A stretch of DNA of 46,499 bases from assembly GCA_945870145.1 (NCBI GenBank), contig CAMBQV010000003.1, forward strand, positions 1 through 46,499, read 5' to 3'. Under the pieces are notes generated by a model that was not told the origin of the DNA, ran no database searches, and worked only from the letters and a program-made list of their open reading frames with translations. The position numbers and the translations under genes are program-made. Below are positions 1-46,499 of the stretch, in pieces. Position 1 is the first letter of the stretch, and the number at the start of each line of letters is the position of its first letter. This DNA comes from Akkermansia muciniphila. Lineage in GTDB: Bacteria; Verrucomicrobiota; Kiritimatiellia; RFP12; UBA1067.

Positions 1-35
1 TGTCGCTGTCGTGATACACTGCCTTTCCTTTTTAA

Positions 36-112
36 GGGCCTATAGCTCAGTCGGTCAGAGCGGAGGACTCATAATCCTTTGGTCGCAGGTTCGAGTCCTG
101 CTGGGCCCACCA
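36..112 (+). tRNA. tRNA with CAT anticodon, most likely tRNA-Ile2 (lysidine type); elongator Met not excluded
   Basis: GGGCCTA/TGGGCCC acceptor stem, D arm TAGCTCAG, anticodon arm GAGGA-CT-CAT-AA-TCCTT (CAT 70-72), GGTTCGAGTCC T loop, encoded ACCA. G1-C72 is paired, so not an initiator; overall resemblance to ileX-type tRNAs. Confidence 0.95.
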
Positions 113-264
113 GCCTTCGCCCTTTTTCGGCGAAGCGAAATATATGAAAAACGAGCTTGATTCTGATGGAGCAGGTTAGTAGAATACCGCGCCATTTCTG
201 GGGATAGTGGGCTAGTTCCGTTAAATGTAACATAGGAACGCCCATCAAAAAAGCGAGGAATAGC

Positions 265-1074
265 ATGATGCGGGACTTTTTACGTATACCATCGGAGTCT
301 TTATTTATTGCAATCTATGGTTGTTTGCTGATGGGGTTTTTGGGGCTACCGGCGTTTTGTCAAGAGCTCACAGGGAGAACGCCCCGTGATCTAATCGTGA
401 CGTTCGCAACCCAAGGCATTGATCGTTATGCCGATGAAAAGCCTGTGTGTGATGGTGAGAAGTATGCCTTGGTCTATGCGAAGAAAAAGTCACTGTTTGC
501 AGGATTTATGACCAATGGCCAGCTTGTCGATCCGACGAACAATGTGCTCGTCTATTGTGAAGGACGTGCAAAAGATGGGCAGTGCCCTCAAACGCAGGTG
601 GTGACTAACGACAGCGAGGCAGATCCAAGCGGCACGCTATATGTGGTCTTGCTTGATACGCGTGCACCAGATGGGTCTGTAGGAGGAGACAATCTGGTTC
701 TCGGTTATGCTATTGCCGGCCAAGCCAAGAGCTTTCCCAGCGGGAATCTTGGATCGGGCAACGGGATTGTCCCAGGTAATCGTCCCGATGGCTCTACACA
801 AATCGATGAAAAATCCCAGCTCCCTCCAAATATTCTCACGCCCATCATTACCGCTATTCATGTTGCGGATGGCGTGGCGCATATTTATTTTAAAAATTCG
901 AGCGCTGATGTCTATTATGCCCTTTCCCAAAAGAAAAACGGCAAAGACTGGATAAATTCTTCTTTTAATACCTATCGCAAGGGAGGCTCAAAGCCACAGG
1001 ACGAAGTTTCATTGAGTGTTCTTGCAGACGAAGATTCCAAAATTTTTAAAGTGATTGTGCCGAATCTCAAATAG
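265..1074 (+). CDS. Hypothetical exported protein
   Basis: 269-aa ORF, GAGG upstream, hydrophobic N-terminus ending AFC/Q; no catalytic motif recognised. Confidence 0.75.
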   Translation: MMRDFLRIPSESLFIAIYGCLLMGFLGLPAFCQELTGRTPRDLIVTFATQGIDRYADEKPVCDGEKYALVYAKKKSLFAGFMTNGQLVDPTNNVLVYCEGRAKDGQCPQTQVVTNDSEADPSGTLYVVLLDTRAPDGSVGGDNLVLGYAIAGQAKSFPSGNLGSGNGIVPGNRPDGSTQIDEKSQLPPNILTPIITAIHVADGVAHIYFKNSSADVYYALSQKKNGKDWINSSFNTYRKGGSKPQDEVSLSVLADEDSKIFKVIVPNLK

Positions 1075-1094
1075 CCTCCGTAACGTATCAATCA

Positions 1095-1123
1095 TTGAAC
1101 ACAACAGTCGGTTGTAGTATGAT
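1095..1123 (+). promoter_or_regulatory. Sigma70-like promoter with a small inverted repeat in the spacer
   Basis: TTGAAC-17-TATGAT; ACAAC-N5-GTTGT at 1101-1115; AGGAG RBS before ATG 1151. Confidence 0.5.
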
Positions 1124-1150
1124 CATCACCTTTAGCAAAGGAGATCGAGC

Positions 1151-2335
1151 ATGCCTCCGACCAGTGACCGTACACGCCATTTCACCGAATCCGTGATCCG
1201 CCGTATGACGCGCGTGGCTAATGCGTGCGGTGCGGTGAACCTCTCGCAGGGCTTTCCTGACTTTGATCCGCCGCCGGAGCTTCTGGCCGCTGGAGAACGC
1301 GCAGGGCGTCAGGGTCCTCATCAGTATGCCGTCACCTGGGGCGCGGCGAACTTTCGCCAGGCCTTCGCCCGTAAGCAGTCGCGCTTCATGGGTATTCCGG
1401 TGGACGCCGATGCGAACGTGGTCGTCACCTGCGGCAGTACTGAGGCGATGATGGCCGCGATGATGACAGCCTGCAATCCCGGGGACAAGGTCGTCATCTT
1501 TTCGCCCTTCTATGAAAATTATACAGCAGACACTGTGTTGACTGGGGCCATACCCGTCTATGTGCCGCTGCGTCCGCCCCATTTCGATTTCGATCCGGCT
1601 GAACTGCGTGCGGCCTTTGAAACCCATCGTCCCAAGGCGCTGATCCTTTGCAATCCGTCCAACCCTTCTGGTAAGGTCTTCACACGCACGGAGCTGGAGT
1701 TGATTGCGAGCCTCGCACAGGAGTTCGATTCCTTTGTCATCATGGACGAAGTCTATGAGCACATTGTCTATGCGCCCCATATCCATACCTACATGGCATC
1801 GCTACCAGGCATGTTTGACCGTACCATCTCGTGCAGTTCGCTCTCAAAGACCTACTCCATCACAGGCTGGCGCCTGGGCACTGTCGTGGCAGCGCCTGCC
1901 ATGATCGAGGTCGTACGGAAGGTACATGATTTTCTCACGGTCGGCGCGGCAGCGCCCTTGCAGGAGGCTGCGGTCACGGCACTGGAGTTCCCGGATAGCT
2001 ACTATCAGGAGCTCGCCGCAAAATATACCGCTATGCGCGATATTTTTACAGGCTGGCTGGAGCGCGCCGGATTAAACTTCACCCGTCCGCAGGGAGCCTA
2101 CTATGTCATGGTCGACGCCAGCGAGTTTGGCGTGACAGATGATGTGGCCTTCTGCGAGTGGATGGCCCGCGAAGTGGGTGTGGCCGCGGTACCGGGGTCC
2201 AGCTTCTTCCGAGAACCTGTCCGGCATCTGGTCCGCTTCCATTTCGCCAAGCGTGCCGAAACCCTGAACAAAGCTGGCGAACGGTTGCTGCGTTTGAGGG
2301 AACGTGTAGCAGTCGGCAGGTGCAGTTGGCAGTAG
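1151..2335 (+). CDS. PLP-dependent class I/II aminotransferase
   Basis: NLSQGFPDF, NPSNPSGKVF, DEVYEH, SLSKTYSITGWRLG (PLP lysine), PQGAYY, PGSSFF motifs. Confidence 0.95.
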   Translation: MPPTSDRTRHFTESVIRRMTRVANACGAVNLSQGFPDFDPPPELLAAGERAGRQGPHQYAVTWGAANFRQAFARKQSRFMGIPVDADANVVVTCGSTEAMMAAMMTACNPGDKVVIFSPFYENYTADTVLTGAIPVYVPLRPPHFDFDPAELRAAFETHRPKALILCNPSNPSGKVFTRTELELIASLAQEFDSFVIMDEVYEHIVYAPHIHTYMASLPGMFDRTISCSSLSKTYSITGWRLGTVVAAPAMIEVVRKVHDFLTVGAAAPLQEAAVTALEFPDSYYQELAAKYTAMRDIFTGWLERAGLNFTRPQGAYYVMVDASEFGVTDDVAFCEWMAREVGVAAVPGSSFFREPVRHLVRFHFAKRAETLNKAGERLLRLRERVAVGRCSWQ

Positions 2336-2344
2336 CAGTAGTTT

Positions 2345-2525
2345 TTTTAACACGGAGACACGGGGACACAGAGGATGTGATAAGCTTGGAGTGCGGCTGT
2401 CCTGATGTCACGTGCTGCAAGTCCCATGTCCAAAGTCCCAGGTCCTCTTTCGACAAAGCTCGCGACAAAGTTTTTCCTGAACCCCCTGGCGCGGCGTAGC
2501 TTTAGCGAAGCCGGCTGACCCCTGG
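2345..2525 (+). repeat. Composite intergenic repeat element, copy A (CACGGAGACAC module, 7-mer array, TCGACAAAG module, CTGAACC/CTGACCC array with inserted hairpin)
   Basis: Same modules in the same order as the reverse complement of 40061-40199; 7-mers AAGTCCC ATGTCCA AAGTCCC AGGTCCT at 2419-2446. Confidence 0.75.
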
Positions 2526-2546
2526 AGTTATTCACAAGGAGCCCAT

Positions 2547-3524
2547 ATGAGCACAAAAGATACACCCGCACCTTCCCCCAAGATTCCGATTGGCGTCTCC
2601 TCTTGCCTTCTCGGTGAGAAGGTCCGCTTTGATGGCGGGCACAAACATGACCCCTACCTCACAGAGACGCTGGCACCCTATTTTGAGTATGTGTCGGTCT
2701 GTCCGGAGGTCGGCTGCGGACTCTCCATCCCGCGCGAAGCCATGCACCTCGAGGGGACCCCTGAAGCGCCGCGCCTCGTCAGTATCAAGAGCGGAACTGA
2801 TTACACGGAGCAGATGCAACGCTATTGCGAAAAGACGGTTGAAGAGCTCCGCGGCAAGAACCTGCATGGGTTCATCTTTAAAGCCAAATCGCCTTCGTCA
2901 GGTCTCTTTCATGTGAAACTCTATACCTCGGATGGCAACCCGAAGACCCAGCATACCTCCGGACTCTTTGCGCGCGCCTTTACGCAGGCCTTTCCGACCC
3001 TCCCGTGCGAGGAGGAGGGACGCCTGAATGATGCGGTACTACGTGAGAATTTTATTGAGCGTGTCTTTGCCCTCAAACGCTTCCGTGACGAGGTCGTGGC
3101 AACTCCTTCAGTCGCCGGACTCCAAAACTTTCATGCCCGTTCAAAATATTTGCTGATGGCCCACTCGCCCGAAGGCGCGCAGGAACTAGGACCACTCGTG
3201 GCAGGGACCAGACCCGAAAACCTCACTGAACGCGTTGCTGCTTATGAGAAGGGTTATCTGAGCACCATGGCCGTCCATGCCACGATCGGCCGCCACGTGA
3301 ATGTCCTGCAGCACATGCAAGGCTACTTCTCGGAACACCTCACACCTGCTGAGCGGGTCGAGCTAGGCAAAATCATTGATGAATACGCGCACGAAGAGGT
3401 GCCGTTAATTGTGCCGATGACGATCTTCCGCCACTTTATTGCGCTCTATCAGATTCCGTACCTGATGCAGCAGCACTATCTCTATCCGCATCCCTCGGAA
3501 CTCAAGTTGCGTAATCACGCTTAG
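2547..3524 (+). CDS. DUF523 (TudS thiouracil desulfidase-like) plus DUF1722 fusion, YbgA family
   Basis: IGVSSCLLGEKVRFDGGHK, VCPEV, KSPS, GLFA, EEEGRL, LRENFIERVF, FHARSKYLLMAHS, NVLQHMQGYF, YLYPHP motifs. Confidence 0.93.
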   Translation: MSTKDTPAPSPKIPIGVSSCLLGEKVRFDGGHKHDPYLTETLAPYFEYVSVCPEVGCGLSIPREAMHLEGTPEAPRLVSIKSGTDYTEQMQRYCEKTVEELRGKNLHGFIFKAKSPSSGLFHVKLYTSDGNPKTQHTSGLFARAFTQAFPTLPCEEEGRLNDAVLRENFIERVFALKRFRDEVVATPSVAGLQNFHARSKYLLMAHSPEGAQELGPLVAGTRPENLTERVAAYEKGYLSTMAVHATIGRHVNVLQHMQGYFSEHLTPAERVELGKIIDEYAHEEVPLIVPMTIFRHFIALYQIPYLMQQHYLYPHPSELKLRNHA

Positions 3525-3526
3525 GC

Positions 3527-3554
3527 AAGGTGGCGCAGACATTTCTGTCTGCGC
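3527..3554 (+). repeat. REP-like palindrome, single copy
   Basis: AAGGTG-GCGCAGAC-ATTTCT-GTCTGCGC; 1 mismatch to the reverse complement of 42283-42310. Confidence 0.8.
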
Positions 3555-3669
3555 GTGACGACGAAACATCGCGCCCCGCGTTTTCTTCCTAACATGTTTA
3601 TCGTGCACGGTTGACGAATATAGAAGCAGGTCAGGTCCTATGCAAGAAAGCGATCTTTTATATTTCTGC

Positions 3670-3699
3670 TTTACAAAACTGTATCCTACATGATACAGT
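3670..3699 (+). promoter_or_regulatory. Toxin-antitoxin promoter with overlapping operator palindrome
   Basis: TTTACA at 3670, extended -10 TGa-TACAGT at 3691-3699, inverted repeat ACTGTATC-N6-GATACAGT at 3678-3699. Confidence 0.65.
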
Positions 3700-3705
3700 C
3701 ACTTC

Positions 3706-3996
3706 ATGATTCAAACATACGAAACACAGGAATATGCTTCGTGGTTTTCACATCTTCGAGATCGCATGTCTAAAATGCGGATTTTGACGAGAATTCGTCG
3801 ACTGAGTATTGGAAACTTTGGCGATGTCAAACCAGTAGGCGAAGGTGTTTCTGAAATGAGGATTCATTGTGGGCCTGGGTATCGAATCTATTTCATTCAG
3901 CGAAATAAAGATGTTGTGATTTTGTTGGCAGGTGGCGAGAAAAGTAGCCAGACAAACGATATAAAGAAAGCTATTGCGCTTTCGAAAGTCTATTAG
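3706..3996 (+). CDS. Type II toxin, RelE/ParE superfamily (HI1419-like addiction module killer protein)
   Basis: RIRRL..GNFGDVKPVGEGVSEMRIHCGPGYRIYF..LLAGGEKSSQ..DI signature. Confidence 0.93.
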   Translation: MIQTYETQEYASWFSHLRDRMSKMRILTRIRRLSIGNFGDVKPVGEGVSEMRIHCGPGYRIYFIQRNKDVVILLAGGEKSSQTNDIKKAIALSKVY

Positions 3997-4009
3997 GAGT
4001 TATTATTTT

Positions 4010-4294
4010 ATGAAAGCAAAACTCAAAAAGTGGGATGCCGCTGAGCATCTGAAAACGAAAGAAGATATGGCGGCTTATATGGCCTGCGCCCTTGAAGAGG
4101 GTGATCCTGCTTTGATTGCCGCTGTTCTGGGGGATATTACTCGAGCGCAGGGAATGTCAAAAATTGCAAAAAAAACAGGCTTGGGACGAGAGAGCCTTTA
4201 CAAGACGCTTTCTATTGATGGGAATCCCGCCCTCGCAACAATATTGAAAGTGTTGGATGCACTTGGACTTAAGCTACAAGCTGTTCCAGTATAA
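4010..4294 (+). CDS. Addiction module antidote protein (HTH antitoxin, HI1420-like)
   Basis: WDAAEHL..YM..ALEEGDP..LGDI.RAQGMSKIAKKTGLGRESLYK.LS..GNP; AGGAG RBS supports ATG 4010. Confidence 0.92.
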   Translation: MKAKLKKWDAAEHLKTKEDMAAYMACALEEGDPALIAAVLGDITRAQGMSKIAKKTGLGRESLYKTLSIDGNPALATILKVLDALGLKLQAVPV

Positions 4295-4435
4295 TAGGGC
4301 ATCATGAGCTCAAGGCCAGGCACCCCTTATCATGGCGTAAAAGACTATCGTTATTATAAGGGATTTTAAATGCCCAACTCATTGCTTTTTGATGCCATCG
4401 TGATTGGCGCAAGACCCGCTGGTAGAAACTCCCCT

Positions 4436-5155
4436 TCATGACTCGCTTCGAGTCTTAATCTTTTCCTGGGGTGGCAGGGAACGGGGATCGCTCGCAATGA
4501 GCCAGACACACCGGGCGAGCGCTTTGCCGCCCTTGTACACTGGAACGCGGAAGAGGCGGAAGTGGAGATTTTCCTGTTTGAGCCGACGCTCAAAAGCGTT
4601 ATCGATCGCGCCCGACCAGACAGCCAGGCAACCCTTGGCGTGCAAGGCGCGCATGCAGGCTTGCAGTCCCTGTCGACTGTAGAGACGGTCATTGCCAGCC
4701 GCGGTCAAGGCCTCAGGACCGTTATCGACATCAAGCATGATCGTATCAAAGGCGTGCTCGGACTGCTGAATCAGGCTCATCACATCACAGACCTTGAGCA
4801 CCACGCGCGGATCGCGCAACGGATGATTGTTGAGTTCGCCGAGAAAATCGCGATTCCATTGAACAACATCCGGGAGCAATTCGCTCACCACTACGGTTGC
4901 GCCGGGCTGAAGCAGGTCAAGAGTCTGACGCAAGGTGTAGCCCATCCCGAGCCCGCCAATCAACACCGTGGGGTTTTGTCGTTCCAGAATGCGTGCACAT
5001 CCCAAACGCGCCAACTCTAACTCCGACTCATGCGCACGACTGGTCATCAATTCCTGACAACCCACCTTCATGGAAAAATCTGCATCATGCTGAACCAACG
5101 TGAGTATTTCGCCATCAGGCGTCTTCGTTGTTGCGATCTTTAAAGTCGGTTTCAT
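4436..5155 (-). CDS. Spermidine synthase-like SAM-dependent transferase
   Basis: ELMTSR, VLIGGLGMGYTL, ELLPDVVQWNR, FDTIMLDVDNGP motifs. Confidence 0.85.
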   Translation of the reverse strand: MKPTLKIATTKTPDGEILTLVQHDADFSMKVGCQELMTSRAHESELELARLGCARILERQNPTVLIGGLGMGYTLRQTLDLLQPGATVVVSELLPDVVQWNRDFLGELNNHPLRDPRVVLKVCDVMSLIQQSEHAFDTIMLDVDNGPEALTAAGNDRLYSRQGLQACMRALHAKGCLAVWSGAIDNAFERRLKQENLHFRLFRVPVYKGGKALARCVWLIASDPRSLPPQEKIKTRSES

Positions 5156-5156
5156 A

Positions 5157-5888
5157 TTAGGCGGGTGGAACGCCAGCCTCTGTTTCCTCTTGCGTCTTAA
5201 TCTTTGAGACGCCCCACATGGCGAGGGGAAGCAGGATGGCTGTGGCCAAGAGATAGGGATGATGACAGGTTTCGCCTGGCTTCAGAAGATTGTCAAGCGC
5301 ATCGTGCAAGCCAATCATGCCGAAAGCTGCAAAACAGAGCGCAGCCACCCATTTAACGGCCTTTTCAGGAATATGCTTGTGCAGGACAATGCCAACGACA
5401 ATCCCAAAGGCATCCGCGATCATCATACCCGTTGTCGTTCCCATCCAGACGGGGATGATTTGCTGACACTTGGCCACAAAACCCGCGCCTTCGATCTTGA
5501 CGGCCTCATTTGCGGCAAGGGAGATGGTCATCAGTTGGGTCTTGTCGCCCATTTCAGCAATAAAGAAGGCGACGGCAACTGTCCAGAAGGGAGAGCTCCC
5601 CTGACGCTTCTCTTCGCCGTGAAGGGCATCGCCTCGGATGGTCCAGAGGGCAAAGAGAATAAAGGAAGCCGCAGCCGCCAGCTTGATCCAGTCGATTGGA
5701 ATAAAATGTGTGACCACATTGCCTAAGGCAACCGCGAGCAGATGATTGAGAAGCGTTGCCGCGAGCACCGCCCAGAGCACGGTCTGCCAACGGAAACGCG
5801 TTGCGAACGCCATCGCCAACAGCTGGGTCTTGTCGCCCATCTCCGCTAAGACCACAGCCACTGTTGCAATGATAAACGCGCTTAACAT
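5157..5888 (-). CDS. TMEM165/GDT1 (UPF0016) Mn2+/Ca2+ transporter
   Basis: Two copies of AEMGDKTQL; multiple TM helices. Confidence 0.95.
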   Translation of the reverse strand: MLSAFIIATVAVVLAEMGDKTQLLAMAFATRFRWQTVLWAVLAATLLNHLLAVALGNVVTHFIPIDWIKLAAAASFILFALWTIRGDALHGEEKRQGSSPFWTVAVAFFIAEMGDKTQLMTISLAANEAVKIEGAGFVAKCQQIIPVWMGTTTGMMIADAFGIVVGIVLHKHIPEKAVKWVAALCFAAFGMIGLHDALDNLLKPGETCHHPYLLATAILLPLAMWGVSKIKTQEETEAGVPPA

Positions 5889-5892
5889 GAGG

Positions 5893-7248
5893 TTAGTTGA
5901 AAATGGATAAAATAACGCCGGCGGCGACGACGGAACCGATCTGTCCTGCGAGATTCGCGCCCAGAGCGTGCATCAACAGGAAGTTATGCGGATCAGCCTC
6001 AAGGCCCAGGCGGTTGGAGACACGCGCAGCCATCGGAAAGGCGCTGACGCCAGCCGAACCGATCAGGGGGTTGATCGGATCATTCTTCAAAAAGAGATTC
6101 ATGAACTTCGCAAACAAGACTCCGCCCGCCGTGCCAAGGGAGAAGGCGAGAAGTCCAAGAACGATGATGCCGAGCGTGGTGGGTTGCACAAACTTGTCCG
6201 CCTCCATCTGCATGCCGACGCCCAAGCCGAGGAAGATCGTCGCCAGATTCATCAACTCATTCTGCAAGGTCTTGGAGATGCGTTCGATTGCGCCAGACTC
6301 CTTGATAAAGTTACCAAAGGCGAAACAGCCCATGAGCGGAAGAGCCGTCGGCAACAAGAGCACGCAGAGGCCGACGAGCAAGAGCGGGAAGAGTGTCTTT
6401 TCAAGCTGGCTGACCTCACGGACCTGACGCATCCGGATGAGACGCTCCTTCTTCGTGGTCAAAAGTTTCATGATCGGCGGCTGGATCACAGGAACCAAGG
6501 CCATATACGAATACGCGGCGACCGCGATCGAGCCCATCATCTCAGGCGCATATTTAGAGGCGACAATAATCGAGGTCGGTCCATCCGCACCACCGATGAT
6601 AGCGATCGAGCAGGCCTGCTTGAGGGTGAAGTCAAAGCCCGGGATGAAGTTCAGGGCTGCCACGCCGAGCAGAGTGCCAAAGACACCGAACTGCGCCGCG
6701 GCACCGAGAATAGCGGTTCGCGGCGCGGCCAACAGGGGACCGAAATCGCAGAGCGATCCAATACCCATAAAGATGATGAGCGGGAGCACTTCATTCTTGA
6801 TGCCGTTATCATAAATGAGCGTAAGAAAGCCGTGCGCACTGCCCATTTCGCCCAGCGGAACATTGACGAAGAGCGTGCTAAAGCCGATGGGGACCAGGAG
6901 CAGCGGCTCGAAATCTTTGGCCACACCGAGATAGAGCAACAGGAAGCCCACCAACACCATGATGATCTGGCGCCAGTGTCCGCCAAAAGTCATATCATAG
7001 ACCCCTGTTGAGCGGAGAATGCTCTGGAGACAACCCGAGACGGAAATATTATTTTCCGTGGCAGCGGGTTGGCTGGTTACGGACTGTACGACCGCTGTGA
7101 CGCCCTCAGCGTGCGTCCCTTGCGCCACAAGGGGCGTCGCGGGGAAGAGCAGGGAGAGTACAGCCACGACAGCCAATGTCAAGAGCACGGGCCGCAGGTT
7201 CCGGCGCTGACAAAGGGTTGAAAGAGTAGAGATAAGGGTTCGAAACAT
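5893..7248 (-). CDS. oadB: Na+-translocating decarboxylase beta subunit
   Basis: [54 protein letters not shown]; GGAG RBS supports ATG 7248. Confidence 0.95.
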
Positions 7249-7260
7249 GATTAACTCCAA

Positions 7261-9054
7261 TTAGACGATTTCAGCGAGAACATCACCTGCCTTGACAGTG
7301 TTGCCTTCCTTGGCAACGAAACGGACGGTCCCCGCTTGAGGGGTTTTAATCGCCATCTCCATCTTCAACGCTTCCATGGTGCAGATGGGCTGATCCTTCT
7401 CGACCCGCGTCCCCTCGGGAACAGAGAGCGAAAGAATCTTGCCGGGCATCGGTGCAAGCACCTTCGCGGCCGTGGCATTAGCCGGGGTGGCGGCGGCGGC
7501 AGTTCCTGCCGTTGCGGGTGAATGGACCTTCGAAACATTGATCTTGAAGGGACTGCCATTCACATGCAGATGGACATTGCCATCCGCATCCGAGAGACGG
7601 CTGACCTGATGTTCGACGCCATCCACCATCACCAGGTAATGCTTATGCTCTTTGTCTGCGGCTGGAGCGGCGACTTCTGCCTTGGGAGCTTCGATCTTGA
7701 CCGGACCATTCGGACGCGTCTTGAAGAATCCAAGCGCGACCTGCGGGAACATCGCGTAGGTCAGGACATCCTCGCGCGTCACGGTGGCAACGCCCATCTT
7801 CTGGCGCAGCTCCTCTTCAAGCTTATGAAATTCATTCGGGATCAGGTCGGCCGGACGGCAGGTGACGGCCTCCTTGATATTCAGTTCCTTCAAGGCGCGC
7901 GCCACGAGATCGGCGTTCGGCTTGGCAGGTGTCTTGCCATAGTTGCCGGCGAGGAGGTTCTTGGACTCATTGCTGAGCTGTGCATAACGTCCGAAGAGAA
8001 CATTCAAGACCGCCTGCGTTCCCGTGATCTGGCTGGTAGGGGTGACAAGCGGGGGATATCCGAAGTCCTTCTGGACGATGGAAATCTCTTCTAATACCGC
8101 ATCCAGCTTATCCAGTGCGTTCTGCTCTTTCAACTGGCTTTCGAGATTCGAGAGCATGCCACCAGGGACTTGGGCAACCAGAATGCGCGGATCAGCGCCC
8201 ACGAAGGAGGATTCAAAAGCTTTGTATTTTTTGCGGACCTCGCGGAAGTAGGCGGAAACTTCGACCAGTGATTTCAGATCGAGGCCGGTATCATATTCGG
8301 TGCCCGCCAGGATCTCAATGAGCGTCTCGGTCGGCGAGTGGCTGGTGCCCATCGCCATAGAGGCGATCGCGGTATCAATACCGTCAGCACCTGCTTCAAT
8401 CGCCTTGACCAGCGTGGCCACGGACATTCCAGTGGTGGCATGGGAGTGAATCTGGATCGGCAGATCAACGGCCTTCTTCAACGCCTTCACAAGTGTGTAG
8501 GCATCGTAGGGCTTGAGCAGTCCGGCCATGTCCTTGATGCAGATCGAATCAGCGCCCATGGTTTGAAGCTCGCGCGCCAAAGAGACAAAGGAGTCAATGG
8601 AATGAACAGGGCTGGTCGCATAGCTCAAGGTCGCTTGAGCATGCTTACCTGCCTTTTTGACCGCCTTGAAGGAGGTCTGCATGTTCCGCGCATCATTCAA
8701 CGCATCAAAGACACGGAAGACATCCACGCCATTGGCGGCGGCGCGTTCGACAAAGGCTTCCACTACGTCGTCGCCATAGTGACGGTAACCCAGCAGGTTT
8801 TGTCCACGCAGGAGCATCTGCATGGGCGTATTGGGCATCGCGGCCTTGAGGGCGCGGATACGCTCCCACGGATCTTCATTCAGGAAACGAATACAGGAAT
8901 CAAAGGTGGCGCCGCCCCAGGTCTCCAGGGACCAGAAGCCCGCGCGGTCCATGGGCTTTGCGACGGGAAGCATATCCGATGTGAGCATACGGGTTGCGAA
9001 GAGCGACTGATGCGCATCGCGGAGGGTGAGGTCAGTGATTTTTATTTTTGCCAT
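7261..9054 (-). CDS. oadA: Oxaloacetate decarboxylase alpha subunit (carboxyltransferase plus biotinyl domain)
   Basis: LRDAHQSL, ETWGGATFD, IKDMAG, HSHAT, PGGMLSN, YPPLVTPTSQI; C-terminal EALKM biotin site. Confidence 0.95.
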   Translation of the reverse strand: MAKIKITDLTLRDAHQSLFATRMLTSDMLPVAKPMDRAGFWSLETWGGATFDSCIRFLNEDPWERIRALKAAMPNTPMQMLLRGQNLLGYRHYGDDVVEAFVERAAANGVDVFRVFDALNDARNMQTSFKAVKKAGKHAQATLSYATSPVHSIDSFVSLARELQTMGADSICIKDMAGLLKPYDAYTLVKALKKAVDLPIQIHSHATTGMSVATLVKAIEAGADGIDTAIASMAMGTSHSPTETLIEILAGTEYDTGLDLKSLVEVSAYFREVRKKYKAFESSFVGADPRILVAQVPGGMLSNLESQLKEQNALDKLDAVLEEISIVQKDFGYPPLVTPTSQITGTQAVLNVLFGRYAQLSNESKNLLAGNYGKTPAKPNADLVARALKELNIKEAVTCRPADLIPNEFHKLEEELRQKMGVATVTREDVLTYAMFPQVALGFFKTRPNGPVKIEAPKAEVAAPAADKEHKHYLVMVDGVEHQVSRLSDADGNVHLHVNGSPFKINVSKVHSPATAGTAAAATPANATAAKVLAPMPGKILSLSVPEGTRVEKDQPICTMEALKMEMAIKTPQAGTVRFVAKEGNTVKAGDVLAEIV

Positions 9055-9068
9055 AACGAGGGCTCCTT

Positions 9069-9296
9069 TTACTTTTTCTCGGTGAAGGTGTGGGTGGCGA
9101 CAGCGATGGCCGCGGCAACACGTCTGCGATGAACACCGTCATCGGCTGTCGCAGCGCTAGCCTTAGCCAACTTCGCCTCATACTGACGGACGAAATAAGC
9201 GATGACGTTCATGCACTGGATGACCACGAAAAGAAAGAAAAACACCAGCGACATACCCACCACCATGATGGTAAAAGTCTCTCTGAAAAGCTCCAT
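9069..9296 (-). CDS. oadG: Decarboxylase gamma subunit (OadG family)
   Basis: GMSLVFFFL TM segment and VAAAIAVA tail, upstream of oadA; AGGAGG RBS supports ATG 9296. Confidence 0.88.
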   Translation of the reverse strand: MELFRETFTIMVVGMSLVFFFLFVVIQCMNVIAYFVRQYEAKLAKASAATADDGVHRRRVAAAIAVATHTFTEKK

Positions 9297-9507
9297 GTGC
9301 GCCTCCTGTAAAAAGTTGTCCATGCAGTATACCCAAGGATCGTATAGCGTTCAAGCCGAATCACCTAGGAGAAAACCGAAATATAAACTTTCTCAACGAT
9401 AGGCCATCTGCGGAACTCCGCGCTGAACTCGTTCACTTTATCCTGTCCTGTCAGAGGCTATTTTGTTATACTTTGCGGTCATTATAACCCATGAGGAGTG
9501 GCACCGC

Positions 9508-10758
9508 ATGAAAGAAATCTTTGTTCACGCTCAAAAAGATCATATCTTGTCTCTCTGCACAGCATCCCCGATTCAGGCCCTCTCGGAACTTATTTGGAAT
9601 TCTCTGGATGCGGATGCGTTCGATGTAAAGGTGGATGTCATCCAAAACCCACTGGGGGGTATCGACGCGATCCGAGTCTCGGATGATGGCACCGGTATCA
9701 ACGCCCTAGAGGCGGATAGCGCTTTTGGAAACCTGGGTGGCTCTTGGAAGCGGGATGCCACCAAAACATTGATCTCTGGACGCGTTTTACATGGACGCAA
9801 GGGCCGTGGACGTTTTAAAGCTTTTTCGCTGGGAAACCATGTTGAATGGCGGACCACCATGCAGACGGCGTCGGGTCTTCGCTCGTTTACGCTCGCGGGT
9901 GAAGCTGAAAATCCCGGTCACTTTACCTTAACGGATGTCGCCGTGCCTGGGCCCGCCACGGGAACTGAGATCATCGTGGCACATATCGAGAATCCGATCG
10001 CGTCGCTCTTGGATGCCACGTGGGTCGTACAACAACTAGCCTCTAATTTTGCACTCTATCTGAAGGCCTATCCAAATGTCCGCATCTACTTCCAGGGTCT
10101 TCTAGTCAACCCAATCATTGTTCAGCGCGCTAACAATACCTATCACCTGAAGGCCTCTGATGGTTCCCGCGCAGAGTTACAGGTGATCGAATGGAAGACG
10201 CGCCAGAGCAGAAGCAAGATCGTCTTTTGTAATGGAAACGGCTTTGCCCTCCATGAGGTTGACGCTGCTGTGCGCACCGGAAGCGGCTTTAACTATACAG
10301 CTTATCTGGTCTCAGACCGCTTTGTCCCCTTGCACGAAGAGAATCTCTTGGTTCTCGAAGAGTTACACCCCGAAGTTAAGGCCTTCTTAGATGCGACACG
10401 CGAGACGTTGCGTAGCCACTTCCGTGAACGCCGCGAGGCATTGACTGTCGAAATGCTCCAACAATGGCAGTCAGACAACATTTACCCCTACACTGGACAA
10501 GCCACCACTGAGGAACAGGTCGCTGCAAGAATGCGCTTCGAGTCGTGCGCGTTGGCGTTTAGATCCTATTCGGATAACTTTGACACGCTCTCGGTCATCG
10601 AAAAGAAGTTCATCTTTAAGCTGATGCAGGAGATGTTGGACACTCGGCCAGAAGCAACCGTCACGATGCTAGGCGACACCTTGGGACTTCCACAAAAGAC
10701 ACGCAAGGAGCTCATGAAGCTTGTCACGCCTCAGAAGGTCAAAAGCAAGAAAGAGTAG
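9508..10758 (+). CDS. GHKL (HATPase_c_3, MORC-like) ATP-binding protein
   Basis: ELIWNSLDADA (N box), VSDDGTGI (G1), HGRKGRGRF (G2); GAGGAG RBS. Confidence 0.85.
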   Translation: MKEIFVHAQKDHILSLCTASPIQALSELIWNSLDADAFDVKVDVIQNPLGGIDAIRVSDDGTGINALEADSAFGNLGGSWKRDATKTLISGRVLHGRKGRGRFKAFSLGNHVEWRTTMQTASGLRSFTLAGEAENPGHFTLTDVAVPGPATGTEIIVAHIENPIASLLDATWVVQQLASNFALYLKAYPNVRIYFQGLLVNPIIVQRANNTYHLKASDGSRAELQVIEWKTRQSRSKIVFCNGNGFALHEVDAAVRTGSGFNYTAYLVSDRFVPLHEENLLVLEELHPEVKAFLDATRETLRSHFRERREALTVEMLQQWQSDNIYPYTGQATTEEQVAARMRFESCALAFRSYSDNFDTLSVIEKKFIFKLMQEMLDTRPEATVTMLGDTLGLPQKTRKELMKLVTPQKVKSKKE

Positions 10759-10764
10759 CGTGTT

Positions 10765-11217
10765 GTGAAGATTTCCCCCCGCCACCTTTTGCCAGATTTC
10801 ATCAAAGTCGCCGTCGCGCTCGTCATTATCCTGCTAGCACTGGCTATTCTGTTGAAACCGCCCCTCTTGAAGAGCGACTTTCCGCGTGTTTCTTATACTT
10901 TTAATGGTAATACCTATACCAACGCGGTCTTGTATCGTCCGCTTGCGATGCCCACGCGGTACTACATTGAACTGCCGGAGACACTGGCTGGACGTTATCG
11001 CTGTTTTGCCGTGGATCGCCGGCGCGAGGTCGCTGCGCTCATGACCAATGAGCTGGCTCATACCTTCTTCGGATTGCCCGCTGTCAAGAGAGGGGAACCC
11101 CTGGGTATGGATCTGGAATTCCGCCATCTGGACGATTCCGTTTGGAACGTCGCTTTCCTGCCAGAGACCATTCTGTTCTCTAACGCCGTCCTGTCGGTCC
11201 GATTGGATATCAAATGA
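10765..11217 (+). CDS. Hypothetical membrane-anchored protein
   Basis: 150-aa GTG-start ORF with one N-terminal TM helix, packed between co-oriented genes (ATGA overlap with the next gene). Confidence 0.7.
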   Translation: MKISPRHLLPDFIKVAVALVIILLALAILLKPPLLKSDFPRVSYTFNGNTYTNAVLYRPLAMPTRYYIELPETLAGRYRCFAVDRRREVAALMTNELAHTFFGLPAVKRGEPLGMDLEFRHLDDSVWNVAFLPETILFSNAVLSVRLDIK

Positions 11218-12143
11218 AGACACTTCGCCCATGGTTTCGCCTCGTGAGGCTTCCGAACCTCTTGACGGTTCCTGGGGATTCGATCGCTGGTTTTATGTTA
11301 GCGACCTTCGGACGGATGGAGCATATTCAAATGGGACCGCTCTTGTTCGCTATGGGTGCCGCGCTCTTTCTCTATCTCTTTGGCCTGATCGTAAATGATA
11401 TTGTTGACCTGGAGACCGACCGGACGGAACGGCCGGATCGGCCCCTGCCTGCAGGTGAGATCACCCTGCCGCAGGCGCGTATGGCTGCGATTGCCATGGC
11501 CCTGTCCGGCCTGAATGTCGCGCTCTTGGCAGGAAAATCCGCCTTGATCGTGGCCGGAATCCTCTCAGGCGCGATTCTGCTCTACAACGGAAAGCTCAAG
11601 AACGTTCCAGGGGTAGGGGCTCTGATCATGGGCAGTTGCCGGGGCCTGAGCGTGCTCCTCGGGGTGGCGGCCGCGCGTCCGGAGTGGTTTTTGTCGCTTC
11701 CCTCCACCTGTATAATCTGGCCCTCAATGCTTGCCCCGCTCATCGTGGCCCTTTATGTGGCGGCCTTTACGGCACTTGCAAGACGCGAAACCGAGCGTGA
11801 AAAGCCGATGGGGCCTCTGCGCTGGATACCCATGATTGTTCTGCTGCTTGGACTCCCCTGCCTTCTGATCATGGTCACGGCAATTGGGCTGACGACGGGG
11901 GTAGGACCCACAATCTTTGTCTTTATCTTCTGCATGGCGGTGATGCGTGCCTGGCTACTGGGGGGGCCGCTCTACCGTATTCAAGAGATGCCCTTAATTA
12001 TCGGAGGTTTTATTCGCAACCTGTTACTGGTTCAGGCCGCGCTCTGTGTGGCCTGCGGAACTGCTGGTCTCCTGCCGGCTGTGACGCTGGTCCTGCTCTT
12101 CGCCGTCTTCCCGCGCATTGCCAAGGCGTATTACAGCAGTTGA
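11214..12143 (+). CDS. UbiA-family prenyltransferase (EboC-like)
   Basis: LVRLPNLLTVPGD, NDIVDLETDRTERPDRPLPAG, YN..LK, MGSCRG; many TM helices. Confidence 0.88.
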   Translation: MKTLRPWFRLVRLPNLLTVPGDSIAGFMLATFGRMEHIQMGPLLFAMGAALFLYLFGLIVNDIVDLETDRTERPDRPLPAGEITLPQARMAAIAMALSGLNVALLAGKSALIVAGILSGAILLYNGKLKNVPGVGALIMGSCRGLSVLLGVAAARPEWFLSLPSTCIIWPSMLAPLIVALYVAAFTALARRETEREKPMGPLRWIPMIVLLLGLPCLLIMVTAIGLTTGVGPTIFVFIFCMAVMRAWLLGGPLYRIQEMPLIIGGFIRNLLLVQAALCVACGTAGLLPAVTLVLLFAVFPRIAKAYYSS

Positions 12144-12160
12144 GGAAGCGGGATGATTCC

Positions 12161-12221
12161 CTGGGAGAATAGGCATCTTGCCTGTTTATTTCATGCACAG
12201 GCGGGACGCCTGTGCTCCCAG
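12161..12221. repeat. REP doublet (GGAG-type foot)
   Basis: CTGGGAG-AATAGGCATCTTGCCTGTT...CACAGGCGGGACGCCTGTG-CTCCCAG: two palindromes in inverted orientation. Confidence 0.75.
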
Positions 12222-12289
12222 TGTGACCAACCCTCCCTTTTTAACCACATCCGTGCGTCCACGGAGTGGGCGCACGAAACGAGTTTCGT

Positions 12290-12319
12290 TTGCGAAACGT
12301 CTAGCGAGTGTGCTATTAT
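12290..12319 (+). promoter_or_regulatory. Putative pheT promoter
   Basis: TTGCGA-18-TATTAT with extended TG. Confidence 0.4.
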
Positions 12320-12357
12320 TTTTAAACATTTTTTGAAGCGCAAGGAAGTGACCCTTT

Positions 12358-14775
12358 ATGAAAGTACCTATCAGCTGGTTAAACGAGTATGTGGATGTCT
12401 CTGATCTCTCTGTAAAAGATTTGGCCGACCGGCTGACCTTTTCAGGCGTTGAAGTGGAGGGCATCGAGGAGGTCGGAGCCCTATTGGATGACAACTTTGT
12501 CGTCGGTGAGATCCTGACGTGCGACCACCATCCGAACTCGGACCATCTGCATATCTGCAGCGTCTCGGACGGCGCGCAAACCTTGCAGATCGTCTGTGGT
12601 GCGCCCAATGCCGCTGCTGGACTCAAGGTGCCGCTGGCCAAGGTCGGAGCTGTTGTCCCGGAGGGGGGCTTTAAAATTAAGCAAGCGAAACTGCGCGGTG
12701 TGGAGTCTTTCGGTATGCTCTGCTCGCAGCGCGAACTGAAGCTCTCGTCCGAACATGGTGGCTTGATGGTTCTCGATCCTGCGCTCAAGACCGGCATGCC
12801 GATGCGCGATGTGTTGCCGAAACCCGAGGTGGTCCTAGACTTGGAGATCACCTGGAATCGTCCGGATTGTCTCTCAATCATCGGTATTGCCCGTGAATTT
12901 GCAGCGCTCCTGAAACGTCCGCTCAAGACACCAGCCATTGATTTTGTCGAAACCAGCGAGCCGGTCGAGAAATTTGCAAAGGTCATTGTGAAGGACACGG
13001 CCAAGTGTCCGCGGTATACGGCGCGTGTAATGACCGACGTGAAGGATGGCGCGTCGCCCGAGTGGATGAAACGGCGGCTTGAGCTATGCGGGGTTCGCGC
13101 GATCAGCCTGACCGTGGACGTCACCAATTACGTGATGCTTGAAATGGGCCAGCCCCTCCATGCCTTTGACTTCCGCAAACTTGCGGAAAACACGATTGTG
13201 GTCCGTTGCGCTGACGCGGGCGAAAAGATGAAGACCCTGGATGGCCTTGAGCGTACCTTAGACAACTCCATGCTTGTGATTGCAGATGCGAAGACGCCCA
13301 ATGCCATCGCGGGTGTCATGGGCGGCGCGGAGAGCGAAATCGCAGTCGGCACAGAGTCCGTGCTGCTGGAGAGCGCCCTCTTTGACTGCGCCTCGACCAA
13401 GTGGACGTCGACCAAGCTGGGGCTATCCAGCGAATCGTCACGCCGTTTCGAACGTGGCGTGGATCCTGACCTCGCGGACCTCGCCAGCCGTCGCGCAACG
13501 CACCTGCTGGCGAAATATGGCGAAGCCAAAGTCGCCAAGGGACTGATCGATTGCGATGCGCGCAATTTTAAGCACGCTGAGGTGGCGCTCCGCTTCAAGC
13601 GCGCCAATGACGTCATCGGTGTCGAGCTGACCCAAGAAGAGATGCTGATCCTATTGACCTCGCTCGGGCTCAGTGTCATTTCAAAAGAGGTGGATTCGGC
13701 GCGTTTTAAAATTCCCTCCTGGCGTTTGGATTTAACCTTGGAGGCGGATCTGATCGAGGAGATTGCGCGGTTGCATGGACTCGATTCAATCCCGGACCGG
13801 ATGCCGCGCTCAACCGCGATTTCCACCTTGAATGACGGCCCCTTCTATTTGCGCGCAAACTGCCGTCAGGCCCTGCTGGGCATGGGCTTTTCAGAGGGGA
13901 TGCACTACAGCTTCCTCGCAGCGCAAGAGCTGGACATGTTTGACAAGCGCAACGCCAAGGGGCGGGCCGTATTGCCCAATCCCGTCAGCGCTGACTATGG
14001 CGTCTTGCGCGACTCCCTGCTGCCCCAGTTGGTGGCTTCATTGGGACGCAATGCCGCGCGTCAAGTAGAGAAGGCCGGACTTTTTGAGATGGGGCGGGTC
14101 TTCTTCCTCGACGAAGCAGGCCAGCCAAAGGAGGAGGAGCGCGTCTCGCTCGGGCTGATGGGACCTTTTGGGCGTTCAGCGATTGATAGCCGCAGAGTGG
14201 TCTCCAACGAGGAGGCCATGCTGTGGCTAAAAGGCACCATCGAGAATCTTGTGGCCGTGCTTCATGCCGGCAAACTGGACTTCACACCTGTACAGCACCC
14301 TGGCATGGATTCGGGTTGCGCCCTTGAGATCTCGCTCAACAAGAGCGTGATAGGAGTCATGGGTGCGGTCTCAACAACCCTGCGTCATCAATGGCGCATG
14401 ACAACCGCAATGGTCGTGGCTGAACTCAAGCTAGCGCCGCTGCTCGCCGGAACGCCGACAGGCGGAGCGATCAAGCCGATTCCCCAATTTCCGGCAGTCC
14501 ATCGTGACATCGCCTTTGTGGCAACGTCGACACTCGCCCATGCGGACGTGCTCACGACCATCCGGAAGGCCGGACCTGCGGAGCTTACCGCTATCTCGCT
14601 CTTTGACATCTTCCAGTCCAAGGAGATGGCCAAAGAGGGAAAACGAAGTCTTGCCTATTCATTGGAGTTCCGTTCTCCGGATAAGACGCTCACCGATGAA
14701 GTCGTCAACGCAGCTTTCACCAAAATCATTGCCGCGCTCAAGAGCGAGCTGAAGGTCGAAGTCCGCGAAGCGTAA
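12358..14775 (+). CDS. pheT: Phenylalanine--tRNA ligase beta subunit
   Basis: MKVPISWLNEYV, IVCGAPN, LRGVESFGMLCS, TWNRPDCLS, GQPLHAFD, RFERGVD, DLIEEIARLHG, FPAVHRDIAF. Confidence 0.98.
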   Translation: MKVPISWLNEYVDVSDLSVKDLADRLTFSGVEVEGIEEVGALLDDNFVVGEILTCDHHPNSDHLHICSVSDGAQTLQIVCGAPNAAAGLKVPLAKVGAVVPEGGFKIKQAKLRGVESFGMLCSQRELKLSSEHGGLMVLDPALKTGMPMRDVLPKPEVVLDLEITWNRPDCLSIIGIAREFAALLKRPLKTPAIDFVETSEPVEKFAKVIVKDTAKCPRYTARVMTDVKDGASPEWMKRRLELCGVRAISLTVDVTNYVMLEMGQPLHAFDFRKLAENTIVVRCADAGEKMKTLDGLERTLDNSMLVIADAKTPNAIAGVMGGAESEIAVGTESVLLESALFDCASTKWTSTKLGLSSESSRRFERGVDPDLADLASRRATHLLAKYGEAKVAKGLIDCDARNFKHAEVALRFKRANDVIGVELTQEEMLILLTSLGLSVISKEVDSARFKIPSWRLDLTLEADLIEEIARLHGLDSIPDRMPRSTAISTLNDGPFYLRANCRQALLGMGFSEGMHYSFLAAQELDMFDKRNAKGRAVLPNPVSADYGVLRDSLLPQLVASLGRNAARQVEKAGLFEMGRVFFLDEAGQPKEEERVSLGLMGPFGRSAIDSRRVVSNEEAMLWLKGTIENLVAVLHAGKLDFTPVQHPGMDSGCALEISLNKSVIGVMGAVSTTLRHQWRMTTAMVVAELKLAPLLAGTPTGGAIKPIPQFPAVHRDIAFVATSTLAHADVLTTIRKAGPAELTAISLFDIFQSKEMAKEGKRSLAYSLEFRSPDKTLTDEVVNAAFTKIIAALKSELKVEVREA

Positions 14776-14780
14776 GCGCC

Positions 14781-16007
14781 TTACTCGTACCGCAGACAAT
14801 CAATCGGATTGAGGCGGGAGGCGCGGAGGGCTGGATAGAAGCCGAAGAAGATCCCGACAAAGGCGCTAAACCCAAAAGAGATGACCACTGAGATCGGTGT
14901 CACATAGATGGGCCATTTGTTGAGATCCCCCACGGTATAAGCTCCTCCCACACCGAGGAGAATACCGAGAACACCCCCGAGCGTCGAGAGCACTGCGGCC
15001 TCGGTCAGGAATTGGAGCAAAATCGCGACAGGTGCGGCGCCAATGGCCATGCGTAAGCCGATTTCACGCGTACGCTCTGTCACGGAGACGAGCATGATGT
15101 TCATGATGCCGATCCCGCCGACCAGCAAGGAGATCGAGGCAACGACTGCCATCAGAATTGTCATCATGGAGGAGACGCTGGTGAGCATGTCGGATATCTC
15201 CGTCATGTCAATGATGGTAAAGTCATCCTCCACGGTTGGACCCAGGCGATGCCGTTGGCGAAGTAAGTCAGACATCGCGCGTTTAGCCTCGGCCATCTGA
15301 CCCATGTCGTAGATACTGAAGAGCAACTGGTCAACATTGTTGAAGGACCCGCGCCGTAAAACACGCTTCACGGTCGTCAACGGCATGATGATAATGTCAT
15401 CCTGATCCTGTCCCATGGAAGTCGTTCCCTTTTTGGACAGGACCCCCAACACCTTAAACGGTATATTCCGAACACGAAACGTCTCGCCGATCGGATCTTG
15501 TCCGTTAAAGAGGCTATCCACAATGGTCTGGCCCACGACACAGACGCGTGCGCCTGCACGCAAATCAGCATCCGTGAAGAAGACTCCAGAGGCCACATCC
15601 CATTTGCGGACTGCGACAAAGGTGGGTGTGACACCTTGAATCTGGGTGGCCCAGTTGTTTTCCTGATAGATGGCTTGTCCTCCGCTACGTACCAGCGGTG
15701 TATAGGCCTTAATCAACTCCGGATAGTCGCGGCTCATGGCCTCGCCATCTTCGCTCATGAGGGTCTGGAAACCCCCGGAGCCGCCATGTACGCCACCCTT
15801 CTTCATGCTGCCGCCAAAGACGATAAGCATATTGTCACCCATGGAGCTAATCTGCGCCTTCATGCTGGTGGAGGCGCCCTCGCCGATGGCCACGACCGCG
15901 ATCACCGCCGCGATGCCGACAATAATGCCCAGGGCGGTCAAGATCGAGCGTACTTTATTGCGCAACAGGGCACGCAGTGCCACTTTAAAAATCATCATGC
16001 CGTTCAT
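14781..16007 (-). CDS. MacB-like ABC transporter permease
   Basis: RSILTALGIIVG, SLLVGGIGIMNIMLVSVTERTREIGLRMAIGA, GFYPALRASRLNPI. Confidence 0.95.
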   Translation of the reverse strand: MNGMMIFKVALRALLRNKVRSILTALGIIVGIAAVIAVVAIGEGASTSMKAQISSMGDNMLIVFGGSMKKGGVHGGSGGFQTLMSEDGEAMSRDYPELIKAYTPLVRSGGQAIYQENNWATQIQGVTPTFVAVRKWDVASGVFFTDADLRAGARVCVVGQTIVDSLFNGQDPIGETFRVRNIPFKVLGVLSKKGTTSMGQDQDDIIIMPLTTVKRVLRRGSFNNVDQLLFSIYDMGQMAEAKRAMSDLLRQRHRLGPTVEDDFTIIDMTEISDMLTSVSSMMTILMAVVASISLLVGGIGIMNIMLVSVTERTREIGLRMAIGAAPVAILLQFLTEAAVLSTLGGVLGILLGVGGAYTVGDLNKWPIYVTPISVVISFGFSAFVGIFFGFYPALRASRLNPIDCLRYE

Positions 16008-16675
16008 GGGAGCACCTTCCCATCCCGCATGACTATTTTGCGCTTGGCATAGGCTGCGATATCAGTCTCATGGGTCACCATCACAATGGTCTGGCCCTGT
16101 TCATTCAACTTACGGAAGTAATGCATGATCTCCTGGCTGGCATGGGAGTCAAGATTGCCAGTCGGCTCGTCGGCTAGGAGCAGCGGCGGATTATTCATGA
16201 GCGCACGCGCGATCGCGACGCGTTGCTGCTGTCCGCCGGAAAGCTGTCCAGGTGTATGCAACATGCGGTCACCCAGTCCCACATGTTCCAGCAGATATTC
16301 CGCACGGTCATGCAAGGCTTTTCCGCGAGGAGCGGTCGGATTATAGAGCATGGGCAGTTCGACATTCTCGCGCGCCGTAGTACGCGAGAGCAGATTAAAG
16401 CTTTGAAAGACAAAACCGATCTTCTGGTTGCGCACGCGCGCCAAAGCTGCGCGATTCATCCCTGCAACGGGCGTGCCGTCCAATATATACCTCCCAGAGG
16501 TCGGCACATCAAGACAGCCAAGCACATTCAGCAGCGTGCTCTTTCCTGAGCCACTGTGCCCCATGATCGCAACAAATTCACCCTTCTTCACCTGCAAGGT
16601 GACGCCATTCAGGGCCCAGACATCTTCTTGGCCCATATTATACCCGCGTTTTAAATCTTGAATTTCAATTAACAT
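16004..16675 (-). CDS. ABC transporter ATP-binding protein (MacB/LolD type)
   Basis: [40 protein letters not shown]. Confidence 0.97.
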
Positions 16676-16684
16676 AAAAACACA

Positions 16685-18001
16685 CTAGCGCGCAGCATGC
16701 CGAACGCTATGACTGGGCATCTTGGGAGCAAAAGGGTTAACACTATCTTTTTCCGCAGACGAGGCAGATGCGGTTTGCGATCCGACAATGACTTCGCGGC
16801 CCAAAAGGTCTTGCTCCGCTTCCACACCAATCATCGTCCCGTCGGACAGTTTCTGCTTGATCTTCATACGCTCCGGCTTGTTGTTTGGGCCGACAAGCCA
16901 TACTGCGGGTCCACCCGTTTTCTTGATGCCACCCTTCTCTTCATCTGCGCAGGGTGGCAGATCTGGCGGGGTGAAGCGTAATGCTGCTGCGGGAATCTTC
17001 AAGATGTCCTCAACTCGGCCTGTCTCAACCGCGAGATTGGCGGTCATGCCTGGGAAGAGCCGCTTGTTGGGGTTGTCCGCCTGAATAATGACAGGGAACG
17101 TCACAACATTCTGCACACTGGTTGCCGCCATGCGGACTTGTACCACATTACCAGTAAAAACGACCCTATTATAGGCATCCACGGAGAAGGTTACACGCTG
17201 CCCCATCACAATCCCGCCGATATCTGACTCCGGAATGTCAGCCTGAATCTGGATACGGTTGAGATCGGTCGCAATCGTAAAGATCGTCTGCGCGTTCATA
17301 CTGGAGACCACGGTCTGTCCCTCATCAACATTCCGCTGAATGATCACACCGTCCACAGGCGACTTGATTGTGGTGTAGCCCAGATTAGCGCGCGACAACT
17401 GGAGAGAGGCTTCGCTCTGCTGGATCATCGCCTCTGTCTGTTGGGTCGCTGCCTCGGCCTGCACAACCGCCGCTGCGTTAACCTTCACTTGCGCGAGTAG
17501 CGCATCGCGATTCGAGAGGGCTGTATCAACCTCTGACTGCGCCACCATCTCGTTTTTGCGGAGTTCCTCCATACGGACCAAGTCCTTCTCGGCCAAAACC
17601 AACTTTGCTTGGGTCAGCTCGACCGTGGCACGTGCCTGTGCAAGGTTGGCTTTTGAGGAAAGCACATTCGCCTTGGCTGAGGCCAGCGTGGCCTCGTCCT
17701 TGGAAACATAGGCTTGGTAGACTGCTGGATCAATCTGCGCGATCTGCTGGCCTACTTTCACCTCGTCATTAAAATTCACATACAGCTTTTTGATCGGACC
17801 ATTGACTTGCGTGCCCACTAAAATATTTTTGATGGGCTGGACGGTACCTGTTGCCCGAACCTCTTGGACGATCAGGCCTCGCTCAATTTTGCGCGTACGC
17901 CAAGGCGACTCAACCTTCTCCGTTTTAAAGTATTTCGTGCCCTGCCAGATAGCCAGACCGAGAACACCCAGGACGACCAGAAAGATAATTCCTTTTTTCA
18001 T
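16685..18001 (-). CDS. Efflux periplasmic adaptor (MacA-like)
   Basis: VGTQVNG, coiled hairpin, IKSPVDGVII, GQTVVSS, LFPGMTA. Confidence 0.93.
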   Translation of the reverse strand: MKKGIIFLVVLGVLGLAIWQGTKYFKTEKVESPWRTRKIERGLIVQEVRATGTVQPIKNILVGTQVNGPIKKLYVNFNDEVKVGQQIAQIDPAVYQAYVSKDEATLASAKANVLSSKANLAQARATVELTQAKLVLAEKDLVRMEELRKNEMVAQSEVDTALSNRDALLAQVKVNAAAVVQAEAATQQTEAMIQQSEASLQLSRANLGYTTIKSPVDGVIIQRNVDEGQTVVSSMNAQTIFTIATDLNRIQIQADIPESDIGGIVMGQRVTFSVDAYNRVVFTGNVVQVRMAATSVQNVVTFPVIIQADNPNKRLFPGMTANLAVETGRVEDILKIPAAALRFTPPDLPPCADEEKGGIKKTGGPAVWLVGPNNKPERMKIKQKLSDGTMIGVEAEQDLLGREVIVGSQTASASSAEKDSVNPFAPKMPSHSVRHAAR

Positions 18002-19359
18002 TATTGCTTTCCTATGGTGGCGTAAACGCCAGCTTTAGCCAGTTCAAGTGAATACCGCGCGGAGACCGTTGCACTCCGAGCGCGAGTATAGAGGACCTGC
18101 GCATCGGTCAACTCCAGAATCGAACTCGCTCCAACTTCAAACTGTTTCTTAACCAGCTCCAAGTTTTCCTTGGACTGCTGCTCCATCTCCTCTGCCACCA
18201 CCTTGCCCTGTTGAGCTGTCTTGAGGGTCGAAAGCACCTCGATCAGCGAGAGAACCACCTGTTGCTCTTCCTGCGCCAGTGACGCCCGCGCTTGACGCAA
18301 CGCCGTCACCCCGAGCAGAATATTGTCCTGCTTTTCATAGGCCTTAAAAATGTCTTGCAGCAACGACAGTCCCCACGAGAGTCCCAGTGTCTTTATACCG
18401 TCCATCACGTCCGTCGCATAGGCGGTCGAGGCAGTCGCACGGATTTGCGGATAGAGGTCGGCGATGGCCTGGTCAACCGAGGCCATTGCGGACCCGACCT
18501 TTGCCTGAAGCGCGCGAAGGGTCGGCTGATTGGTTTGCGCAACTGAAAAGAGAAGATCAAAATCACTGTCTGGCAGGGGCAGGCTCACCTCTGATGCCAA
18601 GGCATACTTAACCGTCTTGCCAAGACCCATCTCGTTATTGAGCGTTGCTCGCGCCGTTGTCACGGCGTTGCTGGCGGTCAAGAGCGAGAGCAACGCATTG
18701 CTGCGATCTGCCCGAGCCTTGGTGATATCATACTTGCGGCCTGTTCCCACATTGAAACGTAACTCGGCCTGGCGCAGGAGTTCTTCATATTGCCTCAGAT
18801 TCTCCTCCTCCACATGACATTGAGCCTCGGCCTGTCCGAGCTTAAAATACGCTACGCGCACGGCATAAATCCGATTCACGCGCGTCCCCGCCAATGTCTC
18901 CTGCGCTGCGATCAGATCCGAGACTGCGCCACGAATGCTCGCACGCGTCCTTCCAAAATCATAAAGCATCCACGAGAGGGAAAGGCTGGCGCTAAAACCT
19001 TCTTCCGAGGTGAAGTCCCAGTCGCGACTTGAAGCTCCGTTCCGTGAACCATCATAGCCAAGCCCCCCTGAGACCGTCGGCCTCAAGTTAGCCCCTGCCT
19101 TACTGACCATCACCTGAGCCGCCACGACATTCTGTGTTGCCGTCACCATCGCTGGATGCCATGCCAGCGAGAAACGTTCTCCATCTGCCAAGGTCAGTAC
19201 ATCCCCCGCGCGCAAAGCAAACTCCTGCGGTGTCGTTGTCCGCTCTCCAAACGGAAGTGTGTCCCCTGTCTCTTGTTGCGCCTGCCGTGCCTGCCGAACC
19301 GTCGAACAGCCCCCCAACAGCCCCATGATTAATACGAAACCAAAATATTTTTTGTTCAT
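18001..19359 (-). CDS. TolC-family outer membrane efflux lipoprotein
   Basis: Lipobox LLGGC after MNKKY; LSWMLYDFGR; ENLELV..QFEVG.SSILELTDAQ; first gene of the efflux operon. Confidence 0.92.
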   Translation of the reverse strand: MNKKYFGFVLIMGLLGGCSTVRQARQAQQETGDTLPFGERTTTPQEFALRAGDVLTLADGERFSLAWHPAMVTATQNVVAAQVMVSKAGANLRPTVSGGLGYDGSRNGASSRDWDFTSEEGFSASLSLSWMLYDFGRTRASIRGAVSDLIAAQETLAGTRVNRIYAVRVAYFKLGQAEAQCHVEEENLRQYEELLRQAELRFNVGTGRKYDITKARADRSNALLSLLTASNAVTTARATLNNEMGLGKTVKYALASEVSLPLPDSDFDLLFSVAQTNQPTLRALQAKVGSAMASVDQAIADLYPQIRATASTAYATDVMDGIKTLGLSWGLSLLQDIFKAYEKQDNILLGVTALRQARASLAQEEQQVVLSLIEVLSTLKTAQQGKVVAEEMEQQSKENLELVKKQFEVGASSILELTDAQVLYTRARSATVSARYSLELAKAGVYATIGKQ

Positions 19360-19520
19360 GTTGAATACTATACGTTCTTTCCGTAAAGTCTGCAAATGAA
19401 AAAAGGGGCAAAAAAAAGGGGCAAGCGGGAAGAAGGTGAAGAGGGCAATGTTTGGGTCCTGAGTCGAGCGTCCTGAGTCCTGGCGCATATTAATTAAATG
19501 TGTAATCCATCTCAGAGGCA

Positions 19521-19583
19521 TCCATCTTCGCGGATCCGCCTTCCTCCTTCGCCAAGGCTACGGCGGATAAAACGGTGGACAGG
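19521..19583. repeat. Nested hairpin micro-elements inside a CACAGAG-type array
   Basis: Outer TCCATCTTCGC...ACGGTGGACAGG encloses inner CCTCCTTCGCCAAGGCTACGGCGG. Confidence 0.65.
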
Positions 19584-19759
19584 CAGAGAGGGCACAGAGA
19601 AATACGTAGCGCGAATGAAGGATAAATACCTTTTATGCTGCCTCATTCAATAGATGATTGCTGCTGACATTCAGCGCGGTGAGTGTGGTCGCAAGTGCAT
19701 TCGCCACGCCGTTAACAAAGGTGACCGCTGTCAAAAGGCTGTATGACAATTTATCCTGG

Positions 19760-20977
19760 TTACAGACCAGCCTCTTTTATCTCTTTGGTTAAGGCTGTCA
19801 TTTCTTTGGAGCCGGGGTTGACCTTGCTCAGAGCGACTTTGAAGGACTCGTTAGCCTCTTTCATTGTCTTTTTTTGGTTCGCCTCGTCTTGAATAGAGGC
19901 GTAGATCTTTGCGATACGTATCGCATTGCGAGCCAAGACCCATTCGCGATTATAGACCAAGCCTGTAGTCGGGTCCATCTCATCCACATGCTTAGCGTTC
20001 TTCCATGCAGTCATAAACTGACGGAAGTTTTCTATTGCCTCAAGGGGCTTATTTTGGGCCAGTGCGCGATGCGCCTTGACCTTGGGGAGGGTGGTCTCGT
20101 GCCACTCGGTGTCCCTGCCAGGAATTCCTTTTTCAAGCATCTCCACCGCCAGGTCAAAATTATCGGTAAGGAAGGCACTGTCCAACATTCGCAGGGTCAC
20201 CGACTCCTGCGCCGTCTTATTCTGGGTCGCGGCCAGAATCTTCGGTCCGAGCACGCAAATCTTCTTTATAATCTCTTTATTTTCTGTCATCTCGTAGAAA
20301 TAACGGTCGAGCAACACCGCGATATGCTCTGCCGGAACCTTGTCGGTGAGTAGTTTTTCAAGGCTGGCGGGCAGAAGTTGGCGATCTTTTTCAACGCAGA
20401 GCCCGACCCAAGTTGTTGTTGCGAGTCGTAGAAGGCGCGGCTTATCGAGAGCACCCTGATAGAGTTGTTGGCTTGTTTTTTCGAGCTGCCCCAAGTGCTG
20501 GTCCCTTTTCAGTGCATCAAATATCTGGCTCAAAAGCGGGTCGGCGGCCTCCTCGGGCAAACGGTTGGCGCAATTCAGGATGGTCTTTTGAAGCTTGGGC
20601 CAATCCTTAGCAGCGCTGTGGCACTTCATTTGGGTTGCAAAGGCTAAAACATGGAGCCCGGACAACTTGTCTGTTAAAATCAGATCGTCGGTGATCTGTT
20701 CAATAACCCCATATTGTCCCTCTCTAATCATCCGTTCAAGGGTCTGTTGGATCACGGGGAGCGCCTTTGCGGAACTAACCGTGGTGTGCGTTTTTTCGAT
20801 CGCTTTTTTCAAAGCTGGGAGGCTTTTGGCTGTCGCGGCTTCAGACAATTCTCGCTCGCAGGTGGCGCGCATCTTTTCGTCGCGGGCCGCTAACTGCTCT
20901 GGACTGGGTGAACACCCTGAGAAGAACGCCATCATCACCATCACACTCACGCCAAGCATCTTTAAACTTCTCTTCAT
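19760..20977 (-). CDS. Hypothetical alpha-helical lipoprotein
   Basis: 405-aa ORF, GAGGAG RBS, lipobox FFSGC. Confidence 0.8.
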   Translation of the reverse strand: MKRSLKMLGVSVMVMMAFFSGCSPSPEQLAARDEKMRATCERELSEAATAKSLPALKKAIEKTHTTVSSAKALPVIQQTLERMIREGQYGVIEQITDDLILTDKLSGLHVLAFATQMKCHSAAKDWPKLQKTILNCANRLPEEAADPLLSQIFDALKRDQHLGQLEKTSQQLYQGALDKPRLLRLATTTWVGLCVEKDRQLLPASLEKLLTDKVPAEHIAVLLDRYFYEMTENKEIIKKICVLGPKILAATQNKTAQESVTLRMLDSAFLTDNFDLAVEMLEKGIPGRDTEWHETTLPKVKAHRALAQNKPLEAIENFRQFMTAWKNAKHVDEMDPTTGLVYNREWVLARNAIRIAKIYASIQDEANQKKTMKEANESFKVALSKVNPGSKEMTALTKEIKEAGL

Positions 20978-21067
20978 AATAGCTCCTCACTTTTTTTAAA
21001 GTCTGATATAGTATATTAAATGGAGGCGCAAATCTCAACAAAACATCTCTTTTTTCTTTTGGAACGG

Positions 21068-21096
21068 TTGACGCTTAAGTGATTCCGTGTTAAACT
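21068..21096 (+). promoter_or_regulatory. Sigma70-like promoter
   Basis: TTGACG-17-TAAACT upstream of ATG 21115. Confidence 0.55.
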
Positions 21097-21114
21097 GTTG
21101 ACACTTTTACGATT

Positions 21115-21945
21115 ATGCACTTTGAAACTGAGATACCTTCTGAGCTGTTAGCGTTCACACTGCCCTTGCAAAGTGAGGTCAGTTCTATTTTGCATTTTCT
21201 CAATAAAAGAAAGGGGACGATTCGAGCAGGACTCGATGTCGGCTTCAATCATCCTGGGGTCAGCCGCACGTTACGTGAGCTCGGGGGCTACTGGATGACT
21301 GTGGAGATGAACGAGGGGCGCCGAGAGAGCGTTGCGCATTGCCTTGAAACCGATACCGTTCTTTCTGCGGGACGTCACGGCGAGCTCCCCTTTGAAGATA
21401 AGCAATTCGATGTCGTCGTGGTCTCCTCCTCTGTTTTGACCGCAAACCCCAAGGAGGCAGCTCAAATGCTTCGCGAGTGCCATCGCGTCATCAAGGCAGG
21501 GGGCCATATCATCTTGACCGTCATGCGGAAGAGCACAACGGCATTGGGACCAACCTTAGAGAGCCACGCAACAGGGGTCGCCTCGCCTTTATCAGGTTAT
21601 AGTGAAGCCGCCGTCTTCCAACTCATGCGCGATGGCTTTGATGTCTTGGGCTTCAGGGACTCCTGCCGTTTCTTTGTTCAATGGATCGCCTCCTGGGAGA
21701 GTCACCAGCGGCTTTCTGGTGTTCTTCCTGGCGCAGGCACCCGTTTCTTATATGCGATTGCCCATCTCTTGGATACGCTCTTCCTCTTCTTTACCAAAGG
21801 ATACCAACTGACCGTCTTTGGCCACCGAAAAGGATGGCGAGAGAAACGGGCCAATGTGCTCTCGGAGGTGACGCCGGTTTCGGATGCCATTCTCCTTGAT
21901 CCCCGTCGCGGCACAAAAAGTGTCTCCTCGATCCGCTTCAAATAG
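21115..21945 (+). CDS. Class I SAM-dependent methyltransferase-like protein
   Basis: LDVG, LPFEDKQFDVVV, LRECHRVIKAGG; the glycine-rich motif I is degenerate. Confidence 0.8.
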   Translation: MHFETEIPSELLAFTLPLQSEVSSILHFLNKRKGTIRAGLDVGFNHPGVSRTLRELGGYWMTVEMNEGRRESVAHCLETDTVLSAGRHGELPFEDKQFDVVVVSSSVLTANPKEAAQMLRECHRVIKAGGHIILTVMRKSTTALGPTLESHATGVASPLSGYSEAAVFQLMRDGFDVLGFRDSCRFFVQWIASWESHQRLSGVLPGAGTRFLYAIAHLLDTLFLFFTKGYQLTVFGHRKGWREKRANVLSEVTPVSDAILLDPRRGTKSVSSIRFK

Positions 21946-22000
21946 AAGCGCAGATGGCGTTCTTAACCCTCTCTTTACACACGACACCAAAGGATTCCTT

Positions 22001-24730
22001 ATGAAAAACAACCTCTTTTTTCTCCTCTCTCTTCTCCCTATGATTGCCCTGGCTGCACCAGAGGTGACGCCTCCTCCCATCCCTTATACGAGATATACGC
22101 TCGACAATGGCCTGACCCTCATTGTCCACGAGGATCATAAGGCTCCGATTGTTGCTGTCAACGTCTGGTATCACGTTGGCTCCAAAAATGAAAAACCCGG
22201 GCGCACGGGTTTGGCTCATCTCTTCGAACATCTGATGTTCAACGGAAGTGAACACTTCAAGGATGATTGGTTCCGTTCCATCGAGAAGGTCGGTGCCACT
22301 GACATGAACGGCACGACAAGCAATGACCGCACCAATTACTTTCAGAATGTGCCCAAGGATGCCCTCGATTATCTGTTGTGGCTGGAGTCGGACCGTATGG
22401 GCCATTTTCTTAATGCCCTAACCCAGGAGAAGCTGGACGAACAGCGTGGCGTCGTCCAGAACGAAAAACGTCAGGGGGACAATCAGCCCTATCGCCTCGC
22501 ATGGAAGCTGATCACGGAAAACTGCTGGCCCAAAGGCCATCCCTACTCCTGGGAGGTCATCGGCTCCATGGAGGACCTGACGTCGCTCTCCCTGGAGGAT
22601 GCAAAGAGCTGGTTCAAGACCTATTACGGTGCTGCGAATGCCACCCTCGTCATCGCGGGGGATGTCAAGCCCGAGGAGGTCCTGCAGAAGGTCAAGCGCA
22701 CTTTTGGTAGCGTTCTTGCAGGTCCGCCCTTGTCCCGCCAATCCTCTTGGATCGCCAAGCGCTCCGGGACCCATCGTCAGCGCGCCCATGACCGCGTCCC
22801 TGCCTCGCGTGTCTACAAAGTCTGGAACATCCCAGGCTATGGCAATCAGACGGCCACCCACTTAGAAATGATTGCCTCCATCCTTGGCGACGGCCAAAAT
22901 GCACGCTTGTACCAGCGTCTTGTTTGCCAGGATAAAATTGCGACATCGGTCTCGGTCGCTGCGGACCTCAACGAGATCGCAGGAAACTTCTTTATCATGG
23001 CAACTGCGCGCGAGGAACAGCACATCCCCCAGATCAATGCATCAATTGACGAAGAGCTTTCGCGCTTCATCAGCGGCGGACCGACACGCGCCGAGATGGC
23101 GCGCATTAAGTCCAAGGAAGAGTCTGACTTTATCCGTAGTTTAGAGCGCATCGGAGGCCATGGGGGCAAATCTGACCTGCTAGCGATGAACAGCGTCTTT
23201 CTCAATGACCCGGGCTATTATCTAGTCCGCCAGCAGGATGTGCAACAGGCGCGTTACTCCCAGATCCGGGAGGCGGCTAAGATGTGGCTCTCAGATGGTG
23301 AATACCAGCTGGTCATCGAACCTTATCCCACATTCCATGGCGATACAAATGTCGTTGATCGTTCCATGCTTGAAGCCCCCCTGCTTCAGCCTCAGTCCCT
23401 CTTTCCGCCGATCTCACGTGCGAAGCTCCGGAACGGGCTAAACGTGATTCTTGCCCCGCGCGCCGGGGTTCCGATGATTAAAATGTCACTCGTCACAGCC
23501 AGGGGATTCACCTCTGATCCGTTCGGCGCCTCGGGCCGTACGCACCTGACGATGAACCTCCTGAGCGAGAGTACACGTCATCACACAGCAGAGAAGCTGG
23601 CGACGCGTCTTGCACTTCTCGGAGCGTCGATCACCTCTTCCGCCTCCCTAGAGTCGAGCTCTGTCACCCTCAGCGCGTTAAAGAAGAATCTGGATGAATC
23701 ACTCTCCTATTATCACGCGGTCATTGCCGAGCCCGGCTTTGCCGAGGAAGACTTTTTGAGGCTGCAGGTTCAACAGATTGCGGATGTCCGCCGCGAGACG
23801 CGCGAACCCCTTTCCGCGGCGATGCGTCTGCTTCCCTCTCTTTTATATGGACCCACCTCTCCGTATGGTCGTCCCATGTCCGGGAAAGGTTTTGAGCAGG
23901 AGGTCTCCGCACTCAAACGCGCAGATTGCATGACGTGTTATCAACAGTTCTTCTCGCCCTCCACGGCAACGCTCCTGATCACAGGTGACTTCAACCGCGA
24001 AGAACTTCTGCAGAAGCTGGAGCGCACGCTGGGCCGCTGGAAAGTCACGCCACCCACCGCTGTCGCACCTCAACAATCCCCCCCGACAACACGCACGCTC
24101 TTCCAGCCCTCGGTAACCATCATTGATAAGCCAGGAGCTGTTCAGAGTGTAATTGTCGCTGCAAACCTTGCACCCGCGCGCGATACAGGAACACATCTCG
24201 CAAGCGAGCTGATGAATCAAGTCCTGGGTGGCTCGTTCACCTCCCGCCTCAACATGAATTTGCGCGAGTCAAAACACTGGACCTATGGCGCGCGCACTGA
24301 GCTCGTCTCCTCCCGCGCTGTCCGCCCCTTCATGGCCTACACACAGGTCCAGGCCGATAAGACCGCAGAGACCATGCAGGAGATCGCGAAAGAGATCACC
24401 AACATCTACCACGAACAACCAATTTCCGACAGCGAGTTCAAGCAGGTCCGCAATACGCAAGCGCTCCGCCTCTCCGGCAAATGGGAGACGCTCGATCAGG
24501 TGATGTCTTCGATGACCGAACTTGTGCTTTACCAATTGCCAGAAGACTATTTCCAGACCGCGGCCCAGCGTGTCAACAAAGTTTCTTGTGCAGAGACCCG
24601 TCAAGCCGCCATCCAAATTCTAAGACCCAAAAATCTCACGTGGATCATCGTCGGAGACCGCGCAAAAATTGAGGCAGAGGTCCAAAAGACGGGGCTGGGT
24701 GAAATTCGCCTCCAAGAGGCCTGTCAATAA
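22001..24730 (+). CDS. M16 family zinc peptidase (pitrilysin-like), exported
   Basis: Signal peptide, WYHVGSKNE, HLFEH (HxxEH), NGTTSNDRTNY, second module SRLNMNLRESKHWTYG. Confidence 0.95.
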   Translation: MKNNLFFLLSLLPMIALAAPEVTPPPIPYTRYTLDNGLTLIVHEDHKAPIVAVNVWYHVGSKNEKPGRTGLAHLFEHLMFNGSEHFKDDWFRSIEKVGATDMNGTTSNDRTNYFQNVPKDALDYLLWLESDRMGHFLNALTQEKLDEQRGVVQNEKRQGDNQPYRLAWKLITENCWPKGHPYSWEVIGSMEDLTSLSLEDAKSWFKTYYGAANATLVIAGDVKPEEVLQKVKRTFGSVLAGPPLSRQSSWIAKRSGTHRQRAHDRVPASRVYKVWNIPGYGNQTATHLEMIASILGDGQNARLYQRLVCQDKIATSVSVAADLNEIAGNFFIMATAREEQHIPQINASIDEELSRFISGGPTRAEMARIKSKEESDFIRSLERIGGHGGKSDLLAMNSVFLNDPGYYLVRQQDVQQARYSQIREAAKMWLSDGEYQLVIEPYPTFHGDTNVVDRSMLEAPLLQPQSLFPPISRAKLRNGLNVILAPRAGVPMIKMSLVTARGFTSDPFGASGRTHLTMNLLSESTRHHTAEKLATRLALLGASITSSASLESSSVTLSALKKNLDESLSYYHAVIAEPGFAEEDFLRLQVQQIADVRRETREPLSAAMRLLPSLLYGPTSPYGRPMSGKGFEQEVSALKRADCMTCYQQFFSPSTATLLITGDFNREELLQKLERTLGRWKVTPPTAVAPQQSPPTTRTLFQPSVTIIDKPGAVQSVIVAANLAPARDTGTHLASELMNQVLGGSFTSRLNMNLRESKHWTYGARTELVSSRAVRPFMAYTQVQADKTAETMQEIAKEITNIYHEQPISDSEFKQVRNTQALRLSGKWETLDQVMSSMTELVLYQLPEDYFQTAAQRVNKVSCAETRQAAIQILRPKNLTWIIVGDRAKIEAEVQKTGLGEIRLQEACQ

Positions 24731-24751
24731 CTGACAACGGTTGTCAGGAAA

Positions 24752-24780
24752 GGGCTCCCTTTTGGGAGCCTATTTTATTT
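24752..24780 (+). terminator. Rho-independent terminator after the M16 peptidase
   Basis: GGCTCCC-TTTT-GGGAGCC followed by TATTTTATTT. Confidence 0.75.
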
Positions 24781-24810
24781 GTTAACCCTTACGCGCTTAA
24801 CGAGTTAAAG

Positions 24811-24844
24811 TTTTTAACAGTGCCTGTTGATAACCTGTTGATGG
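24811..24844. promoter_or_regulatory. DnaA-box-like cluster upstream of dnaA
   Basis: TTTTTAACA (24811, +), TTATCAACA (24825, -), CCATCAACA (24836, -). Confidence 0.6.
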
Positions 24845-24962
24845 AATGATTATTCTTTTCGGTTGTTTCAACTGTGAATATATGGTTTAACTATATCATT
24901 CTTTTTAAGAGATTTTCTCGAGATCAAAAATCACTTCTTGCACTTTTTTGTGGACTAGTAAA

Positions 24963-26339
24963 ATGAATAATGAACAGGCATTGTGGCAGCAGGCTATGGA
25001 GCATTTGAAGAGTGTCATTAAGAGTAAAGATCTTTTTGAACGCTGGATCGAAATCATCAAGCCACAGAAGATCAAGGACAATTGTTTTGTCCTGACCGTG
25101 GACAATGATTTTTATCAAGATTGGCTCGAAAAAAATTACAAGAGCCTTATTCTCTCGGCCCTGCAAGCAGCAGGTGCGCCCCAGGAAATGAAGCTCCGTT
25201 TTGATGTCTTACGACCGACCGAAGGCTCTACAGACCAGGAGCCTCTCGACGTCCCTGTGGTGGCGACAAAAAAGCCGCGACTAAAGAGCAACATGCTGGC
25301 AAGCCCCCTGAATCCAATCTTTACTTTTGAGAACTTTGTTACCGGCCCAGCCAATAACTTTGCCCATGCTGCTGCGCTCGGTGCCTCACAAGCCCCTGGC
25401 CGGGCTTACAACCCACTCCTGATCCATGGACAGACTGGAATCGGAAAAACCCATCTGATGCAGGCGGTAGGCCATAGCATTATTCAGAAGCCAGGCATGT
25501 CGGTCTGTTATGTCTCCTCAGAAACCTTCTTGAATGAATATATTGATGCCTTGCAGAAACGGACGATCGTCGACTTTCGAAACCGGTATCGGCGAGCCGA
25601 TGTCCTGCTCGTGGATGATATTCAGTTTCTCGGAGGCAAAGATAGTATCCAAGAGGAGTTTTTCCATACGTTTAATGCTCTCTTTGATGCCCATAAGCAG
25701 ATCATTATGACCAGTGATGTGGCGCCTCAAAAACTAAAAGGCCTTGAGCCTCGCTTAGTTTCTCGCTTTGAATGGGGCATGGTCACCGAGATTGAATCGC
25801 CAGACTTTGAAACCCGTTTAGCGATTCTGCGGTATAAACTGTCCCTGACCAGCGTTAAGTTGCCTGCAGATGTGTTGACCTTTCTGGCAGAGAACATCAA
25901 ATCCAATGTGCGCAGTTTGGAGGGTGCTCTCAAACGAACCATCGCCTTTGCGGATCTTAATAGATCTATGACATTGACTACAGAGATATTGCGCTCCTTG
26001 CTCAAGGATCAGCTCAATAATGAGCGACAAAAGGATATCACTCCTGATGAAATCCAGCGTATTGTCGTTGATTATTTTGATTTGCGTATGGCAGATATGT
26101 CGAGTAAGAAGCGAACGCGTATGTTAGCTGCGCCTCGACAGATCGCTATGTTCCTCTGTCGTAAACTTACCATGCTTTCCTTGCCGGAGATTGCACAATC
26201 CTTTGGTAAAACCCATGCAACCGTTGTTCATGCCTGTAAAACTATTCAGGATCGTTTGCAGCTTGAAAGTGACCTCCGTGACTCTGTCAAACAGCTTGTT
26301 CACCTGTTAGGAAGGGATGCTTCATGTATCAATCTCTAA
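24963..26339 (+). CDS. dnaA: Chromosomal replication initiator DnaA
   Basis: FTFENFVTG, YNPLLIHGQTGIGKTHL, LLVDDIQF, QEEFFHTFN, RLVSRFEWG, NVRSLEGAL, PRQIAMFL..SLPEI. Confidence 0.98.
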   Translation: MNNEQALWQQAMEHLKSVIKSKDLFERWIEIIKPQKIKDNCFVLTVDNDFYQDWLEKNYKSLILSALQAAGAPQEMKLRFDVLRPTEGSTDQEPLDVPVVATKKPRLKSNMLASPLNPIFTFENFVTGPANNFAHAAALGASQAPGRAYNPLLIHGQTGIGKTHLMQAVGHSIIQKPGMSVCYVSSETFLNEYIDALQKRTIVDFRNRYRRADVLLVDDIQFLGGKDSIQEEFFHTFNALFDAHKQIIMTSDVAPQKLKGLEPRLVSRFEWGMVTEIESPDFETRLAILRYKLSLTSVKLPADVLTFLAENIKSNVRSLEGALKRTIAFADLNRSMTLTTEILRSLLKDQLNNERQKDITPDEIQRIVVDYFDLRMADMSSKKRTRMLAAPRQIAMFLCRKLTMLSLPEIAQSFGKTHATVVHACKTIQDRLQLESDLRDSVKQLVHLLGRDASCINL

Positions 26340-26641
26340 CTTTATTCTTATTCCTTTCTTGTCGATAGGTTGTTCAAATCCTGTAAGCTTATTTTCAATA
26401 ACATCTTATTTATCAACACCCTTTTTAAAGCGATTAGCATTAACCAACTGGAATCATCACCTTATGAACATCTTTACCCCTGCTGTTAAAAGATCACAAC
26501 TCATTGATAATGAGCCTTTTAATAAGTTATCATCACTTTTTACACCCTCTAATATTACTACTATTGATACTTTACATTAATACATAATATCAGCTATAAT
26601 TCCGCTTTTAATTGTGAGATTGTTTTTAAGGAGCATGGACA
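26340..26641. other. Probable oriC
   Basis: AT-rich dnaA-dnaN gap. Boxes TTATCAACA (26410), TTATGAACA (26462), TTATCATCA (26527); perfect IHF consensus TATCAATGAGTTG (26497-26509, -); C-rich spacer then TAA TAT TAC TAC TAT DnaA-trio run (26550-26564). Confidence 0.85.
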
Positions 26642-27736
26642 ATGAAATTCACTGTGTTACGATCCAAATTTCTTGAAGGTCTGATGACCGTTCAAAATGT
26701 CGTCTCTTCAAAAGGTTCACTTCAGATTTTGTCGAATGCACTTATTCATGTCGAAAACAATCAGATGATGATCACGACGACTGACTTGGATATTTCCATG
26801 CGGTGTATCATTCCCTGTGAAGTTGAAAAGGCAGGAACCACAACATTGCCTATTCGTCGTCTGGTCAGCATCATGAAAGAGTTAAATGACGGACCCGTGA
26901 CGGTTCAAGTTGATGAAGATGATGCAGCAAAATTTCAGAGTGGGTCTTCATTCTTCCGCATCATCGGTCTTCCAGTTCGCGATTTTCCACCGATTCCTGC
27001 AACCGAGGGTAAATTCTGTTATCGCATTGATCAAGGCGTGTTGAAGGAGATGTTGCGTAAGACCAGCTATGCGGCCTCCTTGGATGAAACACGTCGTGTA
27101 TTGAATGGCGTGTTGATGGCTTTCAAGAATAATAAATTGACCATGGTGGCGACAGATGGACGTCGTTTGGCGCTGGTGGATCATGAAGTGGAGTTTCCTG
27201 AGCAGGCTGAAACGGAAATGATTCTTCCGACGAAAGCCGTCAATGAATTGATGCGCGTCCTCTTGAATGAAGGCGAAGTAAAAATTTATGCTCAGAAGAA
27301 TCAGGTTGTCTTTGAAATCGGTAGCACGGTGATGAGTAGCAAGTTAGTGGATGGCGTCTATCCTAACTATCGTCAAGTTATTCCAGCTGGTTGCGATGAA
27401 CGGGTGACCCTCGAACGCGAAGAGCTCTGGAAGGCTGTACGCCGCGTCTCGGTGATGGCAACGGATAAGTCAAATGCGGTACGTTTGACCTTCTCCGCCA
27501 ATCAGCTGACGATCACAATCAGCAGCCAGGAAGTCGGCGAAGGCCGCGAAACCATTCCTGTGAAATATGTTGGTAAAGAAATCTCGATTGTGTTTAATCC
27601 GGAATATGTGATGGACCCCCTCAAGAATATGGATGATGATGAGGTCTATTTTGAACTCAGTGACGGACACAGTCCCGCGCTGCTCAAGTGTAGCGTTCCT
27701 TTCCTGTACGTCCTGATGCCGTTGCGGTTAAATTAA
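26642..27736 (+). CDS. dnaN: DNA polymerase III beta sliding clamp
   Basis: TTDLDI, DETRRVLNGV, VATDGRRLA, SKLVDGVYPNYRQVIP, FNPEY, YVLMPLR. Confidence 0.98.
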   Translation: MKFTVLRSKFLEGLMTVQNVVSSKGSLQILSNALIHVENNQMMITTTDLDISMRCIIPCEVEKAGTTTLPIRRLVSIMKELNDGPVTVQVDEDDAAKFQSGSSFFRIIGLPVRDFPPIPATEGKFCYRIDQGVLKEMLRKTSYAASLDETRRVLNGVLMAFKNNKLTMVATDGRRLALVDHEVEFPEQAETEMILPTKAVNELMRVLLNEGEVKIYAQKNQVVFEIGSTVMSSKLVDGVYPNYRQVIPAGCDERVTLEREELWKAVRRVSVMATDKSNAVRLTFSANQLTITISSQEVGEGRETIPVKYVGKEISIVFNPEYVMDPLKNMDDDEVYFELSDGHSPALLKCSVPFLYVLMPLRLN

Positions 27737-27828
27737 AGTCAGCCGGTTCGGTGACGGGTCGTAAAAAAGAATAAAACAGTATTGATTTTGCGTCCCCGTT
27801 TTGAGATTATGACTCGCTTTTCAATTTT

Positions 27829-27902
27829 TGCCTCATAGTGTAACGGCAGCACAACAGATTCTGACTCTGTTTGTTTAGGTTCGAATCCTAATGAGGCAAC
27901 CA
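27829..27902 (+). tRNA. tRNA-Gln(CTG)
   Basis: TGCCTCA/TGAGGCA acceptor (U1-A72), ACAGA-TT-CTG-AC-TCTGT anticodon arm, GGTTCGAATCC, ACCA end. Confidence 0.96.
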
Positions 27903-28034
27903 TTTTTAGAGGTACGACCACCTCTCCGACTGTCCAATAACCAACAACCGATGCGCAGGGTCTGAGGAGAAGGAACCTTAGACAGGACGGAATTCGAGTT
28001 GGCTATTGGTCTTTTTTTGTAAGGATTTTACGAG

Positions 28035-30362
28035 ATGAGTGATGCTGCTGAGCAAGATGTTGGATTGGATATCGCTTTGCCTAAATTGGTGGATGAGCTC
28101 TCGATCACGCCCCGCCAGATTATCGCCGTGGCCAAGCTTTTCGCAGAAGGAAATACGATTCCATTTATTGCCCGGTACCGCAAAGAGGTTCATGGTAATC
28201 TAGATGAAGTCCAAATCTCGAAGATCCAAGAACGTCTTGCCTATTATCGCGAATTGGAAGAGCGTCGTTCCACCATTCTAAAATCCATCGAAGAACAAGG
28301 CAAATTGACAGCGGAGCTGAAGGCCAAGATCGTCGCCTGTGTTTCCAAGACTCTGCTCGAAGATCTTTATCTTCCCTATAAACCCAAACGCCGTACGCGC
28401 GCCATGATTGCCCGAGAGAAGGGGCTTGAGCCTTTGGCTGAGAAGATTCTCCAGCAAGGCGGGGGGACTCCGGAAATTGAAGCTGCGGCCTTCATCAATG
28501 AGGAAAAGGGGGTTGCCGATGCGAGCGCAGCCTTAGCCGGGGCACGGGATATTGTCGCGGAAATGATTTCTGAAAACGCGGATATTCGCGGCCTTGTACG
28601 CCAAGCGTTCTTTGCCGAGGGTTGGGTTGTTTCTGAGGTGGTGGATCCCAAGCCGACCGAGCCGACCAAGTTTGAGCAGTACTATGATTTTAAAGAGAAG
28701 GTCGGTGAGATCCCTTCCCATCGCTTCCTGGCGATCCGGCGTGGCCAAGATGAGAAGATCTTGCGCGTCAAGATCGTCTGCGACTCGCAACCCATGCTCC
28801 GCCGCATCCTCGAACTCTATCATGTCAACGAGAGCTCGGCCTTTGCGGAGCATCTGAAACTTGCTTCGGAAGATAGCTATAAGCGATTGATCGAACCCAG
28901 CGTTGAAATCGATGTCAGTGTCGAGATTAAGATGAAGTCCGACCGTGCCGCCGTGGAAATCTTTGCGCAGAATCTGCGAAACTTATTGTTGCAGGCACCC
29001 ATGGGAGAGAAAAAGATTGTCGCCATTGATCCAGGCTTGCGCACGGGATGTAAATGTGTCGCGCTGGACAGCACCGGGAAGTTCATGGAGACCTGCACCA
29101 TCTATCCAAGCCAAGGCGATCGGAAAGAGGTCGAGGCTCAGGTGGATCTCTGTAAGATTGTCTCCAAGTATCGTCCCTATGCCATCGCGATCGGCAATGG
29201 AACTGCAGGACGTGAAACAGAGACGTTCGTGCGCAACACGTTTAAAGAGGCCAATGTCAAAGATGTGATGGTGGTCTCGGTCAATGAATCCGGCGCCTCG
29301 GTCTATAGCGCCTCAGAGGTGGCTCGCGAGGAGTTTCCGGATTTGGATCTTACGATTCGCGGGGCGATCTCGATCGGGCGTCGCCTTCAGGATCCACTAG
29401 CTGAATTGGTGAAGATCGATCCCAAGGCGATCGGCGTCGGACAATATCAGCATGATGTCCATCAGCCGCTGCTGGCCTCTAAGCTCGATGAGGTTGTGGT
29501 CAGTTGCGTGAATCATGTGGGTGTCGAACTAAATACCGCCAGCGCTCCGTTGTTGACGCGTGTCTCGGGGATTGGTTCGACCATGGCCAAGAAGTTGGTC
29601 TCGTATCGTAATGAGAATGGCGCCTTCAAGAGTCGCAAGCAATTGAGCAAGGTTCCCGGCATGGGACCTAAAACCTTTGAGCAGGCTGCCGGCTTCTTAC
29701 GCATCCGTGATGGGGCGCATCTCTTGGATGCCTCGGCTGTCCATCCGGAACGCTATGCCCTTGTGGAACAGATGGCCAAGGATTTGGGTGTCGGACTTGA
29801 GGAGCTAATCGGACATCCCGAAACCGTGGATAAAATCAAGCTTTCGAATTATGTCTCAGAAACTGTCGGCGAACCGACGTTGCGCGATATTATTAATGAG
29901 CTGAAGAAGCCCGGACGTGATCCGCGCGCCACCTTTGAGAAGCCGGCGTTCAGAGACGATGTGACTGAGATTGAACACGTCAAGGAGGGCATGGTGCTCG
30001 AAGGAGTCGTGACCAATGTGACGGCGTTCGGTGCCTTTGTGGATATTGGTGTCCACCAGGATGGACTCGTCCATGTATCCGAACTCTCAAACCGTTTTAT
30101 CAAAGAGCCGTCAGAGGTCGTCAAGGCTGGCGACCGTCTGAAAGTACGTGTCCTCTCTGTGGATAAAGTCCGTCGCCGGATCGCCTTGAGCGCCAAGATG
30201 CCGGTTCCCGGCAGTGGCACCAGCGGAGGCGCTCCCCAGCGTCCTCATGAGCGGCCAGTAGCCCCTCGCCCCAGCGGTGGCGGTCCTCAGCCGAACCGTC
30301 CACGCGAAGAACGCCGCCCCTTCTCCAGTGGCTTCACGAACAATCCCTTTGGAACCCTCTAA
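28035..30362 (+). CDS. tex: Tex family RNA-binding transcriptional accessory protein
   Basis: TIPFIARYRKE, LEDLYLPYKPKRRTRA, IDPGLRTGCK, ESGASVYSAS, QDPLAELVKIDPK, C-terminal S1 domain. Confidence 0.97.
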   Translation: MSDAAEQDVGLDIALPKLVDELSITPRQIIAVAKLFAEGNTIPFIARYRKEVHGNLDEVQISKIQERLAYYRELEERRSTILKSIEEQGKLTAELKAKIVACVSKTLLEDLYLPYKPKRRTRAMIAREKGLEPLAEKILQQGGGTPEIEAAAFINEEKGVADASAALAGARDIVAEMISENADIRGLVRQAFFAEGWVVSEVVDPKPTEPTKFEQYYDFKEKVGEIPSHRFLAIRRGQDEKILRVKIVCDSQPMLRRILELYHVNESSAFAEHLKLASEDSYKRLIEPSVEIDVSVEIKMKSDRAAVEIFAQNLRNLLLQAPMGEKKIVAIDPGLRTGCKCVALDSTGKFMETCTIYPSQGDRKEVEAQVDLCKIVSKYRPYAIAIGNGTAGRETETFVRNTFKEANVKDVMVVSVNESGASVYSASEVAREEFPDLDLTIRGAISIGRRLQDPLAELVKIDPKAIGVGQYQHDVHQPLLASKLDEVVVSCVNHVGVELNTASAPLLTRVSGIGSTMAKKLVSYRNENGAFKSRKQLSKVPGMGPKTFEQAAGFLRIRDGAHLLDASAVHPERYALVEQMAKDLGVGLEELIGHPETVDKIKLSNYVSETVGEPTLRDIINELKKPGRDPRATFEKPAFRDDVTEIEHVKEGMVLEGVVTNVTAFGAFVDIGVHQDGLVHVSELSNRFIKEPSEVVKAGDRLKVRVLSVDKVRRRIALSAKMPVPGSGTSGGAPQRPHERPVAPRPSGGGPQPNRPREERRPFSSGFTNNPFGTL

Positions 30363-30374
30363 ACTCGCCCTTCC

Positions 30375-31724
30375 ATGATGTATACGAACGACACGATTGC
30401 GGCCATTGCGACAGCGCCGGGTCCGGCAGGTGTCTGTATCGTACGCATCTCCGGAAACGAGGCGCTCCAGGTCGCTGATGGCCTGGTTCCCTTATCATCG
30501 CATAAACCTAGCAGACATGCGAGCGGAACCTTCTTTTATGCTGACATTGTCCATCCGCGGACAGGCGAAAAGGTGGATGATGTCTTGATCCTAGTCTTTC
30601 GTGCCCCTAGGAGCTTCACAGGCGAAGATGTCGTCGAGATACAAGGACACGGTGGCACCCTGCCTGCGCGGCTCCTCCTGGAGGCTGTGCTGGCTGCTGG
30701 AGCCCGTCTCGCGGAGCCCGGTGAATTTTCCAAGCGTGCCTTTTTAAATGGACGGTTGGATCTTACACAAGCCGAGGCGATCTGCGACTTTATTCAGGCT
30801 AAGTCTGAACGGATGGCGCATGTGGCGCGTGCGCAACTGGATGGCCGGTTGGGTAAGCACATGACCGCCCTTTATGAGGCGGTGCTTGCGCAGGGTGCGG
30901 ATGTGGAACATCAGCTTGACTTTGATGAGGGTGAACTCTCGGAACGGTTTGTAGAGCAGACCACTCAGGCTGTGCAGAAGATCCTTGTGGAACTCTCACA
31001 CGTACTCCAGTCGTGGAACACCGAGGGCCATCTGCTTCGCGAGGGCGCCTTGGTTGTTTTAAGCGGGAAGCCGAACGCTGGTAAATCATCCTTGCTGAAT
31101 GCCCTGCTGGGGCGTAACCGTGCCATTGTTCATCATATACCAGGGACAACCCGTGATGTCATTGAGGAAAATGCCCTTGTCGAGGGACTGCCCATTCGCT
31201 TGGTGGACACCGCAGGATTGCGCGACACTGCGGATGATGTGGAACAGGAGGGAATCCTACGGACGCAGGCGTTGATGAAACAGGCGGATGTGAATCTCCA
31301 TGTTCTGGATGCCACCACGGCCACGCCTGAAGAGGTCGCTGCCACTCCCAGGGATCAGCAATCGATATGTCTCTTGACGAAGTCAGACCTGTTGACTGCT
31401 CCGATCACGCAGCGGGACGGCGTACTTCTCGTCTCCGCCAAAACAGGCGAGGGGCTTGCGGAACTTGGCAAAGCGATTCTCTCCAACCTTGGGGTCTCTC
31501 ACGACGCAGCAGGAATCGAGATCGTGAATCAGCGACATGCGCAGGAAATTACCACAGCCCATGGTTGCGTGGAACGTGCGCTCAGCCTGTTGTACACGCG
31601 CGACCTTGTGCTCGCCGCTAATGAACTTCGCGTGGCGGCTGAAGCTCTGGGTCGTATCACAGGGCGATGCTATTCCGAGGATCTCTTGGAGTGCATCTTC
31701 TCCCGATTTTGTGTTGGTAAATAA
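30375..31724 (+). CDS. mnmE: tRNA modification GTPase MnmE
   Basis: DTIAAIAT, SFTGEDVVE, GEFSKRAFLNG, GKPNAGKSSL, GTTRD, DTAG, C-terminal FCVGK. Confidence 0.98.
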   Translation: MMYTNDTIAAIATAPGPAGVCIVRISGNEALQVADGLVPLSSHKPSRHASGTFFYADIVHPRTGEKVDDVLILVFRAPRSFTGEDVVEIQGHGGTLPARLLLEAVLAAGARLAEPGEFSKRAFLNGRLDLTQAEAICDFIQAKSERMAHVARAQLDGRLGKHMTALYEAVLAQGADVEHQLDFDEGELSERFVEQTTQAVQKILVELSHVLQSWNTEGHLLREGALVVLSGKPNAGKSSLLNALLGRNRAIVHHIPGTTRDVIEENALVEGLPIRLVDTAGLRDTADDVEQEGILRTQALMKQADVNLHVLDATTATPEEVAATPRDQQSICLLTKSDLLTAPITQRDGVLLVSAKTGEGLAELGKAILSNLGVSHDAAGIEIVNQRHAQEITTAHGCVERALSLLYTRDLVLAANELRVAAEALGRITGRCYSEDLLECIFSRFCVGK

Positions 31725-31802
31725 CCCGCAAAAATTTTATTTTTTCAACTTGACACTAATGAAACCCTAATAAAATAAGGGTTTTTTTCACTTCCCCCAC
31801 CC

Positions 31803-31832
31803 TGTTCATAACTAGTTCATAACTGTTCATTC
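31803..31832 (-). promoter_or_regulatory. Three tandem DnaA-box-like sites in the AT-rich mnmE-mnmG gap
   Basis: TGTTCATAA (31803), AGTTCATAA (31814), TGTTCATTC (31824), at 10-11 bp spacing. Confidence 0.55.
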
Positions 31833-32116
31833 TATTTTTTTGACAGGTTTAATCAATAAACAATTATCGAATTGTAAGTTGTTTACAATAAACATGTTCT
31901 GCCTAAAAAATGATTTTTTTTGAGCTCATTTATAGAGATAAAAGTCTATAAAAGAGGGTGTCAATAAAAGTGGAATGTTTACAGGTTTGATGTAAAGGTT
32001 ATGTGCTGACGGGAGATCAATAAAGGGTTGACCATTAACGAAATTTTAACCCAATAACGAAGAAGCGCAGAAAACTTTCTTGTCTACCCACCCAACTTAC
32101 AGCAACGATGTAATTT

Positions 32117-32204
32117 TGTATCGCACAAAGCCATAAAACCATGAAGAAGAGAAATATTTTATTTCTTAACTTTCTTTTGTGGCTTCGAGGCTTTGTGCGA
32201 TACA
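32117..32204. repeat. 88-bp MITE-like element with 16-bp terminal inverted repeats
   Basis: TGTATCGCACAAAGCC ... GGCTTTGTGCGATACA; the left arm recurs near 34753. Confidence 0.7.
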
Positions 32205-32282
32205 GTTATTCAAGCGCTAACTTATTCCTGGCCTACTGCATAGCGAGTTGCTCGCCGATGACTTTGAAAATTGACTCAAGGA

Positions 32283-32383
32283 CCCGCCTTCGCGATGCCT
32301 ACGGCGGGCAGGCAGTAGGACCCAAGGACGCCGTTAACAACTTTAGAACTTCTCCGGCTCGGCGTAGCCTTAGCGAAGCCGGC
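32283..32383. repeat. Two hairpin micro-elements in 8-mer arrays
   Basis: CCCGCCTTCGCGATGCCTACGGCGGGCAGG (32283-32312) within CNNNAGGA repeats; CCGGCTCGGCGTAGCCTTAGCGAAGCCGG (32354-32382) within AACTTTAG repeats. Confidence 0.7.
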
Positions 32384-32409
32384 TCGAACTTTAGAACTGT
32401 TTTCCCCAC

Positions 32410-32438
32410 TTGCCATTCGACAAAAAAAACCGTAAGAT
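32410..32438 (+). promoter_or_regulatory. Putative mnmG promoter
   Basis: TTGCCA-17-TAAGAT. Confidence 0.5.
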
Positions 32439-32476
32439 AACGATCTCTTCAATGGATTGATCGCGAGAGAATTCGA

Positions 32477-34489
32477 ATGGATGTAAACAGAGGAAATATT
32501 GCTTTTGATGTCATCGTTGTCGGCGGTGGCCATGCCGGCTGTGAAGCTGCCTTGGTAAGCGCTCGGATGGGGTGCAAAACCCTCCTGGTCACCAGCTCGA
32601 AGAAGGCCATCGCTAAGATGCCTTGTAACCCATCGATCGGCGGCCTGGCCAAGTCGCACTTGGTCTATGAGCTGGACGCCTTAGGAGGGGAGATGGGAAT
32701 CAATGCCGATCTTTGCGGGATCCAGGCGAAGATGTTGAATGTCAGCCGCGGACCTGCGGTCCAAGCTACCCGGACCCAGTGCGACAAGGAAGTTTACGCT
32801 ACCCGAATGCAAAAGGTGGTCCAGACGACCGCCAATTGCCTCATTCTGGAGGATGAGGTCATCGACCTTGTGATAGAGAATGATCACGTGTCAGGTGTGA
32901 TAACCGCTCAAAACGGTGTGATTTCAGGTGCGACCATCGTATTGACCACGGGAACGGCGTTGGCTGGAAAGATCTTTATTGGTCAGGAGATGGAGGCAGG
33001 AGGAGGAGATGGCCGTTCAGCAGCCACAAAGCTCGCGGAGTCGCTCCGCAAGCGTGGATTTCCCCTGTTTAGACTGAAGACCGGCACGCCACCTCGACTG
33101 ATTGCCAAGAGCATTGATTGGTCCAAGACGGCACCTCAGCCTGGGGATGAACCTCCGCCATTTTTCTCCATTCAAACCAAAATGTTCCACGTGGAACAAT
33201 CGGGTTGTTCTTCAAGCTTAGTTGCGCCTCATCATCAAGGTAGAGACATTCGGGACGCAAATACCTTTTTTAACCTCGAGGATAGGAAATGTTCCACGTG
33301 GAACATTTTGAGACCGTGGACTCCCGGCTCAGACCCGATTCCTTGTTGGTTGACCCATACCACGGAGCAGACGCATGAGATTATTCGTTCAAACCTGAGC
33401 GCCAGCGCGATGTATGGTGGTCTCATTGAAGGTACTGGTGTCCGCTATTGCCCATCGATTGAGGACAAGGTCGTTAAATTTGCAGATGCTACGCAACATC
33501 ACGTCTTTCTGGAGCCAGAGGGAAGGTCCACTGACTGGATCTATCCGAATGGCCTCTCAAATAGTTTGCCCCGTGCGGTACAAGAGGCGTTTGTCCGTAG
33601 CATTCCAGGTCTCGAGCTGGCTGAGTTTGCGCAATATGCCTATGCTATCGAATATGATGCCGTTGATGCTCGGGATTTACTTCACACCTTGGAGAGTAAG
33701 CGTGTGGCCGGACTCTACTTCGCCGGGCAGGTTAATGGCACAACCGGTTACGAAGAGGCTGCAACCCAGGGATTCATGGCAGGAGCCAATGCCGCGCTCC
33801 GTGTCCAAGGTCGCGAACCCTTTGTGTTGAGTCGTCAAGACGCCTATATCGGCGTGATGATCGACGACCTGGTCACAAAAGGCACCAACGAACCCTATCG
33901 CATGTTTACCTCGCGTGCGGAACGACGGTTAATACTGAGACAAGACAATGCGCGGTACCGGTTGCTTTCAGCAGCTGACATGTTGGGCGTCGCTCCAGCG
34001 GCTTGTAGGCAACAGACTAAGGCCTTTGAAATCGAGATTTCTGCTGAGCTGGAACGCTTGGCCTCGCATCGGGTCGAGGGACAGACACTCTTTTCCCTGC
34101 TTTCGCGTCCAGGTATGCGTTACGCAGATATCCCTAAACGGAATAACGGAATAATGGAATCATGGAATACAGGGGAAGGAGTGGTGACAACCGGTTCCGC
34201 CCAATCCCATCATTCCATTGATGTCATTGATCAGATAGAGCTCCGGGTTAAATATGCCGGATACATTGCCCAAGAGGAACGGGTCGCGTTAAAGGCCAAA
34301 GGCCAGGATTCAATTAAGATCCCAGGATGGCTGGACTATTGGAAGATTCCGGCGTTACGTTACGAGTGCCGCGAGAAGCTTTCCAAGATCAAGCCCGAGA
34401 ACCTTGGGCAGGCAGCTCGTATCCCTGGCGTCAACCCTCCGGATATCGCCGTCCTCGCACTCACCATCAAACGCGGCCACCATGTATAA
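32477..34489 (+). CDS. mnmG: tRNA U34 5-carboxymethylaminomethyl synthesis enzyme MnmG (GidA), with two in-frame insertions
   Basis: [69 protein letters not shown]. Confidence 0.98.
33183..33198. promoter_or_regulatory. parS site 1 (inside mnmG)
   Basis: Perfect palindrome TGTTCCACGTGGAACA, matching the parS consensus TGTTNCACGTGNAACA. Confidence 0.92.
33290..33305. promoter_or_regulatory. parS site 2 (inside mnmG)
   Basis: TGTTCCACGTGGAACA; the palindrome extends to 22 bp (33287-33308). Confidence 0.92.
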
Positions 34490-34530
34490 AGATTTCGCGA
34501 ATATGTGGGCTACAGCTTGCCCATAACTTC

Positions 34531-34681
34531 AATGGAATGTTGGAATATGGGAATGATGGGGAAAGCCTGTGTGCTATACTGGTGTGCAGGCGTCTTCGCC
34601 TGCACAAGTACGGGCGAGGACGCCCGTACACCGGTTTTTAAGCACCCCATTCTTCCAGTATTCCACCATCCCATTATTCCC
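34531..34681. repeat. Inverted GGAATNNN 8-mer arrays enclosing a GGTG-type REP doublet
   Basis: GGAATGTT GGAATATG GGAATGAT GGG ... GGTGTGCAGGCGTCTTCGCCTGCAC/GTACGGGCGAGGACGCCCGTACACC ... CCCATTCTTCCAGTATTCCACCATCCCATTATTCC. Confidence 0.75.
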
Positions 34682-34945
34682 TTCCAAGTTACCAGTCAGT
34701 TTATTCCCGGGGCCCCGGGTGGCGCGATTGTCTTTATAACTTGCCCACTATATATCGCACAAAGCCACAAAGCCATAAAGGAATCCAAGAACTTAATTTT
34801 CATGAAAGAACTTCCAGAATATTAATGATTTTGATTAGCTAAGATTATGCGACACAAAATTTCGAAACCGCGATTGGCTTATTGTCTTTCAACTTGACAA
34901 TTCAGGAGCAAATAGACTATCATCCCCCTGTTTTAAAGAGGAATT

Positions 34946-35323
34946 ATGATGAAAAAAACAGTGAAAGCAGCAACGAAAAAGGTCGTAGCCCCTAAGGTAC
35001 CTAAGGCACCTAAGGCCGTGGTCGAGCCGAAGGTCAAAGTAGCAGGTGCGCCAAAAGCGAAGACACAGCGCGTCATCTTTAGTGTGCGTGCCAAAGAGGG
35101 GAGCAAGGTTTTTGTCGCAGGTTCTTTTAATGATTGGGATCCTACCGCAAAGCAACTGCTGGACAAGAAGAATGAAGGTCTTTTCACCGCAACCATTAAT
35201 CTGGAACCCGGTGCTTATCAGTATAAGTTTGTGATTGATGGTATCTGGTGCGCCGATCCGGAATGCACCGACTGGGTCCATAATGATCATGGAACCCTGA
35301 ACAGTGTGAAAAACGTGGAATAA
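34946..35323 (+). CDS. Glycogen-binding CBM48 (AMPK-beta-like) protein with Lys/Ala/Pro/Val-rich N-terminal tail
   Basis: VFVAGSFNDW, LEPGAYQYKFVIDGIWCADP, NDHGTLNSV; GAGG RBS. Confidence 0.9.
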   Translation: MMKKTVKAATKKVVAPKVPKAPKAVVEPKVKVAGAPKAKTQRVIFSVRAKEGSKVFVAGSFNDWDPTAKQLLDKKNEGLFTATINLEPGAYQYKFVIDGIWCADPECTDWVHNDHGTLNSVKNVE

Positions 35324-35327
35324 TAAC

Positions 35328-36341
35328 GTGCAACCCATTCGGCCTCGACTTGCGGTGACGCTTGGCGACCCTGCAGGAGTGGGGCCGGAATTGGTGTTGC
35401 GGTTGCTTGCGGATGAGCAGGTCGCCGCTCAAGGCCAACTGGTTGTCTACGGGAGCTCAATTCTCGCAGTGCGTGTCGCGGAAGCGGCGCGCATTTCTTT
35501 TTCCTCACAGCAGATACCGAATGGTCATGAATGGGTTGAAATACCCTTTTCCGAGGCCGCAACTATCCAGCCCGGACACGTTCAAGCGGCCTGCGGACGA
35601 CAAGCCTTGGCCTGCATTGAAGAGGCGACTCGGGATGTGATGGCGAAACAGGCGAACGCCCTGGTGACCGGGCCCATCAACAAGGAGTCCCTTCGCTTGG
35701 CGGGTGTCCATTTCCCAGGGCATACCGAACTGCTGGCGCATCTGACCCAGAGCTCGATTGAACCCTGCATGGCCTTTTTTGCAGGTGTGGATCGCCTCAA
35801 ATCAACCTTTCCGATGGTCAGTTTGGTCACCATCCATGAGCCGCTCGCCAAAGTTTCGTCCTTGCTGACTGTGGAACGTATTGCGTCGGTCATTGCCCGG
35901 ACTGATGAAGCTTGCCGGAAACGTGGTCTTCGGGAGCCCAGGATCGGCGTCCTTGCCTTTAATCCCCATGCCAGCGAAGGCGGACTCTTTGGCGATGAGG
36001 AGCGACTCGCGATCCAGCCTGCTATCCGTCTTGCACAGGAGAGGGGCATTCAAGCTTTCGGCCCTCTGATCCCTGATACAGCCTTTTTGGAGAAATATGA
36101 TGCGTTAGTGGCGATGTATCATGACCAGGGACTGATTCCCTTTAAAATGGCGGCCTTTGATTCGGGTGTCAATGTCACGCTCGGTCTCCCGATCATCCGA
36201 ACCTCCCCGGATCATGGTACAGCTTTTAAGATTGCCTGGCAGGGGGTTGCAAAGGTTGGAAGTTTTAAAAACGCGCTCCTGCTCGCGGCTCAACTGGCTA
36301 CGCCTAATCAGACGAGCGAAAAGCCCTGCTGTTCCAGATAA
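35328..36341 (+). CDS. pdxA: 4-hydroxythreonine-4-phosphate dehydrogenase (PdxA family)
   Basis: TLGDPAGVGPE, VTGPINK, FPGHTE, NPHASE, AMYHDQG, NVTLGLPIIRTSPDHGTAF. Confidence 0.96.
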   Translation: MQPIRPRLAVTLGDPAGVGPELVLRLLADEQVAAQGQLVVYGSSILAVRVAEAARISFSSQQIPNGHEWVEIPFSEAATIQPGHVQAACGRQALACIEEATRDVMAKQANALVTGPINKESLRLAGVHFPGHTELLAHLTQSSIEPCMAFFAGVDRLKSTFPMVSLVTIHEPLAKVSSLLTVERIASVIARTDEACRKRGLREPRIGVLAFNPHASEGGLFGDEERLAIQPAIRLAQERGIQAFGPLIPDTAFLEKYDALVAMYHDQGLIPFKMAAFDSGVNVTLGLPIIRTSPDHGTAFKIAWQGVAKVGSFKNALLLAAQLATPNQTSEKPCCSR

Positions 36342-37540
36342 CGGACGGCCTGTTCGAGAAAATCCTCAGGCGTCGAGGCTCCGCTGGTGACCCCCAGGGA
36401 GTGATAAGGACTCCAATCTGTATGCAGGAGCTCGGAAAGGTCGCTGACCAAAACAGCCTCTGAACCTGCTGCCTGAGCGGTCTCCACCAGCCGTTGACTG
36501 TTGGAACTGTTGGCCGAACCTAGGACAATAACACACGCGCAGTGGTGTGCTAAATCCTTCACCGCCCGCTGACGGTCACGAGTTGCATAACAGATGTCTG
36601 TATGGGGAGGGGAGACAAGCTGGGTGTATCGGCTCCGCAGGGCAGCCATGACTTCCGCAACCTGGGATTCGCCGAGTGTGGTCTGGGTCACTACGGCAAT
36701 GGGACGGTCTAGCGGAAGGTCGAGTCGCCCCACCTCTTCTGCGTTTTCAACGACATGGACACGCTCTGGAGCCTCCCCGACCACGCCGATGACCTCTTCG
36801 TGGTTCCGATGGCCGATGCAGACGATCGCGATTCCCGTGGAGGCAAAGCGCTTGACCTCGTCATGCACCTTGGCGACAAAGGGGCAGGTCGCATCAATGA
36901 CCGTCAGGTTGCGGGAGGCGGCCTCCTGACGGACTTTTGGCGAGACCCCATGAGCTGAAAAAAGGAGCTTGGCGCCCTCCGGGACATCCTCCACGCATTT
37001 GACAAAATGTAGTCCCATGGACGTGAGACGTGTGACAACATGCTGGTTATGAACAATCTCGTTGAGACAGAAGATCGTTTCGTTCCCGCTCTTTTGCTCG
37101 AGCGTCTTCTCCGCCATGTGAATCGCCCGCGCGACACCCGTACAAAAGCCATGGGGCTGAGCAATAAAAAGACTGTTGAAGCCCGAACCCTGATCCTCTC
37201 CTAGCTCATACCCATCAGAAGGCTCTTCGTCCTGGAAGAGCGTGGGATCATCCTGTTCGAGCGACCTCAGGATCTGCTCGGCAGGAATCGCCGTTTTCTT
37301 TTGCGTGTTGCACGTTTGACATGCCGGCACGATATTGCCTTTTGTACTGGTACCACCACGCGCGACCGGCACGATGTGATCCATGGTGATGTCTTCGGAC
37401 GCGACCTTCTTCTTGCAGTAATGACAGACCCCAGCCTGCCGCTGTTGTTGCCACCAGACGCTTTTTCGTAAGGCTTTCGCCTTCTCTCGCTCCCGTTTGC
37501 TGTGATCGGGATCGCTCGGACTGTCAATCCACTCGCTCAT
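36308..37540 (-). CDS. ispH: HNH endonuclease fused to 4-hydroxy-3-methylbut-2-enyl diphosphate reductase IspH
   Basis: N-terminal CHYC..MDHIVPVARGG...GNIVPACQTCN, acidic linker, then GFC, EIVHN, FSAHGVS, DATCPFV, TQTT, DICYAT, GSANSSNS, GVTSGASTP. Confidence 0.93.
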   Translation of the reverse strand: MSEWIDSPSDPDHSKREREKAKALRKSVWWQQQRQAGVCHYCKKKVASEDITMDHIVPVARGGTSTKGNIVPACQTCNTQKKTAIPAEQILRSLEQDDPTLFQDEEPSDGYELGEDQGSGFNSLFIAQPHGFCTGVARAIHMAEKTLEQKSGNETIFCLNEIVHNQHVVTRLTSMGLHFVKCVEDVPEGAKLLFSAHGVSPKVRQEAASRNLTVIDATCPFVAKVHDEVKRFASTGIAIVCIGHRNHEEVIGVVGEAPERVHVVENAEEVGRLDLPLDRPIAVVTQTTLGESQVAEVMAALRSRYTQLVSPPHTDICYATRDRQRAVKDLAHHCACVIVLGSANSSNSQRLVETAQAAGSEAVLVSDLSELLHTDWSPYHSLGVTSGASTPEDFLEQAVRYLEQQGFSLV

Positions 37541-38390
37541 GCTTTTTAAAAAGTCCTGTCCGCCAGTTTTCAATACGAAGCGACTCCACCTCTTGCATTC
37601 CCAGCGCCTCATACGCCGCCTTAACGCCGTCATATTGTTCTACCAGAATACCCGACACAATCAGACGGGAGGAGAGGGACGCAATAATCTGCGGTGCAAA
37701 TTGGATGAGCACCGGCGCCAGAATGTTGGCGACCACGATGTCCGCAGGCGGATAGGGGTGGGAGAGGTCATCAATAGTAATGGGGATGGAGACGTTGTTG
37801 ATTTCAGCGTTTTCGTCAGAGACCTTTTTGCAGTCCGGATCATTATCAAAGCCGCGCACATCCTTGAAGCCCAATAATGCCGCGCCGATAGCCAGAATAC
37901 CTGAGCCGCAACCCATATCGAGCACCGAGCGGTTCACGTTTTCGGCGGCCAGCTGATCCAGGAATCGGAGACAGCCTTGAGTTGTCGCATGCTTGCCGGT
38001 ACCGAAGCTGAGACCGGGATCGAGCGTAATCACCACCTCGCCGGGTTTCGCCTCATATTTTTCCCAGGAGGGACGCACCACGATGCGATCAGAAATTTTT
38101 TCCACATGGAAGAAGCGCTTCCAGGCTTCGGCCCAGTCCGCGCGCGCGAGTGTGGAGAGCTCGGGCTTTAACGCCGGCAGGCCAGCCAGTTCGGCGGCTT
38201 GTTGGAGTGATTGGCAGACGCTCTCCACTTGCGAGGCATCTTCCAAAAAGACATCGAGGCGGCAGACCTTGGTCTCCACGTCAAACCACGCTGTCGGCGT
38301 AAAGACATCCGAGTCCAGCAGTTCAAATAGGGCGTCAACGTCTCCTTCCGCAATTGCGCAGGAGACAACAGTCAGAGTGTCAGGTATCAT
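37524..38390 (-). CDS. prmA: Ribosomal protein L11 methyltransferase
   Basis: DWAEAWKRFF, LDPGLSFGTGKHATT, VLDMGCGSGILAI, VANILA, SGIL. Confidence 0.95.
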   Translation of the reverse strand: MIPDTLTVVSCAIAEGDVDALFELLDSDVFTPTAWFDVETKVCRLDVFLEDASQVESVCQSLQQAAELAGLPALKPELSTLARADWAEAWKRFFHVEKISDRIVVRPSWEKYEAKPGEVVITLDPGLSFGTGKHATTQGCLRFLDQLAAENVNRSVLDMGCGSGILAIGAALLGFKDVRGFDNDPDCKKVSDENAEINNVSIPITIDDLSHPYPPADIVVANILAPVLIQFAPQIIASLSSRLIVSGILVEQYDGVKAAYEALGMQEVESLRIENWRTGLFKKHERVD

Positions 38391-38468
38391 TTGCAAAATA
38401 TCATAGCATCTGCGTGCCCGATCGGCTACAGAAAAGGGGATTCGTTTCTATCAAAGGTCTTATCGATC

Positions 38469-38563
38469 CCCCCGGCCTTGTGCCGGGGGTGAAGGAAGCT
38501 GGGTGGCGGTACGTCATCTCCTCCCTCAAACAACGTTTGCCTCCACCGACGCAAGGTCGGTGG
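38469..38563. repeat. Inverted pair of 21-bp palindromes
   Basis: CCCCCGGCCTTGTGCCGGGGG (38469-38489) and CCACCGACGCAAGGTCGGTGG (38543-38563). Confidence 0.65.
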
Positions 38564-38796
38564 GCGGCCGAGGTCAATGAATTGGAGTTGCGCCCCTGTT
38601 TTACTTGCGCCTTGAAGTTAAAAGACAAAAACAGGTATACTCTCATGCCTGATGTTAACCGTGTAAATCATGAACGACTCCGCGTTGGCGTTGGCGGGGT
38701 TAGAGGAAGATCAGCGTTCGGCGCAAGAGATTGTGATGGATATTTAAAACAGGTAGGCAATTTAGCAGTAACAGAGCAATAGAAAAAGGAGTTCAC

Positions 38797-40014
38797 ATGC
38801 AACGGAGGACATTTTTCATCAATTCAATGGCTTTGGCGGTAACGGAAACGCTCTTCGCACAAACCAACAAAGTGACGGCGGAGCTTCCGGCGAAACTTGA
38901 GGATAGGTCACGGAAGATCAAGGTCGGTTTTGTCGGCGGGGGTGGACGCGGACACTGGATTGCCGGTTTGTTCAAGGCGCACGGCGGATACGAAGCTGTC
39001 GCCGTGGCGGATTATTTCCAACCTGTGGCGGACAAGCTGGGGGACGTCTTTGGGGTGGCACGCGACAAGCGGTTTTCGGGATTGTCGGGTTATAAACGCG
39101 TCATTGAAAGCGGAATTGAAGCTCTGGTGATTGAAGATGTGCCCTACTTCTATCCTGAACAGGCCGCGGCGGCAGTGGCAGCGGGATTGCATGTGTACAT
39201 CGCCAAACCCGTGGCGGTGGATGTGCCCGGTACGCTGGCCATCGGCGAAGCGGGAAAAGCGGCGACACAGAAAGAGCGTGTCTTCTTGGTCGACTATCAG
39301 ATTCCCACCGATCCGTTTAACAGTGAGGTCGCTCAACGTATTCAGGCTGGAGGGCTGGGGCCGCTTGCGCAGGTGCAGACCTACGGAATTAGCAATGGGT
39401 TCTTTGATCCGCCGAAAACCGAGACGATCGAAAGTCGGTTGAGGGGTTTGATCTGGGTGAACGATGTGGCCTTGGGCTGCGACAATATCGGCAATTATGA
39501 TATTCATGCCATCGATGCGGCCATCTGGGTTCTTAAACAGCGGCCCATCTCTGCCGTGGGAACCTCCCGGAGCTGTCGCAAAGAGCCGCACGGAGATGGT
39601 CGCGACGTGATTTCACTGGTGTACGAATATGCCGATGGCGTGATCCATAACCATTATGGCACGGCGTTGAAAAACAACTCGGAGAGTATCTTGCGCGCCA
39701 CCTTTGCCGGACGCGATGCCAATGCGCAAATCATCTATGCGGGAAAAGCGTTTTTGCGCGGCGGGTCGCAACATTACGGCGGCGGCACCGTGGAGAACCT
39801 CTATAAGGCCGGCGCGGAACGCAATATCGCGTCGTTCTACAGGGATATCCTCAACGCGCGCTATGAAAACGAAACGGTCCCTCGGGCAGTGGACGGAACC
39901 CTCGCCTGCATCTTGGGCCGCGAGGCTGCCGCACGGGGTTGCAAACTCACGATGAAGGAGTTGCTCGCGGAAAACCGCAAACTGGATGTCGACCTCAAGG
40001 GACTTAAGGACTAA
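38797..40014 (+). CDS. Gfo/Idh/MocA oxidoreductase with probable Tat signal
   Basis: MQRRTFF twin-arginine motif, KIKVGFVGGGGRG, HVYIAKPVA, DIHAID; AGGAG RBS. Confidence 0.9.
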   Translation: MQRRTFFINSMALAVTETLFAQTNKVTAELPAKLEDRSRKIKVGFVGGGGRGHWIAGLFKAHGGYEAVAVADYFQPVADKLGDVFGVARDKRFSGLSGYKRVIESGIEALVIEDVPYFYPEQAAAAVAAGLHVYIAKPVAVDVPGTLAIGEAGKAATQKERVFLVDYQIPTDPFNSEVAQRIQAGGLGPLAQVQTYGISNGFFDPPKTETIESRLRGLIWVNDVALGCDNIGNYDIHAIDAAIWVLKQRPISAVGTSRSCRKEPHGDGRDVISLVYEYADGVIHNHYGTALKNNSESILRATFAGRDANAQIIYAGKAFLRGGSQHYGGGTVENLYKAGAERNIASFYRDILNARYENETVPRAVDGTLACILGREAAARGCKLTMKELLAENRKLDVDLKGLKD

Positions 40015-40060
40015 TCGGCTCCGTGAGTTGAAGACATTTCGGATCTTGCCTAAAACTTCA

Positions 40061-40199
40061 GGTGTTAGGGGCTAGGGGTCAGGGTTCAGGAAATACTTTG
40101 TGGCGAACCTTGTCGCGCCTGTCCGCCGTAACCCGAAGGGCGAAGGTGGAAACTTTGTCGATTCAAAAACTCTTCGTCTTTGTGCCTCCGTGTTGAAAA
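40061..40199 (-). repeat. Composite intergenic repeat element, copy B
   Basis: Reverse complement reads CAACACGGAGGCAC...TCGACAAAG..[hairpin]..CGCGACAAGG.CGCCACAAAG..CCTGAACCCTGACCCCTAGCCCC, colinear with 2345-2525. Confidence 0.75.
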
Positions 40200-40225
40200 G
40201 TTACTCTTCAGTTTATTCCCGGGGC

Positions 40226-40257
40226 ACTGATAACTGACCACTGGTTACTGATGACTG
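40226..40257 (+). repeat. 7-mer tandem array ACTGNNN x4.5
   Basis: ACTGATA ACTGACC ACTGGTT ACTGATG ACTG. Confidence 0.75.
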
Positions 40258-40336
40258 TGCCGCCCCCGGCAGTTGGCTGGTAGAGGCATAAGCACCATTT
40301 AAAATTTTTGACCGGATACGTTCTCGCTTGTCTATT

Positions 40337-40365
40337 TGCATGAAATGTGATTACATATTCATGCA
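40337..40365. promoter_or_regulatory. Probable vapBC operator
   Basis: TGCATGAA-ATGT-GATT-ACAT-A-TTCATGCA inverted repeat just upstream of the GGGAGG RBS. Confidence 0.6.
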
Positions 40366-40386
40366 CAAAGAAAAGGGAGGTCTAAA

Positions 40387-40650
40387 ATGGCTATATTACA
40401 GGTTCGAAGCATGGATAATATGTTGTATGATGCACTGGGCAGGCTGGCGGCATCAGAAAATCGCTCTATCAGCCAGCAAGTCATTGAGATTATTAAGACT
40501 TATTTAGGCACGCCACGCCAGGAGCTTATCAGCAGGGACGATGCGGCGTTGTCGTTAGCTGGAGCGTGGAAAGATGAGCGGTCTGAGAAGGAAATTGTGA
40601 AGGAGATTCGCAAGAGTCGCGCAACAAAAAGATTTCAGGAGGTGTTATAA
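40387..40650 (+). CDS. FitA/VapB-like ribbon-helix-helix antitoxin
   Basis: MAILQVR....LYDAL..LA..ENRSISQQVI, LAGAWKD; abuts a PIN toxin gene. Confidence 0.88.
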   Translation: MAILQVRSMDNMLYDALGRLAASENRSISQQVIEIIKTYLGTPRQELISRDDAALSLAGAWKDERSEKEIVKEIRKSRATKRFQEVL

Positions 40651-41043
40651 ATGTACTTGCTTGATACGGATACGTTGATTTATTTTCTCAAGGGTAATGC
40701 TTCCGTGCTTGCGCATTTTAAAGCGAGCAGGAATATGCCCAAGGCTTTTTCCGTTGTGACGTATGGGGAGTTGATCTATGGCTGTCGTAAATCACAGCGC
40801 ATGAACGAAAATTTGGCAAAAGTGAGACATTTGGCAGAGATCTATCCCGTCATCGATGTAACGCGTCCAATCATGGAGTGTTTTGGTGAATTAAAGGCCA
40901 TTCTCAGTTCAGCGGGAACAGTGGTTGATGATTTTGATTTGCTGATTGGCTGTACGGCGCTGACTATGAATTATTCCATGGTGACCAACAACATTAAACA
41001 TTACCAGAAAATTCCAGGACTCAAGGTGGTGAATTGGGCGTGA
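40651..41043 (+). CDS. vapC: VapC PIN-domain toxin
   Basis: YLLDTD, GELIYG, DFDLLIG, VTNNIKHY..IPGL..NW. Confidence 0.95.
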   Translation: MYLLDTDTLIYFLKGNASVLAHFKASRNMPKAFSVVTYGELIYGCRKSQRMNENLAKVRHLAEIYPVIDVTRPIMECFGELKAILSSAGTVVDDFDLLIGCTALTMNYSMVTNNIKHYQKIPGLKVVNWA

Positions 41044-41099
41044 CTTAAAGCGTGCCTATAGAGGGGCCTTTGGTTGAGCAAACAACCGGGATAACCTTC

Positions 41100-41136
41100 G
41101 GGGCCAGAGTCAGGGGCTAGAGTCGGGGCTAGAGTC
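41100..41136 (+). repeat. Three near-tandem 12-mers GGGGCYAGAGTC
   Basis: Copies at 41100, 41113 and 41125. Confidence 0.75.
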
Positions 41137-41253
41137 GATCATTCATAAATCATTGACATCGCTACGTTCCGGACCCCTCGCGAATGATAACTGATAAAGA
41201 GCGCGCTACAGCGTATTGGGAGACGTTCCGAATCCTCAGAGAAAAGAAAACAG

Positions 41254-41688
41254 ATGAAAATATCGTGGATTGTATTACTGGTTGCCTGCATCACCATGTT
41301 GCTAGGAACATGTTCCATAGAACAGATAGCTATAGAAAGAGAGGTGCTAAGCATCTGTAACTTTACTTATTGGGGAGCTAAATGTTCATCAAAAAAAATT
41401 ATACCTCTTAGAGTAATAAAAATGGTTGATGTCCAGTTGTGTACGAGTTATATGCATAAAGGAGGAACACCCTATGGAGTAAGTATCATAACAGATACGG
41501 AGCGGACATTATTAACGTCCTGCATATTTAACTCGGAAGAAAAGGCGAGGAAAGTAAAAAAACAGATTGAAGATGGAATTAGTAGTGGAACTTTCTTCTC
41601 GAGGCGAATGGCGAATTTTGTTTGCGTTTATGCAAGTTTGATTGGAGTGATTTTATGGTTTCTCTTTGACCGTAAGATTTTTCAGTGA
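41254..41688 (+). CDS. Hypothetical AT-rich membrane protein
   Basis: 144-aa ORF with hydrophobic N- and C-terminal segments. Confidence 0.65.
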   Translation: MKISWIVLLVACITMLLGTCSIEQIAIEREVLSICNFTYWGAKCSSKKIIPLRVIKMVDVQLCTSYMHKGGTPYGVSIITDTERTLLTSCIFNSEEKARKVKKQIEDGISSGTFFSRRMANFVCVYASLIGVILWFLFDRKIFQ

Positions 41689-41713
41689 TTGAAATATTAG
41701 GAAAGGAAATCAA

Positions 41714-42214
41714 ATGAAAAAAATAGGAATGTTGTTTGTCATGTTAGCGTTAGTCGCCGTTATAGGGCTAACTCAAAAAGCGCCGGCTGATGTGTCCGCA
41801 CGCCTCAAGGAACTGAACAGCTACTGGGCGGAGGTCTCCCGCTGTGTCCGAGAAGGGGACTTTGCGGGCTACAAGGCAACCTGCCATCCGGAGGGTGTCA
41901 TTGTCTCCGGAACAAGCCAGAAAGCGTATCCCCTTTCAGAAGCGCTCGTTCGCTGGGAGCAGGATTTTACCAATACAAAATCAGGCAAAGTGAAAGGTAA
42001 CGTGGTATTTCGATTCAGCCAGCGGCTGGGCGATAGAACCACGGCCCACGAGACCGGCATGTTCTGCTATACCACGTTTAAACCCGATGGCACCAGTAGC
42101 AATGACTATATTCATCTGGAAGCCCTGCTGCTGAAACGCGGCACTTGGCAAATCATGATGGAGTATCAGAAGTCACGCGGCACCGAAGAAGAGTGGAATA
42201 AACTTAAGGAGTAA
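41714..42214 (+). CDS. Exported NTF2-fold (DUF4440/SnoaL-like) protein
   Basis: Signal peptide; YWAEVSRCVREGDFAGY, FRFSQRL, TAHETGMF, WQIMMEYQKS; AAGGA RBS. Confidence 0.8.
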   Translation: MKKIGMLFVMLALVAVIGLTQKAPADVSARLKELNSYWAEVSRCVREGDFAGYKATCHPEGVIVSGTSQKAYPLSEALVRWEQDFTNTKSGKVKGNVVFRFSQRLGDRTTAHETGMFCYTTFKPDGTSSNDYIHLEALLLKRGTWQIMMEYQKSRGTEEEWNKLKE

Positions 42215-42248
42215 GTTGCTGTACGGTGCGGGCGGCGGGTCTACATCT

Positions 42249-42310
42249 AAGGTGTGGCAGACATTCCTGTCTGCCTTTTATTGCGCAGACAGGAATGTCT
42301 GCGCCACCTT
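42249..42310. repeat. REP doublet between convergent genes
   Basis: AAGGTGTGGCAGACATTCCTGTCTGCC-TTTTATT-GCGCAGACAGGAATGTCTGCGCCACCTT. Confidence 0.82.
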
Positions 42311-42331
42311 TCTGAACCCTGCCCCCACTCC

Positions 42332-43906
42332 CTACACCTCCGTACAAACCGCGGCGTGGGCGTTGATCTCTTTGCGGATGTCCGCCATGAGTTTTTCACC
42401 GACGCAGGTGTTTACCTTGACGATCGCGAGGGAGCGGTTCGTCTTAGGATCATGCGGATTGCGCATGTCTTCGATGTTGATGCCCGCATCGGCCAGTTTA
42501 CGGCTGATGGTGGCGATGACACCGGGACGGTCGTCGTAGACACAGAAGAGCGTCATGCCGTTTGGTTCGAAGTAGAGACGGTCGAATTCGTCAATGCGTG
42601 AAACCATGAGGTGGCTCTCGGTCACTGTGCCGCGGATGCTGTAGCGACGAAGTTGCTTGTCCTCGCGTTCCACAGTCATATCCACGGTCAACGCATTACC
42701 ATAGCCCTTGTCAATCGTTTCGCGGTTCACGAGCTCAATACCCATATCCTTGAGGAACTTGAGCGCCGCCTTGTAGTCGTTGTAACGGTCGAAATCGGTC
42801 CAGAGTCCGGAGAGGACCGAGACGGTCAGCCACTTGCTGAAGGGCGCGAGCTGTCCGTAGAAACTGGTCTCCAGAATCTTGATCGGACGGGTTGTGCCGG
42901 CGATCTGACGGATGAGCATGGAGAGCTGATAGGCCAGTTCGCAATAGGCGCGTTCGAGTCCGTCGGGGATATCGCGGTTGACGATGCAACTCATATCGCC
43001 CTTTTCATCCAGATCAATGAGCTCCTTGGCGGCGCGTTCGGCAGCCACATAGTTCGCCTCATTGGTGTTGGCGCCCAGATGGGGGAGCATGAGGTCGGCG
43101 ATGTCCGCCATCGGCTTCGGTCCTGCCTCGTCCTTGGTGTAAACATCGTTCAGATAGCGCAGTCCCTTTTCCGCCTTGATGGCGCGGAAGGCATCCTCGT
43201 CAATGATGCCATAGCGTGCGCAGTTGACAAGGGTGGCGCCCTTCTTCATCAGGCCGAGTAGCTTGGTGCTGACGAGGTTCTTGGTGCTTTCACCGCCCGG
43301 GATGTGAAGGGTAACGTAATCGCACTGGGCGAAAATCTGTTCGAGGGTTGCGCTCTCGATGCCCAGATCGCGCATGCGGTCCGTGGTGATGATCGGGTCG
43401 TATGCGAGGAAGCGGCACTCAAACCCAGTCAGACGCTTGGCGACTAGGCGTCCGATGTTACCGAGACCGACAATGCCGACGGTCTTGCCGGTGAGCTCCT
43501 TGCCCATGTATTTGTTCTTCTCCCAGAGACCTGCGCGCGTGGTCGTGTCACCTGCAACGATATGGCGCGCGTCCGCCAGCATCATGGCAATCACCTCTTC
43601 AGCTACGCCATTCGCATTGGCGCCTGGGGTGTTCATGACATCCACCCCTTTTTTGCGGGCATGCTTGATGTCAATCGTGTCAAAACCTGCGCCAGCGCGG
43701 ACCACAACCTTCAACTGGGGCAGGGCATCCATGATTGCATCGGAGACTTTTTCACTGCGCACGATGAGGGCGTAGGTTTCCGGGTGGAGCTTTACCAGCT
43801 CTTCGATGGGGGTCTTTCCGTCCTGAACCACGGCGTAACCGCCATGTGCCTTGAGAAGGTCAGCCGCGACGGAATCTAACTTTGTTGGGATAAGAACCTT
43901 TTTCAT
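42332..43906 (-). CDS. serA: D-3-phosphoglycerate dehydrogenase with C-terminal ACT domain
   Basis: RAGAGFDTID, VMNTPGANA, GIVGLGNIG, VNCAR, PHLGANT, DDRPGVIA (ACT). Confidence 0.9.
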   Translation of the reverse strand: MKKVLIPTKLDSVAADLLKAHGGYAVVQDGKTPIEELVKLHPETYALIVRSEKVSDAIMDALPQLKVVVRAGAGFDTIDIKHARKKGVDVMNTPGANANGVAEEVIAMMLADARHIVAGDTTTRAGLWEKNKYMGKELTGKTVGIVGLGNIGRLVAKRLTGFECRFLAYDPIITTDRMRDLGIESATLEQIFAQCDYVTLHIPGGESTKNLVSTKLLGLMKKGATLVNCARYGIIDEDAFRAIKAEKGLRYLNDVYTKDEAGPKPMADIADLMLPHLGANTNEANYVAAERAAKELIDLDEKGDMSCIVNRDIPDGLERAYCELAYQLSMLIRQIAGTTRPIKILETSFYGQLAPFSKWLTVSVLSGLWTDFDRYNDYKAALKFLKDMGIELVNRETIDKGYGNALTVDMTVEREDKQLRRYSIRGTVTESHLMVSRIDEFDRLYFEPNGMTLFCVYDDRPGVIATISRKLADAGINIEDMRNPHDPKTNRSLAIVKVNTCVGEKLMADIRKEINAHAAVCTEV

Positions 43907-44040
43907 GCTTCAACTGTCCCTTGGGGTTTGATAATCTGTTTACATCACTAGAGGAAGCTAAGAATGACCCGCTTCTCTGTAAAGTGAATTAGTGTAGCGC
44001 AAACCGTTTGGAAACGCAAGAACGAGCAGGAAAAAGCCTC

Positions 44041-45090
44041 ATGAAGAAACAACGTCTCTTTTGCATTGTATCGCTAGTCTCTTTGTGCGCGAGCGCACAA
44101 TTTGAAGACCCGTCCAGTCAGCGTCCAGCAGGAGCCCCTCCCAAAAATTCCGGATATGCAACTGATCAGTTTGAAGGTTTTAAAAATCTGGATCCAGACG
44201 AACGACTCTCCCAGAAGGAGGACTCGATCTGGTTTGGCGTATCGGCTGAATCAGCTGCCCATCAACTGGCTTATTGCCGCAAAGCTTTTGCCGATGGATA
44301 TCTGCGTCGCGCACGCAAGGGCTACGAGGCGTTGATCCGCAAATGGCCGACCACCAAGGAGGCTGCTGAGGCTCAGCTCGGACTCGCGCAACTTTATGAA
44401 GCACGCAAAAACTATGCGCGTGCATTTGAAGAGTATCTGTATTTGTTGACCTTCTATTCAGGCGCGTGTCCCTACAACGATATTTTAGATCGGCAGTTTA
44501 AAATTGCAAATCTGCTGCGAGCGGATAACAAAAGTATGTTTGGCTTTCTCCTTGGGGAGTCTGAGGAAAACCGGGTGCGTTATGAACAGATTGTGCGCAA
44601 GGCCCCTCGTTCCGAAATGGCGCCCAAGTGTATGCTGATCATCGGTGATATTCGACAAGAACAAAAAGAGATGGAGGAAGCCATCAAAGTCTATGATGGC
44701 TTGTTGAATCGCTTCCCCAAGTCGCCAGAGGCTGAAGTCGCTGCCTTCTTTGCTTCTCAGGCTCGTTATGAGCGTGCGAAGAACCAGAAGTCGAATGAGG
44801 CCAATCTGCGCGATGCCCGCTCCTTTATGCAGTCGGTCGTACAGATCATGCCAGGACATCCTCAGAAAGATCAGCTCGCCCTGTGGGTGGCGGAACTCAG
44901 CGAGCAACTCGAGGAGCATAGTTACGCCACGGCAATCTTTTATGATACCAAGCAACGGAATACGGCAGCGGCAATCGCGGCCTATCGTCGTTTTCTCTCG
45001 GAATTTCGTAGTTCAAAATATGAAGAGCGTGTGCGTGAACGTCTCCTGGAACTCGAAGCACGTGAACCCAAGAAAGGAACCGAAAAATGA
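44041..45090 (+). CDS. TPR outer-membrane assembly protein (BamD-like)
   Basis: Signal peptide, repeated TPR-like units (YEALIRKWP, YDGLLNRFP, YRRFLSEF), directly upstream of lptE. Confidence 0.75.
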   Translation: MKKQRLFCIVSLVSLCASAQFEDPSSQRPAGAPPKNSGYATDQFEGFKNLDPDERLSQKEDSIWFGVSAESAAHQLAYCRKAFADGYLRRARKGYEALIRKWPTTKEAAEAQLGLAQLYEARKNYARAFEEYLYLLTFYSGACPYNDILDRQFKIANLLRADNKSMFGFLLGESEENRVRYEQIVRKAPRSEMAPKCMLIIGDIRQEQKEMEEAIKVYDGLLNRFPKSPEAEVAAFFASQARYERAKNQKSNEANLRDARSFMQSVVQIMPGHPQKDQLALWVAELSEQLEEHSYATAIFYDTKQRNTAAAIAAYRRFLSEFRSSKYEERVRERLLELEAREPKKGTEK

Positions 45091-45722
45091 GCAAGCCCCT
45101 GTTGCGTAACCTTCTCCTCTCCGTTTCTGGTCTGTTTCTTCTCTCCAGTTGCGGAACCTACCATGTCACCTCGGGTGTTCCAGAGGAAATAAGGACCATC
45201 TCTGTTCCTGTCTTTGAAAACAAGACAGGGTTTCCAGAGTTCGGGGCGATTGCCACACAGTATACCCTGCGAGAGATTCAACGGGAGGGTACCTTTAAGA
45301 TTGCTCCCATGGAGAGTGCCTCGTTTAAATTGCTGTGTGACTTGAGTACGGTTCAGCGCGCGGTCAGCTTTAACCGCTCGTATGGCTCGCGCGCGCAGGA
45401 ATATCAATACAAGCTGATTGCTTCCGTGACCCTTGTCGAGCGGAGTACAGGAAAGCTTCTGCTGGATAATGTAAAGGTTGAAGCCGTCACATCTTTTCTA
45501 ACTCATGATGATATGTTGACTGGGATGCAGAGTTCAACGCCCCGTGTCTCAAAGGATCTCGCGCGAGCCATCGTTGACACGGTGTTGGCTTTGTGGCTCC
45601 CGAAAGAGTCGCAACCTAAGGAGATCATCCCAGCGACGGAATGGACCCCTCCAGCGGGCGCTACGATTATTACGTTTCCTCAAGATGCCGAAGATCAGTT
45701 TAAACCTCGGCCGTATAAATAA
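45087..45722 (+). CDS. lptE: LptE-family LPS assembly lipoprotein
   Basis: Lipobox LLSSC, IRTISVPVFENKT, LARAIVD. Confidence 0.8.
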   Translation: MSKPLLRNLLLSVSGLFLLSSCGTYHVTSGVPEEIRTISVPVFENKTGFPEFGAIATQYTLREIQREGTFKIAPMESASFKLLCDLSTVQRAVSFNRSYGSRAQEYQYKLIASVTLVERSTGKLLLDNVKVEAVTSFLTHDDMLTGMQSSTPRVSKDLARAIVDTVLALWLPKESQPKEIIPATEWTPPAGATIITFPQDAEDQFKPRPYK

Positions 45723-45727
45723 TCGTG

Positions 45728-46499
45728 ATGACAAAGCTGCATGACACAAAAAAGGTTGAAGCGGTTGTGTTGGCACAGGTTGTCCTCTCACAGCGTGATG
45801 CTGCAGAGGCCGCCGACTCTTTGCAAGAACTGGGACGCCTCGCGGATACTGCTGGTCTAGAAGTCCAAGGGCAGATCACGCAGCAACGCGAGAAACCAGA
45901 CGGGGGCACCTGTTTTGGCAAGGGCAAGGTGGAACATCTCAAAGCGCTTGTGGAGGAGTCGCGCTCCAATATCGTTCTCTTTGATAATGTCCTGAGTTCG
46001 ATTCAAGCTTATAATCTGACCGTGGAGTTGCCGGGGATCCGAATTATGGATCGCACAGAGGTCATCCTAGAGATCTTTGCTCGTCGGGCTCGCTCGGCTG
46101 AGGCTCAACTGCAGGTGGAACTCGCGCAGCTTGAATTTCAACTCTCCCGTATCCCGGTGACCCAGGAGCAGCAGCGGTTTAAGGGTGGCATTGGCATGAA
46201 GGGCCCAGGTGAGAGCCATCTCCAACTGCGTAACGCGCCGATTCGCCGTCGCATCGGGGAGCTCCGTAAAAGAATCGAAGAGATCCAGAATCGTCAGCAA
46301 CAGGCCCAGCGCAAAGATAAACGGGAGATGCCGGTAGTCTCCTTGGTGGGTTATACGAATGCGGGTAAATCAACCCTTCTCAATACGCTCTCGGGTGCGG
46401 ATGCGTATGTGGATGATCGTCTCTTTGCAACCTTGGATACTAAGACTCGGAAGGTCTGGCTCTCTCAGACTCGCCAACTCATGTTGACCGATACCGTTG
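45728..46499 (+). CDS. hflX: GTPase HflX (runs off the window end; absent from the ORF track)
   Basis: Manual translation: SLQELGRLADTAG, FGKGK, DRTEVILEIFARRA, QVELAQL, GPGE, LVGYTNAGKSTL, LFATLD, LTDTV. Confidence 0.96.
   Translation, partial: MTKLHDTKKVEAVVLAQVVLSQRDAAEAADSLQELGRLADTAGLEVQGQITQQREKPDGGTCFGKGKVEHLKALVEESRSNIVLFDNVLSSIQAYNLTVELPGIRIMDRTEVILEIFARRARSAEAQLQVELAQLEFQLSRIPVTQEQQRFKGGIGMKGPGESHLQLRNAPIRRRIGELRKRIEEIQNRQQQAQRKDKREMPVVSLVGYTNAGKSTLLNTLSGADAYVDDRLFATLDTKTRKVWLSQTRQLMLTDTV

Follow-up and report, generated by a model that had tools for sequence, protein, structure and literature searches.

An HNH nuclease-type domain and IspH encoded as one protein in a lake-water Kiritimatiellia bacterium

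A lake-water Kiritimatiellia bacterium encodes a small nuclease of the DNA-nicking type and IspH (LytB) as a single protein. The join between the two domains is real and conserved, and the fusion most likely arose from overlapping neighbour genes rather than from joint working of the two activities. The gene lies in a window of 46,499 nucleotides, the whole stretch of DNA that was analysed, and its features are collected in Table 1. Translation of the minus strand gives 410 residues with a stop at the end and none inside, although the ORF list, counting from the first ATG, has a single frame of 441 aa (36308..37633). Judged by comparison with homologues, the ATG at 37540 is the credible start, because all fused and free homologues open with MSEWID or MSDWID at this point. 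The 3' end of prmA overlaps this start by 17 nt; prmA and pdxA are the adjoining genes, and a promoter and terminator scan of positions 36000-38900 returned nothing useful upstream of the fused gene on the minus strand. A Pfam search of the 410-aa protein found HNH families and LYTB and no others.

Table 1. The fused gene, its parts and the upstream gene, by position in the window
Feature	Residues (aa)	Positions	Strand	Basis
Whole fused gene, HNH-linker-IspH		36308..37540	minus	410 codons + stop; translation, Pfam, NCBIfam
HNH module	1-97	37250..37540	minus	Pfam, PDB 4H9D match, invariant columns, AF2 pLDDT 78-93
Acidic linker	98-122	37175..37249	minus	pLDDT, dN/dS, tails of free relatives, linker table
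Complete IspH (LytB) domain	123-410	36311..37174	minus	Pfam, NCBIfam, E. coli alignment, Foldseek, motifs
prmA, upstream gene		37524..38396	minus	Pfam PrmA, E 2.9e-63

IspH (LytB) is the last enzyme of isoprenoid-precursor synthesis by the MEP pathway, and its [4Fe-4S] cluster is sensitive to O2 and to iron. The C-terminal half of the fused protein matches this enzyme over its whole length. Pfam LYTB (PF02401) aligns at aa 126-402 with positions 3-266 of its 267 (E 1.8e-86; 290.2 bits, cut-off 24.5), and the NCBIfam model TIGR00216 (ispH_lytB) scores 287 bits (cut-off 187.85), while the narrower models NF002189, NF002190 and NF002188 all fall under their cut-offs. The VHN, SAHG, GHxxHxE, TQTT, NSSNS and GAS motifs are all found, and C133 (PHGFC), C219 (ATCPF) and C317 (DICYA) fall on the cysteines of PRGFC, ATCP and DICYA in E. 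coli IspH. We take these three cysteines to be the [4Fe-4S] ligands and the conserved His, Glu, Thr, Ser and Asn to be substrate-binding and catalytic residues. The alignment with E. coli IspH (PDB 3KE8, 3F7T, 4H4C and others) is full-length (E 3.4e-67) and takes in all of these positions, and a model of the homologue P0018 matches IspH structures with Foldseek TM scores of 0.82-0.88. Unlike E. coli IspH, the protein has a 122-aa N-terminal extension with the nuclease domain, joined about 10 residues before the first cluster cysteine. The IspH half is under purifying selection (dN/dS 0.10-0.14). Genome G000 has one LytB only, the whole query gave one match each in G000 and in its single-contig relative G001, and no ispH other than the fused gene was found in these genomes. 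IspG was found in all five fusion-bearing genomes tested. The IspH half probably performs the ordinary last step of the MEP pathway.

The N-terminal module combines basic helices with a beta-beta-alpha-metal core and a zinc ribbon, a build of the Gmet_0936 type. Pfam HNH (PF01844) matches at aa 39-82 (E 1.5e-13; 51.1 bits, cut-off 21.4) and HNH_5 (PF14279) at aa 39-88 (50.4 bits, cut-off 27.5). The motif residues are C39, C42, C74 and C77, which form two CxxC pairs, D54-H55, N69 and N78, and all eight are invariant in an alignment of 19 fused and free sequences. The module has the lowest dN/dS of the three parts of the protein (0.03-0.08), which indicates purifying selection. Gmet_0936 (Gme HNHE; PDB 4H9D) itself is a small HNH nicking endonuclease of Geobacter metallireducens (Xu et al., 2013; PMC3765158). 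The portions of that paper drawn on here describe nicking that is weak, depends on Mn and favours abasic-site DNA; they present Gmet_0936 and its relatives as free-standing proteins of 92-133 aa, and they report no tie to isoprenoid genes. The likeness of our protein to Gmet_0936 is extensive: query aa 13-97 align with residues 12-98 of the 112-aa chain (E 1.9e-28), the zinc cysteines and the D-H, N and N residues recur (C38, C41, C73, C76, D53, H54, N68 and N77 there; PMC3765158), both have basic N-terminal helices and a disordered acidic C-terminal tail (EPSDGEG in Gmet_0936, according to the Fig. 1 legend of PMC3765158), and the P0018 model matches 4H9D with Foldseek TM scores of 0.69-0.73. 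Unlike in Gmet_0936, no stop follows the tail, and the frame runs on into IspH.

Both halves therefore retain, at the level of sequence, all of their catalytic and metal-binding residues. An earlier note on this DNA had described a 410-aa frame with no stop at the junction and a start overlapping prmA, which encoded an HNH domain with two CxxC pairs and the DH, N and N positions, an acidic linker, and a complete IspH with all three Fe-S cysteines. The translation, profiles, E. coli alignment and motif positions bear out this description in each part.

Other kinds of HNH protein were considered as kin of the N-terminal half. Defence-system HNH proteins (Septu PtuB, PDC-M01B, Cas9/IscB and retron HNH) were rejected: PADLOC matches reached at most 29 bits and took in the HNH core only, within profiles 200-700 positions long, the NCBIfam Cas9d and IscB matches of the fused protein were far under their cut-offs, and the neighbouring genes are prmA and pdxA. 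Phage HNH genes were also rejected, as all 417 records had less than 60% identity, only one of them covered at least 80% of the query, and the similarity was limited to the core (about aa 29-95). A mobile HNH gene, homing or phage, does not accord with an orthologue in 37 of the 41 genomes of the order, strong purifying selection and housekeeping neighbours.

The linker of 25 aa carries a net charge of about -9 and includes most of the stretch quoted in the earlier note (aa 96-118). It is predicted to be disordered (AF2 pLDDT below 50 at aa 103-119), and its dN/dS is 0.26-0.63. Free-standing HNH relatives have acidic, Gly-rich C-terminal tails, and the linker appears, from this comparison, to be the former disordered acidic C-terminal tail of a separate HNH protein. 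Among fused proteins it varies in length, charge and sequence, with at least four dissimilar types, and in one whole fused clade it is just 4-13 aa long and neutral to basic, so the HNH domain must lie near the IspH N-terminus there, a point against independent halves. The idea of the acidic linker as an autoinhibitor particular to the fusion is weakened by these short linkers, by the acidic tails of the free relatives and by the tail of Gmet_0936. In AF2 models both domains are confident in the full protein (pTM 0.69) and in a short-linker homologue (pTM 0.73), and these values are compatible with a fixed or a free domain arrangement.

The arrangement of the two genes in relatives points to how the fusion came about. 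The junction could be read at 16 loci. Six, namely L001-L005 of the genus and L007 of genus g20, are fused, with one frame running through and no stop; in the other ten HNH and ispH are two genes read in different frames, with the HNH stop codon overlapping or directly adjoining the start of ispH. With ispH start codons assigned by hand from the reading frames, seven of these ten junctions show a 4-nt ATGA/GTGA overlap, and the remaining three overlap by 1, 8 and 14 nt. Such translationally coupled pairs occur in 10 genera of one family, whose 25 genomes comprise six with the fused gene, 10 with adjacent genes, seven with the genes on different contigs and two in which the arrangement was undetermined. 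The HNH orthologue itself is found at about 50-70% identity across the order, yet it is linked to ispH in none of the 16 genomes of the other families; free relatives in other genera have 103-112 aa. Across 151 genomes of the class, counted by hand, both genes are present in 14, HNH alone in nine, IspH alone in 39 and neither gene in 89. Five HNH-bearing genomes were tested for LytB, and four had no match, among them a single contig with a completeness rating of 99%. At least 595 stretches related to this HNH occur in species-representative genomes; among the best 80 of these loci, whose genomes overlap those of the order survey, 58 have no ispH in the flank (seven of the 58 with less than 1.4 kb of downstream DNA), 17 show tight coupling and four a fusion. 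The neighbours of unlinked HNH genes vary and are housekeeping genes.

In the protein database, 35 clusters at 90% identity, from several sources, are full-length fused proteins, some of which (P0029-31, P0033 and P0035-37) are known as proteins only. In a search of representatives every fused form fell within one 50% cluster (P0019). None of 12 other N-extended IspH proteins, chosen by length from the best 150 representatives, had an HNH domain, and a search among longer proteins for other partners of this HNH gave eight matches from 104 candidates, all HNH plus LytB, which is weak evidence. The upstream gene is prmA at every fused locus tested and at none of the other loci tested. In all five unfused operons examined, the gene just upstream joins a GDT1 cation-transporter domain to a rubrerythrin domain; the HNH-ispH pair was thus kept while its upstream neighbour switched from the GDT1-rubrerythrin gene to prmA. 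In one of these five operons a flavin-reductase-like gene follows ispH.

Because the HNH stop overlaps the ispH start in sister genera, the fusion can be understood as a join of translationally coupled neighbours, and the separate genes at ten of the 16 junctions bear out the earlier suggestion of a fusion of neighbouring genes. The ancestral state would have been a small chromosomal HNH gene of the Gmet_0936 type with its stop overlapping the ispH start. A small indel or deletion in the HNH 3' tail could then have brought both frames together, and the disordered acidic tail, which would also have carried the ispH ribosome-binding site, would have turned into the linker. The HNH half would keep doing what the free protein does, which for Gmet_0936 is reported to be weak Mn-dependent nicking, and the two halves would act independently. 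We consider it probable that the product is a bifunctional protein made from joined coupled neighbours, with independent halves on a flexible tether, and that the fusion adds only an obligatory 1:1 co-expression.

It is possible, if rather unlikely, that the nuclease and IspH work together as a true Rosetta-stone pair. This could happen in a few ways: the [4Fe-4S] cluster or bound HMBPP could gate nicking or repair, or both halves could belong to one shared metal/oxidative-stress module. Several observations are consistent with such a coupling, among them the coupled pairs in 10 genera of the family, the recurrence of tight and fused pairing among the best 80 of at least 595 HNH loci, the fusions with at least four unlike linker types, and the four to five changes of the fused label on the IspH trees, two of which are forced by starred branches. 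The GDT1-rubrerythrin gene in all five unfused operons, together with the flavin-reductase-like gene in one, could fit a metal or oxidative-stress theme, as could the Mn dependence of Gmet_0936 and its preference for damaged (abasic-site) DNA described in the portions of PMC3765158 used here. The pair also persisted through the change of upstream neighbour, and a Rosetta-stone pair would show such persistence too. However, linkage is confined to one family, most of the best 80 HNH loci lack ispH in the flank, HNH is kept where no IspH was found while 39 of the 151 class genomes have IspH without this HNH, and the linker is conserved in neither length, charge nor sequence. Nothing in the analysis supports the earlier proposal of a nuclease under the control of Fe-S or isoprenoid status, or of one tied to an essential enzyme: the HNH gene is unlinked to ispH in most lineages, and no LytB was found in four of five HNH-bearing genomes tested. 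That HNH-IspH is a functional unit, in which DNA cutting depends on cluster state or HMBPP, or in which the nuclease, as a member of a metal/oxidative-stress module, reaches every place where IspH is produced, seems to us decidedly unlikely. Such a module would also include the GDT1-rubrerythrin membrane protein in unfused relatives.

The direction of the change could also be the reverse, with the fused gene ancestral in the family and the overlapping two-gene form made by fission, which we regard as unlikely. IspH trees were built from 134 rows and from a 43-row subset chosen after sight of the first tree; P0001 (the same gene as L001) and the partial P0023, P0032, P0038, P0039, P0052 and P0067 were omitted from both, and the long-branch rows L017 and L018 from the subset as well. 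With another family as outgroup, the 43-row tree has three fused lineages as its earliest branches and the unfused sequences as a clade nested among them, and a single clade of all 14 fused rows is not rejected (log-likelihood difference 18.46, p-AU 0.183). However, the basal branches have SH-aLRT values of just 83-93 and are not starred, and the fused P0036/P0037 nest in a starred (96-98) unfused clade, with a junction that resembles a tail deletion. In the outgroup families the two genes sit on different contigs, so adjacency must precede fusion, and coupled genes usually overlap in the 4-nt ATGA/GTGA form.

A further possibility, which we judge very improbable, is that the HNH half no longer cuts DNA and instead helps IspH to dimerise through its zinc ribbon, or offers it a rubredoxin-like metal site of four cysteines. 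Its four cysteines do make a CxxC...CxxC site, and Gmet_0936 is described in the portions of PMC3765158 used here as a dimer with weak nicking only. However, D54, H55, N69 and N78, residues that a purely structural role would not require, never vary among the fused and free proteins aligned, dN/dS is lower in the HNH half than in the linker or IspH, and the crystal site of Gmet_0936 held Zn, not Fe (same portions of PMC3765158).

Sequence data beyond the window cross the join. In run X1, a contig of 6,024 nt covers 36300-37700; it differs by 25 substitutions and a single indel, an additional base behind 37542 that falls outside the ORF. Contigs of run X2 leave the ORF free of indels, and a contig of the RNA-library run X23 (37107-37697) passes the linker with no indel within the ORF; the DNA run X3 covers two short stretches of the IspH part only, and runs X4-X22 and X24 share only small portions of the window's words. 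The same full-length frame is found in four other genomes of the genus, and in five other genomes overall (65-91% identity in either set), one of them a single 6.1-Mb contig. Neither the contigs of other runs nor the independent assemblies of relatives show a stop or frameshift within the fused gene. Small indel differences do occur in this assembly, since the window is one base off in a homopolymer directly upstream of the ORF, but an assembly or sequencing artefact, a false frameshift merging two genes, is almost certainly not the explanation, given the shared frame in five other genomes, the 35 full-length fused clusters and the indel-free crossing of the junction by contigs of two DNA runs and one RNA-library run.

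Fusions of IspH with RPS1 and with UbiA have been surveyed (Rao, O'Dowd, Li, Wang, Oldfield, 2015; PMC4746011), and HNH-IspH is like those in the portions of the survey used here in having an unrelated in-frame partner that recurs in related anaerobe-type lineages. It is unlike them in that the partner is an HNH nuclease and is N-terminal. The known classes, with S1 repeats or a UbiA-type membrane domain, were rejected for this protein, as Pfam shows HNH families and LYTB only, and the NCBIfam IspH-S1 model NF000907 reaches 236.1 bits where its cut-off is 624. The main text of the survey contains none of the words HNH, nuclease and endonuclease (PMC4746011). A literature search, judged short of full text, for a fusion of IspH/LytB with HNH or a nuclease, or for the Kiritimatiellota MEP pathway, did not find the architecture, and the matching passages of PMC12419801 are unrelated to it. 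These searches agree with the statement in the earlier note that no nuclease fusion of IspH had been described.

In summary, HNH-IspH is a real, undescribed and narrow variant among IspH fusion proteins and is of modest interest. IspH is a drug-target enzyme whose natural fusions, with RPS1 and UbiA, served as hints to hidden functional links, and an HNH partner is missing from the portions of the 2015 survey used here and from the literature searched. Public records name the fused proteins IspH only, and the nuclease half therefore goes unnoticed. Small HNH proteins of the Gmet_0936 type are widespread, as their many related stretches in species-representative genomes indicate. Their structure has been solved, and we know of no role for them. 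Since the gene is coupled or fused to ispH in one lineage, this lineage is a natural place to test such a role; if HNH-IspH were a functional unit, the widespread Gmet_0936 family would for the first time be placed in a physiological setting. The locus also illustrates neatly how two genes whose stop and start overlap as ATGA merge, a tail and a ribosome-binding site becoming a linker. Should operon structure alone have produced the fusion, which we hold most likely, its wider importance would be small.

The fused gene at 36308-37540 (-) is a single ORF of 410 codons plus a stop. Its upstream extension stays open as far as an ATG at 37633, and the ATG at 37540 is the start (MSEWID/MSDWID) common to all fused and free homologues. 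The HNH half retains C39/C42/C74/C77, D54-H55, N69 and N78 and is followed by a linker of ~25 acidic residues. In the IspH half, the Fe-S cluster cysteines C133, C219 and C317 are present together with the remaining conserved motifs, the residue roles being those of the IspH literature. The match to TIGR00216 (the NCBIfam ispH equivalog) reached 287 bits vs a cut-off of 187.85, and this half could be aligned over its full length to E. coli IspH structures (E 3.4e-67); the fused protein is a full IspH family member. The arrangement given in the earlier note, one ORF with HNH, acidic linker, complete IspH and an overlap with prmA, was thus borne out in all details (Table). At its 3' end the gene also overlaps the convergent pdxA (35328-36341, +) by 34 nt (36308-36341).

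Features of the fused protein, its neighbours, junctions, linkers and linkage (L numbers are loci of relatives, P numbers homologous proteins)
Feature	Position, length or count	Detail
HNH (PF01844)	aa 39-82	Pfam E 1.5e-13
HNH_5 (PF14279)	aa 39-88	Pfam
LYTB (PF02401), complete domain	aa 126-402	Pfam E 1.8e-86
prmA	37524-38396	upstream gene, overlaps start of fused gene
GDT1-rubrerythrin genes	L006:2666-3595(-), L009:2719-3489(-), L010:2720-3484(-), L012:328-1134(+), L014:282-1148(+)	
HNH stop/ispH start, ATGA or GTGA 4-nt overlap	7 loci	
HNH stop/ispH start, TAATG	1 locus	
HNH/ispH overlap, 8 nt	1 locus	
HNH/ispH overlap, 14 nt	1 locus	
Linker, long-linker clade	18-33 aa	net charge -5 to -11
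Linker, short-linker clade	4-13 aa	net charge 0 to +3
Linker, P0029-31	21-22 aa	acidic
Linker, P0035	17 aa	net charge -3
Linker, P0033	23 aa	net charge +2
Linker, P0036/37	4-8 aa	net charge +3
Fused	6/25 family genomes	
Adjacent	10/25 family genomes	
HNH and ispH on different contigs	7/25 family genomes	
Undetermined state	2/25 family genomes	

The HNH-IspH fusion is not an artefact. As the earlier note had proposed checking, the frame is conserved at full length in four further genomes of the genus (65-91% identity, one a single 6.1-Mb contig), and a sixth holds only a contig-end fragment of the gene. A search for the architecture in a 5.8-billion-protein collection returned 35 full-length clusters with both PF01844 and PF02401, drawn from JGI, ENA, NCBI and Logan assemblies and annotated, where named at all, merely as IspH. 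The junction itself is spanned by contigs, rather than raw reads, from three sequencing runs, of which the best-matching DNA run may be the window's own source sample: a 6,024-nt contig of X1 covers 36300-37700, differing by 25 substitutions and by one indel that falls outside the ORF, and contigs of X2 and of the RNA library X23 (37107-37697) cross the linker with no indel within the ORF. Just 5' of the fused-gene ATG, a T/A homopolymer (37541-37550) is one base shorter than in the X1, X2 and X23 contigs and in the relative locus L002, which reflects either a strain difference or an assembly homopolymer error and leaves the fused ORF unaffected. In all relatives the prmA TGA overlaps this ATG (ATGA); the window's prmA instead continues for 17 nt within the fused gene and ends in another sequence (KKHERVD).

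The best solved relative of the HNH half is Gmet_0936 of Geobacter metallireducens (PDB 4H9D, 112 aa; E 1.9e-28 over aa 13-97), followed by HNH domains of Cas9/IscB-like proteins (E ~1e-5). As described by Xu et al. (2013, PMC3765158), Gmet_0936 is a dimer with a structural Zn bound by C38, C41, C73 and C76, an active site of D53, H54, N68 and N77, and an acidic, disordered C-terminal tail (EPSDGEG); it nicks DNA weakly in an Mn-dependent manner, preferring acid/heat-damaged (abasic-site) substrates, and that account assigns no biological role to it. These eight Zn and active-site residues are all invariant across 19 aligned fused and free relatives, and the HNH half is of the same type in everything but the free-standing state. 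Phage HNH genes resemble it in the core only (417/417 records below 60% identity, one covering at least 80% of the query), and PADLOC gave weak core matches only, so that it is not a member of any defence family tested. An HNH orthologue occurs in 37 of the 41 genomes of the order at ~50-70% identity. At least 595 HNH-related stretches were confirmed in species-representative genomes, out of 600 listed matches, and hosts among the listed matches, by submitter naming, are mostly Kiritimatiellia and Lentisphaeria/Victivallales, with some Deltaproteobacteria/Myxococcales. The orthologue behaves like a conserved chromosomal gene and not a mobile one. At one of 14 HNH neighbourhoods examined (L026:4087-6245 (+), genome G126), an unlinked homologue adjoins a restriction-modification system, with BsuBI/PstI-type restriction endonuclease and C-5 cytosine methylase genes.

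IspH fusions have been surveyed by Rao et al. (2015, PMC4746011), and the main text of that survey mentions neither HNH nor nuclease; a full-text literature search likewise returned nothing on an HNH-IspH architecture. Within these sources, the earlier suggestion that a nuclease fusion of IspH is undescribed holds. The fused protein lies outside the known IspH fusion classes. In a library of 1.84 billion representatives, all fused forms fall in one 50% cluster (P0019), which alone among the best 150 matches matches both halves. Other LytB proteins carry pentapeptide repeats N-terminally (P0214, 405 aa), a short DNA_topoisoIV-like stretch ahead of LytB (P0210, 477 aa) or two LytB stretches (P0122, 447 aa). 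AF2 models of the window's protein and a short-linker homologue (mean pLDDT 87.9 and 89.9) are confident for both domains, with the long linker of the former disordered (pLDDT <50 at aa 103-119). The homologue's model matched IspH structures (TM 0.82-0.88) and 4H9D (TM 0.69-0.73) in Foldseek, and no chain among the matches held both HNH and IspH.

Of 16 junctions read in the family, six are in one frame without a stop (L001-L005 in the window's genus and L007 in genus g20). At the other ten, HNH and ispH are two genes in separate reading frames, the stop codon of HNH overlapping or abutting the inferred ispH start. The free HNH proteins have short acidic, glycine-rich ends (e.g., GEGDS, DDMADDEGDET, GGEE), and the junctions, as read, place GGAGG-like sequences within the tail DNA at a spacing from the ispH start suited to ribosome binding. 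Given the overlapping gene pairs and these tails, the window's acidic linker would most simply be the former HNH tail, extended after an indel had brought the two frames into register. The earlier idea of a fusion of neighbouring genes is thereby supported.

In a 134-row IspH-domain tree, one clade (SH-aLRT 96) unites 33 fused sequences, comprising a long-acidic-linker clade (21 rows, including the window) and a short-linker clade (12 rows); fused P0029-31 and P0035 take an unresolved basal position, and P0033 and P0036/37 lie inside an unfused clade. The fused label changes five times on this tree and four times on a 43-row subset, two changes being forced by well-supported branches in the former and two forced in the latter, and a topology with every fused row in one clade was not rejected by an AU test (p 0.183). 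The sharp linker differences between fused lineages appear to favour several separate joins. Since fused lineages branch first when the tree is rooted on another family, the two-gene state may alternatively derive from the fused gene by fission.

Upstream, prmA is the neighbour in every fused locus tested (L002-L005, L007, and L036, L039, L041 and L043, which represent the four genus genomes of L002-L005 once more; L001 is the locus of the window itself) and in none of 104 other loci, which fits one fusion for the long- and short-linker clades. In all five unfused operons examined, a gene joining a GDT1 cation-transporter domain to a rubrerythrin domain lies directly upstream of HNH-ispH, on the same strand and 0-43 nt away, and L014 has a flavin-reductase-like gene downstream of ispH. 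Such operons may be of a metal/oxidative-stress type. Elsewhere in the window, mnmG and pdxA flank a small gene (34946-35323 (+)) whose 125-aa product carries an AMPK1_CBM/CBM48 glycogen-binding module (E 7.8e-17), and an 87-aa ORF (40387-40647) without a Pfam match is followed immediately by a gene for a PIN-domain protein (40651-41040 (+), Pfam PIN E 4.6e-07), a pair (40387-41043 (+)) with the layout of a VapBC-type toxin-antitoxin.

The family genomes in the Table were classified by hand; in the order's other families, none of 16 genomes showed linkage (13 had both genes on different contigs, three only one). The best 80 of the at least 595 HNH loci, which overlap this genome set, comprised four fused, 17 adjacent, one with ispH 294 nt away and 58 with no ispH in the flank, seven of these 58 having <1.4 kb of downstream DNA.

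Could the halves work together? In favour of real functional coupling, the two genes are tightly coupled and repeatedly fused in a single family, they have stayed paired while the upstream neighbour changed, and the unfused operon has a metal/redox character. Against it, the phyletic patterns are independent: among 151 class genomes (>=85% complete; counted by hand at E 1e-10), both genes occur in 14, HNH alone in nine, IspH alone in 39 and neither in 89. Moreover, LytB (PF02401) was not found in four of five HNH-bearing genomes tested, one a closed 2.9-Mb genome, and the fifth held a LytB fragment of 45 residues only; unlinked HNH genes have assorted housekeeping neighbours, including lipid A acyltransferase, MsrB, RNase T-like exonuclease, RseP and MlaD. 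Coupling seems unlikely, and the HNH and IspH halves probably act independently on their tether. The absence of an IspH match at that threshold in 89 of the 151 class genomes may mean that large parts of the class make isoprenoid precursors another way.

HNH-IspH belongs among IspH fusion proteins and fusions of coupled neighbours, a sound observation of narrow distribution. Within the genus, Nei-Gojobori dN/dS (three pairs with unsaturated dS) lay at 0.03-0.08 in the HNH part, 0.10-0.14 in IspH and 0.26-0.63 in the linker. LytB matches once in the window's genome (79% complete), this genome and a closed relative each have one match to the whole query, and IspG is present in 5/5 fusion-bearing genomes tested. 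Because of this low dN/dS, the single LytB and the presence of IspG, the IspH half almost certainly serves as the working enzyme, and the HNH half is retained for its own sake.
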